A stretch of 64,000 bases of DNA from Clostridia bacterium (lineage in GTDB: Bacteria > Bacillota > Clostridia > TANB77 > CAG-465), in contig JAGAIU010000055.1 in assembly GCA_017626395.1 (NCBI GenBank), forward strand, positions 21,852 through 85,851, in the 5' to 3' direction. The notes below the pieces were generated by a model. That model saw only the letters and a list, made by a program, of their open reading frames with translations. It had not been told where the DNA came from and did not search any database. Positions 1 through 64,000 of this stretch are shown piece by piece (position 1 is the stretch's first letter; each line of letters opens with the position of its first letter). The position numbers and the translations under genes are program-made.

Positions 1-800
1 TATTGTTCTATATCTTTAGGTAAGGTGATTTTTTCTTCTTCAAAATCTATGTGTAGTTCTTCTTTTTTATCTGCAACTTTTATTTCTTCTTCAGGAATAT
101 CTATGTCTATAGAAATATCTGATAAATCTATTTTTGGTATTTCTACATCTTTTACAAATACATCGTCCACTTCTTCTTTAGTCATTTCTTTAGCAGGTTC
201 TTCTTTTTTAGGCTTTTTACCTAATAATTCAGAAATACTCATAACACTATGGTTATATTGTCTTGTAGAGAAGATTTCTTTATTTTCAACTAATTTATTT
301 ATAGTTTCCTTATCTAGTTTGTTAAAGCCTTCGCCTTCTACAACTTTTAGTAAATCTTTAATTTGCTTTTTATATTCTTGTTTATCTGCTGCATCTTTTA
401 AATCATAAGTTATTTTAGTATATAAAGATAAATCTGTTAATATTCCACTTTCAGAAAGATTAGATGTACTTACATACATTTCGGCTCTATCTGTATACTC
501 AAATATACACATATTAGCAACGAATTCATTCAAATTATTATTTGAATAATAATGAACTTCATCTGCATATTCTAAAAGTCCTTCTAACATACTTCTAGTT
601 GTTGTTTTCTTATCTATACCAATTGCAAAGAATATTTTTGTCTTAATATCTATTAAGTCTTCTTCAATTATTTTATATCCTGTTTCTTTAAAATTTCCTA
701 CAAAAAAATATGCTTTTTTTGCATTATCTGCTAGACATGCTGAGATAGCATTTGCTATTGTATTCTCATTTTCTTTTTGCATTATTATATTTACTTGCAT
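1..800 (-). CDS. PLD/HKD-nuclease-like domain protein with acidic tail, catalytic motif degenerate (partial, runs off window start)
   Basis: Not in ORF track. ATG at 800 with GAGGT SD; open frame MQVNIIMQKENENTIANAISACL...AYFFVGNFKETG...FFAIGIDKKTTT...FVANMCIFEY...MYVSTSNLSESG resembles the NgoFVII/BfiI-type PLD fold. Confidence 0.65.
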   Translation of the reverse strand, partial: MQVNIIMQKENENTIANAISACLADNAKKAYFFVGNFKETGYKIIEEDLIDIKTKIFFAIGIDKKTTTRSMLEGLLEYADEVHYYSNNNLNEFVANMCIFEYTDRAEMYVSTSNLSESGILTDLSLYTKITYDLKDAADKQEYKKQIKDLLKVVEGEGFNKLDKETINKLVENKEIFSTRQYNHSVMSISELLGKKPKKEEPAKEMTKEEVDDVFVKDVEIPKIDLSDISIDIDIPEEEIKVADKKEELHIDFEEEKITLPKDIEQ

Positions 801-871
801 AATAACTTACCTCTCTCTTATATTTTAATAATTATATGATATAATAAAATAAAAAAAAAGTAAAGACTTTA

Positions 872-2461
872 TTATCTAAAGTCTTTATATTTTGAAGATT
901 TTCCAAGTCCAGGAAGTGTCATAATATTTCCAGCATAAGCAACTATAAATCCCGCACCTGCACTAATTTTTATATCTCTAATTGTAATTGTAAAATCTTT
1001 TGGACATCCAAGTACTTTAGCATCATCTGTAAGAGATGCTGGTGTTTTAGCAATACATACTGGTACATTGTTATATCCGTTTTCTTTTGCTCTTTTAATA
1101 TTTTCAACTGCAGCATCTAAAAATACTACATCTTTTGCTCCATATATTTCTTTACAAATTGTAGTTATTTTTTCTTCTACATCAATATCCAAGCTATATA
1201 ATGGTGTATAATTTGATTTTGTTTCTTCAAGCATTTTTACTACTCTATTTGCAAAATCTACTGTTCCTTCTGAACCTTTAGCATATGCTTGTGATAACTC
1301 AACTGGAATATCATAAGACTCAGCAAATTTTCTAATGTATTCTATCTCTTCTTCTGAATCTGTTTCGTAATTATTTATACATACCATAACTGGAACATTA
1401 TACTTTTTCATATTTTCAATATGTTTTCCAAGATTTACTATTCCTTTTTCTAATGCTTCCATATTTTTAGTATTTATATTTTCCATCTCTAAGTTACCAT
1501 TGTATTTTAATGCTTTTACTGTAGCAACAATTATTGCTAAATCTGGTTTTAATCCTGCTTTTCTACATTTGATATCCATGAATTTTTCAGCACCTAAATC
1601 TGAACCAAATCCTGCTTCTACTACACAGTAATCTGCAAGTTTTAATCCAAGTTTTGTAGCTACTACAGAATTACATCCATGTGCAATATTTGCAAATGGT
1701 CCTAAGTGTACAATACATGGTGTTTCTTCCACAGTTTGCACTAAATTAGGCTTTAAAGTATCTTTAAGAAGTGCCATCATAGCTCCAACTACTTCTAGTT
1801 GTCTAGCATATACGGGTTTATTATCTTTAGTATATGCAACTAAAATATTCCCAAGCATTTCTCTTAAGTTTTCTCTATCTTTTGCTAGGCAACAAATAGC
1901 CATAACTTCACATGCTGCTGTAATTTCAAATCCTGTGTTATATTCAAGTTTTTTACCATTTACAGTTATATCTCTTAAAGATCTATCATTCATATCTATT
2001 GCTCTTTTAATGCAAATAGTATCTTTATCTATATTAAGCTCGTTTCCATTAAATATGTGATTATCTACAACTGAACATAATAGATTATTTGCAGAAGTAA
2101 TAGCATGAAAATCTCCTGTAAAATGTAAGTTTATATCTTCTTGTGGTTCAACTGTTGCTTTTCCTCCACCTATTGCTCCACCTTTTATTCCAAATACAGG
2201 TCCAAGTGATGGTTCTCTTAAAACAACTATACCATTTTTACCAATTCTGTTAAGTCCCATTGCAAGCCCAATAGATTGAGTTGTTTTCCCTTCACCAAAT
2301 GGTGTTGGATTAATAGATGTCATTAAAATTAGTTTTCCATCTTTTTTATCTTTTAATTCATTATAATATTCATCTGAGATTTTTGCTTTGTACTTTCCAT
2401 AGCATTCCACATAATCTTCTTGAATATTAAGAGCTTCACTAATATTTAGTATATTCTTCAT
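872..2461 (-). CDS. fhs: formate--tetrahydrofolate ligase
   Basis: Motifs INPTPFGEGKTT, REPSLGPVFGIKGGA, GPFANIAHGCNS, EAGFGSDLGAEKF; GGAGG SD. Confidence 0.97.
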   Translation of the reverse strand: MKNILNISEALNIQEDYVECYGKYKAKISDEYYNELKDKKDGKLILMTSINPTPFGEGKTTQSIGLAMGLNRIGKNGIVVLREPSLGPVFGIKGGAIGGGKATVEPQEDINLHFTGDFHAITSANNLLCSVVDNHIFNGNELNIDKDTICIKRAIDMNDRSLRDITVNGKKLEYNTGFEITAACEVMAICCLAKDRENLREMLGNILVAYTKDNKPVYARQLEVVGAMMALLKDTLKPNLVQTVEETPCIVHLGPFANIAHGCNSVVATKLGLKLADYCVVEAGFGSDLGAEKFMDIKCRKAGLKPDLAIIVATVKALKYNGNLEMENINTKNMEALEKGIVNLGKHIENMKKYNVPVMVCINNYETDSEEEIEYIRKFAESYDIPVELSQAYAKGSEGTVDFANRVVKMLEETKSNYTPLYSLDIDVEEKITTICKEIYGAKDVVFLDAAVENIKRAKENGYNNVPVCIAKTPASLTDDAKVLGCPKDFTITIRDIKISAGAGFIVAYAGNIMTLPGLGKSSKYKDFR

Positions 2462-2479
2462 TATATACCTCCTTATACT

Positions 2480-2507
2480 AAAAAACTCTGTAATAAGTAT
2501 TTACAGA
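2480..2507 (-). terminator. intrinsic terminator-like hairpin between tRNA-Gln and fhs
   Basis: TCTGTAA-ATACTTA-TTACAGA followed by GTTTTTT on minus strand. Confidence 0.5.
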
Positions 2508-2548
2508 CTTTTCTTAAATAAAAAATTTAACAGTAAATACTGCCCTTA

Positions 2549-2623
2549 TGGCTGGACTAGCAGGATTCGAACCTGCGAATGTCGGTGTCAGAAACCGATG
2601 CCTTACCACTTGGCGATAGTCCA
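2549..2623 (-). tRNA. tRNA-Gln (CUG)
   Basis: TGGACTATCGCCAAGTGGTAAGGCA-TCGGT-TTCTGAC-ACCGA...GGTTCGAATCC...GCCA; 75 nt, encoded CCA. Confidence 0.96.
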
Positions 2624-2638
2624 ATTCTTACAACTGTA

Positions 2639-2667
2639 ATTCTATCATACTTATACTTATTATTCAA
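2639..2667 (-). promoter_or_regulatory. sigma-A promoter for tRNA-Gln
   Basis: TTGAAT-N17-TAGAAT with extended TG. Confidence 0.6.
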
Positions 2668-2671
2668 GAAA

Positions 2672-2703
2672 ATAACCTAAAAGAATAGTTTCTTTTAGGT
2701 TAT
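2672..2703 (-). terminator. intrinsic terminator after PAP2 gene
   Basis: 14-bp perfect inverted repeat ATAACCTAAAAGAA/TTCTTTTAGGTTAT with T-tract. Confidence 0.75.
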
Positions 2704-2711
2704 CTATTATC

Positions 2712-3326
2712 TTAATCATCATTTATTGTTGTGTGTTTCATAATCATATATATTACCATACTTACTGCAAATCCTAGAAGCCAGCCACCAAGAATATCTC
2801 CTGCATAATGTACTCCTAAATATACTCTTGTAAATCCTATTGCAACAATTAAAAGAGTCATAAATGTAATTAATGGTATTTTAAATTTTTTCTTATCCAT
2901 AAATTTAAATGTGTATATTATTAATATAGTATACAATGCCATATTAACCATTGCATGTCCAGATGGAAAACTAAATGAGCTTTCTGAAACTAGCCTTAAA
3001 ATATTAGGTCTTTCTCTTGCAAAACATAGTTTTAAGACAAAGTTTAATGTAAAAGATGACACTACTGCTAAACTTACAGGAATACCCACTTTATTTCTTA
3101 ATTTTGGTATTAATAATATTGTTAAACATATAACAAGTATACCTATTGGTCCCCCTATATTAGTTATTATCTTTAACACATTTGTTAATGGTTCTGACAT
3201 ATGTTCTACACTCTCACTATATATCCACGATTCAAAACCTGCCAAATAATCTGCTTTTATTGCTATCGCAAGTACAGAAAATAATATTACGGCTAAAATT
3301 GTTAATGTTACATTCTTCTTACTCAT
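2712..3326 (-). CDS. PAP2-family membrane phosphatase (undecaprenyl-PP phosphatase-like)
   Basis: KxxxxRxRP, SFPSGH, TRVYLGVHY motifs; start moved to ATG 3326 with GGAGG SD. Confidence 0.92.
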   Translation of the reverse strand: MSKKNVTLTILAVILFSVLAIAIKADYLAGFESWIYSESVEHMSEPLTNVLKIITNIGGPIGILVICLTILLIPKLRNKVGIPVSLAVVSSFTLNFVLKLCFARERPNILRLVSESSFSFPSGHAMVNMALYTILIIYTFKFMDKKKFKIPLITFMTLLIVAIGFTRVYLGVHYAGDILGGWLLGFAVSMVIYMIMKHTTINDD

Positions 3327-3384
3327 TGTTTTTCCTCCATGTATATTATTATATATTTCTCCGAAAAAAAAAGCAATAGTTTTA

Positions 3385-3573
3385 CTACTGCTCGTCATTA
3401 TCTTCTACGTTATCTAATGCATATTCTATTAATTGATTTACAACATTATTAAAAGTTAAATTATTTTTATCTGCAATTTTAAATATTCTATCATAAGCTT
3501 CGCCACTTAATCTTATAGTTCTAGTTAATGTGTCTTTTCTCCTACTACCTTGCTCTATTGTTAGTTTTCCCAT
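3385..3573 (-). CDS. ribbon-helix-helix (Arc/CopG-like) DNA-binding protein, copy 1
   Basis: TRTIRLSGEAYDRIFKIADKNNLTFNNVVNQLIEYAL strand-helix-helix pattern; AGGTGA SD; paralog at 15207-15383. Confidence 0.8.
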   Translation of the reverse strand: MGKLTIEQGSRRKDTLTRTIRLSGEAYDRIFKIADKNNLTFNNVVNQLIEYALDNVEDNDEQ

Positions 3574-3600
3574 ATCTCTCACCTATCATCATTATATTTA

Positions 3601-3721
3601 AAAATGTGATTAAAATTAGTACACTTTTATGTGTACATCACAATTTTTAATCACATTTTGTGTTCTTTTGTGATTACTATATAATCACACTTCCTCTTTT
3701 CACGACTTTTACATTGTGATA
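3601..3721. promoter_or_regulatory. operator-rich divergent promoter region (nested inverted repeats, GTACAC-N6-GTGTAC, repeated TGTGAT/ATCACA)
   Basis: 15-bp IR 3601-3615/3645-3659; GTACAC-N6-GTGTAC 3619-3636; TGTGATTA-N5-TAATCACA 3669-3689. Confidence 0.6.
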
Positions 3722-3752
3722 TAATATACTTATAGATTAAAGGAGCGATTTA

Positions 3753-4793
3753 ATGGCACATCTTGAAAGATATGATAGTTTCCAAACTAACAAAGCTAAA
3801 AAGAAAAAAGAATTAGTAAAAAATAATATAAAAAATAAAAAGAATGCTTATGATTCAACATTTATTACTACATCTAAAAAAGATATAAACGGAATAGTAA
3901 TTGAAACTAATTATAATACTGCAACAGTACTATATAACGATACTCTTATCCAAGCGGAACTAACAAAGAGTTTAAATTCAATATGTAATAAAACTGTTTT
4001 TCCTGGAGATAAAGTTGTTATTACAAAAGATAAAGATAATTACATTATCTCTAATCTTTTAAAAAGGAAAAATGTACTTTCTAGAAATAAAGCAGATAGT
4101 ACTAGACTAGCAGCAAACTTAACTGAACAAATTATAGCTACAAATATTGATGTAGCTGTAATAGTAGTATCTTGTAGTACTCCACCACTTCATCCAAAGT
4201 TTATAGATAGATATTTAATTTTACTTCAAAATTCAAATATTGAACCTATAATATGCTTAAATAAATCAGATTTAAAAACAGAAAGTGATGAAAAAGTTCT
4301 AGATATTTACAGGAAACTAGGAATTATAGTTTTAGAAACATCTACACTTTCAAATACTGGTATAGATAAATTAAAAGAATATCTAAATGGAAAACAAGCT
4401 ATATTTGTAGGTCATAGTGGTGTTGGTAAAAGTTCACTTACAAATGCTTTGCTAGATGTTGATGATATAAAAACAGGTAATGTTAGTCATAAAAGTGGTA
4501 AAGGAAGACATACTACTACATCTTCTAAATACTATAACTGGAATGAAAAATCTTCTGTAATAGATACTCCAGGAATTAGAAGTTTAGATATTTCTGACTT
4601 TTCTAAAGAAGAAATTAAAAGTTATTTTACTGAATTTAACCAATTAAATAATTCTTGTAAATATAATGATTGTATGCATGATAAAGAACCAATAGAACAA
4701 TGTGCGGTTAAAAGAGCTGTTGAAGAAGATTTTATAGATAAATCTAGATATGATAGTTATATTAGAATTATAAATGATATAGAAAATAAATAG
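3753..4793 (+). CDS. rsgA: RsgA-family circularly permuted ribosome small subunit GTPase
   Basis: NKSDL before GHSGVGKSS, GRHTTT, DTPG, C-terminal CKYNDCMH..C zinc site. Confidence 0.88.
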   Translation: MAHLERYDSFQTNKAKKKKELVKNNIKNKKNAYDSTFITTSKKDINGIVIETNYNTATVLYNDTLIQAELTKSLNSICNKTVFPGDKVVITKDKDNYIISNLLKRKNVLSRNKADSTRLAANLTEQIIATNIDVAVIVVSCSTPPLHPKFIDRYLILLQNSNIEPIICLNKSDLKTESDEKVLDIYRKLGIIVLETSTLSNTGIDKLKEYLNGKQAIFVGHSGVGKSSLTNALLDVDDIKTGNVSHKSGKGRHTTTSSKYYNWNEKSSVIDTPGIRSLDISDFSKEEIKSYFTEFNQLNNSCKYNDCMHDKEPIEQCAVKRAVEEDFIDKSRYDSYIRIINDIENK

Positions 4794-4795
4794 TT

Positions 4796-4820
4796 TAAGG
4801 AGCATATGCTCCTTATTTTT
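4796..4820 (+). terminator. intrinsic terminator
   Basis: palindrome TAAGGAGCATATGCTCCTTA plus TTTTT. Confidence 0.75.
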
Positions 4821-4870
4821 ATGTATATTTTCTCTTTAGTTAAATAAAATAATATCAGGAGGCTATATTT

Positions 4871-5329
4871 ATGTCTAAATTTAAAATATATTTTAAATCC
4901 ATCCTTATTCCTCTTTTAGTTGGTGCAATAATCGGATTTATAACTTCTGGTTCAATGGATTATAATACACTAGAAAAGCCACCATTATCGCCACCAGGTG
5001 TTTTATTTCCAATAGTGTGGACTATTCTTTATACTTTAATGGGAATATCGTACGGTATACTAAAAAGTAATTCGTTAGTAGATTCAAATATAAATTCTAT
5101 ATATTATTTACAATTATTTGTAAATGCTTTATGGTCAATCTTTTTCTTTACATTAAAATGGAGATTTTTTGCTTTTTTATGGATTTTACTATTACTTGCT
5201 TTAGTTATAACCATGACTATTAAATTTTATAATAAAAATAAAATTGCTGGTCTACTTCAAATACCTTATATATTATGGGTGGCTTTTGCTAGCTATCTAA
5301 ATTTAGGTACCTTTTTATTAAATAATTAA
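4871..5329 (+). CDS. tspO: TspO/MBR tryptophan-rich sensory membrane protein
   Basis: YxxLxKPPLSPPGVLFPIVWTILYTLMG, QLFVNALWSIFFF, LLQIPYILWVAFASYLN. Confidence 0.92.
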   Translation: MSKFKIYFKSILIPLLVGAIIGFITSGSMDYNTLEKPPLSPPGVLFPIVWTILYTLMGISYGILKSNSLVDSNINSIYYLQLFVNALWSIFFFTLKWRFFAFLWILLLLALVITMTIKFYNKNKIAGLLQIPYILWVAFASYLNLGTFLLNN

Positions 5330-5345
5330 AAAAGAAGAAGCAAAA

Positions 5346-7370
5346 TTATTTTGCTTCTTTTTCATTTTTCTTCTTAGTTGTCTTTTTTGGAGTTTTAGTT
5401 TCTTTATTAAAAGCCTCTATTGCTTCCTCTTTAGTTACAATACCTTTTTGCATTAAAAGTTTTGCAACATTCTCCAAAGATCTTCTATTTTTAACGAGTA
5501 TAGCTTTTGTCTTTTCATATGTTTCATTAACAAAAGCTTTTGTCTTTTCTCTAATATCATCTGATGTCTTATCACTAATTCCTAGTTTACTTTTAGTATC
5601 AAAAGAATAGTTTAAATAACTCTTATCCATACCATATTCCATTATGAATTTTTCAACTATAGCAGTTGCTTTTTTCAAGTCTGATGATGCACCAGAGTCA
5701 AACTCTTTTGATACAAAACTTTGTGCAATTCTTCCGCCCAAATCTACTGCTACTCTTTCTTTTAAGTAGTTAATATCTCCTGAATGTCTTTCAAACTCAT
5801 TATATTCAAAAACATTAACTCCTAACCAATGTTGAGCTGGAATAATAGAAACTAGAACACTGTCTTGATTACATTTTGTTTTTGAAAGATACCACATAAC
5901 AAAATGTCCAGCTTCATGATAAGCAGTTCTTCTCTTTTCAGCAGTTGGCATCTTTTCATATCTTTCAAAGTTTCTTCTGTATACTCTTTTTATATGTTCC
6001 ATTTTTAATTCTTTACTACCATTCATTTTAGCTACAGCCATACTCTTATCTAACAAATCAATAGACCTGTCTGGATTAGATACGTTGCTAAAACTTGAAG
6101 CACAAATTAAAATGTTATCTAACATCTTATCTGAAATTTTAACATTATGATAATTGCTTAATTTCTCTACTCTTGCTGAAATCATTGATTTAACTTCTTT
6201 AAATTTAGGTTCTTTTATTACTACTATTTCAAATCTTCTACTTAAAGCTCCATCTCTTGCAAATATTCTATTATATTCGTCTGTTGTAGTTGCTCCAATA
6301 AATACAACATTATCTCTTGCAAGTAAAGGTTTTAACGATCCAGATAAATCCGGTCCACTTCCCTCTGCAGAACCCGTTCCAAGCAAATGATGTATTTCAT
6401 CTAAAAAAATTATTACTTTATCTGTACTTTCTAAGAATTCTATAAGTCGTTGTGTTTTTTCTTCAAATTCACCTCTATATTTAGTTCCTGCTACCATACC
6501 ATTTAAATTTAATGAATATACTGTATAATCTTTAAACTCCTCAGGACAAGTTCCTTTAACTATACTATAAGTTATCGCTTCAACTATTGCAGTTTTACCA
6601 ACACCAGGTTCTCCAATTAAAATTGCATTTCTTTTAGTTTTTTTAGACATTATATTCCATACTTGGAATATCTCATCATCTCTTCCTAAAATATCGCATT
6701 TTTCAACTTTTGAAAATTCATTATTTAAGTCAGTAACAAAAGTTTTTAGAGCATCTGGTAATTGAACCTTAGATGTCGTTAATAATTTATTTGAATTTCC
6801 AACAACTTCATTTTTTAAATAGTTTAGCATTCCTTTTCCTTTAAAGAAACGTTTAACAAGTAAATTAGCTTTAGATGTTTTGTCTATTAAAATACAATAT
6901 AACAGTGTATCTAATTGGATACTCTCACGTCCAAAAGCTTTATCTACTTCTTTTGCTCTAAGTAAAGCTTGCTCTACTGTAGGTGTACATACTAAATATG
7001 GGCTGTAATCCAAATTAAAAGTTGTAATATTAGCTACTTCTTGACTCAAGTTATTTTTTAATACAATATTTATTTCTTTTGAAGTTGCTCTTTTCAACTC
7101 TATGAAATTTTCATAATCTTCTTTCATTAATTCTTCATAGATTTGTTTACTTCCCATTATAGCGATAATTAAAGCATTTGGGTCTAGATATTCCTCTGAA
7201 TTATGCTCTTCAAGGAACTCATATAACTTCGTATCCGGAAAAGTGAGTGCTGCTATAATTAAGTCTAACGAACTTACTTCTGGTTCTAACAACTCATTAC
7301 TGATACTAGCTGCAGAAATCATTGCCTCCATAACATCTCTAGAAACATTAAAATTATCATACTCTTTCAT
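5346..7370 (-). CDS. chimeric ATP-dependent protease: Clp_N repeats + ClpA/B AAA1 + FtsH-type M41 Zn peptidase
   Basis: GRDDEI, NAILIGEPGVGKTAIVE, AGTKYRGEFEE, IIFLDEIH, IGATTTDEY, DGALSRRF; then TAYHEAGH, LGGRIA, GASSDLKKAT; start at ATG 7370 with GGGAGG SD. Confidence 0.88.
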   Translation of the reverse strand: MKEYDNFNVSRDVMEAMISAASISNELLEPEVSSLDLIIAALTFPDTKLYEFLEEHNSEEYLDPNALIIAIMGSKQIYEELMKEDYENFIELKRATSKEINIVLKNNLSQEVANITTFNLDYSPYLVCTPTVEQALLRAKEVDKAFGRESIQLDTLLYCILIDKTSKANLLVKRFFKGKGMLNYLKNEVVGNSNKLLTTSKVQLPDALKTFVTDLNNEFSKVEKCDILGRDDEIFQVWNIMSKKTKRNAILIGEPGVGKTAIVEAITYSIVKGTCPEEFKDYTVYSLNLNGMVAGTKYRGEFEEKTQRLIEFLESTDKVIIFLDEIHHLLGTGSAEGSGPDLSGSLKPLLARDNVVFIGATTTDEYNRIFARDGALSRRFEIVVIKEPKFKEVKSMISARVEKLSNYHNVKISDKMLDNILICASSFSNVSNPDRSIDLLDKSMAVAKMNGSKELKMEHIKRVYRRNFERYEKMPTAEKRRTAYHEAGHFVMWYLSKTKCNQDSVLVSIIPAQHWLGVNVFEYNEFERHSGDINYLKERVAVDLGGRIAQSFVSKEFDSGASSDLKKATAIVEKFIMEYGMDKSYLNYSFDTKSKLGISDKTSDDIREKTKAFVNETYEKTKAILVKNRRSLENVAKLLMQKGIVTKEEAIEAFNKETKTPKKTTKKKNEKEAK

Positions 7371-7451
7371 AAATTTTCCTCCCTTCATTAATAAACTTCG
7401 GGTAATATATTATTTTAATCAAATAATATACTATTCTATGATGTCCCTCAA

Positions 7452-7480
7452 ATTATATAGTAGTTATTGTCATATGTCAA
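7452..7480 (-). promoter_or_regulatory. consensus sigma-A promoter of the Clp/M41 gene
   Basis: TTGACA-N17-TATAAT. Confidence 0.8.
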
Positions 7481-7518
7481 TAAAATAGCATTAAAGTTTT
7501 CATAAAAAAGTGTTTTAA

Positions 7519-7555
7519 TTGAATTTTTATGTAAAATATGGTATAATATTAATGT
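7519..7555 (+). promoter_or_regulatory. sigma-A promoter, near-duplicate of 44311-44347
   Basis: TTGAAT-N17(TG)-TATAAT; 31/32 nt identical block with 44316-44347. Confidence 0.75.
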
Positions 7556-7608
7556 ATTTAAATTTTATGTTTTTGGTTGATTATTGCCAAAAAGAAAAGG
7601 AGAAAAAA

Positions 7609-7890
7609 ATGAAAATTGATATTTCAAAAAAGAAAAAATCTGAGGTGCTAGCTGCACTTTATAACAAATCACATCCACAAGGAATGGGATTTTTACACTA
7701 TGATCCAAAACCAATGACTGTTGAAGAAGCTGAACAACTTCTAAAAACTGAAACATATTTCGACTACTTAAAAGGTAGAGTTATGAAAATTAATTTAGAA
7801 GGTGATGTACTTGACACATGGGGGTACGATAGAGATAATGGTGAAGGTGCAGCAAAAAAAGTCATAGACTCACTTCCAGATTATGAATAA
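7609..7890 (+). CDS. conserved hypothetical 93-aa protein (VLAALYN...QGMGFL...YFDYLKGRVMK...YDRDNG)
   Basis: AAGGAG SD before ATG 7609; own promoter and terminator; the track's longer TTG start is the -35 box. Confidence 0.8.
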   Translation: MKIDISKKKKSEVLAALYNKSHPQGMGFLHYDPKPMTVEEAEQLLKTETYFDYLKGRVMKINLEGDVLDTWGYDRDNGEGAAKKVIDSLPDYE

Positions 7891-7891
7891 A

Positions 7892-7917
7892 AAAGTGGAG
7901 AAATTTTTCTCCACTTT
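7892..7917. terminator. bidirectional terminator
   Basis: AAAGTGGAGAAA/TTTCTCCACTTT inverted repeat between convergent genes. Confidence 0.75.
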
Positions 7918-7942
7918 AAACTTTATTCTTTTCAGCTTCTAT

Positions 7943-8944
7943 TTATTCATTATGAAAATTCATAAACTCTGTAAATCTATTTTGAATATTTGGCATTAAC
8001 GAATCATTTGAACAATTTAATACAATATTTATACCATCTTCACTTTCTAATTTTATAACACCATATCTACATACTGGGTATCTTCTATTATTACTAAATC
8101 TTCTGTCAGGTCCTCCAGTTTTGTTAACATATTGCCATGTATAATCAACTATATTAGAATCACTACAAACAGGTTTAGATTCTACAAATCTTGTATATGA
8201 GAAATGTGCTATCATATCTTTGTAATTCCTTCCACCAACTTTATTTAATCCTCTAAAAATTATCATTCTATCTGGTGTGAAATAAATTTTTTCTTTTTTT
8301 AATTTTAAACAATATACTTTAATATTATTTTTTATATACCAAGGCATTTTTAATTTAAGAGATGCAAAACTTCTTGTTACATTATTATCTGCTCCAGAAT
8401 TATATTTAATATTATAAACTTTAGTAGATGTATTTATTTGCCAGATTTTTTTATTTTTACATATTTCTTCCCAAAATTTATTAAGACTATTATATTTATT
8501 AGAGCTAAACTCATCAAATTCATAAGTTAAATCAATTTTCCACCTTTTAGCAATTAATATTTTTAATAAAATTCCAACAGGTATTAAATAAAAAGAAAAT
8601 AAGCATATATTAGATATAATATTAATACATCTAGTTTTATTTATTTGTTTTAATATTTCATCATCTTTTGACATTTCAGAAATATTTAAATTTTCAAAAA
8701 CTTCGGTTTCTCCTGTTATTAACTTTGTATCATAATTATACCTTACATTATTATTATCTTTTTTTCCTTCTTCTATATAAGATATTCCCGTTCCCGGAAT
8801 TGAATATGTTTGTCTAGTTCTTCCTAATGCTGTTTTAGTAACTCGATACCCTGGTATCCCCCAACTGTATCCTACACCTGATTTACTTAAGTTAATCTTA
8901 AATCCACCACCTAAATTTATACTTTTCTTAAATCTAAAACCCAT
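7943..8944 (-). CDS. DUF4236-domain membrane protein
   Basis: N-terminal MGFRFKKSINLGGGFKINLSKSGVGYSWGIPGYR; TM segment; WQYVNKTGGPDRRF; GAGGTG SD. Confidence 0.8.
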   Translation of the reverse strand: MGFRFKKSINLGGGFKINLSKSGVGYSWGIPGYRVTKTALGRTRQTYSIPGTGISYIEEGKKDNNNVRYNYDTKLITGETEVFENLNISEMSKDDEILKQINKTRCINIISNICLFSFYLIPVGILLKILIAKRWKIDLTYEFDEFSSNKYNSLNKFWEEICKNKKIWQINTSTKVYNIKYNSGADNNVTRSFASLKLKMPWYIKNNIKVYCLKLKKEKIYFTPDRMIIFRGLNKVGGRNYKDMIAHFSYTRFVESKPVCSDSNIVDYTWQYVNKTGGPDRRFSNNRRYPVCRYGVIKLESEDGINIVLNCSNDSLMPNIQNRFTEFMNFHNE

Positions 8945-9005
8945 ATTGTTCACCTCATTTTAATTATAACATAAATTTATAAAAGTAAATGAAAATTTAT
9001 TTTAT

Positions 9006-9050
9006 AAAAAAAACAACTCTTGCAACACTATTTCTAGTATTACAAGAGTT
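9006..9050 (-). terminator. terminator of tRNA-His/Gln operon
   Basis: AACTCTTGTAATACTA-GAAA-TAGTGTTGCAAGAGTT plus T-tract. Confidence 0.8.
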
Positions 9051-9058
9051 ATAATATT

Positions 9059-9133
9059 TGGCTGGGCTGGCTGGATTCGAACCAGCGCATGCCAGAGTCA
9101 AAGTCTGGTGCCTTACCGCTTGGCGACAGCCCA
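9059..9133 (-). tRNA. tRNA-Gln (UUG)
   Basis: TGGGCTGTCGCCAAGCGGTAAGGCA-CCAGA-CTTTGAC-TCTGG...GGTTCGAATCC...GCCA. Confidence 0.96.
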
Positions 9134-9147
9134 ATGTAAAAAAGTAC

Positions 9148-9224
9148 TGGGGTGAATAGTGGGACTTGAACCCACGACATCCAGTGCCACAAACTGGCGC
9201 TCTACCGACTGAACTATATCCACC
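9148..9224 (-). tRNA. tRNA-His (GUG)
   Basis: GGTGGATATAGTTCAGTCGGTAGAGCG-CCAGT-TTGTGGC-ACTGG...GGTTCAAGTCC...CCCA, with G-1. Confidence 0.96.
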
Positions 9225-9298
9225 ATTCAGCTACTTTTCCATTATAATATTTTTTTAATCATTTGTCAATATCTTGTGCAAAATTTTATTAAAAATAC

Positions 9299-9937
9299 CT
9301 AGTATTCAACAACTATCTTGTATATTGGTCCAAAAGGTGAAAATTTCTTTTCATACTCAGTTTCAATATTAAATACTTCCGTTTTATGAAGATCAAGATA
9401 AACTTCTATGAACTTTAGTCCATAATTTTGCATACTAACAAGACTATATTCAAAAAGTCCTCTATTATCTGTTTTAAATTCTATTTGACCATTGTCTCTT
9501 AAAACTTTTTTGTACTCTGCTAAAAATTTTTCATTTGTTAATCTTCTTTTAGTATGCTTTTTCTTAGGCCATGGATCACTAAAATTTAAATATATTTTTT
9601 CAATTTGATTTTCCTCAAACATTTGAGCTATTTCTATAGCATCAAAAGACATGAAATATAAATTGTTTATTCTTATACTATTTTCTTCTTCATATCTTTG
9701 TAATTTTTTTACTGCAAGTGCAAGCACAGGTGGTGAAAGTTCAACACCTATGTATATATTATCTTGATCTAATAAAGATAATTGGGTTATAAAATCTCCT
9801 TTACCCATTCCAATTTCTAAGTATATTTTTTTATCTTTATTTTCAGATATAATGTTTTGTATTGTTTCTCTATCCTTTATATATCTATCAAACTCATTCA
9901 TTTGTTCAATAGCTTTAGGATTAAATCTGGTTCTCAT
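9299..9937 (-). CDS. trmB: tRNA (guanine-N7)-methyltransferase
   Basis: LEIGMGKG, YLNFSDPWPKKKHTKRRLT, FKTDN, TEYEKKF. Confidence 0.96.
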   Translation of the reverse strand: MRTRFNPKAIEQMNEFDRYIKDRETIQNIISENKDKKIYLEIGMGKGDFITQLSLLDQDNIYIGVELSPPVLALAVKKLQRYEEENSIRINNLYFMSFDAIEIAQMFEENQIEKIYLNFSDPWPKKKHTKRRLTNEKFLAEYKKVLRDNGQIEFKTDNRGLFEYSLVSMQNYGLKFIEVYLDLHKTEVFNIETEYEKKFSPFGPIYKIVVEY

Positions 9938-9946
9938 TTTTCCTCC

Positions 9947-10654
9947 TTAAATTTTTGTAATTGCTATTCCTATAAATTCAAAAACAAAAGCAAGTACACT
10001 AAGTATTATAAACATTAAGTATGGTATTTTAACATTATATGATTGCATTTCTTTAGCTTTAGCTTCTTTTTTATTAGCAATCTCTTGTAATTTTTTTTCA
10101 TCTTTTTTTATTTCATAGAAATGTTTCTTAATATCATCCATTCCATAATCTGTGGAATGTTCAAATTTATTTCTCTTTGTTGTTAATTTGCAAAAGTATA
10201 AACCTATTACTACACTTAAAGAAATTCCTATAACTTGAATTAATCCACCTACATATAATGTTGGCATATAACTTAACCCATAAGCACTTCTTAAAACCAT
10301 ATCTGTAGTAATATTTAATGCTTGACCAGCACCAAATACAGATATAGGAACATATGGTGTAATTCCTGCAATTAGCATTATTAAAGTAAGGAAACCACTG
10401 TCTCTTACTTGGCTTCCAAAGGCTAATGGATTAACTGCTGATGTTACTGATGACAGACCACTATTATTAAGTTCAATCATTTTCCCCACAAAAGAAATAG
10501 TATATAAAATTGCAATTATTATAAAAACTATAATATGCCATTTTTTTAAGTTCTCATCATAGAATTTTTTTATTTGTTTTAGTATTCCTTCTTCACCGAC
10601 ATTAATATTTATATTTTTAGTATTTTTTGAATTTGCTTTTCCTTCGTTTTCCAT
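9947..10654 (-). CDS. hypothetical multi-pass membrane protein
   Basis: Several hydrophobic helices; co-oriented between rnr and trmB with SD. Confidence 0.7.
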   Translation of the reverse strand: MENEGKANSKNTKNININVGEEGILKQIKKFYDENLKKWHIIVFIIIAILYTISFVGKMIELNNSGLSSVTSAVNPLAFGSQVRDSGFLTLIMLIAGITPYVPISVFGAGQALNITTDMVLRSAYGLSYMPTLYVGGLIQVIGISLSVVIGLYFCKLTTKRNKFEHSTDYGMDDIKKHFYEIKKDEKKLQEIANKKEAKAKEMQSYNVKIPYLMFIILSVLAFVFEFIGIAITKI

Positions 10655-10673
10655 ATCAACACCTCTTATTTAA

Positions 10674-12830
10674 TTATACAACTTCAAAGTCAATTTGTTT
10701 AGTTAAAACGTCAGATTTTATTAATTTTACTCTTAATTTATCTCCAATTTTATATTTTTTAGATGTATTTTTACCAATTAACATTCTAGTTGATTCGTCA
10801 TATATATAATAATCTCCTGGAATATCATGGAACGATACAAAACCTTCAACTGTATTTTCAAGTTTAACAAAAATTCCAAATGATGTAATTGAAGATACTC
10901 TTGCATCAAATTCTTCACCAACAAAATCTTTCATATATAATGTTGAATATAAACTATCAAAATCTCTTTCAATTTTAGTTGCATCTTTTTCAAGTTCAGA
11001 TGAACTTTTAGCATATTTTTCTGCTTGTTTTTCTAGTTTAGATAACTCATTATCCTTAAACATCAATTTATTTTCTAAAGCTTTAGATATTACTCTATGT
11101 ATGAATAAATCTGGATATCTTCTTATTGGTGATGTAAAGTGACAATAATATTTAGCATTAAGTCCAAAGTGTCCTAAACATTCATTACTGTACTTTGCAA
11201 GTTTTAAAGATCTTAACATATATGTTGAGATTATATCTTTATCTTCTGGAATTTCTATTCCATTTAATATATCTGATAAAGCTTTAGGATGTACATCCTT
11301 TATACCTTTTATTTTTAATTTATAATTAGCAAGAATTGAGTTTAAATCTCTTAATTTTTCTTCATCTGGCTTTTCGTGAATACGGTAAATAAATGGTAAT
11401 TCTAAGAAATAATATTTTTCTGCTACTGCCATATTAGTTACAAGCATAAACTCTTCTATTATTTGATTAGCAAAAGTTGTATGATAAGGTTCAATAGTTT
11501 CAACATCTTCATTTTCATTTAATACTATATGAGTTTCAGGAATATTGAAGTTAATACAACCTTCTGCTGTTCTTTTATCATTTAATATTCTTGCAAGTTC
11601 TTCCATAAGTAATAAATCTTGTTTATACTCACCATATTCTTTAACTAATTCTTCATCTTCTTGGTTAGTTATAACTTTATATACTTTTTCATAACTCATT
11701 TTTTTAGTTACTTTTATTACTGCTTTAAATACTTCTGAACTTAGCACTTCACCATTTGGAGAAATCAGCATATCTACTGCTAAAGAAAGTCTTTCTTCAC
11801 CCGCATTTAAACTACATATTCCATTTGAAAGTTTTTTAGGTAGCATAGGAATAACTTTTCCTGGTATATAAATACTAGTTCCTCTTGCTATTGCCTCTTT
11901 ATCTAAAGGAGTATGCTCTTTAACATAGTGACTTACATCTGCAATATATACAGATAATAAATAATCTCCGTTATCTCTTTTCTTTACAGATATAGCATCA
12001 TCTAAATCTTTTGCATCTTCTGAGTCAATTGTATATATACGCTCAGATGTTCTATCTACTCTATCTACTTTTTCTTCAGGTAAAACAACATCCGGTATAG
12101 TTTCAAGTTCTTCTACTACTAAGTCATTAAATTTTTCCATTTCATCTAAACCATAAGATATATATAATGATTTAGCATCTATATGTGCATCGGATGAATC
12201 TCCTATTATTCTAGTTATTCTTCCCTCTGCTTTAGTATTGTTAGTAGGATACTTTTCTATTGTAACTTGTACAACTTGACCATCTTTAATATTTGCTGAG
12301 TTCTTTTTAGATATGTATATATCTTCAATGCTATCATCTATTGGTACAACAAATCCGAAATTTCTAGATTTAGAAAATCTACCGATAACTTGAGTAACGT
12401 TTCTTTTAAGTATTTTTGCTACTTTACCTTCTCTACTTCTGCCTGTTGAATCACAAATTTCTACTAGAATTTCATCATCATTCATAGCACCATTTAAATT
12501 TTTAGCAGAGATATACACATCTTCTCCTTCTTCTACAAGACCAAATCCAAATCCTGCACTTTTTGCTTGATATCTACATCTTACTAAATTAGATTTACTA
12601 TATGGAACATATCTTTTACTATCATCTAAATATATAATTCCTTCATTTTCTAATTCTGTTAATATTCTATCTAATTGGGCTAAATCACTTTTAGGTATAG
12701 AAAACAATGCTACAATTTGTTTTCTAGTTACAAGTTCGTATTTATTATCCAAAAAGAAGGAAGTTAATACTTCCTTCCTCATAGTGTATTTATCCTTTTG
12801 ATTTTTATTAACTATCTTTTTACTATTCAT
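10674..12830 (-). CDS. rnr: ribonuclease R
   Basis: TIDSEDAKDLDDAIS, HFTSPIRRYPDL, cold-shock and S1 domains. Confidence 0.96.
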   Translation of the reverse strand: MNSKKIVNKNQKDKYTMRKEVLTSFFLDNKYELVTRKQIVALFSIPKSDLAQLDRILTELENEGIIYLDDSKRYVPYSKSNLVRCRYQAKSAGFGFGLVEEGEDVYISAKNLNGAMNDDEILVEICDSTGRSREGKVAKILKRNVTQVIGRFSKSRNFGFVVPIDDSIEDIYISKKNSANIKDGQVVQVTIEKYPTNNTKAEGRITRIIGDSSDAHIDAKSLYISYGLDEMEKFNDLVVEELETIPDVVLPEEKVDRVDRTSERIYTIDSEDAKDLDDAISVKKRDNGDYLLSVYIADVSHYVKEHTPLDKEAIARGTSIYIPGKVIPMLPKKLSNGICSLNAGEERLSLAVDMLISPNGEVLSSEVFKAVIKVTKKMSYEKVYKVITNQEDEELVKEYGEYKQDLLLMEELARILNDKRTAEGCINFNIPETHIVLNENEDVETIEPYHTTFANQIIEEFMLVTNMAVAEKYYFLELPFIYRIHEKPDEEKLRDLNSILANYKLKIKGIKDVHPKALSDILNGIEIPEDKDIISTYMLRSLKLAKYSNECLGHFGLNAKYYCHFTSPIRRYPDLFIHRVISKALENKLMFKDNELSKLEKQAEKYAKSSSELEKDATKIERDFDSLYSTLYMKDFVGEEFDARVSSITSFGIFVKLENTVEGFVSFHDIPGDYYIYDESTRMLIGKNTSKKYKIGDKLRVKLIKSDVLTKQIDFEVV

Positions 12831-12845
12831 ATCTTTTCTTTAACC

Positions 12846-13082
12846 TTATTTTATTATTGAAAATGTTGTAGCAAAGCATAGAATACAGAAAACTATAGCT
12901 AAAACAACAGTATATTTAGATAATATACCATCTAATGTTTTTGATTTATTTGATCCATAAAATGTATTACTTCCAGTAACAGCTGATTGTCCATCTTTAC
13001 TTGATTGTAGCATTACAACCACTGTAAGAATGATACCAACTATTATTGTAGCTATTGCTAAAGTCCAATCTATCCAACCCAT
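12846..13082 (-). CDS. secG: preprotein translocase subunit SecG
   Basis: Two TM helices, VVMLQSSK, position upstream of rnr. Confidence 0.88.
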   Translation of the reverse strand: MGWIDWTLAIATIIVGIILTVVVMLQSSKDGQSAVTGSNTFYGSNKSKTLDGILSKYTVVLAIVFCILCFATTFSIIK

Positions 13083-13167
13083 ATTGTATTCCTCCTATTT
13101 AATCTTGTTTTTTTTACTCACTTATTATAGCATAAAAGATATTAAAATACAAGCATTTGTAAATGTT

Positions 13168-15123
13168 TTATTTAATTGCCTCTAGTAACGAGTTAATTTT
13201 ATCACTATTTAATAACATATTCTTTTCTTCAAATACATCAAGTATATATCCTGTATACTCCTCATACATTTGAGAAGCATAATCATTATATCCATGATTT
13301 ACAATTAATTTATTTAAATTATTTGTTAGAAATACTAAGTAATCTACATAGCCTTGTTCAATGTCTGAACTATAATTTATTACTACTAAATAATCCAAAT
13401 ATTTTGTTATATAGTATAAAGCATCTTCTATTACATATTTGTTATTTTTCTCATATTTTAATTCATTATTTACGCTCTTTTCTATTTTAGATATTATTTC
13501 ATATCTCTTTTCTAGATTTTCTTCACCATATATTTCTTTTCTAATATCCATTATATCTAAATATGTCCTACAAGCAACTATGTAATTATTTATATAATCT
13601 AAATCATAAGGATCAAGTTTTAAAGATAATCCACAAAAATTAATAACTTGTTCTTGTTTAGATAAACTGTTATTTAAATTATCTACTTTAACTGGTTGTA
13701 TAATTGTTGCTAATGTTTGACTCAATGTAATACCAAATACTATAACAAATAGGATTACATACCCTACTTTAAATTTAGTACTAACTTTTTCCACTTTATC
13801 TACACACATACCAAATAGTATTGCCAGTACAAACAACATGAATGTGTATGTTAAAAATACATCAAATGCACTAAATATTAAAAGTGCAATTAACATTAAT
13901 ATATATATATTATTTTCAGATTTCTTCATTATATATGCAATTACAGCTATTATACTTACCAGTCCTAAAATTCCAGATTCAACTAAAACTTGCATAAATA
14001 AACTATGAACTTCAAGTGATATATATTCTATACTCTGAACAGTCTCATATGCCGTTCTAAAGCCATTTCCGCCTATACCGAATAACAGATTAGGTATAGA
14101 CTTTGTAACTATCTTTAAAGCGTCATTATAATACGTAAGTCTTAAATCTGTACTATCAAAATTCGTAAAGTAATCTGTTAATCTAGTAACCATTGAGCTA
14201 TTAATTATTAAGTTAATATTTACTATACTAAATACTAAAATTAAAGCTATTACTATTGCATCTAAATTAACTTTTTTATTTGCTACTTCTACGTTATTTC
14301 TTAGTAAATTATACACAGTAAACACAGCTAAACTAAGAATAATTACTAATATAATATTAAATTTAGCACATAATACAGATGCTATAAATCCATATGCTAT
14401 ATTTACAAAGTTGTATAGTATCTTTTCTCTCTTTTTATTTTTAAAACAAAATATTGTAGTAAAGATTATTGTTAGTAACATTACCATTTTAGATTGTGTT
14501 AAAAACATCATAACTGTAAAGAACTGTATTAATAATGTAACAGTTATTTTCTTAGTTTTGCTATACTCTTTAGTTTGTATCTTGTTCATTAAGTATAAAA
14601 TACTAATAGTGCATAGAATACCTAAAATATTTGCATATTGAAGCACAGAAGATAATTTTCCAGCATTATCATCTAGATATCCACTTCCAATAGAGCTTAA
14701 CATTTTATCTAATATTCTAAAACTCATTTCATCTATTCCAAGCAGTCCAAATATTAATGTAAATGCTACTATAGATTTAACATACTTTTCTTTATTTTCA
14801 CTACTTGATACCAAACAGAATATTAAATACATTGTATATATTCTAGTTGCAAAATTTAAAGCACCTGACATAGTAGTTGCATTAAATATTACTGGTATAA
14901 AATACGATATTGAAAAGATTAATAGAAACAAACTTACTATACTATTTTTCTTGATATCTCTTATATTTAAAAGAAAAAATATAGCAGATATAATTTGAAT
15001 TACACATACACCAATTAGTGCATCTTGTTTATAATATCCACCTTTTTTTATTCCAATTAAAAATAGAATAATTACCAAAGCATATTCTAAAATACTATTT
15101 ATTTTCTTTTTATCTAAAATCAT
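13168..15123 (-). CDS. O-antigen ligase (Wzy_C)-family membrane protein
   Basis: LSSVLQYAN, LTQSK, FGIGGNGF, EVHSLFMQVLVESGILG; many TMs. Confidence 0.82.
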   Translation of the reverse strand: MILDKKKINSILEYALVIILFLIGIKKGGYYKQDALIGVCVIQIISAIFFLLNIRDIKKNSIVSLFLLIFSISYFIPVIFNATTMSGALNFATRIYTMYLIFCLVSSSENKEKYVKSIVAFTLIFGLLGIDEMSFRILDKMLSSIGSGYLDDNAGKLSSVLQYANILGILCTISILYLMNKIQTKEYSKTKKITVTLLIQFFTVMMFLTQSKMVMLLTIIFTTIFCFKNKKREKILYNFVNIAYGFIASVLCAKFNIILVIILSLAVFTVYNLLRNNVEVANKKVNLDAIVIALILVFSIVNINLIINSSMVTRLTDYFTNFDSTDLRLTYYNDALKIVTKSIPNLLFGIGGNGFRTAYETVQSIEYISLEVHSLFMQVLVESGILGLVSIIAVIAYIMKKSENNIYILMLIALLIFSAFDVFLTYTFMLFVLAILFGMCVDKVEKVSTKFKVGYVILFVIVFGITLSQTLATIIQPVKVDNLNNSLSKQEQVINFCGLSLKLDPYDLDYINNYIVACRTYLDIMDIRKEIYGEENLEKRYEIISKIEKSVNNELKYEKNNKYVIEDALYYITKYLDYLVVINYSSDIEQGYVDYLVFLTNNLNKLIVNHGYNDYASQMYEEYTGYILDVFEEKNMLLNSDKINSLLEAIK

Positions 15124-15206
15124 TTTTCACCCTCTAATATACCGAAATTATATATTATTTTATATAAAAATTCAATAAAAAAAGAAGCCTAAACTATATT
15201 AAGCTC

Positions 15207-15383
15207 CTATGAATCTAAATTTTTAAGTCCGTACTCTATAATTTGATTTACTACACTATTAAAAGATATATTATTCTTTTCTGCCACAGCAGTTATTCTA
15301 TCATAAGTTTTACCACTCATTCTAATTGTACGTGTTATTGTATCTTTATTTCTAGTATTTGCCACTATTTTTAGTTTCTCCAT
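15207..15383 (-). CDS. ribbon-helix-helix DNA-binding protein, copy 2 (58 aa, not in ORF track)
   Basis: MEKLKIVANTRNKDTITRTIRMSGKTYDRITAVAEKNNISFNSVVNQIIEYGLKNLDS; about 34/57 identical to 3385-3573; AGGTGA SD. Confidence 0.82.
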   Translation of the reverse strand: MEKLKIVANTRNKDTITRTIRMSGKTYDRITAVAEKNNISFNSVVNQIIEYGLKNLDS

Positions 15384-15427
15384 ATTCTCACCTATTTTTA
15401 TTATATGTAAAAACTTGACGAAAATTA

Positions 15428-15445
15428 GTGTACTAAAAAGTGTAC
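15428..15445. promoter_or_regulatory. putative RHH operator GTGTAC-N6-GTGTAC
   Basis: Same position and spacing relative to the RHH gene as 3619-3636. Confidence 0.55.
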
Positions 15446-15523
15446 ATTCAAATTTTATATTATAATTTACTAGTATTTTACATTATTTTATATTAAAATA
15501 TAGTTATATAAAGGAGAATTGAT

Positions 15524-15859
15524 ATGGAAAGAATATATAATAAATTGGTACGTGATAGAATACCTGAAATAATTTCAAATAAAGGTGAACAACCTATAAC
15601 TCATATTCTTAATGACGAAGAATACAAGAAAGAATTAGAAAAGAAACTATATGAAGAATATAATGAAGTTTTAGGAGCTACTAATTCTAATGATAGAATT
15701 GAAGAACTTGCAGATATGTTAGAAATACTTAAAGCTCTTGCCTCTTTAGAAAATAAAACAATTGAAGACGTTTTAGAAGTAGCTGATCAAAAAGCTCAAA
15801 AACGTGGTGGATTTAAAAATAAGATATTTTTAGAAAAAGTTATATCCGATAAAAATTAA
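15524..15859 (+). CDS. MazG-like / phosphoribosyl-ATP pyrophosphohydrolase-like NTP pyrophosphatase
   Basis: YNKLVRDRIPEII, KLYEEYNE, EELADMLE, KRGGF. Confidence 0.88.
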   Translation: MERIYNKLVRDRIPEIISNKGEQPITHILNDEEYKKELEKKLYEEYNEVLGATNSNDRIEELADMLEILKALASLENKTIEDVLEVADQKAQKRGGFKNKIFLEKVISDKN

Positions 15860-15885
15860 TTAACTAATTTTTATATTTTAGACAA

Positions 15886-15914
15886 CAAAAAAGAACTAAG
15901 CTTAGCTTAGTTCT
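15886..15914. terminator. terminator between MazG-like gene and tRNA-Arg
   Basis: AGAACTAAGC-TTA-GCTTAGTTCT with flanking A/T tracts. Confidence 0.7.
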
Positions 15915-15919
15915 AATTT

Positions 15920-15996
<77 letters not shown>

Positions 15997-16084
15997 ATCT
16001 GTACTATTCAGTACTCCAATATAATAACACAGTTTGAATAAAAAATCAAGCACTTTTTACACTTTTTTATATTTTTTTCATTTT

Positions 16085-17203
16085 TTATACTTCATTTGTA
16101 TCAATTACAATTAATGGAACTTCCATTTCTTCTTTTGTAAGCCCTGCATGTCTTGCTGCCATTTTGAAATCATCTCTATTCCATTCAATAGCTTTATCCC
16201 CTATTCCAAAAGCTATGTAATCTCCAACAAATTCATCTATTTTAGGATTTTTCTCTCCTGTACCAAATAGATTTTTTTCATAAATTTCATCTTTAGATAA
16301 AAGTAAGAAATCTTTTTCAAATACTTTGTTAAATTCAGTTTTAAATATTTCTTTAAATTCTTCTTTAACAAAGAAATTTAAAGCTCTAGTTTCTATACTT
16401 GGTCTTCTTTCTAGCATATCTTGTAGTTTAGGATAATCTTCCATATATATAGTTTGTGTATCTATTAATCCATGATCTGCCATTACTATTATTAAGCTAT
16501 CTTTTAACATTTCAGATATTTCACAAACTAAACTATTAATATATTTAACATTTTCTTTTACATATTCATGATCTGTACCAAGTGCATGCATAACAGCATC
16601 TGGTTCTTCAACATATGTATAGATAAAATCCTCAGATGGATCTTTAGATATCTCTACTACTCTTCTTAGCATTTCTTCACAAGAATATGCAGATTCATCT
16701 GTATCTGAATACTTAGAAATATCATGAGTTTTTACTCTTCCATTTGTTATTTCTTTTATTCTATCAAATACATTGTGATATCCTATATATTTTCTTGCAA
16801 CATTACAATCTTGTATTTGCTCATTACTATCTTGATATGTATTTTTAAATACAGTAATATTTGCATCATATTCTTTAAAATACATATCCCAACCAAGCCA
16901 AGAATGCTCAATTGGAGCTTTACCACTTTCAACAGTTGGTATTGCACAAGCTGTTGTAGATGGACATACAGATGATATTGTATCAGCAAAATGTTGCATT
17001 AAAAAATCTGTTGGTTTTAAATGCTTCTTTAATGTTGATACTCCCATACCATCAAAAAGCATAAGTACTATATTTTCATATTTATTTTTTAGTTTTTCAT
17101 CTAGTACTTCTAAGCTTTTATGTCCGTTATTATATCCGTAATATTTAAGTATTGAACTTATTACAGATAATATACTTTTATCATAATCAGGATATTTTAT
17201 CAT
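16085..17203 (-). CDS. alkaline phosphatase superfamily / nucleotide pyrophosphatase-phosphodiesterase
   Basis: LFDGMG, PSTTACA, EPDAVMH, MADHG, HAGLTKEEMEVP. Confidence 0.85.
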   Translation of the reverse strand: MIKYPDYDKSILSVISSILKYYGYNNGHKSLEVLDEKLKNKYENIVLMLFDGMGVSTLKKHLKPTDFLMQHFADTISSVCPSTTACAIPTVESGKAPIEHSWLGWDMYFKEYDANITVFKNTYQDSNEQIQDCNVARKYIGYHNVFDRIKEITNGRVKTHDISKYSDTDESAYSCEEMLRRVVEISKDPSEDFIYTYVEEPDAVMHALGTDHEYVKENVKYINSLVCEISEMLKDSLIIVMADHGLIDTQTIYMEDYPKLQDMLERRPSIETRALNFFVKEEFKEIFKTEFNKVFEKDFLLLSKDEIYEKNLFGTGEKNPKIDEFVGDYIAFGIGDKAIEWNRDDFKMAARHAGLTKEEMEVPLIVIDTNEV

Positions 17204-17213
17204 ATATTCCCCT

Positions 17214-18836
17214 CTATTCTTCTACTGAATAATTAGTTTCTTTCTTCATTAATTCTATATTTTGTTCTAAATACTCATCATATGTACATCTTCTATCAAT
17301 GATACCATCTTCTGTTATTTCAATTATTCTGTTTGCTACAGTTTGAACGAATTGGTGGTCATGTGATACAAAGATTAATTCTGCATTTGTACGTATTAAT
17401 CCTTCATTTAAAGCTGTGATACTTTCAAGGTCTAAATGGTTAGTTGGTTCATCTAAAAATACTAAGTTTGGTGCTTCAAGCATTGCTCTAGCCATCATAC
17501 ATCTAGCTTTTTCTCCACCAGATAAAACACCAAGTTTCTTTAATGCTTCATCTCCAGAGAATAACATTCTACCTAAGAAACTTCTTACTACGGTTTCATC
17601 TGTAATACCATAGTCATCTTGAATCCATTCAACGATACTTTTATTTGCTTTAAAGTATTCTTCATTGTCTTGTGGTACGTATGAAGGTGTAATTGTTTGA
17701 CCAAATGTAAATTTACCTTCATCTGGTTTTAGTTCTCCCATTAATATTTTAAATAATGTTGTTTTAGCTATACCATTTGAACCTACAAGAGCTATTTTAT
17801 CTCCTTTAAGTACTTTAAATGATACATTGTTTAATACTTTTTCTCCATCTACTGTTTTTGAAATATTTTCAACAGAAAGTATTTCTTTTCCAGATTCTCT
17901 TTCAGGTTTGAAATCTATAAATGGATATCTTCTTGTAGAAGGTTTAATTTCATCTAGTTGTATTTTTTCTAATGTTTTCTTTCTAGATGTTGCTTGTTTA
18001 GATTTAGAAGCGTTGGCACTAAATCTTCTAATGAAGTCTTCTAATTCTTTTATCTTATCTTCTTTTTTCTTGTTAGCATCTTTCATTTGTTTTAAAGCTA
18101 ATTGACTTGATTCATACCAGAAGTCATAGTTTCCAACAAATATATTAATTTTACCATAGTCTATATCTAGAATATGTGTACATACTTTATTTAAGAAATA
18201 TCTATCGTGAGATACAACTATAACTGTATTTTCAAAGTTAATTAAAAATTCTTCTAACCAGCTAATAGCTGCCATATCTAAGTGGTTTGTTGGTTCGTCT
18301 AGTATTAATACGTCCGGATTGCCAAATAAAGCTTGTGCAAGTAATACTTTAACTTTTTGTGGTCCAACAAGTTCACGCATTAAACATTCGTGAAGTTCTG
18401 TTTCAATTCCAAGTCCATTTAAAAGTTGTGCTGCATCTGTTTCAGCCATCCATCCGTTAAGTTCAGCAAATTCAGCTTCTAGTTCACCCGCTTTTATACC
18501 ATCTTCATCATTGAAATCTGGTTTTGCATATAATGCATCTTTTTCTTGCATTATTTGATATAATCTTTCATTACCGCGAATTACTGTATCTATAACTTTA
18601 ACGTCATCATACATATAGTGGTCTTGTTTTAAAACACCAAGTCTTTCATCTTTAGTCATGTATACTTCGCCTTCACTTGGTTCTAATTCTCCTGTAAGTA
18701 CTTTTAAAAATGTAGATTTACCAGCACCGTTTGCACCGATAACTCCATAACAATTTCCTGGTGTAAATTTAACATTTACATCTTCATATAAAACTCTTTT
18801 TCCAAATCTTACTGTTACTCCGCTTGTTCCTAACAT
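17214..18836 (-). CDS. ABC-F family ATP-binding translation factor (YbiT/YkpA-like)
   Basis: Two ABC cassettes (GANGAGKS, LDEPTNHLD twice), RFSANASKSKQATSRKK linker, no TM. Confidence 0.92.
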   Translation of the reverse strand: MLGTSGVTVRFGKRVLYEDVNVKFTPGNCYGVIGANGAGKSTFLKVLTGELEPSEGEVYMTKDERLGVLKQDHYMYDDVKVIDTVIRGNERLYQIMQEKDALYAKPDFNDEDGIKAGELEAEFAELNGWMAETDAAQLLNGLGIETELHECLMRELVGPQKVKVLLAQALFGNPDVLILDEPTNHLDMAAISWLEEFLINFENTVIVVSHDRYFLNKVCTHILDIDYGKINIFVGNYDFWYESSQLALKQMKDANKKKEDKIKELEDFIRRFSANASKSKQATSRKKTLEKIQLDEIKPSTRRYPFIDFKPERESGKEILSVENISKTVDGEKVLNNVSFKVLKGDKIALVGSNGIAKTTLFKILMGELKPDEGKFTFGQTITPSYVPQDNEEYFKANKSIVEWIQDDYGITDETVVRSFLGRMLFSGDEALKKLGVLSGGEKARCMMARAMLEAPNLVFLDEPTNHLDLESITALNEGLIRTNAELIFVSHDHQFVQTVANRIIEITEDGIIDRRCTYDEYLEQNIELMKKETNYSVEE

Positions 18837-18907
18837 TTCTCTCTCCTTTAAAACACTAGTATATATTTTACTATAAAACTACATAAAAAGCAACTAAAAT
18901 ACGAGCT

Positions 18908-18942
18908 AAAAAAACTTGAAACGTTAATATTTCAAGTTTTTT
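18908..18942 (-). terminator. intrinsic terminator
   Basis: AAAACTTGAAA...TTTCAAGTTTT inverted repeat. Confidence 0.7.
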
Positions 18943-18956
18943 ATATCTTCTTTTTT

Positions 18957-19994
18957 CTAAATATCTTTAACTTCAATTTGTGCTACTGTATTTGCAAAAT
19001 TTTCTTTATTCATAGCTACAATATTTTCTTTAGTATACCCTACTAAAATATGTGGTCTTCTCTTATATATTTCTTGCATAGTTAATTTAAATTGTTCTTG
19101 ATTTTCTTTTCCATTTGCAGGAGTATCTGAAATAATATGCTTTTTATTATCTTTAGTAACAACACATATTCTTCTAGCAGTCAGTACTCCATTTACTCTA
19201 TAATCCATTGGATATATCCATACAATATCTGTATGCTTAAAGACTATTAATGAATCCGAATAAGAAATTAGATAATCTCTAGTAAATATTGTTTTAGTTT
19301 TTTCATATTCAATTTTCATTGGATCAGATAGTTGCACAGAAAGTTCACCTAAATCATATATTTTAGCATATTTTTTGATATGATTTTTTGTACGTATATA
19401 CATGACTAATTGTGCTATACCAAATATTACTACAAACATTCCTAAAAAGCCTGCAAGTACATAGAATGTTATTGCACTATCATTAGGATTTCTTCCAGTA
19501 TCAATTACATATCCTGCAAAATATGTGTCAAAATTTCCCCAATCTAAAATTGTTTCTTCGTACATATCATTGTATGTTTCCATTGCTATCTCTATTAGCT
19601 CTGAATTTAAGTATTCAGACATACCATAAACTACTACTGTTTCATTATTATTTTCATCATAAACTTTTTCTGCAAGCTCTAAATATTCGCTTTTAGATAA
19701 CTCTAATATGTATAAGCAACTGTCATTTACAGCCATATAATATTCAGATACTACTCTTCCATCCTCTGTATATTCTGCAAAACTATCTGTAAGAGCTATT
19801 ATCTCACATTTTGCATATTGATTTTCTTCTGTTACTTCATTTACATCAATAGCTTTAGGCAATTCTCTACTGTTTATTATAATACCTAAACATAGACAAA
19901 AAATACTGGCAAGTAAAAAGCCAATAATTACTTTTATCATTGTTTTATTCTTTTTAAAGAGTTCCATCAATTCTTTTTCATTTTCTTTTCCCAT
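18957..19994 (-). CDS. hypothetical two-TM membrane protein (DUF6709-like)
   Basis: Two TM segments, DIVWIY and PHILVGYTKEN motifs. Confidence 0.6.
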   Translation of the reverse strand: MGKENEKELMELFKKNKTMIKVIIGFLLASIFCLCLGIIINSRELPKAIDVNEVTEENQYAKCEIIALTDSFAEYTEDGRVVSEYYMAVNDSCLYILELSKSEYLELAEKVYDENNNETVVVYGMSEYLNSELIEIAMETYNDMYEETILDWGNFDTYFAGYVIDTGRNPNDSAITFYVLAGFLGMFVVIFGIAQLVMYIRTKNHIKKYAKIYDLGELSVQLSDPMKIEYEKTKTIFTRDYLISYSDSLIVFKHTDIVWIYPMDYRVNGVLTARRICVVTKDNKKHIISDTPANGKENQEQFKLTMQEIYKRRPHILVGYTKENIVAMNKENFANTVAQIEVKDI

Positions 19995-20100
19995 ACATTT
20001 TCACCTAATTTAATATTACACTGAGCTTTTATTTTTGTCAATAATTATACATCTATTGATTTTATCTAATTTTTAGTGTAATATTTAGTTGGTGATTATT

Positions 20101-20601
20101 ATGAAAAAAATCGATAGCAAACAATTAAAAGAAAAATCTAAACAAAAAGCAAAACTTGCTTTTGAAGATTACAAAGCTTTTGCTTTAAAAGGAAATGCTT
20201 TAAATATGGCAATCGGTGTTGTTTTAGGTGGAGCTTTTACTGCTATAGTTAACACTATAGTTTCTGCCGTAATTACACCACTTATTAGTTTAATTACAAG
20301 TAATGTAGATTTATCTACTCTATTCATCACTTTAAAAGGTGGAGAATTTGATACTTTAGAAGCTGCTAAAGCTGCTGGAGCTATTACTTTAAACTATGGT
20401 GAATTAATAAATGCAATTATTAACTTTATATTAATTTCTGTTATTTTATTCATACTAGTTAAAGCTTTAACTAAGTCTAATAAAAAAGAAGAAGAAAAAG
20501 TTGAAGTTACTACTAAAGAATGTCCATATTGCTTAAGTACAATTCCACTTAAAGCAACAAGATGTGCTCATTGTACTAGTGAACTAAATGAAGAAAAATA
20601 A
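20101..20601 (+). CDS. mscL: large-conductance mechanosensitive channel with C-terminal zinc ribbon
   Basis: FALKGNALNMAIGVVLGGAF, YGELINAIINF, CPYC...RCAHC. Confidence 0.92.
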   Translation: MKKIDSKQLKEKSKQKAKLAFEDYKAFALKGNALNMAIGVVLGGAFTAIVNTIVSAVITPLISLITSNVDLSTLFITLKGGEFDTLEAAKAAGAITLNYGELINAIINFILISVILFILVKALTKSNKKEEEKVEVTTKECPYCLSTIPLKATRCAHCTSELNEEK

Positions 20602-20705
20602 TTAATCTAAAAGAACTATCCATTATTTTATGGATAGTTTTTTTGTTATATTTATGCCTAAATTGATCCTCTTAAATCATATTTTTATATAAATTTTACT
20701 TTTTT

Positions 20706-20735
20706 TGAAACTATTTTATAATTTTTTCTATCTAT
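20706..20735 (+). promoter_or_regulatory. possible ECF autoregulatory promoter
   Basis: TGAAAC-N16-CTATCTA upstream of the ECF sigma gene. Confidence 0.35.
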
Positions 20736-20763
20736 ATAGTTGAATTAAGAAAGGAGGTATATT

Positions 20764-21291
20764 ATGGATAATATTATAATAACTAAAGCAATTAATGGAG
20801 ATAAAGATGCTTTTATTACAATAATGAAATCTGTGGAAGCTAAAATGTATATTGTAGCAAAATCAAGACTAGATAATAATGAGGATATTAAAGATGTTAT
20901 TCAAGAAACAATATTTGAAAGCTATAAAAACATACGACAATTACGAGACATCGAAAAATTTGAAAGTTGGGTTTTATCTATTCTAATTAATAATTGTAAC
21001 AAATTTTATAAAAATCATAATAACTATAATTATATTTCTTATAGTGAAAATGAACCAGATACTAACAATCAATTTACTAATTTAGAAAAAAATCTTGATT
21101 TTCTAAGTCTATTAAAACTATTAGATAAATCCGAACAAAAAATATTTACTCTGTTTTATATTAATGAATACACTACTCCAAAGATATCCGAGTTATTAAA
21201 TATTAACGAAAATACTGTAAAAACAAAATTAAGAAGAGCTAGACAAAAAATTAAAGAATATATAGAAAGGTGGGATGATTATGAAACTTAA
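20764..21291 (+). CDS. ECF sigma-70 factor
   Basis: KAINGDKDAF, DVIQET, FESWVLSILIN, ISELLNINENTVKTKLRRAR. Confidence 0.92.
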   Translation: MDNIIITKAINGDKDAFITIMKSVEAKMYIVAKSRLDNNEDIKDVIQETIFESYKNIRQLRDIEKFESWVLSILINNCNKFYKNHNNYNYISYSENEPDTNNQFTNLEKNLDFLSLLKLLDKSEQKIFTLFYINEYTTPKISELLNINENTVKTKLRRARQKIKEYIERWDDYET

Positions 21292-22102
21292 TGATACAGA
21301 TATAGATAAAATAATAAAAGATAGTATTAAAAACACTACAGTACCTAAAGAAATATTTGAAGAAACTTACGAAGCATTAGATAATAAAAAAACTAATTCA
21401 ATGTTATTTAGATATTTAGTAGGAATAGCAGCAATTATAATTGTAGTATTTTTAGTAATTACAAATATACATACAGATACTACAGACAACACTTTATCTA
21501 CTCCTGAACTTAGTGGTGAAACAGAAGCAGAGCTTCCAGTAGCCTCAGATATTATTAATACTTTAGGCGAATCATATCAGCCAACATTAGGACATATTGC
21601 CTCACCTAGTGGCTTAACTTTAGTTGAAGAAGAAGCTCAATTTGTTGGTGTAGTTAAAGTAGAAAAAATATTAGGATATACCAATTATATAAAGGGACAA
21701 AATTTATATTCTAGAACTCCTTTTATAATTTCTAAAGTATCTGTAGAAAAAGTATATAAAGGAACTTTAAATGGCGAAATCGAAATAATATCTTATGGTG
21801 GTGTAATTTCTATAAGTGATTATGAAAAAGCATTACAAAAAGAGCAAAGTTTGGATTCTAAATATAAAAATCTTTCTCCTGAAGAAAAAGAAAACACATA
21901 TATTAGAATAATAAACTCTACTACAATGAAAACTATAGAACCTGAAGTAGGAAAATATTATTTAGTATTTATGAATTATAGTAAAAATTTAGAAAGTTAC
22001 CAAGTTCTAGATGATTTAATATATGAATATGATATTAACAAAGATAAAACAAAAAATACTAATACCAATGAGTGGGAAACTTATGAATTTGGAAGAAAAT
22101 AA
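21281..22102 (+). CDS. putative single-TM anti-sigma factor
   Basis: Overlaps sigma stop; short cytoplasmic N-terminus, TM helix, extracellular domain. Confidence 0.7.
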   Translation: MKLNDTDIDKIIKDSIKNTTVPKEIFEETYEALDNKKTNSMLFRYLVGIAAIIIVVFLVITNIHTDTTDNTLSTPELSGETEAELPVASDIINTLGESYQPTLGHIASPSGLTLVEEEAQFVGVVKVEKILGYTNYIKGQNLYSRTPFIISKVSVEKVYKGTLNGEIEIISYGGVISISDYEKALQKEQSLDSKYKNLSPEEKENTYIRIINSTTMKTIEPEVGKYYLVFMNYSKNLESYQVLDDLIYEYDINKDKTKNTNTNEWETYEFGRK

Positions 22103-22113
22103 TATAAAATTTT

Positions 22114-22140
22114 AAGAGAGTGATTAAATTCACTCTCTTA
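22114..22140 (+). terminator. terminator of ECF operon
   Basis: TAAGAGAGTGA/TCACTCTCTTA inverted repeat. Confidence 0.7.
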
Positions 22141-22156
22141 TTGCTTATATAAAAGA

Positions 22157-22210
22157 ATCACGGGAATTTAATAAAACTATATTTCTATAATTCTATTAAA
22201 TTCCCGTGAT
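22157..22210 (-). terminator. long stem-loop 3' of hup
   Basis: 17-bp perfect arms extended by G-U pairs to about 25 bp with GAAA loop, then TCTTTT. Confidence 0.7.
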
Positions 22211-22226
22211 GTTAATTTCATTGAAA

Positions 22227-22505
22227 TTATTTTTTGTTTACTAATTCTTTTAAAGCTTTTCCAGCTTTGAATACTGGAGCTTTAGAAGCTGGTATTTTTA
22301 TTTCAGCTTTAGTTTGTGGGTTTCTACCTTTTCTAGCAGCTCTTTCTCTTACTTCGAAAGTACCAAAACCAACTAATTGAACTTTTTCGCCTTTTTTAAG
22401 TGCTTCTTCAACACTAGTTACGAAAGCATCTAGAGCAGTTTCAGCAGCTTTTTTTGTTAATTTGCTTTCTTCAGCAATTTTAGCAATTAATTCAGCTTTA
22501 TTCAT
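22227..22505 (-). CDS. hup: DNA-binding protein HU
   Basis: MNKAELI...[24 protein letters not shown]. Confidence 0.98.
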
Positions 22506-22608
22506 AATAAATCCCTCCTATACGTTTTCACAATTAGAATATACTACAAATGTACATTGTTGTCAACACTTTTCCACTTTTTTATTGTAAAAACATGTTG
22601 TTTTTTAG

Positions 22609-24222
22609 CTATATTTTAAGCATTTTACATATTTTGTTACCATAAGGTAATTGCTGTATTTCTTCTTTGTCTAAGACTCTTAATAAAATTACTCCTATGA
22701 AGTATACAATTACTCCTACACCAATTGATAATATTGTAGCTATTGTATTTCCTAAGCCTATTAATGCAAATAATTTATATGCACCAAATACAGCTAATCC
22801 CATTACTACACTTGCAATTAATGGTTTTATGATAACTTCTTTTAATGGCATTTTTTCTTTTAAAGTTCTGTATAATACTGTAGCTGAAATTATACATGCA
22901 GTAGCACTATAAATTATACTTGTTATTGCCGGAACCGCTTCTCCAAATATTGGTATAAATATAACATTTAGTATATATTTAAGAATAGCTCCAACTAATA
23001 ATGCAATACCTGGTACTGCAAGTTTTCCTACACCTTGAAGTGCACCTGTTATTGTTTGACTTACTACTGAGAAGAATACTAAAAATGATTGTATTTGTAA
23101 AAGGTATGCTCCTTCCGGTGCATTAGGGAACAGCATTTGGAATATTTGATTTGCTAGTACAAAAAATCCTACTGCACAAGGCATAGCTATAAGTGAAGAT
23201 ATTTTTAAAGAGTATTTTATCTTACTTACCGCTTCATCTTTTCTATGTCTTGCAATAGCAGATGATATAAATGGAACCAATGCTACTGAAAATGCCACAT
23301 TAATAGATAGTGGTACTGCTAGTAGTATATCCACTTTACCTGAAAGTATTCCATATTTTTCATTTGCCATTAATAAACTTGCTTCTTGACTCATACCATT
23401 TGCAAGCCCATATGCTGTTAGACCACTTACTACTGTTACAACATCTATAAGTCCTGCTAGTGCAGATACTACACTTCCAAAAGAGATTGGAAGTGCATAT
23501 GATATTAATTTTTTTGCTATTTTCTTTCTTGAATCTTGAGCAAAATCTTTAGCTTTATTTATTTCGCTCCAAATTTCATTTCTATTTTTCTTATAATACA
23601 TTACTAGATATAAGAATGCACTTGATGTAGCAACGGTTGTAGCTAAAGTTGAACCTGCTGCCATTATTTCTGGTGTTGTTCCAAGTAACATTACAACAAA
23701 TATTATTGAAAACACACAGTTTATTATTTGTTCTATTATTTGTGCTTTACTATACTCACTAACATTTCCCATTCCTATGAAATATCCTCTAAGTACAGCT
23801 GACATTGATACAAATATAATAGCCGGAGATAGTGACATCAATGTATATTGAACACCAGGATTATGAAGAATATTATTTGCAATAAATCCTGCTCCAAAGA
23901 ATAATGCAAGTGCAAATGCTGTAGCAATAGATACAAATACTAAAAATGCAGTTTTAAAAATCTTGTGTGCACCTTTTCTATCTCCTACTGTTATCTTTTC
24001 AGATACTAGTTTAGATATAGTATTTGGTATTCCCATTGTAGCTATTGCAAGTATAAAAGTATATACTTGATATCCAGATCCATAATAACTATTTCCAACA
24101 TCTGCAAATTGTGGAAAATTAGTTTGTATTATTCTATAAATGAATCCTAATATCTTTATTAATATTTGAGAGCCCATTATTACAAATACGCCCTTCATAA
24201 AAGATTGCTTTTTAATAGCCAA
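22609..24222 (-). CDS. MurJ/SpoVB-like MOP flippase (polysaccharide biosynthesis protein)
   Basis: KILGFIYRI, GIPNTISKLVSE, LRGYFIG, QIIEQI; many TMs; TTG start with GGAGG SD. Confidence 0.85.
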   Translation of the reverse strand: MAIKKQSFMKGVFVIMGSQILIKILGFIYRIIQTNFPQFADVGNSYYGSGYQVYTFILAIATMGIPNTISKLVSEKITVGDRKGAHKIFKTAFLVFVSIATAFALALFFGAGFIANNILHNPGVQYTLMSLSPAIIFVSMSAVLRGYFIGMGNVSEYSKAQIIEQIINCVFSIIFVVMLLGTTPEIMAAGSTLATTVATSSAFLYLVMYYKKNRNEIWSEINKAKDFAQDSRKKIAKKLISYALPISFGSVVSALAGLIDVVTVVSGLTAYGLANGMSQEASLLMANEKYGILSGKVDILLAVPLSINVAFSVALVPFISSAIARHRKDEAVSKIKYSLKISSLIAMPCAVGFFVLANQIFQMLFPNAPEGAYLLQIQSFLVFFSVVSQTITGALQGVGKLAVPGIALLVGAILKYILNVIFIPIFGEAVPAITSIIYSATACIISATVLYRTLKEKMPLKEVIIKPLIASVVMGLAVFGAYKLFALIGLGNTIATILSIGVGVIVYFIGVILLRVLDKEEIQQLPYGNKICKMLKI

Positions 24223-24242
24223 AGTTTTTTCCTCCCCTTATT

Positions 24243-25898
24243 TTATCTTAAGTAACAGCCTCCACCAATAAATTCTCTAAGAATCGATGTACTTGGTATT
24301 AAATCTGTTTCTATCCCTATGAAATTTCTTAACATATTTAATAATCTTCTTGATTCAGAATAATATATGCTTTGTGGTCCTATTTTAAATAATAATTTTT
24401 CTACTGTAGGCTTTAATGCTGCAAGTTCATATATTAAACTTGTATTTAATATATAATCTGCTGTATCTACGAATGGGAATATATTTTCCTCATCACCCTT
24501 ACGAATTTTCTCCCATAGTTCCATTGTTTTTTCTACACTAACTCCACGTGTTGCATTATCTCTAACAAATCTTCTCATCATTCTTAAATCATTTGATGAT
24601 AGCATTGTATATGAATCAAATCTTATACTTACCATTGGTGCAACATATAATTTAAATACTTTTTCCTTTGGTATAAATTCTGATGCTTTTGGATTTAAAG
24701 CATGAATTCCCTCTATAATTAGTATATCGTTGTCTCTTAATTTTATTGGTGCAGTTATATATTCTTTTTTCTGTAATTTAAAATTAAATGTTGGAAGTGA
24801 TACTCTTTTTCCACGTATTAAGTCTAGCATTTGTTTCTTAAATAGTTCTACTTCTATATTTTCAAAACATTCGTAGTCTTCTTTTCCGTCTTTTCCAATC
24901 GGTATATTTCCTTTATCCTTGAAATAGTTATCCATACTAATAACTATTGCGTTTTTCTTTTTAACCATAAGAGTATCTGCAAGTCTTTGTGCAGATGTTG
25001 TTTTTCCTGAAGATGATGGACCTGCAAGCATTACTATTTTAATACTACCTGATCTTACTATTCTTTTTGTTATTTCAAAGAATTCATTAGTATGATATAG
25101 TTCTGCTCTTCTTATTACTGCACCTATTTGATCATCTACAATTCTTTTATTTAAATCATTAACAGTTTCAACAGATGTAACTTTACAAACTTCAGAGAAT
25201 TTATCTGAAAGTTCAAACATTCTATTTGTTTCAATGTCATATTTAACTTCATTTACATTATCTTTCTCTGGAAGCATTAGCATAACACCGTTTTTATATT
25301 TTCTTAAATCAAATCCTTTTATACATCCAGTATACATTACAACTGCACCATATAAATATGTATAAAAATCTTCAGCATAATATACTGTATAATTCTCATT
25401 TAAATTTATATCTACAATATTTTTAATTTGTTCTCTATTTTTTAGGAAATTAGCAATTCTTCTATCACTGCCTTTTTCTTTCATTATTCTTATATTTTCA
25501 GAAATAATTTTCTTCATTTCTTCTTTTATTTCTTTAACAAGTTGTGTTGTTACTTCTCCTTCTTTTACAAAAGCAAAGTAATCTCTTCCTGTTTTATTTG
25601 AAAATTTAAAATGTAAAGTTATATTTAATCTATGTAGTGCCATTAAAAATATGAATTTTAAGCTTCTACTATAGATTCTTTCCCCTTCTCTGGTATAGTA
25701 TGTCAATAACTCACATGTACTATCTTCAATTATATGATACATTATTGATCTTTCTTTATTATTTATTTTTACTGCTAAAATTTCTTCTTCTGGTATACCT
25801 AAATTTGCTTCTCTTACCGCTTCAATTACTCTTGTCTCTGGTTCTACCATTATTTCTTTTCCATTTTCAAATGTTACTTTAACTAATTTTTTATTCAC
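24243..25898 (-). CDS. nucleoside/uridine kinase with N-terminal TGS/ThrRS-like region
   Basis: LAGPSSSGKTT, ISMDNYF, IIEGIHALNP, RRFVRD; likely GTG start at 25898. Confidence 0.85.
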   Translation of the reverse strand: MNKKLVKVTFENGKEIMVEPETRVIEAVREANLGIPEEEILAVKINNKERSIMYHIIEDSTCELLTYYTREGERIYSRSLKFIFLMALHRLNITLHFKFSNKTGRDYFAFVKEGEVTTQLVKEIKEEMKKIISENIRIMKEKGSDRRIANFLKNREQIKNIVDINLNENYTVYYAEDFYTYLYGAVVMYTGCIKGFDLRKYKNGVMLMLPEKDNVNEVKYDIETNRMFELSDKFSEVCKVTSVETVNDLNKRIVDDQIGAVIRRAELYHTNEFFEITKRIVRSGSIKIVMLAGPSSSGKTTSAQRLADTLMVKKKNAIVISMDNYFKDKGNIPIGKDGKEDYECFENIEVELFKKQMLDLIRGKRVSLPTFNFKLQKKEYITAPIKLRDNDILIIEGIHALNPKASEFIPKEKVFKLYVAPMVSIRFDSYTMLSSNDLRMMRRFVRDNATRGVSVEKTMELWEKIRKGDEENIFPFVDTADYILNTSLIYELAALKPTVEKLLFKIGPQSIYYSESRRLLNMLRNFIGIETDLIPSTSILREFIGGGCYLR

Positions 25899-26070
25899 AA
25901 AATTCACTCCTTCCCTAAAAAGGTTAACGTATATTGTAACATAGTTTTTCGTTTTTTTCAATATTTTAGGCTTTTTCAAGGCTTGTTTGCCTATTTTTAT
26001 GTTTTCTTTATCTTATTTTTTGATTGACATCTATATTATACCCTTATTATCCTACTTTTTCTATACTATA

Positions 26071-26099
26071 TTGATTTTTTTTACATTTTATACTATAAT
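26071..26099 (+). promoter_or_regulatory. sigma-A promoter predicted to give a leaderless transcript
   Basis: TTGATT-N17-TATAAT, ATG 7 nt downstream, no SD. Confidence 0.6.
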
Positions 26100-26106
26100 T
26101 TTCATT

Positions 26107-27003
26107 ATGAAACAAGTAAAAATAACTAATTTAAAAAAAGAAGAAAAGCTAATATATTATATAAAAGATATGTATCCTAACTTAGCAACTTCTGTTTTGC
26201 ACAAAGCACTAAGAAACAAGGATATTAAAGTAAATGATAAAAGAGTTTCTGATTCTAATTATATACTAAAAAATAATGATATATTACAAATATATATTGA
26301 CGACTACCTACTTTTTGGATTTCCAAAGGATTTAGATATTGCATATGAAGATGATAACATTTTAGTTGTATACAAGACTCAAGGGCTTCTATCTAACAAC
26401 GAAGGTGAAGCTATATCTGAACCTACATTTGAGGAATTTATAAAAAAAGTAAAAGGTGAAAATATACAGATATGTCATAGATTAGACAGAAATACATCTG
26501 GGTTGTTAATATTTGCTAAAAATCTAGCGGCATATGAGTCTATGCTTGAAGGATTTAAAAATGGATGGATAAATAAAGAGTATATAGCATATGTATATGG
26601 TTCAAAATTTGCATCAAACTATTACAAACTTGAAAGTTATCTTTTAAAAGATGAAAAAGATGGATACTCTAAAATATATGATACTCAAGTAAAGAATTCT
26701 CAAAAGATAATAACAGAAATTTATCCTACTTACAAAAACACAAAGTTAAATTACACTATTTTAAAAGTAAAAATCCATACCGGTAAAACACACCAGATAA
26801 GAGCTCAACTTTCTGCTATTTCACACCCTATTATTGGGGATTCAAAATACGGAAAGAATGAGATAAACAAAAAATTCCAAAAATATAAACAACTACTATT
26901 TGCTGTAAAATACGATTTTGATTTTCCAGAAAATAGTATGCTTTTCTATTTAAATAAAATTTCTATTGAGTTAGATAATAAATTTTATACAAATAAAATT
27001 TAG
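26107..27003 (+). CDS. RluA-family pseudouridine synthase with S4 domain
   Basis: CHRLDRNTSGL, HTGKTHQIRAQL, HPIIGDSKYG; start moved to ATG 26107. Confidence 0.92.
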   Translation: MKQVKITNLKKEEKLIYYIKDMYPNLATSVLHKALRNKDIKVNDKRVSDSNYILKNNDILQIYIDDYLLFGFPKDLDIAYEDDNILVVYKTQGLLSNNEGEAISEPTFEEFIKKVKGENIQICHRLDRNTSGLLIFAKNLAAYESMLEGFKNGWINKEYIAYVYGSKFASNYYKLESYLLKDEKDGYSKIYDTQVKNSQKIITEIYPTYKNTKLNYTILKVKIHTGKTHQIRAQLSAISHPIIGDSKYGKNEINKKFQKYKQLLFAVKYDFDFPENSMLFYLNKISIELDNKFYTNKI

Positions 27004-27014
27004 AAAGGATAGCT

Positions 27015-27623
27015 ATGAGTAAATCATCTAAAAACTTTGAGCTTGTAAAACTAAACAGACATAGAGCATCTTTTGCAGAAATTGTACTAGTATTTACATT
27101 TGCTGCAGTTGTAGGATACTTTGTTGAAACTGGATATGTTTTCCTATCTGTTGGAAAAATAGTAAAAAGAGGAATGCTCACTGGACCTTATTGTCCAATA
27201 TATGGATTTGGTGCTTTAATTTTATATTATTGCTTTTATGAAACAAAGCCAACTAAAGCAAAAATCCCAATTATATTTTGTGTTGCCTCTTTACTTTTAG
27301 GTTCATTCGAGCTTCTATGTGGATTAGGCTTTAAACATATATTTAATATTGAAATGTGGAATTATTCAGGTAAGTTTTTAAACATACTAAACTATACAAC
27401 AGTTCCAATACTAATTGGCTGGGGACTTTTAGGTACGATATATGTATTTTTTATACATCCTGTAATTCTAAAATTTATCGATTTAGTTCCAAAGAAATTT
27501 ATGAATAAAATTGCAATTATTCTTGTATGTATATTATTATGTGATTTTTTAATATCTACAAGCAGAATAAATATACATCCTGAAATATTAACTGATTTAG
27601 TTAATCCACAAAATATAACTTAA
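27015..27623 (+). CDS. putative ABC-transporter permease-like membrane protein (DUF1113/CmpB family)
   Basis: GYFVET, RGMLTGPYCPIYGFG, MWNYS. Confidence 0.8.
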   Translation: MSKSSKNFELVKLNRHRASFAEIVLVFTFAAVVGYFVETGYVFLSVGKIVKRGMLTGPYCPIYGFGALILYYCFYETKPTKAKIPIIFCVASLLLGSFELLCGLGFKHIFNIEMWNYSGKFLNILNYTTVPILIGWGLLGTIYVFFIHPVILKFIDLVPKKFMNKIAIILVCILLCDFLISTSRINIHPEILTDLVNPQNIT

Positions 27624-27638
27624 TAAAAAAGAAAGAGT

Positions 27639-28322
27639 TTATTTTATTAAACTCTTTCTTATTTTTTCTTCTAATTCTTTTAAGGATTCAACACCTGCAC
27701 TTTTAGATAACTTTTCTTCTATCTTCTTTTTATTACAAGAAACATAGTCTACTAGAAAATTTCTGTAATTTACATAGCTTCTTGAAATATAGTACTTTAA
27801 TTGTTTAATTATTCTTTCTTCTTCTGAGGTCATATCCATTAAAAATGGTTCATCTTCAATAGCTTCATAAAGAATTTGAGTAATCAAATAATTAAAAGCT
27901 CTATCTAAAATAGGATATTGTTCATTTTCAATAGCTGCTATCTTATCATTATATACAACAACTTGTTTAGAATTAATACCATATAAATAAGTATATTTTT
28001 TAGTATGCTTACTTATCTTTTTAGGATTTAAACTTTTTCTAGATATTATCTTAATTGTATTCATATATATTTGAATAAGATATACTTTTTTAGAAATTTT
28101 AGCTAAATTTAAAACAGGAAATATCTCAAGTACTATTCCAGATTTGATAACAGGATTTCTAAATATAATTTTAGAATCACCTTTTAGCTTTATACACTTC
28201 TTTTCAACAGTGTGCATATAAGTATCAAATTCGTTTTCTATCGTCTCTTGATTTTTATCATAAAAATATATATTTGTTCCGTTTATATATCTATCCATTC
28301 TTTCTATATCTTTATTTTTCAA
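27639..28322 (-). CDS. hypothetical protein, probably C-terminal part of a split gene
   Basis: 227-codon ORF with TTG start and no clear SD; overlaps upstream ORF in +1 frame. Confidence 0.55.
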   Translation of the reverse strand: MKNKDIERMDRYINGTNIYFYDKNQETIENEFDTYMHTVEKKCIKLKGDSKIIFRNPVIKSGIVLEIFPVLNLAKISKKVYLIQIYMNTIKIISRKSLNPKKISKHTKKYTYLYGINSKQVVVYNDKIAAIENEQYPILDRAFNYLITQILYEAIEDEPFLMDMTSEEERIIKQLKYYISRSYVNYRNFLVDYVSCNKKKIEEKLSKSAGVESLKELEEKIRKSLIK

Positions 28323-28488
28323 ATCTATTCCGATATCTAAAAAAGCTTAATACTTCTTGCATTTTTAATTTAACTTCTTTTTGTGTATATTGTATAGGTG
28401 CTGGTAATAATTTCCCTTTATGGAATATATTATTCCACATCCTTTTTAAGAAACATTGTTTCTCACTATTTTTATAACTAATACTCAT
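28312..28488 (-). CDS. 58-aa ORF, probably N-terminal part of a split gene (not in ORF track)
   Basis: AGGAGGTG SD, MSISYKNSEKQCFLKRMWNNIFHKGKLLPAPIQ...FFRYRNRFEK*; promoter TTTACA-N17-TATAAT at 28571-28543. Confidence 0.65.
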   Translation of the reverse strand: MSISYKNSEKQCFLKRMWNNIFHKGKLLPAPIQYTQKEVKLKMQEVLSFFRYRNRFEK

Positions 28489-28642
28489 AGTTATACACCT
28501 CCTATAAAATTTTATATTCTGCCCTATTAAAAAACTGTTAATATTATATCATACTTTTAGTTTTATGTAAAGTTTTACAACTTTCTTTAACTTTAAGAAT
28601 ATTACTTTTTTCTAATTAATATACTTATATAGAGGTGATTTT

Positions 28643-29620
28643 ATGATTAATGTTGCAATAGTTGGTGCAACAGGTGTTGTCGGAGAAATGTTTTTAAAAG
28701 TACTTGAAGAAAAAAAATTAAATATAGATAACTATGTACTACTTGCATCTAGCCGTTCTAAAGGTAAAAAAATAATGTTTATGGGAAAAGAGCATATTGT
28801 TGAAGAACTCACAGAGCACTCTTTTGATAATAATAGATTTCAGTATGCACTATTTTCAGCAGGTGCTTCTACTGCAGAGAAATATGCTAAAATAGCTGCT
28901 CAAAATGGATGTATAGTAATAGACAATAGTTCTTGTTTTAGAATGGATAAAAGTGTTCCTTTAGTTGTTCCACAAGTAAATATGGAAGATGCTTATGAGC
29001 ATTTTAACATTATATCTAATCCAAACTGTTCTACTATTCAAGCAGTAGTACCACTTAAAGTTTTAGATGATAAATATAAATTAAAAAGAGTTATATACTC
29101 TACTTACCAAGCTGTATCTGGTGCTGGTAAAAAAGGAATAGATGATTTAGAAAATAATACTACAAATAAATTTCCTTATCCTATTGTAAATAATTGTTTA
29201 CCACATATAGATGTATTTTTAGATAATGGTTATACAAAAGAAGAAATGAAAATGATTGAAGAAACAAGAAAAATATTAAAAAAACCAAAGCTTGCTATTA
29301 CAGCAACTTGTGTAAGAGTACCTACTCTTAATTGTCACTGTGAAAGCATTACTGTAGAACTTGAAAATGACTTTAAAATTGAAGATATAAAAACATTGCT
29401 AAATAATAGTTCTGGTATAATAGTATTAGATGATCCAAAAAGAGAAATTTATCCAATTAATACTTTTGTAAATGGTACAGATGAAGTTTATGTTGGTAGA
29501 ATACGTAGAGACTTTAGTGTAGAAAATGGAATTAATTTTTGGTGTGTAGCAGATAATATTAGAAAAGGAGCTGCATCTAATGCAGTAGAAATTTTAGAAA
29601 ATCTATTAAATAACAAATAA
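28643..29620 (+). CDS. asd: aspartate-semialdehyde dehydrogenase
   Basis: VGATGVVG, IDNSS, SNPNCST, TYQAVSGAG, ATCVRVP, DNIRKGAA. Confidence 0.97.
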   Translation: MINVAIVGATGVVGEMFLKVLEEKKLNIDNYVLLASSRSKGKKIMFMGKEHIVEELTEHSFDNNRFQYALFSAGASTAEKYAKIAAQNGCIVIDNSSCFRMDKSVPLVVPQVNMEDAYEHFNIISNPNCSTIQAVVPLKVLDDKYKLKRVIYSTYQAVSGAGKKGIDDLENNTTNKFPYPIVNNCLPHIDVFLDNGYTKEEMKMIEETRKILKKPKLAITATCVRVPTLNCHCESITVELENDFKIEDIKTLLNNSSGIIVLDDPKREIYPINTFVNGTDEVYVGRIRRDFSVENGINFWCVADNIRKGAASNAVEILENLLNNK

Positions 29621-29675
29621 GACTTGGAATTTATCCAAGTCTTTTTATACGTTTTATATTAAGAAGCGTGTGGGA

Positions 29676-31589
29676 CTATCTTCCGCCGCCACCGCCGCCT
29701 CCTCCTCCGCCGCCACCGCCGCCAGAGAATCCGCCACCGCCACCAGAACCTGATGAGCTAGCAGATGCAATTGACGAACTAACCGCGTTAGAGAAGCTAC
29801 TGCTAAAGTTTGTATGTGTAGCAATATACATAGTTGAATATCCTCTTGTATTAAAGTAAGTATCATCGTTAAGTTCAGGATATACAAGTTTTAATTGTTT
29901 AATAACTTTATCTGCTATTCCAAATACAGTTGCATAAACTAAGTATTTTTCCCAAACTACAATAGATGGTAATTCTTTATCTTTAAGTAAAGAAAAATCT
30001 TCCATATATTTCTTTAATCCTTGCCATTTATCTATTTCATCTACACCTTTTTGTGTAAACACATTTAATTTGTTCATAGCTATTATAGAAAGTACTATAT
30101 CAATAGCACCAACTATTGCATATGCAATTACAATGTACAACATATATGCTGGTAAACTTGCTTCCATTGCTGCAAACATTGGAATACCAAACATTAGAAC
30201 AAATATTACTGAAAAGATATTAAAAGAAAGTGAGTCTCTTTTCTTTATTTCGGCTTTATCTTGATAATCATTTTCTTTTAAGAATTTTTTAATTGAGCTT
30301 GTTACACCTGTTACTAAACTAGTTACAGCAGATGTATGTCCTTCAATATATTTTTGTAATTCTTTTATTGTTAATTTTGAATCATCATTAGAACGGCTAC
30401 CTACTGCTTTAACAACAAAATTGTATATTTTTTCTTCATCATCTTTTAAAGGCCCTCTATCTGTTTCTGTTGGATTTAAAGAGATAGAAATTGTTTCTTT
30501 TCCCTTTTCATTTTTTTCAACTTCAAACTTAATATATTTCTTTAAATTAAGATTCATTAAAGTAGCTGAAAAAATTGGTCCTAAATTTATATTAGTAGGT
30601 TCAACAGTTTTTGAAATTAATACACTAGCTTCTGCTGGAGTTGCATCTTCTCTAGGTAAATCTCTAAAATAATCCACATCTATAACAGGTTTTCTTTTAG
30701 GTTGTGTATTTTTTAATATTTTAATTACAGAGCTAAGTTGAAAGAATCCTATAATACCTGCTACTATTGAAGTAACTATTGCTATTACAGTTTGAACAAT
30801 TCTTCTAAATCTTCTTTTTATATTAGCTTCATTTGCCCATTCTGTTTCTTCTTCAATTATTGAGTCTAATACAAATCTATTATCTTTTCTACCAGAATTT
30901 TCGATTATATCCTTTGGGAATGTTGATCTTATCTCAACCATGTCTCCAGCAAGAATATTTTGTAATTCAAACTCTATTGTTCCTTCTTCATCTACTTCAA
31001 TAATTCCATTTAAAGAATCAGTATGTCCCCATACCTTTACATCTTCTTTAGCTAGATTTGCACCTTTGAAAGTAACAGTTCCACTTATTTGTTCAATAGG
31101 CACTTCAAAGTCATCACCTATTAGCTGCCAATATAGTTCTGCACAATCACCATGAATTGCGATTGCATCAGTTACAGTATACTCTACTCTATATTTTCTT
31201 CTATCAGATTCTCCATACAAATCTACTCCCCAAGCTATTTCAAAGTCTCCAGAACTATTTTCAAGTCCAAAATAACATTTAGGAGTGACTTTGTACATGT
31301 AATTATATATTTCTCTAAAACTTACATTATCTGTTAAATCTTTTACTTTAACGTCTGTAATTTCTGTAAATTTAGATGAATCCATTATAAAAGTTTTATA
31401 TAAAGTGCCTGTATCATATATATCTATATCCCATGTTTCAACAACATTCATACTACCATCTGAATTTACTGTTATTTCATATTTTAAATCTTGAAGTCTA
31501 AGTTCAGAATCAGCAAAAACTTGATTTGAGCTTATTCCTATAAACATGAAAAGCAATAAAAACAAAGTAATTTTTATTCTATTTTTCAT
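29676..31589 (-). CDS. DUF2207 (YciQ-like) membrane protein
   Basis: ELYWQLIG, VKVWGH, WEKYLVYATVFG, Gly/Ser-rich tail SGGGGGFSGGGG. Confidence 0.88.
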   Translation of the reverse strand: MKNRIKITLFLLLFMFIGISSNQVFADSELRLQDLKYEITVNSDGSMNVVETWDIDIYDTGTLYKTFIMDSSKFTEITDVKVKDLTDNVSFREIYNYMYKVTPKCYFGLENSSGDFEIAWGVDLYGESDRRKYRVEYTVTDAIAIHGDCAELYWQLIGDDFEVPIEQISGTVTFKGANLAKEDVKVWGHTDSLNGIIEVDEEGTIEFELQNILAGDMVEIRSTFPKDIIENSGRKDNRFVLDSIIEEETEWANEANIKRRFRRIVQTVIAIVTSIVAGIIGFFQLSSVIKILKNTQPKRKPVIDVDYFRDLPREDATPAEASVLISKTVEPTNINLGPIFSATLMNLNLKKYIKFEVEKNEKGKETISISLNPTETDRGPLKDDEEKIYNFVVKAVGSRSNDDSKLTIKELQKYIEGHTSAVTSLVTGVTSSIKKFLKENDYQDKAEIKKRDSLSFNIFSVIFVLMFGIPMFAAMEASLPAYMLYIVIAYAIVGAIDIVLSIIAMNKLNVFTQKGVDEIDKWQGLKKYMEDFSLLKDKELPSIVVWEKYLVYATVFGIADKVIKQLKLVYPELNDDTYFNTRGYSTMYIATHTNFSSSFSNAVSSSIASASSSGSGGGGGFSGGGGGGGGGGGGGGR

Positions 31590-31655
31590 ATAATTCCTCC
31601 TTAAATTATTTTTATTATATCATAACAAAAATTATAATAAAATATTATATTAGAA

Positions 31656-31687
31656 AAAAGTGTGATGTTTTATTTCATCACACTTTT
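31656..31687 (-). terminator. terminator overlapping stop of PEP-utilizer gene
   Basis: AAAAGTGTGATG/CATCACACTTTT inverted repeat. Confidence 0.7.
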
Positions 31688-34080
31688 ACTTCACCAGTAT
31701 CACCATTTACTATTATATTTTCACCATTTCTAATATTTTTAGTAGCATCTTTTAAACCAACTACACAAGGAATTCTATTTTCCCTTGCATTTATAGCTAA
31801 ATGGCAAAGCATTCCACCATATTCAGTTATTATCCCTGCTAAATCGCTAATATTAATTTTCTTAAATATTTCTTGATTCATATATTTAGTTACCAATATA
31901 TCTGACCTTCTAAGATTTTTTAAATCTTCTTTACTATTTACTATACAAGCTCTTCCACTTATTTTCCCAAAGCTTGCACCAATTCCTTTTAAATTTCTAC
32001 TATAGTCTATATTTATATATTGCTTCGAACATGGGAAAATATCATTTAAAGGTTGGTAGTTTCTAAATGAATTTAAATATATTCTATTTTTGCTTACCAT
32101 TTTCTTAATTTGATCTACATTTTCAGAATCGACTGGATTAATTATATACTTATATTCTAAATTAAAGATATCTTCTTCACTATCTATTATAAATTTAGAT
32201 TTATATATTTTACCTAACTCTATCATATATTTTCTTAATATATTTTGGGCCATTAAAATTAAATCTTTTAATGAATTTTTTCTTTTTATTAAATCACGTA
32301 TAAAATCTATATCTTTAAATATTCCTTTTACTTGCGATTTTTTTGCATTTTCTTTAATTTTATCTAAAGTCATCTCATAAACTTTATTTTGTTGTTTTAA
32401 TTTTCTTAGCGGATCGAATTTATCATCCAGCTCTAGTATATCTCTATACATTTTTATTACCCTAAGAATTTCTTCATCATATGCTTTATATATAATATCT
32501 GTTTCGTTAAATGAATGATATCCATATGTATCTATAAAATCTGTTAAGAAATCCTTAATTAATGGATTTTCTCTATCTTTTCTATATAGATAATATATTT
32601 CTGCATCTAAATTTGATTCAAAGAATTTTAATCTTTTCGCATCAGTTCTTATTCTTCTTGATGAATCCCACATATGTAAGGTTGGTCCATTCTCATATTT
32701 ATCATCTACACCTTCAAAAAGATTTTTAATTTCAGCTTTATTTAGTATCCCTTCTAAAGAATCATTTATATTTACTTGATACAAGAAATTTATATAACTT
32801 TGCCATGTATATATACTTTTTATATCATATAACATATTAATTGCTTTAATTAGGTTATCCATTAGTTGTTTTTCATTTTCCAATGTATTTAATTCTTGCC
32901 TTAAAGTACTTATTTCTTGAAGTTTAGCTGTTCTAAATTCTTCTATATTAACAAGTTGCTTTTTAACTAAATCCATTACATTTTTCTTTGCAAAAATGTT
33001 AATTTTCTTCTTACTACTTAAATTTTCCTTTCCATTATCTAAATAATCTATTTTAACATCAAGTAGCTCATCTATATTTCTTTCAACATATCCAGGTACA
33101 TTTTCTAATACTTTCTTTAACAATGTTAAATTCCAATATATTCTAGAAAATTTAAAATCTACAATAGGCTTTAATATTTCAGTATCATTCATTATTTTTA
33201 AAGCTTTTATAAAACTAATGGTTGTTGTATTGTATACTTTTTCATCTAACGACCACATAAATCTAGACTCTATTGGTGTGGTATTTGTAAATCTATGATA
33301 TACATCCTTGTTTTCTACTCTAGTGATTGGTCTTATTTGAAATATGTATAATTTTGAGTCATACACTCCAAATTCAACATCTATTGGAAATCCCACTTCT
33401 TGTTGTAAATTTAAAGATATATTAATTATTCTTTTTATTGAAGTTTCGCCAAGTAAATTTATTTTAGGTTCTTCAATATATTTTTCTTCTACCCAATCGT
33501 ATACAATTCTTTCTGGAACAGCTTTTCCGGTTACAACTTCTCCTGCTCCTTTAGAAAATTCAACTACTATTTGAGTATCTTTTCCGTTAGTTGGATTAAC
33601 TGTAAATAGTATTCCACTAACGTTACTTTCTATCATTTCTTGAACAATTACGTTCATTTCTATCTTACTTATATCTATTTTATTCTTTCTATAAAATTGT
33701 AAATTATCTTGACTATATAATGACAAGAAACAACTTTTAATTTTATCTTTTATACATTCTTTATCTGCTACTACATTTAAGAAGGTAACAAATCTACCCG
33801 CAAGAGATATGTTTCTACAATCCTCTATATTTGCACTACTTCTTATTGCATATTGTTTATCTTTAGGAAGAATAGATAATATTCTATCTACCAACTCATC
33901 TGGTATTTCTATTTTATCTATTGTTTCAAAATTTAATTTTTGTAGTTTTATAATATTTTTAAATTCTTCAAAATCGATTACTACACCTAAAGGTATATTA
34001 TATCCTTTAGATTTTAGAATAGATAAATATTTAGCTTTATTTCCACAGTTCTCTATAACTTTATCTCCTAATTTATACAT
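31678..34080 (-). CDS. PEP-synthase/rifampin-phosphotransferase-like dikinase (ATP-grasp + helical + His-swivel)
   Basis: GNKA, AIRSSANIED...SLAG, VIVQEMI, SGILFTVNP, DVEF, FQIRPIT; C-terminal TEYGGMLCHLAINARE..IPCVVG. Confidence 0.82.
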   Translation of the reverse strand: MYKLGDKVIENCGNKAKYLSILKSKGYNIPLGVVIDFEEFKNIIKLQKLNFETIDKIEIPDELVDRILSILPKDKQYAIRSSANIEDCRNISLAGRFVTFLNVVADKECIKDKIKSCFLSLYSQDNLQFYRKNKIDISKIEMNVIVQEMIESNVSGILFTVNPTNGKDTQIVVEFSKGAGEVVTGKAVPERIVYDWVEEKYIEEPKINLLGETSIKRIINISLNLQQEVGFPIDVEFGVYDSKLYIFQIRPITRVENKDVYHRFTNTTPIESRFMWSLDEKVYNTTTISFIKALKIMNDTEILKPIVDFKFSRIYWNLTLLKKVLENVPGYVERNIDELLDVKIDYLDNGKENLSSKKKINIFAKKNVMDLVKKQLVNIEEFRTAKLQEISTLRQELNTLENEKQLMDNLIKAINMLYDIKSIYTWQSYINFLYQVNINDSLEGILNKAEIKNLFEGVDDKYENGPTLHMWDSSRRIRTDAKRLKFFESNLDAEIYYLYRKDRENPLIKDFLTDFIDTYGYHSFNETDIIYKAYDEEILRVIKMYRDILELDDKFDPLRKLKQQNKVYEMTLDKIKENAKKSQVKGIFKDIDFIRDLIKRKNSLKDLILMAQNILRKYMIELGKIYKSKFIIDSEEDIFNLEYKYIINPVDSENVDQIKKMVSKNRIYLNSFRNYQPLNDIFPCSKQYINIDYSRNLKGIGASFGKISGRACIVNSKEDLKNLRRSDILVTKYMNQEIFKKINISDLAGIITEYGGMLCHLAINARENRIPCVVGLKDATKNIRNGENIIVNGDTGEVKV

Positions 34081-34222
34081 AGCATCATCTCCATTTTTAT
34101 TACGATTATAAAGAATTTAATCTTAAGACATTTTCCTATATTTTACCATACAATTCAAGTTATCTCAAGGTGAAAGGCAAAATAAAAAAACTTGAAATTT
34201 ATTTTTCAAGTTTTCAAAAAAA

Positions 34223-34825
34223 TTATATAGCGTATTGTCTTTCTTGTATAGAGTTTGGAACATGTATTCCTCTTTCTATAAATTTATCAATTTCGCTATC
34301 TACAAATGTTTGCGCATAATCATTTACCACACCATATGGTTGATTTTTACTATATGATGTCATACTATATATTTCTCTATATGCTTGATTTATTGTAGCT
34401 TCTTCACCACTTTCAATTGCTCCATATAATTTAACAAATTTTCTATCAAGTAAAGTTCTATCTACAAAACTTTTAGCATATCTATTTACTCTTCTATTAG
34501 ATGTTTGTTGCTCATTATTTATATATCCTGCCATTCCCATAACTTCATTAGATAATTGTTGTAATCTTGCATTATCATTATCTTTTTTTGCTTCTGTTAC
34601 TTTTCTATTGTGTTCATCATAAGATAGTTTATCCATGTAATCTTTTATATACACATTAAAGTTATCTTCTGTAGATTCTGAGGTATAGCCAGCTAATGTT
34701 CTTAACATATGATTTTTTAAACAAACTTTAGCTTTATTTTCAACTTTTACTGTGTCTTTTATTACATCTAATACTCCTAAATACTCGCGCATCTTCTGTT
34801 CATCTACTGCTTTTTCATTCTCCAT
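34223..34825 (-). CDS. hypothetical protein
   Basis: 200-aa ORF with GGGGGA SD and downstream terminator; no recognisable motif. Confidence 0.65.
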   Translation of the reverse strand: MENEKAVDEQKMREYLGVLDVIKDTVKVENKAKVCLKNHMLRTLAGYTSESTEDNFNVYIKDYMDKLSYDEHNRKVTEAKKDNDNARLQQLSNEVMGMAGYINNEQQTSNRRVNRYAKSFVDRTLLDRKFVKLYGAIESGEEATINQAYREIYSMTSYSKNQPYGVVNDYAQTFVDSEIDKFIERGIHVPNSIQERQYAI

Positions 34826-34945
34826 TTAATTTGCATCCCCCAATATTTATTAAAAAAATTAGCCTTTTTTGTTAAAAAGTACATTTTTAATTATAGCATT
34901 TTTTTCTTGGTATTGCAACATTTTTTAAAATTTTATTTAAAGAAT

Positions 34946-36040
34946 TTACGCATTTGATTTGCTTTTTTGAAGCATTTTAAAAAACACCAACAGTATTGGT
35001 ATTAAGATACAAATTCCAATCACCCATACAAAATATTTTCTAACATATTCTAAAAATGTTATTGTATTATTAAAAAATATATCTGTTATTACTATTTGCA
35101 CTATCCCTACTAAAATAGAATAGTAATTTTTAAATTTAGTTTTGGGTATTAATTTAATTAGAAAATAAAATAACAAACTTAATAATCCAAAGTTATTAAA
35201 GAAATATTGCATTGCTAATATATTTTCTATTCTTTCTAAAATATTAAATAAACTAAATTGTTTTAGTGCTATATATTCTGGAAATCTAAATATCTCTATA
35301 TATTCCATTCCAAGTGTTAATATAGTGCCAATTATTATTGCAATTACACATACATTTGAAAGTATAAATAATTTTAAAATGTTCTTATTTAGCCTCTCAC
35401 TATCTTTAATATTCTTTTTTGATGTTATTAATAACATACTAAGCGGCAATGATGATAAAATAAAATACGTTAATATATTCTTTGACATAGATGCTTTTGA
35501 GGTGTTCAATAATGGCTCTATATTTCCAATTTCAAAAGAATCTGTTATTCCAATAAAGCAAAAAATAATTAAGCCTAAAGAAATTAAAGATAATATCTGA
35601 TTTCCTTTAATTATTGTAGGAAGTTCTTTAGTTGCAACATAAACTATCGGAAGTAAAACTAATGCTTTTAAGTAATTTATTGAAGTTTCTGGTAAATATT
35701 CTGTATTAAAAAAATCTGCTAAACTATATAATATTACAGTTGCAACTATAAAAAATCCTATCCATAATACAATATTTAATATATTCCCAAAAGTTTTTCC
35801 AAACACACTCTTATTTAGTTCAAAAAGGTCTTCTTTTTCATTTTTATTGATAATCCATTTAGTTATACTAAAAAGAGCAAAACTTAAAACAAATCCAATT
35901 ATGGCAGAAATTAAAGTATCATTTTTTCCCTCGTTATACATCAAATGAGTTCCTTCTCCTATAAATAAAGCTAGAAAGCTGGTAAAGATTACAAAACTAT
36001 ATGTTAAACTGTAGATTTTTTTAGAATCGTTTTCTACCAT
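34946..36040 (-). CDS. gerKB: spore germination protein GerAB/KB (APC-like permease)
   Basis: Multi-TM, FGKTFG, YLPET, LERIEN; operon with GerA/GerC. Confidence 0.8.
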   Translation of the reverse strand: MVENDSKKIYSLTYSFVIFTSFLALFIGEGTHLMYNEGKNDTLISAIIGFVLSFALFSITKWIINKNEKEDLFELNKSVFGKTFGNILNIVLWIGFFIVATVILYSLADFFNTEYLPETSINYLKALVLLPIVYVATKELPTIIKGNQILSLISLGLIIFCFIGITDSFEIGNIEPLLNTSKASMSKNILTYFILSSLPLSMLLITSKKNIKDSERLNKNILKLFILSNVCVIAIIIGTILTLGMEYIEIFRFPEYIALKQFSLFNILERIENILAMQYFFNNFGLLSLLFYFLIKLIPKTKFKNYYSILVGIVQIVITDIFFNNTITFLEYVRKYFVWVIGICILIPILLVFFKMLQKSKSNA

Positions 36041-37101
36041 TTTTTTATAACGCCTCCTTGATTTTGAATTTTCACCTCAGCTTCTACTGATATATTTACC
36101 TTATTTAAATAGTCTTCTTCATTAAATAAAGGACTTTTCTTTCTATATAACAAGTTTCCTATTCCAATTAAATCTGCATTATATTCAGTTTTTAATTTAT
36201 CAGTAAAAGTAACAATATAGCTTTCAATTTTTTCTTCTAATATTCCTTGTACTTTTAAAGTATCTTGTGCAGTTTTAATAGATATATTTTTTCCCGTCTC
36301 AGATATATTAGCTTTTACTTCTACTTTAATTTTTACATCTTTTTCATTTTCTAAACTCATATCTGTTTTACATGATATAATTTCAGAAACTACTAAGTCT
36401 TCATTCTCACCTTCTGTGATAATTGTATTTTCAATATTATTATTTAATATATTACAAACGATACTATAATCATCACTTAAAAATCCTATCATACTCCAAT
36501 CTTTAAAGAATGCCATATCGTCTATCTTTATTTTTCCGTCAACAATCTTACATGAATTTACAAGTATATCTCTACCAGGTCTTAACATATCTTTTATATT
36601 ATCGTTAAGAGTTTTTGTGTTACTATTTCCTCTATATCTAGTTGAGGATATTAACATCTCCTTCATATTTATTTCTTCTTCATTAATCGTTTTTATTATA
36701 TCTTTTGAATCACTTTGATTTGCTATAAATAAATAGAAATTATTACTTCCTTCGTTATCTCGTATAAAGAAATCTAACGTCTCCATAAATTTTTCTTTAG
36801 CTATTTTTTCAGACAAAATTAGAGTTTCCATATGTGCAAGATATAATTTTTTAGGAGCTTTATCTACAATAAGTCTTACTGTTTCTTGTACAGACTCTGC
36901 TCCAGCTTCATATATTATTCCTTTATCCGTACTTTCTTTTTCACTAGTATCTGAAACGATTGCATATATCTTATATGTTCCATCTTCTGTTATATCTATT
37001 CCCATTGCTTTTACTATCGCTAAATCATTTAATTCTCTTAAATTTTGTAATCCATTAAAAGCAACAACTATTATTATTAACGCTATTAAATATTTTCTCA
37101 T
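36034..37101 (-). CDS. gerKC: Ger(x)C germination protein
   Basis: RELNDLAIVKAMGID, KLYLAHMETLILSE, DLIGIG. Confidence 0.85.
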   Translation of the reverse strand: MRKYLIALIIIVVAFNGLQNLRELNDLAIVKAMGIDITEDGTYKIYAIVSDTSEKESTDKGIIYEAGAESVQETVRLIVDKAPKKLYLAHMETLILSEKIAKEKFMETLDFFIRDNEGSNNFYLFIANQSDSKDIIKTINEEEINMKEMLISSTRYRGNSNTKTLNDNIKDMLRPGRDILVNSCKIVDGKIKIDDMAFFKDWSMIGFLSDDYSIVCNILNNNIENTIITEGENEDLVVSEIISCKTDMSLENEKDVKIKVEVKANISETGKNISIKTAQDTLKVQGILEEKIESYIVTFTDKLKTEYNADLIGIGNLLYRKKSPLFNEEDYLNKVNISVEAEVKIQNQGGVIKKW

Positions 37102-37105
37102 CTGA

Positions 37106-38593
37106 TCACCTACTTTTAGTTAAATTATTAGTAAGGATTTTTTGTCTTGTTTTATCTTTAGATATATTCATTCTCCCAAATAAATTCTTTTTAGCTTCTG
37201 TTAGATTAAATGGTGCTATTGGATAAGTAAAAGGCTTGCTATAACTTTTAGTATCAACTAAACTTATAATAAGTAAAATAGAAGCTATACCTATTCCTAT
37301 TATTCCACATAGACTTGAAAATAGCATAAATATTATTCGCCATTTTCTTAAAGCATTTAACATATTTATATCCGAAAACATAAGTCCAGATATTGTAGTA
37401 ATTGCTACTACTATAATCATAATTGGCGATACTATTCCAGCACTTACAGCTGCATCTCCAAGTATTAAAGCACCGACTATTGATAATGTATTCCCCGTTA
37501 CTTTATTTGCTCTTAAATCACTTTCTTTTAAAATTTCAAAAGCAAATATCATAAAAAGAGCTTCTATAAAAGCCGGAAAAGGGACACCTTCACGTTGAGC
37601 CGTAAAGGATCTTAAAAGTTGGCTTGGAATAGATTCTTGGTTAAATGTTGTTATTGCTAAATATAAAGCCGGAGTCATAATTGTAATAGCTAAAGAAATA
37701 TATCTTACTATTTTAGTTATAGTAACATTTTTAGATTTTTGGTATAAATCATCAACATTATTTATATGATCTTCAAAAAAAGCAGGTAGTATTAAAGCAA
37801 AAGGACTATTATCTACAAGTACTACTATTCTTCCTTGCAATAAATAATATGATACAATATCTGGCCTTTGAGTATTTATCGATATTGGGAAATCTGAATC
37901 GTTTTCTTCCTCTATAAACTCTTGAATATAATTTACATCTAGTATTCCATCTATATCTATATTTTGTATTTTGTTTTCCACATATTTAACAAGGTCTTTT
38001 TTAGCAATATCTGATACATACATTAAAGCTACTTTTGTTTTAGTTTTTCTTCCGACTTGTTGTTCCTTATATACCAAATCTTCACTTTTAATTCTATTAC
38101 GTATTAACCCTACATTCTTCATAATGTTTTCAACAAAAGAATCTTTTGAGCCTCTAATAGAATTTTCACTAGAAGGTTCACTTATACTTCTTGTAAGAGA
38201 TGCTTTAACTTCAACGGCATACACCGACAAATCATATATTATAATTGCAAAGCCAGAAAAAATATATTTAAAAATATCTTCTTTATCTATATCTAATTTC
38301 TTTATTTTATTGATTGAAAGCATATCTTCAAAATGGATTTTATCTTTATTTTCACCTAACTTTTTTAATATTTTCTCTTCTAAACTTATATCTTCTTCCT
38401 GCTCATCTTCTTTTCCATTATTTTTTATACATTCAACAATACTTCTAATAACAAAATTTGAAAGAAGATTAGAATCTGTCATAGCATCACTTGAAATTAA
38501 ATATATTTTTTCTCCTTCAATTTCAAGCTGTCTAAAATATACATCATCTAATTCTTCACACCTACTTTTTATATATTCTAAAATATTATTCAT
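37106..38593 (-). CDS. gerKA: spore germination protein GerA/KA
   Basis: RSISEP, RGSKDSFVE, TQRPD, VDNSP, REGVPFP, SIVGALILGDAAV. Confidence 0.92.
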   Translation of the reverse strand: MNNILEYIKSRCEELDDVYFRQLEIEGEKIYLISSDAMTDSNLLSNFVIRSIVECIKNNGKEDEQEEDISLEEKILKKLGENKDKIHFEDMLSINKIKKLDIDKEDIFKYIFSGFAIIIYDLSVYAVEVKASLTRSISEPSSENSIRGSKDSFVENIMKNVGLIRNRIKSEDLVYKEQQVGRKTKTKVALMYVSDIAKKDLVKYVENKIQNIDIDGILDVNYIQEFIEEENDSDFPISINTQRPDIVSYYLLQGRIVVLVDNSPFALILPAFFEDHINNVDDLYQKSKNVTITKIVRYISLAITIMTPALYLAITTFNQESIPSQLLRSFTAQREGVPFPAFIEALFMIFAFEILKESDLRANKVTGNTLSIVGALILGDAAVSAGIVSPIMIIVVAITTISGLMFSDINMLNALRKWRIIFMLFSSLCGIIGIGIASILLIISLVDTKSYSKPFTYPIAPFNLTEAKKNLFGRMNISKDKTRQKILTNNLTKSR

Positions 38594-38610
38594 GTTAAAT
38601 TCTCCTAATA

Positions 38611-38640
38611 TTGTTATGAGCTTTTGAAGTATTTTTATAC
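38611..38640 (-). promoter_or_regulatory. sigma-G-like forespore promoter of the ger operon
   Basis: GTATA-N17-CATAACAA upstream of gerKA. Confidence 0.45.
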
Positions 38641-38674
38641 AAAAAATAACTTAGATAAAAAAATCTAAGTTATT

Positions 38675-39430
38675 CTAATAATTTCTTTTCCCATTTTGGG
38701 TCATATATACAAAATATTTAGAAAAACTAATTGGAATTATTTTATTACCAAAATACACAATTTTATTTATTGTTCCCGGTATTATAAGTTCATTATTTTT
38801 CAATAATTTATTCACAGCATACTTAGCTACCTTTTCAGAATTACTTGGTGGAATAAAAAAACTAATTCCTAAATCACTATTAAAATTAGTATCAACCGCC
38901 CCCGCACACAATGTTGATACAGTAACATTTATCTTTTTCATTTTCAGTTCTGTATTTATAGCTCTACTCATACTAGTTATATATGCTTTACTTGCATAAT
39001 ATGAGCTCATAAGTGGACCAGGCATAAAACTAATAACAGAAGAAACATTAAGTATTCTTCCCCTATTCTTTTTCACCATATCTTTTAGATATAGCTTTGT
39101 AATTAAATCCGTGGCTATTACATTTAAATTTAGCATACTTATTTCTTTACTAGAATCTATATCATAAAATTCACCATAAAGTCCTACACCTGCATTATTT
39201 ACTACAATATCTATATCATAATCTGATGTCATTTCGTGCAGTTTATACATATTTGAAATTATACTCAAATCTAGTACTATAATCTTAACATCAGTTTTAC
39301 ATTCTTTTTTTAAGTTTAATAAGCAATCTTCTCTTCTTGCTACTACAACTAAATCATAACCTATGTTACTAAGATACCTCGCTATGCTGTAGCCAATACC
39401 AGATGATGCACCAGTAACCAACGCTCTCAT
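38675..39430 (-). CDS. SDR-family oxidoreductase (DltE-like)
   Basis: TGASSGIG, NNAG, NVSS, YYASK; start ATG 39430 with GGAGG SD. Confidence 0.92.
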   Translation of the reverse strand: MRALVTGASSGIGYSIARYLSNIGYDLVVVARREDCLLNLKKECKTDVKIIVLDLSIISNMYKLHEMTSDYDIDIVVNNAGVGLYGEFYDIDSSKEISMLNLNVIATDLITKLYLKDMVKKNRGRILNVSSVISFMPGPLMSSYYASKAYITSMSRAINTELKMKKINVTVSTLCAGAVDTNFNSDLGISFFIPPSNSEKVAKYAVNKLLKNNELIIPGTINKIVYFGNKIIPISFSKYFVYMTQNGKRNY

Positions 39431-39516
39431 TTCTACCTCCATTTTCATATATTATACAACAATTTCTAACCTCTTTTATTTTTCATCTATTTTTCTATCT
39501 TTTACTACTTTTATTA

Positions 39517-39545
39517 CTTTTTTACTATTATATCGTTATCCCCTC
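39517..39545 (-). promoter_or_regulatory. consensus sigma-A promoter of SDR gene
   Basis: TTGACA-N17-TATAAT. Confidence 0.7.
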
Positions 39546-39622
39546 ATCTTGTCAAATATGGCAAAAACTTGAAAAAACGGTCAAATTGTGCTATAATATT
39601 CGCTACGAAAGGTGGTGCACTT

Positions 39623-40321
39623 ATGAATGCAAAAAGAAGATTTTCTTGTGCGTTCGAGGCAGCTACAATTGTGTGCTGTTTGACAGGGGTTTTGTCTAAT
39701 CTTTTAAGAACGTCATCTATTGAGAGTATGTTGTCGTTTTATACAACACAAAGTAACTTATTTGTACTTGCGTTCTACCTAGGAAGTGTCATAATTAAAC
39801 ACTTTAAAACAGATTGGGAAACAACCAATTTATACTATTTCCTAAAAGGAGCTACAGTAATGGTAATTATGCTTACTTTTATTGTATATGTCATATCGCT
39901 ACAACCTCTAAGTTTTGCAATGGACGTAAAGACTTCTTCTGGTAACATATTCAGATTCTCTAACCTATTTGTTCACTTCATTACACCTATAATGGTGCTG
40001 CTAGATTATCTGTTATGTGATGAAAAAGGGCATTTTAAGATGCGATATCCTTTTTTATGGTATTGGTTCCCAGCTGTTTATCCAATCTATGTATATACTT
40101 ATTCCTCCATGGGAGGTAGATTCTTTAGTGTAGGTGGATCTAAAAAGTATGCATATTTCTTTTTAGACGTAGACAAAATCGGGATGTTTGGAGTTATCAA
40201 ATACATTATGATTATTAGTCTATGTTTTCTATTTTTATGTTATATTTTAGTGTTTATAGACAAATCACTTGCAAAGCGCCAAGAAAAGAGATCATCCAAA
40301 CAAAAGAGCGGCTCAATCTGA
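39623..40321 (+). CDS. Pr6Pr/FAR-17a-like membrane protein
   Basis: FYTTQSN, VHFITPIMVLLDY, YAYFFLD; promoter TTGAAA-N17-TATAAT at 39569-39597. Confidence 0.78.
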   Translation: MNAKRRFSCAFEAATIVCCLTGVLSNLLRTSSIESMLSFYTTQSNLFVLAFYLGSVIIKHFKTDWETTNLYYFLKGATVMVIMLTFIVYVISLQPLSFAMDVKTSSGNIFRFSNLFVHFITPIMVLLDYLLCDEKGHFKMRYPFLWYWFPAVYPIYVYTYSSMGGRFFSVGGSKKYAYFFLDVDKIGMFGVIKYIMIISLCFLFLCYILVFIDKSLAKRQEKRSSKQKSGSI

Positions 40322-40351
40322 GTCGCTCTGATTTTTTTATTTTTATACTTA

Positions 40352-41503
40352 TTACATTGCCTCTTTAAACAATTTAATAAAGTCTTCTTTTGTTACTTCT
40401 CTTGGATTTCCAGGCATACAAGCATCAGCCATAGCTTTATCTGCAAGCATATCTAAATCTTCTTCTTTTCCACCAACTTCGCTAACAGTTTGTGTTACAC
40501 CTACTTTTCTAGATAACTCTACAATCATATCAACAAAAGTATCTATAACTCGTTCTTTAGACATATCTTTTGCATCTACATCTAAAGCAATTAAGATTTC
40601 TCTAAATCTTTCGTAACATACTTCACCATTAAATTTCATAACAGTTGGAAGTAATATAGCATTTGCTATACCATGTGGTGTATCATATACAGCACCAAGT
40701 TGATGAGCCATTGAGTGAACTATTCCAAGTCCAACATTTGAGAATCCCATACCAGCTATATATTGTGCAAGCCCCATTTTATCTATTGCTTCTTCATCTT
40801 TTTCATTTACAGCTGCTGGTAAATATTTAAATATTAATTTGATAGCTTCCATATGGAACATATCTGACATAGTATTATGTCCTTTTGTAATATATCCTTC
40901 AACTGCATGAGTTAAAGCATCCATTCCAGTTGCTGCTGCTAAAGATTTAGGCATAGAAGCCATAAGTTCTGTATCAACAATTGCTACAATTGGAATATCA
41001 TGTGGATCAACACATACCATTTTTACTTCTCTATCTTCGTCAGTAATAACATAGTTTATTGTTACTTCTGCAGCAGTACCTGCTGTTGTTGGTAGAGCTA
41101 TAATTGGTAGCCCTTTATTTTTAGTATTAGATAATCCTTCTAAAGATACTATGTCTTCATTTTCTGGATTAGTCATTATTATTGAAATTGCTTTTGCAGT
41201 ATCAATACTAGATCCTCCACCTACTGCAACAATTAAATCAGCTTGTGCTTTTTTACATGCTTCTAAGCCATCCCAAACATTTCTTTTTGTTGGATTAGGC
41301 TTTACATCTGAAAATACTTCATATGCAATTCCTTCTTTATCTAGTAGTTCTGTAATTTTTGTAGTTACTCCTACTTCAAATAATGATTTATCTGTTACTA
41401 CTAAAACTTTATTATATCCTCTTGTTTTAACTTCATCTACAAGAACTTCTCTTGCACCTTTACCAAAATATGATGTTTCATTTAATACGAATTTTGTTGC
41501 CAC
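40352..41503 (-). CDS. fucO: lactaldehyde reductase / Fe-dependent alcohol dehydrogenase
   Basis: FVLNETSYFG, GGGSSID, PTTAGT, GMDALTHAVE, HSMAH, HGIAN; GTG start with AGGAGG SD. Confidence 0.9.
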   Translation of the reverse strand: MATKFVLNETSYFGKGAREVLVDEVKTRGYNKVLVVTDKSLFEVGVTTKITELLDKEGIAYEVFSDVKPNPTKRNVWDGLEACKKAQADLIVAVGGGSSIDTAKAISIIMTNPENEDIVSLEGLSNTKNKGLPIIALPTTAGTAAEVTINYVITDEDREVKMVCVDPHDIPIVAIVDTELMASMPKSLAAATGMDALTHAVEGYITKGHNTMSDMFHMEAIKLIFKYLPAAVNEKDEEAIDKMGLAQYIAGMGFSNVGLGIVHSMAHQLGAVYDTPHGIANAILLPTVMKFNGEVCYERFREILIALDVDAKDMSKERVIDTFVDMIVELSRKVGVTQTVSEVGGKEEDLDMLADKAMADACMPGNPREVTKEDFIKLFKEAM

Positions 41504-41545
41504 TTAAAAAACCTCCTAATTTTATTTTATCTATTTTTTTATATT

Positions 41546-42997
41546 TTATAATATATTTTTTAATACAATTGTTTTAATTTTAGAAACTTCTTCTAATGTT
41601 GTAGCAACACCTTCGTTGCCTATACCACTATTTTTCCAGCCACCAAATGGCATTTCGAAGCTTCTATAGAAACTTGCTCCATTTATTATTGCACCGCCAC
41701 ATTCTAATTTAGCAGCTACTTGCATTCCTAGTTTGTAATCTTTAGTGATTACACAACCACATAGACCGTATGAAGATTGGTTAGCTATTTCTATTGCTTC
41801 TTCAACAGTATCAAATCCAATTACAGGAATTACTGGTCCAAATATTTCCATATCTTTAGCTACATCCATATCTTTTGTAACGTTATCTAAAATAGTTGGT
41901 CCATAGAAAGCAGAATATCTCTTTCCACCACAAACAAGTTTTGCGCCTTGTTCAAGTGTTTTATTAACATACTCTTCTACTCTTTTTGCAGCAGCTATGT
42001 TAATTAGTGGACCCATATCTGTATCAAAGCTTGATGGATCACCAACTTTAAGATTTGCTATTACATCTTTCATTCTATTTATAAATTCTTTCTTTCTAGA
42101 ATTATGAATTAAGAAACGTTTACTTGCACAACATACTTGTCCACCATTGTATAGTCTTCCCCAAGTAGCTTCTTTAACTGCAAGATTCATATCTCCATCT
42201 TCTAGAAGGATAAACGCATCATTTCCACCAAGTTCAAGTAATACATGAGTTAAATTTTGTGAACATGTTGCCATAGTTTGTTTTCCTGCTGCTGTGCTTC
42301 CTGTTAAAGATACACAGTGTACTCCAGGATGTCTAGCTAAAGCTTGTCCACATGTTGGACCATCTCCTGTTAATACTTGAATTGCACCTGCTGGAACACC
42401 AGCTTTAATCATAAGTTTAACATACTCTATTAGAGTAAGTGGGTTATAATTTGATGGTTTAACAATTACAGCATTTCCCATAATTAATGCTGAAGGAACT
42501 TTTTGGCAGAACAAATCACTTGGGAAGTTAAATGGTATTATTGCAGCTATTACACCTAAAGGTTCTCTAGTTGTAATTTGCATACATTTTTCTTGCCCTG
42601 GTTCTGCATCTCCTATTAAACTTTCACCATATAAGTGTTTAGCTTTTTCAACATAACCATAAACACCTGCTCTAACGTTTGCTATTTCACCAATTGCTTC
42701 TTTTATAGGTTTACCTGTTTCGCTAGATAGAAGCCATGCAAGATCATCTGCATTTTCTTCAACTAAATCCACAAATTTTAATAATATTCTTCCTCTTTCA
42801 TGCATTGGTGTTGCTGCCCATTTCTTTTGCTCAATTCGAGCTACTTTAACAGCTTCATCTACATCGGCATCTGAACAATTTGGAACTTTTGCTATTATTT
42901 CTTGAGTAGCAGGGTTATCTACCTCAATATATTTTCCATCTGCAGCATCTTTCCATTCGTAGCCTATTAGATTTTTAGGATTACCCTGTGGAGCTTT
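41546..42997 (-). CDS. aldehyde dehydrogenase (lactaldehyde dehydrogenase-like); frame open up to the FIST TGA, no in-frame start for first 64 codons
   Basis: KNLIGYEW...EVDNPATQE...DVDEAV...W lies upstream of track ATG 42805; PFNFP, KPS, TGST, LELGGND, GQVCC, EIFGP, PFGG. Confidence 0.88.
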   Translation of the reverse strand, partial: KAPQGNPKNLIGYEWKDAADGKYIEVDNPATQEIIAKVPNCSDADVDEAVKVARIEQKKWAATPMHERGRILLKFVDLVEENADDLAWLLSSETGKPIKEAIGEIANVRAGVYGYVEKAKHLYGESLIGDAEPGQEKCMQITTREPLGVIAAIIPFNFPSDLFCQKVPSALIMGNAVIVKPSNYNPLTLIEYVKLMIKAGVPAGAIQVLTGDGPTCGQALARHPGVHCVSLTGSTAAGKQTMATCSQNLTHVLLELGGNDAFILLEDGDMNLAVKEATWGRLYNGGQVCCASKRFLIHNSRKKEFINRMKDVIANLKVGDPSSFDTDMGPLINIAAAKRVEEYVNKTLEQGAKLVCGGKRYSAFYGPTILDNVTKDMDVAKDMEIFGPVIPVIGFDTVEEAIEIANQSSYGLCGCVITKDYKLGMQVAAKLECGGAIINGASFYRSFEMPFGGWKNSGIGNEGVATTLEEVSKIKTIVLKNIL

Positions 42998-44164
42998 TCA
43001 TTTACCAAGACCAGTAAATGATAACATTAATCCTCCGCAAGTATTTCTATCATTATTATTTGAACCATACTCACCAAATGTGAATATTGTCATAAATGGT
43101 ATATCTCCTGCTTCGTCTTTCAATCTCTTAGCAACTTCATCTATTCTATTACCAATTCCAAGTTTTCTTCCTCCACAGTGAACAAGTAAGTATGCTCCTA
43201 CACCATTAGGTAATTTTTCTTTTACTGCTTTCATTGTATCAGTAGTAGAAGTAATAAGTTCATCTACTGAACCTTCCATTTGAACTACTGCTGTACTTTC
43301 AGCCAAGTGGTTACCTATGTTCATAGATAAATCGTCATTTCCAGCCATTGGATGACGGATTGCAACTAAATCTCCAAGTCTATCTTTAACACCAAGTGGT
43401 GCAAGAATAGTTTCAACTAAAAGATTTCCACCCATTAAGTCTTCTACCTTTTTACCAGTCCATTTAGCATATTGCTCTATAGCTGGCATTCCATTTATTT
43501 CTGCTAATTGTCTTTTTCCATTTACTTTAGTTATTACGCCAACATTTTTAGTCTCACGATATGCACCAGTATATACATTTGATACAGGTTTATCTGTATA
43601 GAAGAATGCTACTGCACATCCATCTGCAAATATAACGTCATCTGCATAAATTGACCATTCACCAGATACAGTATTATCTGCTGCTGAGCCTCCAAACATC
43701 GGTACTCTTCCTATTACATCTTCAATTCCTTTTAAGTAATCTTCTTCTTCTTTTGGAGAAGCTACCATATAGAAATATGAAGGTGCGCAAGTTTTACCAG
43801 CATTTTTCATTGCTTCTTGTGCAATTTTTCTACCAGTTTCTCTTGCATCTTTATCAAATGCACTTCCTGCAACTCCTACACTCATTGCACTATCAGATAA
43901 AGCCATAACTCCAACAAATCCATGATCTGAAGTTATATACCCATCTGGTACAATAATACCGCCACTTGAAGTACATCCAACTACAGGGATATCACCTAAG
44001 GCTTCTTTTGCTCCTTCTAATACTTCTTCAACATTATTATCTGCAGAAGTATATAATAGAGCTACTTTTGTTTTTGTTAAGTTTTCTACAGCTTTTTTAG
44101 CAGCTTCTTTACCAGCTTCTTTGCTAGATTTAGCTGTACTCCAACCAACATTTGATTTTAACAT
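42998..44164 (-). CDS. FIST_N/FIST_C domain protein
   Basis: PVVGCTSSG, PMFGGSAAD, EINGMPA, HCGGR, FTFGEYG; start ATG 44164 with GGGGGAG SD. Confidence 0.88.
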   Translation of the reverse strand: MLKSNVGWSTAKSSKEAGKEAAKKAVENLTKTKVALLYTSADNNVEEVLEGAKEALGDIPVVGCTSSGGIIVPDGYITSDHGFVGVMALSDSAMSVGVAGSAFDKDARETGRKIAQEAMKNAGKTCAPSYFYMVASPKEEEDYLKGIEDVIGRVPMFGGSAADNTVSGEWSIYADDVIFADGCAVAFFYTDKPVSNVYTGAYRETKNVGVITKVNGKRQLAEINGMPAIEQYAKWTGKKVEDLMGGNLLVETILAPLGVKDRLGDLVAIRHPMAGNDDLSMNIGNHLAESTAVVQMEGSVDELITSTTDTMKAVKEKLPNGVGAYLLVHCGGRKLGIGNRIDEVAKRLKDEAGDIPFMTIFTFGEYGSNNNDRNTCGGLMLSFTGLGK

Positions 44165-44310
44165 ACAATCTCCCCCTTCGTAAAACATAGTTTACAATTT
44201 AATTTTATCAAGTAGAAAAACATTATTCAATCTATTGTAATTAGATTTCACATTATTTTCAATTAAATTTATTGATTTTTTCAAAAAAATGTACACAGAT
44301 TTATCTAGTG

Positions 44311-44347
44311 TTTACTTTTTATGTAAAGTATGGTATAATATTAATGT
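44311..44347 (+). promoter_or_regulatory. sigma-A promoter, near-duplicate of 7519-7555
   Basis: TTTACT-N17(TG)-TATAAT ATTAATGT. Confidence 0.7.
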
Positions 44348-44395
44348 GCTTGTATATATTATGTTTTTTTAAAATTTTAAAAGGAGGCTGATCGT

Positions 44396-45055
44396 ATGAT
44401 CAAAAAAATTATTAAGAAGGTTTTAGGGATTCTATTATTAGTATTTGTTGGTTTTGGTATATTTCTAGGGTACCAATTTGTGCAGTACAAAAATAGAGAA
44501 GTAGACGATTTAAAAAGAGAAATACAAGCAGAAAGTGAAGTAAAATTACAAGAAGAACTATTGAACAAAGAAATGGAAAAAGCTGAAAATCTAGTAGAGA
44601 CAATAAATAATGATATTGCACTTACTGTATTAAGAACATCTGGAAAAATAACTTTATCTCACGATAAAACACCTGCAAATAATGCATGGACAGAGTGGTT
44701 ATTTAATTCAGATATAAAAGTATATGCAAATTACAATACTGCTTTTACTATTGAAACTAGCAAAATCCAAACTTCCATTTCAGACGATGCAACAGTTACA
44801 ATAACTTTTGATGAAAGAGATATAGAATTATCTTTTATTGATATAACAGATTTTACTACATCAGAAAACAAGAGCGTATTCGGAAGCACCTACAATCCAG
44901 AGCAAGTTGCTGCATTTGAAAGAATAGCACGAGAAAGTATACAAGAGAAAACTAACAGCGATACTAATAGACTACAAGCAAAAGTTAATTTAGAATCCTA
45001 TTTTACAACTTTAGCACAACATTTAAACGTTAACATTAAAGTTAACGAGAAATAA
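44396..45055 (+). CDS. membrane-anchored hypothetical protein (DUF4230-like)
   Basis: N-terminal TM, coiled coil, beta-rich domain, C-terminal helix; AGGAGG SD. Confidence 0.6.
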   Translation: MIKKIIKKVLGILLLVFVGFGIFLGYQFVQYKNREVDDLKREIQAESEVKLQEELLNKEMEKAENLVETINNDIALTVLRTSGKITLSHDKTPANNAWTEWLFNSDIKVYANYNTAFTIETSKIQTSISDDATVTITFDERDIELSFIDITDFTTSENKSVFGSTYNPEQVAAFERIARESIQEKTNSDTNRLQAKVNLESYFTTLAQHLNVNIKVNEK

Positions 45056-45082
45056 CATTAAGCAGTTCAAATTGAACTGCTT

Positions 45083-45592
45083 TTATTTTTTATATACCCC
45101 TATAACAGTACTATTTTCTTCTACATCTTTTAATACAATAGCTCCCGCACCAATTTTAACGTTGTCTCCAATATTTATCGGTCCAAGAATTTTTGAACCA
45201 CATCCTACCATTACATTATTTCCAAGTGTAGGATGTCTCTTAATTAAATCTTTTCCTGTTCCACCTAAGGTTGCTTGATGATATATTGTGCAGTCATCTC
45301 CTATCTTTGAAGTTTCTCCAATTACGATTCCCATACCATGATCTATAAATAATCTCTTACCTATTTTTGCACCTGGATGTATCTCAACTCCTGTAAAAAA
45401 TCTTCCCGTTTGAGAAATTAATCTAGCTAAAAAATATAATTTCTTTTTATATAAAAAATGTGCCACCTTATGATAGACTAGAATGTGAAATCCTGGATAG
45501 AGCAATATCACTTCTAGAACATTTCTTGCTGCTGGATCTTTTCTTGTTATATTCTTTGCATCTCTATATAATGATTTTAAAAAATTTATCAT
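45083..45592 (-). CDS. cysE: serine O-acetyltransferase
   Basis: [38 protein letters not shown]. Confidence 0.93.
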
Positions 45593-45663
45593 GAAATCAC
45601 CTAAGATATTATATGTTACCAAATTATTTTTGTTATTTATGATATAATATTTTTGGTGATATT

Positions 45664-46392
45664 ATGAATAACGAAGAAAAAATATCTAAATTAAATTCTA
45701 TGATTTCTGAATGCAATAACATTGTATTTTTTGGTGGAGCTGGTGTATCTACAGAAAGTGGAATACCAGATTTTAGAAGCAAAGATGGACTATATAATAT
45801 GAAATATGATTATCCACCAGAAGAAATACTTAGTCATACATTCTTTATAGAAAATACAAGTGAGTTCTACAGATTTTACAAAGACAAAATGAATTCTTTA
45901 AAATATGAACCTAATATTACACATTACAAACTAGCTGAACTTGAAAACTCTGGAAAACTTAAAGCTATAATTACTCAAAATATAGATGGTCTTCATCAAA
46001 AAGCAGGTTCAAAGAATGTCCTAGAGCTCCATGGAAGCGTTTTAAGGAACTTTTGCACAAGATGCAACAAGTTTTATGATGGAGAATTTTTATTCAATTC
46101 TAAGGCGGATATTCCAAAATGTGAATGTGGTGGAATAATAAAGCCAGATGTTGTTTTGTATGAAGAAGGATTAGATGATAATATTTACACTAATTCTTTG
46201 AAAGCCATATCTAATTGTGATATGTTAATAATTGGTGGAACTTCTCTTACTGTATATCCTGCTTCATATCTTATTAATTATTTTAAAGGAAAGCATTTAG
46301 TTTTAATAAATAAAAGTCCTACTTCTATGGATTATAAAGCCGATTTAGTAATAAATGATTCACTTGGAAACGTATTCTCTAAAATTGATTAA
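45664..46392 (+). CDS. cobB: Sir2-family NAD-dependent deacylase
   Basis: GGAGVSTESGIPDFRS, TQNIDGLHQKAG, HGS, KPDVVLYEE, GGTSL. Confidence 0.93.
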   Translation: MNNEEKISKLNSMISECNNIVFFGGAGVSTESGIPDFRSKDGLYNMKYDYPPEEILSHTFFIENTSEFYRFYKDKMNSLKYEPNITHYKLAELENSGKLKAIITQNIDGLHQKAGSKNVLELHGSVLRNFCTRCNKFYDGEFLFNSKADIPKCECGGIIKPDVVLYEEGLDDNIYTNSLKAISNCDMLIIGGTSLTVYPASYLINYFKGKHLVLINKSPTSMDYKADLVINDSLGNVFSKID

Positions 46393-46489
46393 TAATTAAT
46401 CATCTCTCTTGAATTTATGTAAACATAATGTTATAATTATAATGTGGTTAAAATATTTAACTCTAAAATAATTTAAGGAGATGATGAAA

Positions 46490-46666
46490 ATGTGTAAAAA
46501 GAAAGAAAAAATAACTTTCACAATCAACATGATGGACGTTATTAAACATACACGTTCACCTTTTGCTAATACAACATTCACTGGTTGTGGAGCTCATAAG
46601 TCTAAAAAAGACTACAATAGACAAGCTCAAAAGCTTGCTACTAAAAAAGCCCTTTTTGACTACTAA
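46490..46666 (+). CDS. small basic protein, possibly ribosome-binding (ArfA/BrfA-like)
   Basis: AAGGAG SD, terminator right after stop; RSPF...GAHKSKKDYNR. Confidence 0.6.
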   Translation: MCKKKEKITFTINMMDVIKHTRSPFANTTFTGCGAHKSKKDYNRQAQKLATKKALFDY

Positions 46667-46697
46667 GTAGTAATAAATTTTTATTACTGCTTTTTTT
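46667..46697 (+). terminator. intrinsic terminator
   Basis: GTAGTAATAAA/TTTATTACTGC plus T7. Confidence 0.75.
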
Positions 46698-46710
46698 ATT
46701 ATATAAGCAT

Positions 46711-46740
46711 AAAAAAATGGAGGTTTTCACCTCCATTTTT
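46711..46740 (-). terminator. terminator of adhesin gene
   Basis: AAAATGGAGGT...ACCTCCATTTT inverted repeat. Confidence 0.75.
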
Positions 46741-46756
46741 ATTTAACTAATTTAAA

Positions 46757-49700
46757 TTAGTTTCTTTTCATTTTTTTTGCTGTTCTAACTATTAATCCTA
46801 GTGATACTAGAGCTACCATTACATATGCAGCTACTGCAATATCTCCAGTTGGAACGTTTGTGAAATCTACTTCATAAACAGCACCATCTTCGTCGATTGT
46901 TACTTCGAATACTGTTGCATCTAATTCGTATCCTTCAGCAGCTTCTGTTTCTTCAACATAGTATACACCATATCTTAAATCTTCAGCTTTGAAGTATCCA
47001 TTTTCATCGCTCATTCCTTCTTCTACTAAATTTCCTAGTTCGTCAGTTATAGCAAATTTACATCCAGGTACTGGTTCTGCTGTTTCAGCATCTGTTTTGT
47101 AAACTACGATTGTTCCTTTTTTGTAAACAACTTCTACTACATCTTCAACTGGTTCGTTTTCTAGATATAGTTCAGTATCTTCTGGAAGTACGTATTGATC
47201 TGCTAAATCTTCAACAACTCTTACATATCTACCAGCTCTTATTCCTTCGAATACAACTGTTCCTTCTTCATCTGTTGCAGCTTCATAAGCTACTTCATTT
47301 GTTTCAGGATCTATTAATAATACTGTAGCATCTTCTACTACAACTTTGTCTTCGTCGATAACTTCTACAGTTAAATCAACTTTTGTACGAACGTCTTGTA
47401 ATACTAATTCAGCTTCTTGAGCTACTGTTGTAACTTCGAATTGATATGCTTTTTCATCTAAATCATAGTATTTAGGAGCAACTGTTTCTCTTACAGCATA
47501 TGTTCCATAAGGAAGTCCTTCTAAAGTTATTTCTCCATTTTCATCTGTTGTACGAACAACTGGTACTTTTTCTCCATCTACTTTTTCTAGTAATGGGAAG
47601 AATTTACCACTGTTACCCATATATAATACTTCGTATTCAGCACCAGCAAGTCTTGTTACTGGAGTAGTTTTTTCAACATCTCCTAAAAGACCACCTAGAA
47701 CACCTTCTGCAAAGTCTTCTATTTTAGAAAGAAGTGAATGTCTTTCTATTTCTGGTAATGAAACTTCTTCAATTTTTGTTAATGTAAATGTAGTTACTTT
47801 TTTAGCTTGATTTACAATTGTTTCAACAGCGATATCAAATACTTTATCTGTAGTATTTGCAGGTACTGCATTGATTTCATATTTTTTATCACTTACAACA
47901 TAGTTTTCATTAGTTTCAAGTTCTTTTGCATAGAATTTACCTGTTGGTAATTCAGAATTTAATGTAGCTTTTCCATTCATATCCATTCTTACAACATCTA
48001 CTAATGTATCTGCAGGGATTTTTACTTCTCCTTTAGCATTTTTGATGTCTTCAGCTGCATATATTCCAACAACAACGTCTAGGTATGCATCTTCTCTAGC
48101 AAGACCCATAACATCATCTTCGTTTTCTCTGTAGAAGCTTAAGTCTTTAAATTCTTTTGTTAATTCTACTTCATAAGCTTGTTTATCTAATGTATAAGCT
48201 TTATTTACTGCATATTCAAGAATGTTTTGTCCTTTATATGTTAGTAATAAATCTTGTTTTTCTGTATTTAATACATATCCTTCTGGAGCAGTTACTTGTT
48301 CAATTGTGTATGAACCTAAGTATAATTTAGCTGTTGCTTGTCCATTAGCATCTGTTGTTAATGTTAATGTTTCACCAGCAGCCATTCTTACTGTTCCATC
48401 TAAAGTTTTGATATCTTCTTTAGCTGTTACTTTATAAACAACTCCAGAGATAACACTTCCACCGAATACTGGACGATTAATTGTTAATTTTCCGTCAGCT
48501 TCGCTAGTAGTTCCTGTTAATATTTGTCCTGTAGTTTTTACAGTTAGGTTTACTTTTTGTGGCATGTTTTTAACAACTGCTACAACCATATCTTTTTCAT
48601 AGTCGCCAACTTCATTAGTTTCAACTTTGAAAGTTCCAGCTACAACATTTTCAGTTGCAGATTGGTTATAATATCCTTCTGGAGCTACAATTTCATAGAT
48701 TTTGTATTCTCCATATGGAAGCATCTCAGGCATTACTAAGAATCCTTGAGCATCTGTTTTGTATGTGTATAAAGTTTCTTCATATGGATACATTACTTTT
48801 TGTACTACTGTTTGGTTGTTTGAATCAACAACTCTAAATTCAGTATTAGCTGCTGGAATTAATTTACCAGTTTCAGCATCTTGTTTTTCTATTTTAATGT
48901 ATCTTTGAGCAACTTCTGTGTTAACTAATTTTGAATAAATATAAGTATCTTCAGAATTAATCAATATTGGCATTGGATCCATATAATCTAATTCTGGTTT
49001 AACTTTTTCTATTTCAGTACAAGTGTATTGACCATAAGGTATATCAGTGAAATCTGCATAACCTTTATCATCAACTACAGTTTCATATGATTGATTTGGA
49101 TCTGAATCTAAAGTCAATTTTAATTTTGAACCTACAGCTGGGTCTTTAGTTGTGCTTCCACTTAAATCACTTACTGAAACAATCATTCTGAATCCACCAT
49201 AGATTACATTGTCTGTAGAAGTAACTGTTGTTACTTTTTGTCCGTTAGCTTCTGTTTTAGCTGCTGAAGCTAAAGCTGTTTTAACTTGTGTATCTATTTT
49301 ACATCCAGCTGGTGCTGTTAATTCTTTTACATAGTAATCTTTTAATTCTAATGGATCAGAAACTGCAACACCTGAAGCATCAGTTGTAACTTCTTGTACT
49401 AATTTTGTACAATTTTGGTCTTCGTATATTCCATATACTGCACCTGCAACTGTTGCATCACCAGTTCTAGAGTTTGTTGCACTAGTTCCTAGTGATTTAG
49501 TTACTTTTACTCTTAAAGCATTAGTATAGAAACTTACATATGTAACAGTATCAACATTTTGTCTGTTAGCTAAGTATACTAATTTTTCTCCAGATGATGT
49601 TTGAACATATTGTGGTACATAGAATCCTCTATTTACAGATTTGTATACAGGGATACAAATAGGTGCTGCTGAAGTTCCTACTTGTTCTGTAGCAAAGAAT

Positions 49701-50521
49701 GTTATTTGAGAACCATTTTTGCTATATTCTATTCCAGAATGTCCATCAACTGTTAAATTGATTCCTGCAACTACGTCAATTGCATTAACATCATTTAATG
49801 TAACTTCATATCTTCCTGTTGCTTCATTCCAAGTCATTTCAACTGGATTAGCATTAGCTTCTGTTTGTGATGCATATGTATATGATGGGTTTGATAAAGC
49901 TTGATTTACAGAATTTCTAATATAATAGTATTCTGATAATGCATTTCCTGATAGGTTAGCATTAACGATAGCATTTTCATCTGCTGTTCCTAAAACTCCA
50001 GCATTAGCCATCCATATGTACATTTGTGTAGCATAAGAAGCACTCTTTAAATAATCTGTGATAGCAGTTTGATCTGCAGCTTGAGCTGAACCTAATGTAG
50101 CATTGCTGAATGCTAAGGCTAGACCAATTCTGTTATCTACGGCACTACCATTTCCAACGCCAACTCCTACAACTTCTTCTCTATTGTTTGAAGCAGTAGC
50201 ATTATAGTTTACACTATATGCATTCCAATATACTCCTCCTGCATTATTCTTTATAGAATAAGAGTAAACTGGGTTTTTAGCTGCACCAAGAACAGAGTCA
50301 TTTGTTCTAAAGCCAGTTGTGAAAAGGTAAACTTCGTTTTCATAAGCACTTGCTGATGGTTCGTCCCCATCTTCTATAGCTGCAAGTTGAGAAGCTATAA
50401 TTGTGCTTATTTTGATTTGTTCTTTGTTAGGCATTGTAGCTGCTTTTACATTAGTAGTAACCATTGATACAGCTACCATTAATACGAAAGCAAATACATA
50501 TCTAAGCTTACTTATTTTCAT
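46757..50521 (-). CDS. sortase-anchored surface adhesin with SpaA/Cna-B-like repeats and TED-like N-domain
   Basis: Signal peptide, repeated K.D.ETG...GA.F/YG.Y...E..AP.GY, VPTGD + TM + basic tail. Confidence 0.88.
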   Translation of the reverse strand: MKISKLRYVFAFVLMVAVSMVTTNVKAATMPNKEQIKISTIIASQLAAIEDGDEPSASAYENEVYLFTTGFRTNDSVLGAAKNPVYSYSIKNNAGGVYWNAYSVNYNATASNNREEVVGVGVGNGSAVDNRIGLALAFSNATLGSAQAADQTAITDYLKSASYATQMYIWMANAGVLGTADENAIVNANLSGNALSEYYYIRNSVNQALSNPSYTYASQTEANANPVEMTWNEATGRYEVTLNDVNAIDVVAGINLTVDGHSGIEYSKNGSQITFFATEQVGTSAAPICIPVYKSVNRGFYVPQYVQTSSGEKLVYLANRQNVDTVTYVSFYTNALRVKVTKSLGTSATNSRTGDATVAGAVYGIYEDQNCTKLVQEVTTDASGVAVSDPLELKDYYVKELTAPAGCKIDTQVKTALASAAKTEANGQKVTTVTSTDNVIYGGFRMIVSVSDLSGSTTKDPAVGSKLKLTLDSDPNQSYETVVDDKGYADFTDIPYGQYTCTEIEKVKPELDYMDPMPILINSEDTYIYSKLVNTEVAQRYIKIEKQDAETGKLIPAANTEFRVVDSNNQTVVQKVMYPYEETLYTYKTDAQGFLVMPEMLPYGEYKIYEIVAPEGYYNQSATENVVAGTFKVETNEVGDYEKDMVVAVVKNMPQKVNLTVKTTGQILTGTTSEADGKLTINRPVFGGSVISGVVYKVTAKEDIKTLDGTVRMAAGETLTLTTDANGQATAKLYLGSYTIEQVTAPEGYVLNTEKQDLLLTYKGQNILEYAVNKAYTLDKQAYEVELTKEFKDLSFYRENEDDVMGLAREDAYLDVVVGIYAAEDIKNAKGEVKIPADTLVDVVRMDMNGKATLNSELPTGKFYAKELETNENYVVSDKKYEINAVPANTTDKVFDIAVETIVNQAKKVTTFTLTKIEEVSLPEIERHSLLSKIEDFAEGVLGGLLGDVEKTTPVTRLAGAEYEVLYMGNSGKFFPLLEKVDGEKVPVVRTTDENGEITLEGLPYGTYAVRETVAPKYYDLDEKAYQFEVTTVAQEAELVLQDVRTKVDLTVEVIDEDKVVVEDATVLLIDPETNEVAYEAATDEEGTVVFEGIRAGRYVRVVEDLADQYVLPEDTELYLENEPVEDVVEVVYKKGTIVVYKTDAETAEPVPGCKFAITDELGNLVEEGMSDENGYFKAEDLRYGVYYVEETEAAEGYELDATVFEVTIDEDGAVYEVDFTNVPTGDIAVAAYVMVALVSLGLIVRTAKKMKRN

Positions 50522-50581
50522 ATATCCTCTCCCTCTCTCCTTTTATTTTTCTCCCAAAAAATAAATTTTATTTTTATTTTC

Positions 50582-50619
50582 TGATATTAAAATAATATCA
50601 TTAAGATTTTTTATTTTCA
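50582..50619 (-). promoter_or_regulatory. promoter with overlapping palindrome
   Basis: TTGAAA-N17-TATTAT; TGATATTA-N3-TAATATCA (50582-50600) covers -10/+1. Confidence 0.45.
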
Positions 50620-50709
50620 ACAACAAGTTTTTAAAATTTTACTTTTTTATTTATTTTGTGACATAATATTACATTTAAATTTCAACAGTATTTCACACAA
50701 GTTGCAAGT

Positions 50710-50738
50710 AAAAAAATACCCCTATTTCTAGGGGCATT
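50710..50738 (-). terminator. terminator between adhesin genes
   Basis: ATGCCCCTA-GAAA-TAGGGGTAT plus T-tract. Confidence 0.8.
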
Positions 50739-50744
50739 CTAAAA

Positions 50745-53700
50745 CTATTTATCTTTGTCTATTTTTTCTCTTATTAAATCTCTTTTAGTATAAACTATAT
50801 ATACAATTCCAGTTATACTTGCTATTAAAACTATTGAGAATAACATTACATTTATATCTGATGTATTTACTCTAAGTTCGTTGCTAACATTTATTTGTTC
50901 AATTTCTTCATCTACTACTATTCTATGTGGAGTTGTATCTAAGATATATTCTTCTGGTGCACTTATTTCTGTATATGTATAAGTGCCATACGGGATATTT
51001 TCAAAATAATATTCACCATTTTCATCTGTAGTACCTTTTACTACAAAATCTATTTCCTCACTTTTAAGTTCAAATGTACAGTTTGGTATTTTGTTTCCAC
51101 CAAGTAAATCTGTTTTGTTTATTTTTACAGTCGCACTCTTTCTTAAGTTTTCTACTGTTGTAATAGTTGGTGTTAAATCTTCGTTTATACTAAATTCATG
51201 TTTATCTGTATTTAGTTCATATATATCTGGTGCTGTCAGTTCTTGATAATAATATTTCTTTCCAACTTCTAATAAATCTATTGGAATATAAAAATCTCCA
51301 TTCTCATCTGTTGTACTTGTGTAGATAACTGTATCTGTGTCGTTAGTTATTTCAAAAGTACAATCTGGTATAACTTGCGAATTAAAAGCATCCGTTTTTG
51401 TAAATAATTTAATTTCTATAAGCTTATTTGTAGCTTCTACTTCTAAAGGTGTTTCTATATGATCTTCTGTTATATCAAATTCATAAAGTGTATCATCTAG
51501 TTCATATCCTGTTGGAGCTACTATTTCTTGATAATAATATTTTCCAAATGGTAAATCTTCAACTAAAAATGTTCCATCTGCATCTGTAGTATATTCTGCT
51601 GCACCTTCATCTGTAAATAATTCTTTTGCTACTCCATTGTCATCATAGTATAATTTAAATTTAGCTCCACTTAGTGCATGTTTTTTTGCATCATAGCCAG
51701 TAAATATATCTGTTACTCTTTCAATAATATTTCTTGGTTCTTCAGAATATTTATATAATCTAAATTTACCTAAGCTACCTAATCTATTTTCTACTGTCCT
51801 TAATAAATTAACTGTATTTACTGGTGTTGAATTATCTTCTGTAACAAAACTGAAATCATAATTATTTTCATTTAGTACATAGTTTCTATTTGTTTGTATT
51901 TCTTTTACATAGTATTCACCTAATGGTAAATCATAATTTTCTGTGCTACTTCCTTCATCTGTAATATATAGTTTATCTACTAATGTATCTTTAGGAATAA
52001 TTGTCTCTCCTTTGTAGTTAGTTAAATCTTCTTTTGAATATACACCTAGCACAACATCTTTATATGCATTATCTAGTACTGTCTTAAATTTTGACTCTTG
52101 CATATTCTTTCTAAGTTTTAATTTTACCTTTTGTCTAACATTGGTATAATCCATATCATTTTCGTATCTTTCTATCTCTTGACCTTTATATTCAAGTACA
52201 AAAGATATCTCTTCACTTTGAATTATATATCCAGGTATTGTTTTACTTTCTCTTATTGTATATTTACCCAAATATAAATCTTGAGATTTCCCAATACCAT
52301 CTTCTCCAGTAACAAAAGTTACTGTTTCTCCTGCTTTCATTCTAACAGTTCCATCAGGTGTTATTATATCTTCCGCTGCTTCAATTGTATATTCAACACC
52401 TTCTAAGCCTCTTTCTTCATATACTGGTCTTGTCATATCATCTTCTTGAACTGAGTCTGTAAACATATCTCCTTTTTTAAATATTGCTACACAAGCAACT
52501 TGTGGCTTATTTGGAAATTCTACTGAAACTATTTGTTGTTGCACAGGATTTTCTGGTGTAGTTGCTTCTATTACAAATGACATTCTAGTTTGACTTCTTG
52601 CATATCCATAAGGTGCTACTACCTCTTCTAATTCATACTCTCCTGGTATTAACCCGTCTGGTAACACAAGAGTTCCATCACTAGTAGTTACAAATTCTTC
52701 TATCTCTGTTGGTGTTGGATAATTATATGTTTGTTTTATATATTGTTTAGTAGCTACATCCCATACTTTAAATGTAGCACCTGATACTGGTATAGATTTT
52801 CCTGTTTCAGCATCTGTTTTTACGATTTTTAGCTTTCTTTCATATCTTGCATCTTGAAAAATATAATGCAACTTTTGATTGTCATAGGCTATATATACAG
52901 CTTGTGGTTCCATTATATCTACAAACTCTAAACTTTTAGTTTCAGTTATTGTGTACCAACCATATGGAATATCTATAAACTCTGCATATCCTATATCATT
53001 TACAACTGATGTATATTTAACACTAGGGTTAGAGTTCAAGCTTAAAGTAAGTTCTACACCAGTCGCCGGGTCTTTAGTTGTACTTCCTACACCTGTATTA
53101 GTATTATTTTCTTTATATTTAACTATGTATATGTCTCCTTTTTCTACCAGATCTTTTGAAGTAATACTATGATATGAAAATTCATCATTTTGATTAGCCG
53201 GATTTTGTGTTACGGGGTACACATTTTCATCTATTAAATATCCCTCTGGTCTTTTGGTTTCTTTTATATAATACGTGCCAACTAAATACCAACCACTTAT
53301 ACCTGAATATGTTCCGTCATCTTGTTTTTGTATAGTTATTGTTTCTATTGCATCAGTACACTCGCTATCTCTATATAATGTATATTGTGCACCTTCAAGA
53401 TGTGCATCTCCCTGCACTGCAGTTCCTGTTTCAATATCTTCTTTGAAAACTTTTATTTGCATTTTTTTAGCTACATTTTCTTTTGTATAAGTATATGCTT
53501 CTCTTTCAGAAGCATCTTGCTCTATAAACACATCAAAATTATCTATTTTAAGTGCTGTATCTGGAACTACTATTTCTTCTATCTCATATGTTCCATAAGG
53601 TAAATCTTCTATCACACAATATCCACTTTCATCTGTAACAGTTGAATAATATACCTTCTTTCTATCACTTTTTAAAGTAGCACTAAATTTAGCACCTGCT

Positions 53701-55232
53701 AAATTTGTCTGTGGAGTAGAATCTGTTTTTTGAAGTTTCTTTATTATCTCAATATCATTTATTTTTACTTGTTCCGTTGCTGTATGTGTTGTTTCTATAA
53801 ATTCTATATCTTGCCCTGCATATTCAATAGTAAAGTCGCTTTCATTTGTATTTAATAAATAACCTTCCGAAGGAGTGACTTCTTTATACATATAATTACC
53901 TAGTGGTAAATCTACGTAGTTAGATATTCCGTCATCTCCTGTAGTGCATATTCCTACTTCTTGACCATCACTATATATTAGTGTAGCACCTGTTGGTGAG
54001 TATATCTCTCCTCTTGCATAAATTTTATATACCGCACCACTTAGTTTAGCATCGCCTTGTGGTGTTGAACCAGTTAAGGCATCTTCCTTCTTTATTTTAA
54101 TTCTACCTTTAGCACTTCTGTTCACTTTACTTGTACTAACTGTTATACCTGTTACTATATTTTGTGTCATGTCTGTTCTATCGTTATAATAACCATCTGA
54201 TGCATTAGTTTCAGACACTATATATGTTCCAGCGGGTAATCCATTAAATGTTGCAATACCATTTTCGTCTGTAACTTCGGTCACACTATTAGAACCTTTT
54301 ACTACCCTAAATGTAGTTCCAGATATAGGGTTACCATACTCATCTTCTTTTTTTACTTCCATATTACCTATAGCTCTTATACCATTAGCAAGTGCCATTC
54401 TAGAAGAAGCTGATGTAGGTGTTACAGAATATTCAGAAGATATAAGTGATTGTGATACTACCCCTATTGAATTATATCCTGTTGTTGTATTAAACATATT
54501 TCCTTTAGCATTAGCTGTCAAATCTATTTCATTTATATCTGTCGTAATTGCTTCAAGTGGAATTCTAACTTGAAATGTAGTATCTGCTACAAGATTTGTT
54601 GTTTGTATTGGATTTCCCCATACATCAGATATAAAGGAACCAGCAGGAAGACTTGCAAGATTTATATCATAAGAGTCTGTATTTGCTCCTCTACTTACAG
54701 TAATTGGATTAGATACATAGTACATTCCTTGTATTTCAAATGTTAAATTATTTGTAGATAAATTAGGACTAGCAGTTGCTCCTGTATAAGAAGCTGCTGC
54801 ATAATATAAATTTTTAGCAGCTTGAACGCATCCCGGATCTCCTGCATATAGATTTTCTATATTAATTTGACCTAGTAATGCCCAAATAACTGCCTGCCTT
54901 ATTTGGAAGTTTGCTGCAACATTAGATGTATATCCATGATCTGCTGCAAGTGCATACCCTATTCTCGGATCATTATACGGATAAGCTGAATATTCTGTTT
55001 TCTTAACAGGTACAGCCATTTCTATACAATATGCCATTGCACCATCCATAGTATAGTAATATAATGCAGGACGTCCATATACAGCATCATGCTCTGGTAT
55101 ACCTACGTATAATGTATCAAATTTAGCAGCACCAGAAGTTAATGCTATTATTTTATTTGAGCTTGTAAATACTATTACTAGTACTGCTATTACAGCTATA
55201 TATAATTTTTTTATCTTTATTAACTTTTTCAT
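50745..55232 (-). CDS. sortase-anchored adhesin with Cys-Gln thioester domain and SpaA-like repeats
   Basis: AYCIE and RQAVIW motifs, many isopeptide-type repeats, VNTSD + TM + charged tail; start ATG 55232 with GGAGG SD. Confidence 0.88.
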   Translation of the reverse strand: MKKLIKIKKLYIAVIAVLVIVFTSSNKIIALTSGAAKFDTLYVGIPEHDAVYGRPALYYYTMDGAMAYCIEMAVPVKKTEYSAYPYNDPRIGYALAADHGYTSNVAANFQIRQAVIWALLGQINIENLYAGDPGCVQAAKNLYYAAASYTGATASPNLSTNNLTFEIQGMYYVSNPITVSRGANTDSYDINLASLPAGSFISDVWGNPIQTTNLVADTTFQVRIPLEAITTDINEIDLTANAKGNMFNTTTGYNSIGVVSQSLISSEYSVTPTSASSRMALANGIRAIGNMEVKKEDEYGNPISGTTFRVVKGSNSVTEVTDENGIATFNGLPAGTYIVSETNASDGYYNDRTDMTQNIVTGITVSTSKVNRSAKGRIKIKKEDALTGSTPQGDAKLSGAVYKIYARGEIYSPTGATLIYSDGQEVGICTTGDDGISNYVDLPLGNYMYKEVTPSEGYLLNTNESDFTIEYAGQDIEFIETTHTATEQVKINDIEIIKKLQKTDSTPQTNLAGAKFSATLKSDRKKVYYSTVTDESGYCVIEDLPYGTYEIEEIVVPDTALKIDNFDVFIEQDASEREAYTYTKENVAKKMQIKVFKEDIETGTAVQGDAHLEGAQYTLYRDSECTDAIETITIQKQDDGTYSGISGWYLVGTYYIKETKRPEGYLIDENVYPVTQNPANQNDEFSYHSITSKDLVEKGDIYIVKYKENNTNTGVGSTTKDPATGVELTLSLNSNPSVKYTSVVNDIGYAEFIDIPYGWYTITETKSLEFVDIMEPQAVYIAYDNQKLHYIFQDARYERKLKIVKTDAETGKSIPVSGATFKVWDVATKQYIKQTYNYPTPTEIEEFVTTSDGTLVLPDGLIPGEYELEEVVAPYGYARSQTRMSFVIEATTPENPVQQQIVSVEFPNKPQVACVAIFKKGDMFTDSVQEDDMTRPVYEERGLEGVEYTIEAAEDIITPDGTVRMKAGETVTFVTGEDGIGKSQDLYLGKYTIRESKTIPGYIIQSEEISFVLEYKGQEIERYENDMDYTNVRQKVKLKLRKNMQESKFKTVLDNAYKDVVLGVYSKEDLTNYKGETIIPKDTLVDKLYITDEGSSTENYDLPLGEYYVKEIQTNRNYVLNENNYDFSFVTEDNSTPVNTVNLLRTVENRLGSLGKFRLYKYSEEPRNIIERVTDIFTGYDAKKHALSGAKFKLYYDDNGVAKELFTDEGAAEYTTDADGTFLVEDLPFGKYYYQEIVAPTGYELDDTLYEFDITEDHIETPLEVEATNKLIEIKLFTKTDAFNSQVIPDCTFEITNDTDTVIYTSTTDENGDFYIPIDLLEVGKKYYYQELTAPDIYELNTDKHEFSINEDLTPTITTVENLRKSATVKINKTDLLGGNKIPNCTFELKSEEIDFVVKGTTDENGEYYFENIPYGTYTYTEISAPEEYILDTTPHRIVVDEEIEQINVSNELRVNTSDINVMLFSIVLIASITGIVYIVYTKRDLIREKIDKDK

Positions 55233-55370
55233 ATTATCCTCCACAAAAGAATTATTTGTTCTTTATTATCTTTTGGAAAACAGAAAAAAATATACAAGAT
55301 TTTTTTAACAAATTTTAGTAATTTGACTTTTCAATTATATTTCTATATAATATCTGCGAAGGTGATTTTT

Positions 55371-56168
55371 ATGAATACATTTTATTTAATTTTTTTGTAT
55401 TTTTTCATATACAGTGTATTAGGCTGGATAGTCGAAACTTTATACTGCAGAGTAAAAGGGGGTAAATGGACAAATAGAGGTTTCTTGTTTGGCCCTTATT
55501 GTCCAATATACGGCTTCGGTGCTTTAATTGTAATTTACTTTTTGAATTATTTCACTGCTTCACCTATCAAAGTATTCTTTTATGGTATGATATTTACTAC
55601 CGCTTTAGAATATCTAACTAGTTTCCTTTTAGAAAAAATGTTTAATGCTAAATGGTGGGACTATTCAAGTATGAAATTTAATATAAATGGTAGAGTGTGT
55701 CTTTTAAACTCTCTAGAATTCGCGACATTAGGAATGTTACTAACTTATATAATTCATCCAAATGTTTCTGAATTTGTATTAAAATTTCCAGAGCTGTTAA
55801 GACAAATGATATCTACTTCTTTACTTTTAATAATGACTATAGATGCTTGTTCAACCGTAGCTTCGTTATTAAATTTAAAAGAAAAACTTGCTATACTTGA
55901 AGATTTTCGTGAGAAGATTAAAGCTAAAAATCCTTTTCCACAAAAAATTTCAGATTTTTATCTATATAAAGAATTAAGTGAACTGAGAAGAAACTTAATT
56001 TCTAAAAGAAACTTTCAAATCGAGAGAATACTTGAAGCATTCCCTAACTTTGAATTTAAAGATTTAAAAACTCAACTTGATGAATTTAAGTTAGACTTAC
56101 ACTTATTCAAACAAGATCTAAAGAAACAACGTGTAGAAAGAAAAGCTAATAAGAAAATAAAAAAATAA
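55371..56168 (+). CDS. putative ABC-transporter permease-like membrane protein (DUF1113/CmpB family)
   Basis: YSVLGWIVET, NRGFLFGPYCPIYGFG, WWDYS..KFNINGRVCL; promoter TTGACT-N17-TATAAT at 55323-55351. Confidence 0.85.
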   Translation: MNTFYLIFLYFFIYSVLGWIVETLYCRVKGGKWTNRGFLFGPYCPIYGFGALIVIYFLNYFTASPIKVFFYGMIFTTALEYLTSFLLEKMFNAKWWDYSSMKFNINGRVCLLNSLEFATLGMLLTYIIHPNVSEFVLKFPELLRQMISTSLLLIMTIDACSTVASLLNLKEKLAILEDFREKIKAKNPFPQKISDFYLYKELSELRRNLISKRNFQIERILEAFPNFEFKDLKTQLDEFKLDLHLFKQDLKKQRVERKANKKIKK

Positions 56169-56180
56169 AGCCAAATGGCT

Positions 56181-58025
56181 TTATTTTTTTATTCTAAATA
56201 TTCTTAGTGCATTAAATATTGCAAGTATTGTTATACCAACATCTGCAAATACTGCTAGCCACATTGATGTTATTCCCAATACACTACAAACTAAAAATGC
56301 TATTTTAGTTAGTAGTATGATTACAATATTTTGATTTACTATTCTTTTTGTTCTTTTTGAAATGTCTATTGCTTCTATTATTTTTTCAGGTTCATCTGTC
56401 ATTAATATAATATCAGCTGTCTCTACTGCAATATCTGAACCTTTTCCCATAGCAATACCAACATCTGCCATAGCTATTACTGGTCCATCATTTATACCAT
56501 CTCCAACAAATGAAACATTATTGCCGATATTTTTAGCATCTTCAATTATCCTTACTTTGTCTTGTGGAAGTAGTTCATAATACATATTATCTACACCTAT
56601 TTCATTTGCAACTTTCTGAGCTGCTATTCTTCTATCTCCTGTTAGTATAACAACTTCTTTTACACCTCTTTTGTGTAAATTTTTAACAAGGTTTTTTGCA
56701 CCTTCTTTTGTAGTATCTGCTAAAGTTATATATCCTTTATATTCACCATCTATTGCTAAATATACACTAGCTCCTCTAGTTTCTTCTTTTTCTAAAACTA
56801 TATTATTATTGTTTAGTAATTTATAATTACCACAAATAACTTCTTTTCCATCTATTGTAGCTTTTATTCCATAACCAGATACTTCTTCATGACTAGTTAT
56901 TCTTTTTTCATCTATTTTAGCACCATACTTCTCTAATATAGAAGTTGCAATAACATGATTAGATTTAGATTCTGCAACTGCTACATATTCTAAAATTTGT
57001 GTCATTGTATAGTCTGATACACTCTTAATATTATCTACTTTAAATTTACCATCTGTTAAAGTTCCTGTTTTATCCAAATATATACTATCTATATTTGCAA
57101 GTTTATCTAGATACACTGTACCTTTAGCAAGTATTCCTCTTTTACTTGCAGCTCCCATTCCAACAAAAAATCCAAGAGGAATAGAAATAACTAGAGCACA
57201 AGGACAAGATATTACCAAGAAATTCAAAGCTCTATATACTGCCTCTTTAAGCTCTACATTTAATATAACTGGTAATAATATAGCTATTAAAATTACAACT
57301 GGTGTATATATTTTACAGAATTTAGAAATATATTTTTCAGTTTTAGATTTATTTTTACTTGCATTATTTACAAGCTCTATTATTTTAGATACTGCACTAT
57401 CTTTTTCCTCACGTATAACTTCAAGATATATTGCACTACCTACATTTATACTTCCAGCAAGTATTTCTTGCCCTTTATTTATATCTACATACATACTTTC
57501 ACCATTTAATGCAGACATATCCAGTTGTGCTACTTTATCTTGCAATATACAATCTAATGGAACTCTATCTCCTGTTTTAACTAATATTATATCTCCTACT
57601 TTAACATCTTCTGTATGTACTTTTTTTCCATCTTTTAATGTAGTTTCATTAATTTTTAAGTCTAATACTTTCTTTATTTTATCTTTAGATGAATCTACTG
57701 CTTTATCTTGTAATAGCTCACCTATTTTATATAATACAAGTACTGCTATACCTTCTGTGTACTCTCCTATTATAATGGCACCTATAGTTGCTATAGTCAT
57801 TATTAAATTTTCATCAAACATATCTTTTCCAAAAAGATGTTTAACCGCTTTTAAAATAATATCGTAACCTATTAGTATGTATGCTAATATAAATAAATAT
57901 TTAGCCATTTCAAATTTGCTAGATAAGAAAAAAGCAAGAATAGTAATTGTTATACCTATTACCATTAATATTTTATTTGTTTTACTTAATCCTTCTTCTC
58001 CATGCTCGTGATGATGTTCATGCAT
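56181..58025 (-). CDS. cadA: heavy-metal (Zn/Cd) P1B-type ATPase
   Basis: His-rich N-terminus, SCPCAL, DKTGTLT, VGDGIND, AVFADVG. Confidence 0.92.
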   Translation of the reverse strand: MHEHHHEHGEEGLSKTNKILMVIGITITILAFFLSSKFEMAKYLFILAYILIGYDIILKAVKHLFGKDMFDENLIMTIATIGAIIIGEYTEGIAVLVLYKIGELLQDKAVDSSKDKIKKVLDLKINETTLKDGKKVHTEDVKVGDIILVKTGDRVPLDCILQDKVAQLDMSALNGESMYVDINKGQEILAGSINVGSAIYLEVIREEKDSAVSKIIELVNNASKNKSKTEKYISKFCKIYTPVVILIAILLPVILNVELKEAVYRALNFLVISCPCALVISIPLGFFVGMGAASKRGILAKGTVYLDKLANIDSIYLDKTGTLTDGKFKVDNIKSVSDYTMTQILEYVAVAESKSNHVIATSILEKYGAKIDEKRITSHEEVSGYGIKATIDGKEVICGNYKLLNNNNIVLEKEETRGASVYLAIDGEYKGYITLADTTKEGAKNLVKNLHKRGVKEVVILTGDRRIAAQKVANEIGVDNMYYELLPQDKVRIIEDAKNIGNNVSFVGDGINDGPVIAMADVGIAMGKGSDIAVETADIILMTDEPEKIIEAIDISKRTKRIVNQNIVIILLTKIAFLVCSVLGITSMWLAVFADVGITILAIFNALRIFRIKK

Positions 58026-58026
58026 T

Positions 58027-58320
58027 TTACCTTACCTCCTTTACGTGTTCTATTGCTAAATCAAAAAGTTGCTCAATATGGTCATCATCTAAAGAGTAAT
58101 ATACCTCTTTACCTTTTCTTTCAGCTTTTACAAGTCTTGCACTTTTTAAATTAGCAAGTTGATGAGATACTGCTGAATGAGTCATTCCTATTAATTCAGC
58201 TATATCTAGCACACACATTTCTTTTTTTAACAGACAAAATAATATCTTTATTCTAGTAGAATCACCTATTACTTTAAACAAGTCTGCTAAATCGTTATAT
58301 AAATCTTTATTCTGTTTCAT
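58027..58320 (-). CDS. ArsR/SmtB metalloregulator with alpha5 site (CzrA-like)
   Basis: LFKVIGDSTRIKIL, SAVSHQL, DDHIEQLFDLAIEHVKE; start ATG 58320 with AAGGAG SD. Confidence 0.9.
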   Translation of the reverse strand: MKQNKDLYNDLADLFKVIGDSTRIKILFCLLKKEMCVLDIAELIGMTHSAVSHQLANLKSARLVKAERKGKEVYYSLDDDHIEQLFDLAIEHVKEVR

Positions 58321-58336
58321 GTTTTCTCCTTTGATA

Positions 58337-58390
58337 TATGAATATTTGTTCATACGTTCATATATTAGCATAAAAAAAATATAATGTCAA
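58337..58390 (-). promoter_or_regulatory. promoter plus SmtB/CzrA-type operator
   Basis: TTGACA-N17(TG)-TAATAT; TATGAACAAATATTCATA palindrome at 58337-58354. Confidence 0.8.
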
Positions 58391-58414
58391 TAACAACATT
58401 ATATTCTTTAATTT

Positions 58415-59293
58415 TTATTCTATTATAAATCTTTTTAAGTTTTTATCTTCAACTGTTCCAAGTCCTATGTATTTACCTTTATTATATACACGAACTATTT
58501 GATCTGAAGATTGAACTTCAAGCTTAACACCATTTAAGAATTTTCCTAATTCATCATCTGATAGTGTAATTTTTTTATTTTCAATATAGTAATTTTCAAT
58601 AGTTATTATTCTATCTAGCATTTCTATATAATCTAATTTTAAGAAATCATATAGTGGTATACTGTCTTCAATAGCAAAACTTCCTGTTTTAGTTCTTCTA
58701 AGTTCTGTCATTGTTGCACCACAACCAATTTTTTTGCCAATATCATTAACTAAACTTCTAATGTATGTACCTTTTGAACATACAACATCAAAAGCTACTT
58801 CCTTAGATTCTAAATCTATTCTAATATTGTCTATACTAAATATTTCTATTTCTCTTGGCTTGATTTCTACATCTTGATTTTCTCTTGCATATTGATATAA
58901 TTTCTTTCCTTCTACTTTGATAGCACTATATTTAGGTGGCATTTGTTGTTGCTTTCCAATAAATCTTTTAATTCTTTCTTTTATATATATTTCATCTTTA
59001 TTGAAAACACTAGCAAATACTATTCTACCTGTAATATCATAAGTGTCTGTTTCAACACCAAGTAACATTTTTACACTATAGCTTTTAGTCTCACTTGTTA
59101 ATTTCTCACTTAATTTAGTAGCTTCACCTATACATATAGGTAATACTCCCGTAGCAAGTGGATCTAAAGTACCAGTATGTCCTACTTTTTGATCAGGAAA
59201 AATTTTTCTTATTGCATCTACTACATCATGAGATGTAATACATTGTGGCTTGTCTATATTTAAAATGCCATTTTTAGTTTGTGGTATTATCAT
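58415..59293 (-). CDS. truB: tRNA pseudouridine(55) synthase
   Basis: KVGHTGTLDPLATGVL, QMPPKYSAIK, CSKGTYIRSL. Confidence 0.97.
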   Translation of the reverse strand: MIIPQTKNGILNIDKPQCITSHDVVDAIRKIFPDQKVGHTGTLDPLATGVLPICIGEATKLSEKLTSETKSYSVKMLLGVETDTYDITGRIVFASVFNKDEIYIKERIKRFIGKQQQMPPKYSAIKVEGKKLYQYARENQDVEIKPREIEIFSIDNIRIDLESKEVAFDVVCSKGTYIRSLVNDIGKKIGCGATMTELRRTKTGSFAIEDSIPLYDFLKLDYIEMLDRIITIENYYIENKKITLSDDELGKFLNGVKLEVQSSDQIVRVYNKGKYIGLGTVEDKNLKRFIIE

Positions 59294-60240
59294 TATAACA
59301 TCTCTCCTACTGCTTTAATTAATTTTTCTTTTTCCACTTCAAGTGATTCTCTCATAGTATATCCAGCAGCTCTAGGGTGTCCGCCACCACCAAATGCTAT
59401 TGCAATTTTAGAGGTATCTAAATTTCCGCCTGAACGCATACTTACTTTCAAGCTACCATCGCTTTTTCCTCTAACATATACTGCGATTTCTGTACCTTCA
59501 ACAGCTCTTAAGTAATTAGTCATTCCTTCTGAATCTTCATCATCAAGACCTAGAGCTTTAATTTCTTCATAGCTAATATATGAATATCTCATTTTTCCAT
59601 CGTAGTATACTTCCATGTTTTCAACAGTTTTAGCAATAAGTTTTAGTTTAGCTTCTTTCATTGTATCGTTTAATTTTTTACATACTTCTACTGATCTTGC
59701 ACCGTTATCTAAAAGATCCGCAGCTACTCTAAAAGTATCTGAGTTTGCATTTGAATAGTTAAAACTTCCAGTATCAGTCATAATTCCAGTGTATAGTAAC
59801 GTTGCTATATTTTCATCAAAATCTACTTCTAATGATTTTATAAATAGATATGCTATTTCACTAGCAGATGATTTTAAATCATTAATATATCTAAAATCTC
59901 CATAAGGATTTGAAATTTGATGATGATCAAGCATTATTACTTTTTTAGCTTTGTTGTAATCTTCTTCACTCATAGCAAGCCTTGTTCTATCACTTGCATC
60001 TAAAGCAATAAGTAAATCATATTCATCTTCTTTTACATTTTCTACTCTATATTCTACCCCAGGTAAAAATTCAAAAGCACTTGAAAATGAAGGCATTATA
60101 ACATGCACATCTTTACCCAATTTTTTTAGTGCGAAGTATACAGCAAAAGTTGATCCTATTGCATCTCCATCTGGATTAACATGCGCTACAACATATACTG
60201 ATTTTGAATTTTTTACTATTTCTCTTGCCTCTTTAAACAA
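59293..60240 (-). CDS. nrnA: DHH/DHHA1 oligoribonuclease / pAp phosphatase
   Basis: HVNPDGDA, LDHH, TDTGSF, SMRS, GGGGHPRAAG. Confidence 0.92.
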   Translation of the reverse strand: MFKEAREIVKNSKSVYVVAHVNPDGDAIGSTFAVYFALKKLGKDVHVIMPSFSSAFEFLPGVEYRVENVKEDEYDLLIALDASDRTRLAMSEEDYNKAKKVIMLDHHQISNPYGDFRYINDLKSSASEIAYLFIKSLEVDFDENIATLLYTGIMTDTGSFNYSNANSDTFRVAADLLDNGARSVEVCKKLNDTMKEAKLKLIAKTVENMEVYYDGKMRYSYISYEEIKALGLDDEDSEGMTNYLRAVEGTEIAVYVRGKSDGSLKVSMRSGGNLDTSKIAIAFGGGGHPRAAGYTMRESLEVEKEKLIKAVGEML

Positions 60241-60263
60241 TACAATCCCCCGCTTTCTTTTAA

Positions 60264-60617
60264 TTATTTATTTTTGTTATCTTTTTCCATAACGTCTTTT
60301 ATAACTCTGTCCATATGCTCACCATATTCCATTGAATTGTCTAATTCAAATATTAGCTCTGGCATATTTCTCATTCTTACTCTTCTTCCTAATTCTTTTT
60401 TTATAAAGCCTTTAGCTTTTGTTAAAGCTTCTACAACTTTATTTTTATTAGTTTTACCAAAAATACTAACATATATTTTAGCATATTTTTGGTCTGGAGT
60501 TATTTTAACATCAGTTACAGAAATAAGTCCTGTAACTGATGGTTCTTTAACTTCATTCATAATAATATTACTAAGAGCAAATTTAACGTCTTGTTCTAAT
60601 CTTTCGTGTCTTTGCAT
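60264..60617 (-). CDS. rbfA: ribosome-binding factor A
   Basis: VTDVKITPDQKYAKIYVS, RMRNMPELIFELD; follows infB. Confidence 0.95.
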   Translation of the reverse strand: MQRHERLEQDVKFALSNIIMNEVKEPSVTGLISVTDVKITPDQKYAKIYVSIFGKTNKNKVVEALTKAKGFIKKELGRRVRMRNMPELIFELDNSMEYGEHMDRVIKDVMEKDNKNK

Positions 60618-60626
60618 AATATCCTC

Positions 60627-63637
<3,011 letters not shown>

Positions 63638-63650
<13 letters not shown>

Positions 63651-63907
63651 ATTACTTCCCCCAATTCTTCTAATACTTCTAATAAACTACAATCATTTAT
63701 ATCAATTTTAATTTTTACTTTATTTTTATTAATAGCCTTTTTTAAACTTTCTATACATTTTTTGTCTTTACAAATATATATCCCTCTACTATTAATATTC
63801 TGATTTTTATCTATTATTGCTTTTTTTTCGTTATCTGCTACAATTCTAAAAAATTCTTTTTTATCTTTTCTAGCTTTGCACGCTACACAGCATCTAATAG
63901 GTTCCAT
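63638..63907 (-). CDS. ylxR: YlxR (RnpM) RNA-binding protein
   Basis: [21 protein letters not shown]; nusA-infB operon. Confidence 0.9.
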
Positions 63908-63921
63908 TTAATCACCTGTTT

Positions 63922-64000
63922 CTATTCAACTACTGTTTCTTTAATTTGTGTTTCAGTTTTAATATCTATTTTCCATCCTGTAAGTATTGCTGCAAGTCTT
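63922..64000 (-). CDS. nusA: transcription factor NusA, C-terminus (partial)
   Basis: RLAAILTGWKIDIK end of KH domain; operon position. Confidence 0.9.
   Translation of the reverse strand, partial: RLAAILTGWKIDIKTETQIKETVVE

What the first reader, a model, noticed from the sequence alone, without database searches (positions are those of the whole stretch)
5346..7370. Soluble chimeric protease: ClpA/B N-domain and AAA1 fused to an FtsH M41 zinc peptidase
Seen: two Clp_N-like repeats, then an intact ClpA/B first AAA module (GEPGVGKT, pore loop KYRG, FLDEIH, GATT, ALSRRF, PDRSIDLLD). Where the middle domain and AAA2 should follow, there is an FtsH protease domain (TAYHEAGH, VSIIP, LGGR, GASSD with the third Zn ligand, YGM). 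There is no TM helix. Established: ClpA/C need ClpP and have two AAA rings, while FtsH has a different AAA clade and a membrane anchor. The junction falls in the AAA lid helix. Inference: a self-contained cytoplasmic ATP-dependent protease that selects substrates through Clp_N, unlike the standard Clp/Lon/FtsH/HslUV set. It has a consensus promoter and sits in an accessory-looking block.
Basis: partly seen in the sequence, partly recalled or inferred. Interest (0 to 1): 0.85.

Follow-up and report, generated by a model that had tools for sequence, protein, structure and literature searches.

The report
Soluble Clp-type ATPase fused to FtsH-type protease
This gene encodes a membrane-free protein joining the front half of a ClpA/B/C-type unfolding motor to the zinc protease of FtsH; it belongs to a conserved, unstudied family in one order of small-genome gut Clostridia and is probably a new kind of self-contained ATP-driven protease.

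Summary
Window 5346-7370 (minus strand) is one intact 674-aa ORF. It has a divergent double Clp_N domain, an Hsp100 first AAA module (D1) with AAA_lid_9, then Peptidase_M41. It has no D2, M-domain, ClpP-docking loop or TM helix.

It is not an assembly chimera. 119 of the 120 closest clusters listed, and at least 100 clusters at 50% identity, share the architecture.

The AAA part is Hsp100-D1, not FtsH-clade: 179-247 bits on 80/80 D1 domains against 12 bits or less on FtsH. Both halves sit on long, well-supported branches of their own.

Zn ligands are kept in 100/100 clusters and Walker A Lys in 98/100.

The family was found only in the window's own order: 32/150 genomes there, 0/145 elsewhere in the class. 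Its distribution is patchy, it evolves fast and its neighbours are housekeeping genes.

Most likely it is an autonomous cytosolic ATP-dependent zinc protease. Activity and hexamer formation are untested. Five literature searches found no description. I rate it a new variant of a known kind, interest about 0.6.

The parts
5346..7370 (-). Coding sequence of the fused protein: 674 aa from the ATG at 7370, stop TAA at 5346-5348. An in-frame upstream ATG at 7388 would give 680 aa; residue numbers in this report use the 680-aa frame (P0001).
   Evidence: database relatives are 674 aa
7452..7480 (-). Sigma-70-type promoter-like site TTGACA-17-TATAAT (12 of 12).
   Evidence: a consensus match only, transcription not shown
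7378..7383 (-). Ribosome-binding site GGGAGG, 7 nt before the ATG at 7370.
7149..7349 (-). Clp_N-like repeat 1 (residues 14-80).
   Evidence: hhalign against 72 Hsp100 N-domains, probability 98.3%; helices in the AF2 model; VIA alignment of model 12-475 to ClpC 2-487
6999..7148 (-). Family-specific insertion between the two Clp_N repeats (residues 81-130). Its length and sequence vary across the family, and part of it is modelled with low confidence.
6789..6998 (-). Clp_N-like repeat 2 and the linker to D1 (residues 131-200).
   Evidence: (ClpB1 alignment starts at residue 140)
6204..6707 (-). Hsp100 D1-type AAA large subdomain (residues 228-395). It carries Walker A GEPGVGKT (6591-6614), pore loop AGTKYRGEFE (6462-6491), Walker B IIFLDE (6396-6413), sensor-1 GATT (6285-6296) and the Arg pair R384 R385 (6234-6239).
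5949..6203 (-). AAA lid (AAA_lid_9, residues 396-480). It ends where ClpB/ClpC would insert the M-domain and runs straight into M41.
5409..5948 (-). Peptidase_M41 domain (residues 481-660) with HEAGH (5904-5918) and GASSD (5679-5693), the latter holding the Asp that aligns with the FtsH Asp.
5349..5408 (-). Lys-rich C-terminal tail (residues 661-680), low model confidence, variable across the family.
5332..5362 (.). Hairpin that reads as a terminator on both strands. It overlaps the stop codon and is shared with the convergent TspO gene.

Best explanation
The gene encodes a cytosolic, self-contained ATP-dependent zinc metalloprotease of hybrid build.

Shown: the chain carries a divergent double Clp_N domain, one Hsp100 D1-type AAA module and an M41 peptidase. 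The catalytic residues of both enzymes are conserved across the family. It has no membrane anchor, second AAA ring, M-domain or ClpP-docking loop.

Inferred: six chains form a D1 ATPase ring stacked on an M41 ring, as in FtsH. The N-domain, alone or through an adaptor, captures substrates. The Tyr304 pore loop, driven by ATP hydrolysis at Walker B E331 with the R384/R385 pair as the likely arginine fingers (recalled role), threads the unfolded chain into the M41 chamber. There the zinc site (H491, H495, D570, general base E492) cuts it.

The host already has ClpXP, ClpC-type ATPases with MecA, FtsH and a weak Lon_C-like match. The gene is also patchy and fast-evolving, most of all in the N-domain. 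I therefore read it as a lineage-specific accessory protease for a special substrate set, not as the general quality-control protease.
For: Architecture.

D1 identity: the family AAA profile scores 179-247 bits on 80 of 80 Hsp100 D1 domains. No canonical FtsH ORF (about 30 in the set) matched at E <= 0.001, and the best full-sequence score with filters off was 12 bits. The model's residues 208-475 superpose on S. aureus ClpC D1 at Z 24.6, rmsd 2.0 A over 249 residues, 36% identity.

Protomer shape: model residues 207-664 superpose on E. coli FtsH (Z 22.6, rmsd 4.6 A, 421 aligned), T. maritima FtsH (Z 22.6, 400 aligned), AFG3L2 (Z 21.8, 421 aligned) and YME1 (Z 21.7, 406 aligned). Foldseek gives a target-normalised TM-score of 0.70 for AFG3L2.

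Conservation over 100 clusters at 50% identity: H491 100, E492 99, H495 100, D570 100, Walker A K265 98, Walker B D330 97 and E331 90, pore Tyr or Phe 82, R384 91, R385 90.

D570 aligns with the Asp of the TGAEND stretch of T. thermophilus FtsH.

No TM segment. No [IL]G[FLM] tripeptide. No AAA_2 or ClpB_D2-small hit.

Real family: 119 of the 120 closest clusters listed; 100 of 149 retrievable top representatives; 32 of 150 other genomes of the order, each with an open frame of about 580-770 aa.

Own promoter-like site, RBS and terminator.

Median pairwise identity by domain among 24 members: N-domain 22%, AAA large 61%, lid 40%, M41 35%.
Against: No activity, oligomeric state or expression was measured.

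FtsH-type enzymes stripped of their membrane part needed an engineered hexameric coiled coil for hexamerisation and degradation in vitro (passage read in PMC7226402). So hexamer formation by a naturally TM-less M41 protein cannot be assumed.

In two-ring Hsp100 proteins, D2 is usually described as the main motor (recalled, not tested). A lone D1 ring may be a weak unfoldase.

The pore-loop aromatic residue is missing in 18 of 100 clusters and Walker B Glu in 10 of 100. Some members may have other roles or be degenerate.

One genome holds a tandem second copy split into two ORFs.

The AF2 model is a monomer built from 24 sequences (mean pLDDT 81.6, pTM 0.59). Its inter-domain geometry is a prediction.
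Confidence: 0.7

Rival explanations
1. It is a conflict-system or otherwise specialised effector, for example an anti-phage or addiction-type protease. The fast-changing N-domain would sense a foreign or stress signal and the protease would destroy a specific target.
For: Patchy within the genus: 10/24, 12/31. It diverges far faster than FtsH in the same five genomes: 36-63% identity against 75-88%. The N-domain is the most variable part. One genome has a tandem duplicate with a split copy.
Against: The best PADLOC hit is a generic AAA match, IetA at 26.5 bits; four of the eight neighbours scanned have no hit and the other four only weak generic matches. Neighbours are housekeeping genes (RsgA, TspO, TrmB, RNase R, FTHFS, RecG, Obg, PNPase), as read from Pfam scans and from my own reading of translations. 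No partner gene is conserved across the 14 loci. No phage record covers 80% or more of the query, of 50,697 records; the only such plasmid match is 23% identical.
Confidence: 0.1
2. It is an ATP-driven chaperone or unfoldase, and the M41 domain serves only as a hexamerisation scaffold without proteolysis.
For: Inactive FtsH-like proteins (plant FtsHi) are known (recalled). D1 is the best-conserved part.
Against: Both His and the Asp are kept in 100 of 100 clusters and the catalytic Glu in 99 of 100. That is not expected for a mere scaffold.
Confidence: 0.07
3. It is a truncated ClpA/ClpC-type partner of ClpP, annotated as 'ClpA' by one source, and delivers substrates to ClpP.
For: One source names a family member as the ClpA subunit. 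ClpP is present in the genome.
Against: It has no D2 module, which carries the ClpP-docking loop in ClpA/C (recalled). It has no AAA_2 or ClpB_D2-small hit and no [IL]G[FLM] tripeptide. The C-terminal face is occupied by M41.
Confidence: 0.03
4. It is an artefact or a decaying gene: a mis-assembly joining a Clp gene to an FtsH gene, or a pseudogene.
For: The window comes from a 78-contig assembly. One relative has a split copy.
Against: The same architecture occurs in 100 of 149 retrievable independent representatives, in 32 of 150 other genomes of the order with a full-length open frame, and at a syntenic site in several species. Both halves sit on long branches, so they are not copies of the resident ClpC or FtsH. 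The frame is intact, with promoter-like site, RBS and terminator.
Confidence: 0.02

Closest known systems
FtsH / AFG3L2 / YME1 (M41 AAA proteases)
   Same: It has an M41 zinc peptidase with HEXXH plus Asp directly after an AAA lid in one chain. The predicted protomer superposes on FtsH-type protomers over about 400-420 residues.
   Different: Its AAA module belongs to the Hsp100 D1 group, not the FtsH group (12 bits or less). It has no TM helices or extracytoplasmic domain. Its N-terminus is a Clp_N pair. Its M41 forms a separate clade on a long branch. It scores 111 bits against the 600-bit TIGR01241 cut-off.
Class-I Hsp100: ClpC, ClpA, ClpB, ClpE
   Same: It has a Clp_N double repeat, D1 AAA with the AGxKYRGEFE pore loop, and AAA_lid_9. 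D1 superposes at about 2 A rmsd with 33-36% identity.
   Different: It has a single AAA ring. It lacks D2, the M-domain and a ClpP-docking loop, and carries its own protease. There is an insertion between the two Clp_N repeats. Its D1 forms its own clade on a stem of 2.24 changes per column, outside the sampled ClpB-type and ClpC-type proteins.
Lon (the other single-chain soluble AAA+ protease)
   Same: Functional analogy only: N-domain, one AAA ring and a protease in one soluble polypeptide.
   Different: Lon has a different AAA group and a Ser-Lys protease, so it is not homologous in the protease part. The weak NCBIfam LonB hit (20 bits) covers only the P-loop region.

Membership tests
FtsH (TIGR01241, ATP-dependent zinc metalloprotease FtsH) | Peptidase_M41 domain with HEXXH and a downstream Asp zinc ligand | tested here: met
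   Pfam M41 102 bits. HEAGH and GASSD align with FtsH. His/His/Asp kept in 100/100 clusters. Which FtsH residues bind zinc is recalled.
FtsH (TIGR01241, ATP-dependent zinc metalloprotease FtsH) | AAA module of the FtsH (classical AAA) group | tested here: not met
   The family AAA profile scores 12 bits or less on about 30 canonical FtsH, against 179-247 bits on 80/80 Hsp100 D1. The FtsH model aligns only from residue 359 on.
FtsH (TIGR01241, ATP-dependent zinc metalloprotease FtsH) | N-terminal transmembrane anchor | tested here: not met
   Highest 19-residue hydropathy 1.19, against 2.27 in the genome's own FtsH and at least 2.13 in 30 FtsH.
FtsH (TIGR01241, ATP-dependent zinc metalloprotease FtsH) | Curated whole-protein score cut-off (600 bits) | tested here: not met
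   111.3 bits.
Class-I Hsp100 (ClpA / ClpB / ClpC) | Clp_N double-repeat N-domain | tested here: met
   hhalign probability 98.3%, E 1.2e-14 against 72 Hsp100 N-domains, both repeats aligned. Pfam Clp_N itself matches 0 of 24 members at E <= 0.001. It appears in about 39 of 120 precomputed listings by my count.
Class-I Hsp100 (ClpA / ClpB / ClpC) | D1 AAA module with AAA_lid_9 | tested here: met
Class-I Hsp100 (ClpA / ClpB / ClpC) | Second AAA module (AAA_2) with ClpB_D2-small | tested here: not met
   No such Pfam hit at E <= 0.1. M41 follows the D1 lid directly.
Class-I Hsp100 (ClpA / ClpB / ClpC) | Coiled-coil M-domain (ClpB, ClpC) inserted in the D1 lid | tested here: not met
   ClpB/ClpC alignments stop at about chain residue 406-424, where the M-domain starts. 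AAA_lid_9 is matched at 4-91 of 104 and then M41 begins. The position of the M-domain in the references is recalled.
Class-I Hsp100 (ClpA / ClpB / ClpC) | ClpP-docking IGF/IGL-type loop (ClpA, ClpC) | tested here: not met
   No [IL]G[FLM] tripeptide in the protein. This is a regex only; the loop's role is recalled.
Class-I Hsp100 (ClpA / ClpB / ClpC) | Curated whole-protein cut-offs (ClpB 1232, ClpA 993 bits) | tested here: not met
   245 and 235 bits.
Self-compartmentalised AAA+ protease (functional class) | Hexameric ATPase ring stacked on a protease chamber; ATP-dependent proteolysis | not testable with these tools
   Only a monomer model could be built. A hexamer exceeds the size limit of the complex tool.

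The most novel reading that the evidence does not exclude
This family is a further, so far undescribed type of bacterial ATP-dependent protease. It would be a naturally soluble machine in which a single Hsp100 D1 ring, not an FtsH-type ring, feeds an M41 chamber, and a rapidly diversifying Clp_N-type domain sets the substrate range. It would have arisen by an old fusion in one order of small-genome gut Clostridia. If so, it shows that AAA+ unfoldase and protease modules from different families can be swapped in nature. It would also give a membrane-free model of the M41 chamber.
Probability: 0.6. Interest if true: 0.75.

Novelty: new variant of a known kind. Interest (0 to 1): 0.62.

Why it matters
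Bacterial energy-dependent proteolysis is usually taught as a closed set: ClpXP, ClpAP/CP, HslUV, Lon and FtsH (recalled).

A conserved natural hybrid puts an Hsp100 first ring directly on an FtsH-type zinc protease and leaves out the membrane anchor. This has three consequences:
- The motor and the protease of these machines would be interchangeable in evolution.
- It makes testable whether a lone D1 ring can act as an unfoldase.
- It would give a soluble system for studying the M41 chamber. For mitochondrial relatives this needed engineered coiled coils (passage read in PMC7226402).

The family is annotated only as 'AAA family ATPase' or 'ClpA', so automatic annotation hides it. Its restriction to uncultured gut Clostridia and its variable N-domain suggest a lineage-specific regulatory role.

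Tried and rejected
Complex prediction: four copies of the M41 domain (478-665) gave 'no answer', with a median score of 0.35 against a mark of 0.42. I do not use it either way.

Expression: the run search listed no RNA holder, only three rows with small shares. I laid no reads, so nothing can be said about expression.

Genome-collection scan: the patterns came from conserved D1 motifs, so 79 of the 80 loci returned were ordinary Hsp100 genes. Only L009 was a family member. I reused the others as D1 and N-domain references.

First class-wide search: only 2 candidates per genome were scored and 2 genomes were not scored, so I repeated it with the family profile and smaller samples.

Pfam Clp_N did not reach E <= 0.001 in any of 24 members. 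I replaced that test with a profile-profile comparison.

PADLOC showed no defence family beyond generic AAA matches.

Phage and plasmid collections held no family member.

Literature: five full-text searches found no paper describing this fusion. I saw only the listings and abstract starts, plus passages of one review (PMC7226402). Subscription journals and supplementary files were not searched.

NCBIfam has no ClpC-specific model, so the label 'ClpC-type' for reference proteins is mine.

I considered whether phospho-arginine-binding residues of the ClpC N-domain are kept. The alignment shows the acidic position only in repeat 2 as Asp. The reference residues are recalled, so I make no claim.
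Full report
**1. What is in the sequence**

The minus strand holds one uninterrupted ORF ending at the TAA at 5346-5348. Two in-frame ATGs are possible, at 7388 and 7370. GGGAGG at 7383-7378 lies 7 nt before the second ATG, and the closest database relatives are 674 aa. Residue numbers below use the 680-aa frame (P0001).

A perfect TTGACA-17-TATAAT site lies at 7480-7452. A hairpin at 5332-5362 overlaps the stop codon and faces the convergent TspO gene. Promoter-like sites as a class are not enriched in this AT-rich stretch (16 found, 14.5 expected). Only the 12/12 match and its position speak for a promoter.

**2. Domain anatomy**

- Pfam finds Peptidase_M41 (480-656, 102 bits), AAA (256-389) and AAA_lid_9 (398-483).
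- NCBIfam ClpB and ClpA models align to residues 81-468 and 62-463, that is, to their own N-domain and D1 only. The FtsH model aligns only to 359-655. All scores are far below the curated full-length cut-offs.
- Among solved structures the best sequence matches are ClpB (186 bits, residues 140-474), ClpC (184) and ClpA (173). FtsH and AFG3L2 reach 60-79 bits.
- The N-terminal 200 residues do not reach Pfam Clp_N at E <= 0.001 in any of 24 family members. A profile-profile comparison with the N-domains of 72 Hsp100 proteins gives probability 98.3%, E 1.2e-14. Both repeats align, and a family-specific insertion (residues about 81-130 here) separates them.
- There is no AAA_2, ClpB_D2-small or M-domain and no [IL]G[FLM] tripeptide.
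- There is no hydrophobic stretch. The highest 19-residue hydropathy is 1.19, against 2.27 in the genome's own FtsH.

**3. Predicted structure**

An AF2 model built on 24 family sequences has mean pLDDT 81.6 and pTM 0.59.

- Residues 208-475 superpose on S. aureus ClpC D1 at Z 24.6, rmsd 2.0 A over 249 residues. They superpose on ClpA D1 at Z 23.8, rmsd 2.2 A.
- Residues 12-475 align to ClpC 2-487.
- Residues 207-664 superpose as one unit on E. coli FtsH (Z 22.6, rmsd 4.6 A, 421 residues), T. maritima FtsH, AFG3L2 and YME1 (Foldseek).

The predicted protomer is therefore FtsH-like in overall shape but has a Clp-type motor. The junction lies at the end of the lid (about 470-485), where ClpB/ClpC would insert the M-domain and where FtsH passes into M41.

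**4. Not an artefact, but a family**

- All but one of the 120 closest clusters listed carry AAA plus M41 in the precomputed Pfam column. They are 36-100% identical to the query, and most are 640-720 aa. The exception is P0020, a 544-aa fragment.
- A profile search of 1.84 billion representatives listed 150 best hits. Of the 149 whose sequences could be fetched, 100 carry both the family-type D1 and M41, and 89 of those are at least 600 aa. Members still appear at the bottom of the list, so 100 clusters is a floor.
- The only names given by any source are 'AAA family ATPase [Clostridia bacterium]' and 'ClpA'.

**5. Which AAA group, and where the halves come from**

A profile of the family's residues 228-478 scores 179-247 bits on the D1 of 80 of 80 Hsp100 ORFs from many phyla. 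It scores about 0 on their D2. With filters off it scores at most 12 bits on about 30 canonical FtsH proteins.

In a D1 tree of 74 rows the family forms one clade (SH-aLRT 100) on a stem of 2.24 changes per column. It lies outside the ClpB-type clade, and ClpC-type proteins are nearest by path length. Three caveats apply to this tree:
- Only the 50 Hsp100 ORFs that I had scanned with NCBIfam went into it; the other 30 were left out.
- The label 'ClpB-type' is mine. It covers 10 proteins over the ClpB cut-off plus 3 just under it.
- It is a quick search and is unrooted.

In an M41 tree of 55 rows (24 family, 31 FtsH) the family is again one clade (SH-aLRT 100), separated from FtsH by branches of 0.82 and 2.36.

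Neither half is a recent copy of the resident ClpC or FtsH.

**6. Conservation**

| Residue (P0001 numbering) | Kept in, of 100 representative clusters |
|---|---|
| H491 | 100 |
| E492 | 99 |
| H495 | 100 |
| D570 | 100 |
| Walker A K265 | 98 |
| Walker B D330 | 97 |
| Walker B E331 | 90 |
| Pore-loop Tyr or Phe (position 304) | 82 |
| R384 | 91 |
| R385 | 90 |

D570, in GASSD, aligns with the Asp of TGAEND in T. thermophilus FtsH. That this Asp is the third zinc ligand is recalled.

Among 24 members the median pairwise identity is 22% in the N-domain, 61% in the AAA large subdomain, 40% in the lid and 35% in M41.

**7. Distribution and context**

The window lies in a 1.99-Mb, 78-contig genome that is 98% complete. 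Searches with the family profile gave these counts:

| Group searched | Genomes with the gene |
|---|---|
| Own family (f1) | 25 of 52 other genomes |
| Own genus (g1) | 12 of 31 other species |
| Family f2, same order | 4 of 52 |
| Family f5, same order | 3 of 33 |
| Families f3 and f4, same order | 0 of 13 |
| Same class, outside the order | 0 of 145 |

These are samples, so 'not found' does not mean 'absent'.

In five same-genus genomes FtsH is 75-88% identical to the window's FtsH, while the fused protein is 36-63% identical. One genome (G015) has a second, tandem copy split into 569-aa and 113-aa ORFs.

Neighbours in the window are PAP2, RsgA, TspO, a DUF4236 protein and TrmB. In several species of the genus the gene lies between TrmB/RNase R and PAP2/formate-tetrahydrofolate ligase. 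Elsewhere it lies next to RecG, Obg, PNPase or Cmk/PlsC (several of these names are my reading of the translations). No partner gene is conserved. I found no defence signature and no copy on phages or plasmids.

The genome also has ClpP with ClpX beside it, two Hsp100 genes, MecA, FtsH and a weak Lon_C match.

**8. Interpretation**

The best reading, at about 0.7, is an autonomous cytosolic ATP-dependent zinc protease. It would have a D1 ring on an M41 ring, take in substrate through the Clp_N-type domain, and thread it by the Tyr304 loop. This adds a lineage-specific protease to a standard set.

The following are shown: the architecture, the group identity of each module, conservation of both active sites, the lack of anchor, D2 and ClpP loop, and the status as a family. 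The following are inferred: the hexamer, the threading, the role of the N-domain and the physiological role.

The main caveat concerns hexamer formation. TM-less FtsH-type enzymes needed an artificial hexameric coiled coil in vitro (PMC7226402, passages read). Whether D1 and M41 alone drive assembly here is therefore open.

**9. Novelty**

Five full-text searches found no description of an Hsp100-D1/M41 fusion. Subscription journals and supplementary files were not covered.

The modules are known and the combination is not described. I file it as a new variant of a known kind, with interest about 0.6.

Noticed in passing
L105 8050-10081 (genome G015, contig C5): A second, tandem copy of the fused gene lies next to the intact one. 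It is split into 569-aa and 113-aa ORFs close to the GASSD motif. This could be a frameshift, decay or a sequencing error.
   Followed up: partly
window 3753-5329 and 7519-8953: Compared with syntenic loci in the same genus, this genome has extra genes on both sides of the fused gene. RsgA and TspO lie between it and PAP2. A 123-aa ORF without a Pfam hit and a 336-aa DUF4236 protein lie between it and TrmB.
   Followed up: partly
protein P0124 (923 aa): A family variant with two AAA modules ahead of AAA_lid_9 and M41. It could be a two-ring form of the family or a mis-called gene.
   Followed up: no
protein P0231 (694 aa): AAA_lid_9 and AAA regions are followed by the C-terminal part of Cas_Csd1 (182 bits). 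This may be a chimeric gene call.
   Followed up: no
G000 contig C37:1673-2209: A second ClpP-like match (78 bits) in the window's genome carries an in-frame TAA.
   Followed up: no
G023 contig C2:138008-139693: One same-genus genome has a second FtsH-like gene, only 43% identical to the window genome's FtsH, in addition to the normal one.
   Followed up: no
phylum sample: Most of the 150 sampled genomes of the phylum show two or more Peptidase_M41 matches. The second matches (137 rows not listed) were not examined. They could be second FtsH genes or other M41 architectures.
   Followed up: no

Follow-up and report, generated by a model that had tools for sequence, protein, structure and literature searches.

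The window, a stretch of 64,000 nucleotides from a Clostridia genome, carries on its minus strand a FIST gene whose TGA stop codon lies in the same frame as the aldehyde dehydrogenase (ALDH) that follows it. On comparative evidence, FIST-TGA-ALDH is probably a conserved programmed stop-codon readthrough unit. A sequence-only reading of the same DNA had proposed a recoding locus and offered three models for it. The comparative data favour a recoding locus over a lesion or a code change, and they support the first of the models, UGA readthrough. The features are listed in Table 1.

On the minus strand, the junction reads ...GGT AAA TGA AAA GCT CCA CAG GGT AAT CCT AAA AAT CTA ATA GGC TAC GAA TGG. 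The FIST TGA (43000-42998) is in frame with the ALDH, as had been described, and the FIST frame stays open for 483 codons 3' of it, up to a TAA at 41548-41546. ATG, GTG, and TTG are absent from the first 64 of these codons. The sole start-like codons there are Ile codons (codons 11, 24, 34, 35, and 55), and no Shine-Dalgarno (SD)-like string of at least 4 nt was found upstream of any of the five, in agreement with the earlier statement that the ALDH lacks a start and an SD over this stretch. Strong SDs precede both flanking genes, FIST and FucO. A mechanical ORF call puts the ALDH start no earlier than ATG 42805. Position 1 of the Aldedh profile falls on the 15th residue past the TGA; starting at 42805 would therefore drop about 50 residues of the domain, which bears out the remark that such a start cuts off the conserved N-terminus.

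Table 1 Features of the FIST-ALDH junction and of the surrounding operon
Feature	Position	Strand	Basis
Promoter-like site (TTGAAA, 17 nt, TACAAT) upstream of FIST	44234..44262	-	Consensus match only, weak
SD of FIST, AGGGGGAG, 5 nt before ATG 44164	44170..44177	-	Sequence
FIST gene, 388 codons and TGA; distant NosP-like sensor-type protein	42998..44164	-	Pfam FIST_N, FIST_C
Block with unusually few synonymous changes, centred on the TGA	42978..43063	-	Nine-species clade
Out-of-frame mini-ORF ATG AAA AGC TCC ACA GGG TAA	42981..43001	-	Kept across the clade
In-frame TGA, proposed readthrough site, always followed by A	42998..43000	-	Sequence, junctions of relatives, contigs from other studies
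Linker KAPQGNP, 7 codons; RAPQGNP in the other 8 species	42977..42997	-	Clade comparison
ALDH body, KNLIGYEW... to TAA, lacking its own start codon and SD	41546..42976	-	Pfam, sequence
Proposed readthrough product FIST-X-linker-ALDH, 872 residues	41546..44164	-	Open frame and comparative data
FucO, Fe-dependent lactaldehyde reductase, SD AGGAGG and GTG 41503; last gene of the operon	40352..41503	-	Pfam Fe-ADH, NCBIfam
Terminator-like inverted repeat just past fucO	40305..40329	+	1 found versus 1.3 expected; weak

Contigs of four runs, from four different studies, span 42800-43200 with the TGA unchanged and 0 indels. One of the four contigs carries 8 substitutions, 0 of them within 42960-43069. 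The same junction is present in nine species of the genus. An assembly error, which the sequence-only reading had considered, is rejected on the agreement of the four independent studies and the nine species. In the whole genome, adjacent long frames that share a frame are split by TAA in 40 pairs, by TAG in 27, and by TGA in 2; FIST/ALDH is the sole such pair in which the downstream frame has no start within 18 codons.

The domain assignments place one protein on each side of the TGA. Pfam FIST_N (4.4e-33) and FIST_C (1.3e-22) both lie before it, and Aldedh (1.6e-152) lies after it with profile positions 1-461 of 461 covered. The FIST protein scores 88.9 bits against the NosP equivalog model (haem NO sensor), far under the cut-off of 450, and no sequence relative of it was found in the PDB. 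The best model for the ALDH is lactaldehyde dehydrogenase, at 426 bits and under the cut-off of 650, and FucO scores 573 bits, above its NCBIfam equivalog cut-off of 537. Promoter-like matches number 27, versus 20.6 expected in shuffles.

In the nine species, the variable sites at codon positions 1, 2, and 3 are 0.25, 0.11, and 0.71 in FIST. The 64 start-less codons also evolve as coding sequence (0.11, 0.19, and 0.55), and the remaining ALDH gives 0.21, 0.09, and 0.73. These values bear on the possibility that the ALDH of the window's clade is untranslated, or is made only from Met-65, and is heading to loss. Such a fate would fit a gene with neither a start nor an SD, but the whole frame is open, purifying selection is strong in the nine species, including over the 64 codons before Met-65, and the catalytic motifs ELGGN and VCCA are both intact. 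Loss of the ALDH is therefore very unlikely, and the earlier argument against decay, made from the catalytic residues, is strengthened by the selection on the frame.

We compared the junction with related loci from uncultured gut Clostridia. The best 80 of 383 relatives were kept, and one (L095) that has no upstream DNA was dropped, leaving 79 loci. The FIST stop is TGA followed by A in 78 of the 79, and in 78 of the 79 the FIST TGA is the first in-frame stop 5' of the ALDH, so that the spacer is open. The spacer to the ALDH spans 7-80 codons and occurs in 28 different lengths. The TGA and the A at +4 are invariant among the distinct junction strings (70/70), and the same TGA with an open spacer is found in all six FIST-ALDH junctions from metagenome contigs. 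FIST genes with no in-frame ALDH behind them stop at TAA or TAG (L009, L010, L014, L015, and L148). In L076, the frame is broken within an A-rich run. The in-frame TGA and the open linker are kept far beyond this species, which the sequence-only reading was in no position to see.

The open state of the spacer is all but confined to one frame. Among 52 distinct spacers of at least 25 codons, 52 are open in frame 0, 0 in frame +1, and 1 in frame +2, at an expected stop frequency of 0.083 per codon. Between near-identical ALDHs, the spacer length always shifts in frame, for example 45 versus 12 codons. In the family with a 38-codon spacer, pairwise differences at codon positions 1, 2, and 3 number 155, 200, and 310, and the single-base codon changes are 143 synonymous versus 150 non-synonymous. 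Judged by these substitution patterns, the spacer is under protein-level selection.

An internal SD with an ATG or GTG for free ALDH is kept in most relatives and is absent in the window's clade. The residues at the start of the linker (R-A...P-Q) are common to the clade and its relatives, and by this comparison KAPQGNP is a shortened remnant of the longer translated linkers of the relatives (10-80 codons). The proposal that an 18-nt insert, perhaps a footprint, had interrupted a ATGAAAAAT start does not survive the comparison, since the shared first residues point to a shortened linker instead. Because the base of the ALDH tree, a quick tree, is not resolved, the direction of change is one that we infer, and it would be a loss of the internal ALDH start in the window's clade.

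No sense-codon FIST-ALDH fusion was found among 7 matches (proteins of 484-1540 aa), and no FIST-ALDH of fused length among the best 150 of 702 matches to the junction. Two candidates, P0008 and P0009, turned out to be unrelated repeat proteins. A 58-aa database fragment (P0046) spans the junction and has W at the position of the TGA; this W may stem from a TGG allele or from gene calling under table 4.

In the window's genome, TGA is a normal but rare stop. Of 1142 long ORFs, no more than 70 end at TGA, and the in-frame extensions after these 70 are short, with a median of 4.5 codons. The only long extension past a TGA in this genome is at FIST-ALDH; a second candidate, an extension of 112 codons in a closed relative, proved to be an artefact of antisense, low-complexity sequence. 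Within the window, the ORFs at 31678..34080(-), 37106..38593(-), and 39569..40321(+) all end at TGA, as the sequence-only reading had pointed out. RF2 is intact, with its SPF and GGQ motifs. No tRNA with a UCA anticodon was found in the window's genome or in the closed 1.57-Mb relative, none of whose 36 tRNAs carries this anticodon. Codes with reassigned UGA (tables 4 and 25) are rejected because TGA is a normal stop, with 70 and 73 long ORFs counted as ending in it, RF2 is kept, and a UCA tRNA is missing from these two genomes. The earlier conclusion that there is no genome-wide code change is upheld.

Dedicated decoding of the UGA, by selenocysteine, a suppressor tRNA, or a partial code change, would find a parallel in the hairpins that some linker families have 8-12 nt past the UGA, roughly at the place of a bacterial SECIS. 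However, SelA was not found in six genomes (the window's genome and five relatives), no tRNA-Sec scores above the Rfam cut-off in five genomes, and the window's clade has no hairpin. The same absences, together with the lack of structure after the window's UGA, argue against a selenoprotein gene, in line with the earlier view that selenocysteine is unlikely. The UCA-free tRNA set of the closed relative, the intact RF2, and the short extensions of the 70 TGA-ended ORFs also stand against a dedicated decoder, which we consider highly improbable.

A block centred on the TGA shows unusually few synonymous changes in the nine-species clade. Third positions are variable at 70.6% overall in the clade, and only 4 of 851 windows of 14 codons have at most one variable third position, all of them inside the block. 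In the wider family, no extra synonymous conservation is seen near the stop (0.78 versus 0.77 and 0.78). The local conservation in the clade could reflect another mechanism, for example an overlapping mini-ORF.

A clade-specific +1 frameshift would be a mechanism of this kind. Ribosomes that have just terminated on FIST, or newly recruited ones, would start at the AUG that overlaps the stop codon (A-UGA), read MK(S)STG, shift from GGG-UAA to GGU, and enter the ALDH frame at AAU, giving the product MKSSTG-NPKNLIGYEW.... The synonymous conservation near the junction fits this model, and all nine species, as well as L142 and L143, have both the ATGA overlap and a mini-ORF of the form ATG AAR AGC TCC ACA GGG TAA. 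The one variable base of the mini-ORF (A/G) is synonymous in its own frame, and tRNA-Gly(UCC) is the sole reader of GGG in this genome. However, the AUG has no SD, and the SD-like stimulator that prfB carries 3 nt before its shift codon is missing here. The prfB of the window's genome is itself free of any frameshift site. The opening 11 nt of the mini-ORF (ATGAAGAGCTC) occur also in L025 and L050, which have ordinary ALDH starts and in which the mini-ORF frame closes after four codons. In addition, a shift leaves the open zero frame of the whole family unexplained and predicts nothing for the 60 nt of the conserved block that lie upstream of the AUG. Of the second model in the sequence-only reading, the conserved overlapping ATG and GGG-TAA mini-ORF stand, but the SD stimulator is missing and the shift is not needed; we regard it as unlikely.

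The ALDH might otherwise be initiated at a non-canonical in-frame codon, AUU or AUA at codon 11, perhaps by 70S re-initiation after the UGA. All nine species have such a codon (AUU in seven and AUA in two), and AUU serves as a rare start codon in bacteria. Nevertheless, no SD-like string lies upstream, and the same Ile is residue 4-5 of the ordinary MKNLI... ALDHs of the relatives, so that the presence of this codon is explained by the protein. Initiation there would also leave the seven open in-frame codons, and the long linkers elsewhere, unexplained. It is quite improbable in our judgement.

Predicted RNA structure is found in part of the family. Folding with z < -2 is seen in 13 of 69 junctions, and for the junction of the window itself no structure is predicted (z = 0.19). 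In a linker sub-family of 12 loci, two small hairpins begin 8 nt after the UGA and are 98.3% paired, with compensatory changes in 3 of 10 pairs versus 0 in slid controls. An upstream hairpin, UCAUUUACU/GGUAAAUGA, in which the stop codon would be held, was rejected, as 50 distinct strings contain 0 compensatory changes and the variants are all mismatches. We know of no bacterial readthrough motif for comparison. The intact RF2 and the unstructured junction of the window were counted against readthrough.

In programmed readthrough, the reading that we favour, most ribosomes would terminate at the UGA, releasing free FIST. The remaining fraction would add a residue there, most likely Trp, and go on through the short linker into the ALDH, yielding a covalent FIST-linker-ALDH protein. 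In most relatives, ALDH would also be made in free form from the SD and ATG or GTG at the end of the linker. The linker of the window's clade appears to be reduced to seven codons and the internal start to be gone; therefore, all ALDH would come from readthrough, which looks like its only route in this genome and clade. Bacterial readthrough usually amounts to a few percent, and ALDH would thus be scarce in the clade. Actual readthrough by ribosomes, the inserted residue, the efficiency, and the role of the tRNA are what we infer from these sequences.

The genome has a single tRNA-Trp(CCA), whose anticodon stem is 4 bp long (27:43 unpaired), with a 7-nt loop and A24. All 30 genus members that were examined share the unpaired 27:43 and A24, as do four of four other genera with the FIST-TGA-ALDH architecture, compared with only 3 of 22 genomes in a class-wide sample. 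The lower stem pairs covary. No FIST homologue (E <= 1e-30) was found in 60 other genomes of the class sample. The same type of tRNA-Trp occurs in genus members that have an ordinary FIST/ALDH junction or no ALDH, so the tRNA is at most permissive. As described in the main text of PMC13092985, a tRNA-Trp of the 4-bp-stem/A24 type increases readthrough of UGA in E. coli by about 2.5-fold; that text leaves open the role of such tRNAs in standard-code bacteria, and no mention of Clostridia was found in it. By analogy, tRNA-Trp(CCA) is the likely decoder of the UGA here.

A tentative extension, which we hold to be possible rather than probable, is that an order with constitutively leaky UGA, owing to its 4-bp-stem, Hirsh-type A24 tRNA-Trp, domesticated the leak for FIST-ALDH stoichiometry and that the leak became the sole ALDH route in one clade. 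The order concerned consists of reduced-genome gut Clostridia, and the ALDH would belong to the lactaldehyde branch. If true, the junction would be the first natural client of a 4-bp-stem tRNA-Trp in a standard-code bacterium and, among bacteria, a rare instance of obligatory readthrough in a cellular rather than a viral gene. The favoured readthrough reading, if right, would by itself give such tRNAs a possible physiological role in standard-code bacteria, the point that PMC13092985 leaves open, and would supply a clean, testable natural example, whose dozens of linker variants form a ready mutational series. It would also mean that gene callers mis-annotate the ALDH of the clade as truncated or absent, and FIST domains might then act while tethered to aldehyde/alcohol dehydrogenases. 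No published description of the FIST-TGA-ALDH junction was found in the literature, searched mostly at the level of titles and abstracts.

For viruses and eukaryotes, the programmed readthrough of stop codons is well documented, and in phage Q-beta readthrough of a UGA gives the coat-protein extension A1. The predicted FIST-ALDH unit would share with these systems a leaky in-frame stop that gives two products per message in a fixed ratio. It also shares a stop conserved as a stop and a downstream frame conserved as coding, and some members of the family have a stem-loop roughly 8 nt past the stop. Unlike the viral and eukaryotic cases, FIST-ALDH is a chromosomal bacterial metabolic operon and the extension is a whole second enzyme; moreover, the ALDH has its own start in most species, and readthrough is the sole apparent route in one clade.

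Other forms of recoding are less close. Selenocysteine recoding likewise has a UGA within a reading frame, and some relatives have downstream hairpins, but neither SelA nor tRNA-Sec was found in the genomes searched and the UGA is in a variable linker, not in an active site. The prfB-type +1 frameshift resembles the slippery-looking GGG beside UAA in the overlapping frame of the window's clade; it differs in that the clade lacks an SD stimulator upstream and that, across the family, the signal lies in the zero frame.

Synthetic gene fusions with a leaky stop reportedly join two genes to set the ratio of free to fused product; these are engineered, whereas FIST-ALDH is natural. Sense-codon fusions of Fe-ADH and FIST exist (P0003-type, 779 aa, in a cluster of 584 members) and likewise join FIST covalently to an oxidoreductase of aldehyde/alcohol metabolism. 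In that type, the ADH comes first and FIST last, with no stop codon between them, and 201 genomes from the order of the window yielded none.

In-frame stops that are conserved within bacterial genes and flanked on both sides by sequence under purifying selection have been read as readthrough, as outlined in PMC7918605. The cases outlined there are mostly recent nonsense substitutions in single genes, whereas FIST-ALDH is an order-wide junction of two genes with a variable linker. The closest parallel on the tRNA side is the type described in the main text of PMC13092985, as the sole tRNA-Trp of the window's lineage has the unpaired 27:43 and A24. That account concerns code reassignment; here TGA is still a stop, and one conserved site would use the leak.

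The FIST gene of the window encodes FIST_N and FIST_C domains (Pfam), and beyond its TGA the same frame of the minus strand is free of stops for 483 codons, up to a TAA at 41548-41546. Seven codons of this frame (KAPQGNP) lead into a complete aldehyde dehydrogenase (ALDH; Pfam Aldedh 1.6e-152), confirming the sequence-only reading that the FIST stop is in frame with the ALDH. The ALDH had also been described as lacking a start of its own, and indeed ATG, GTG and TTG are all absent from the first 64 codons past the TGA, where none of the Ile codons is preceded by an SD-like string. Position 1 of the Aldedh profile corresponds to residue 15 past the TGA, and the mechanical ORF start at 42805 would truncate into the domain, as had been noted. 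The initial observation is thus exact. The window belongs to an assembly (G000) of 1.99 Mb with 27.7% GC. Elsewhere in the window, the 1254-aa protein is probably a surface protein, and no Pfam family was found for the 250-aa ORF.

Coordinates of the FIST locus, other ORFs of the window and the tRNA-Trp gene
Feature	Coordinates	Strand	Description
FIST gene	ATG 44164 to TGA 43000-42998	minus	388 codons; SD AGGGGGAG upstream
FucO lactaldehyde reductase	41503..40352	minus	own AGGAGG-GTG start; downstream of ALDH
1254-aa protein	46757-50521	minus	six SpaA-type prealbumin-fold repeats and CarboxypepD_reg (domain search)
250-aa ORF	39569-40321	plus	TTG start, TGA stop; convergent with fucO
tRNA-Trp(CCA)	C77:30107-30180 (contig of G000)		only one in G000; outside the window; tRNA loci compared, L108-L141

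Region 42800-43200 is covered by contigs of four runs from four different studies, in which the TGA is unchanged and no indels occur. An assembly error is rejected on the basis of these independent contigs and of nine species with the same junction. ALDH at E <= 1e-150 is present in 14 of 50 genomes of the genus, and nine of the 14, G000 included (the window's clade), share the junction GGT AAA TGA A(A/G)A GCT CCA CAG GGT AAT CC(T/A) AAA AAT. Third codon positions are variable among the nine (70.6% overall), and FIST, ALDH and the 64 start-less codons are under purifying selection. A lesion is rejected, since the junction is common to nine diverged species and both genes are under purifying selection.

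A search with the ALDH N-terminus against one genome per species gives 383 relatives. The best 80, all uncultured gut Clostridia (e.g., Clostridium sp. CAG:273), were kept; one locus with no upstream DNA (L095) was left out. The comparison of orthologous loci that had been proposed finds the in-frame TGA and the open linker conserved in 78 of the 79 loci: the TGA of the FIST gene (...LMLSFTAFGK-TGA) is the first in-frame stop upstream of the ALDH, and the FIST frame stays open through the spacer to the ALDH start. The spacers range from 7 to 80 codons, with 28 distinct lengths and several unrelated sequence families, and in all but the window's clade a strong SD (AAGGAGG) with ATG or GTG closes the spacer. 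Among the distinct spacers, 52 reach 25 codons or more; frame 0 is open in all 52, the +1 frame in none and the +2 frame in one, at a composition where about 8% of random codons are expected to be stops.

We consider it likely that some ribosomes read through the UGA, giving FIST-X-linker-ALDH and free FIST. For the window's clade, initiation at the overlapping ATG with a +1 frameshift at GGG-TAA is improbable and a non-AUG ALDH start at Ile-11 slightly more so; both leave the family-wide open zero frame unexplained. The same frame would have no explanation if the clade did not express the ALDH at all, which is very unlikely.

Six further FIST-ALDH junctions on metagenome contigs show the same behaviour as the 78 loci, and a metagenome FIST gene without an ALDH behind it ends in TAA. 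In the sole exception among the 79 (L076), a single break in an A-rich run puts the ALDH out of the FIST frame. Its linker (about 2330-2400 of the locus) follows the FIST frame for the first residues and then continues in that of the ALDH, implying a 1-nt indel in the run; the cause may be a misassembly or a genuine loss of the fusion. Four loci of the genus (L009, L010, L014, and L015) have an ordinary intergenic SD and ATG and a FIST stop of TAA or TAG; a fifth (L016) has the ALDH without an upstream FIST.

Judged by its substitutions, the spacer evolves as translated sequence. Among members of the 38-codon linker family, differences at codon positions 1, 2, and 3 number 155, 200, and 310, with third positions dominant; synonymous changes make up half of those that alter a single base of a codon, and a two-Cys motif is retained. 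Linker length shifts between near-identical ALDHs, e.g., 45 versus 12 codons, always in frame. The two-Cys long linker resembles a small folded module more than a passive spacer. Many long linkers have in common the peptide R-x-G-x-K-P-Q...Y-x-C...G...V-C-K...N-K-E-G with two invariant Cys (L034, L044, L048, L049, L053, L055, L061-L068, L071-L075, L079, L081, L082, L084, L086, L091).

The stop is conserved as a stop: each of the 70 distinct junction strings has TGA and then A, and the following residue is variable (R, I, M, T). No sense-codon FIST-ALDH fusion is found among seven FIST-containing proteins of 484-1540 aa, or in the best 150 of 702 matches to a 127-residue junction query searched against 1.84 billion representatives. 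P0046, a database fragment of 58 residues that comes from one 1295-nt contig, spans a FIST-ALDH junction and has W in place of the TGA. Its linker is of the RAKPQEEAFKRRDSM type, whose relatives have TGA there; the W may stem from a TGG allele or from gene calling under table 4, and a fragment this short is odd on a 1.3-kb contig.

TGA is a working stop in G000. It is the rarest stop of ORFs with 200 aa or more (TAA 796, TAG 276, TGA 70), the median number of further in-frame codons after it is 4.5, and it terminates 73 long ORFs in the closed relative G066. RF2 with SPF and GGQ is present in G000, in line with the earlier view that the code has not changed genome-wide. The prfB gene (C50:62791-63846, L097) is one uninterrupted frame with no in-frame stop and thus lacks the usual autoregulatory +1 frameshift. 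Selenocysteine had been judged unlikely, and this holds: SelA was not found in G000 or five relatives, and no tRNA-Sec candidate scored as high as the cut-off in five genomes. According to ARAGORN, neither the 40 tRNAs of G000 nor the 36 of the closed 1,572,287-bp G066 include a UCA anticodon, and each genome has one tRNA-Trp(CCA). A dedicated UGA decoding system in the window's clade is very doubtful and would likewise leave the family-wide open zero frame unexplained. The ARAGORN list of G066 (L150-L228), 36 tRNAs and a tmRNA, has no tRNA-Asn, and one tRNA of G000 is called Asn with anticodon ATT.

The G000 tRNA-Trp is unusual: with A at position 27 and C at position 43, its anticodon stem has just 4 bp, and the D-stem contains U11-A24, as in the classical UGA suppressor of Hirsh. 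Unpaired 27:43 and A24 occur in 30 of 30 genus members examined (A.C in 29; U.C in one, whose lower pairs covary), and the same form occurs in all four other-genus genomes carrying long-linker junctions. In a class-wide sample of 22 genomes, 27:43 is paired (5-bp stem) in 19, 17 of those with G24, and the A.C and A24 form is present in only three. PMC13092985 reports a 4-bp stem in 8.9% of bacterial tRNA-Trp(CCA) genes and an increase in UGA-reporter readthrough of about 2.5-fold upon unpairing of 27:43 in the E. coli tRNA, and leaves open the native role of such tRNAs in standard-code bacteria. Genus members without the readthrough architecture carry the same tRNA-Trp, and we therefore regard it as a permissive background, not the determinant.

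In the window's clade, 4 of 851 14-codon windows have at most one variable third position, and all four span the TGA; extra synonymous conservation before the stop is not seen in the wide family. No RNA structure is predicted at the window's junction (z = 0.19). An upstream AU-rich hairpin was rejected as a conserved element, as it shows no compensatory change. Folding of the UGA plus 57 nt gives z < -2 in 13 of 69 distinct junctions. In a 12-locus linker sub-family (L027, L030, L035, L040, L042, L043, L046, L052, L057-L059, and L078), two small hairpins begin 8 nt past the UGA and are 98.3% paired, with compensatory changes in three of ten pairs versus none in slid controls. From these folds, part of the family seems to have stimulatory structures and the window's clade none. 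The residues encoded by the arms of the hairpins (9-44 nt after the TGA) covary, e.g., S-T...V-D versus P-A...A-D.

In the readthrough model, the UGA would probably be decoded by tRNA-Trp. Most species would additionally make free ALDH from the internal start, and the window's clade would make ALDH solely as the fusion. The seven-codon linker would be a shortened linker that has lost its SD and start, because its beginning (R-A...P-Q) matches the long linkers; the ALDH tree, however, is not resolved at its base.

The window's FIST is distantly NosP-like (88.9 bits, far under the NosP cut-off), the ALDH is closest to lactaldehyde dehydrogenase models, below the cut-off, and FucO is bona fide by model score. 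We infer that the operon joins a FIST protein to enzymes for the two fates of lactaldehyde (ALDH and FucO). Among the papers searched, none pairs a FIST domain with an aldehyde dehydrogenase, and the titles and abstracts found on bacterial programmed readthrough do not describe the FIST-ALDH junction. Natural sense fusions of an N-terminal Fe-alcohol dehydrogenase to a C-terminal FIST exist in the database protein P0003 and its relatives (779-780 aa; a cluster of 584 members), with none in 201 genomes of the window's order. By analogy with these fusions, FIST tethered to an aldehyde or alcohol dehydrogenase may act as its regulator or scaffold. Programmed readthrough itself is known; the new aspect is that it would join two cellular bacterial genes and be obligatory in one clade.
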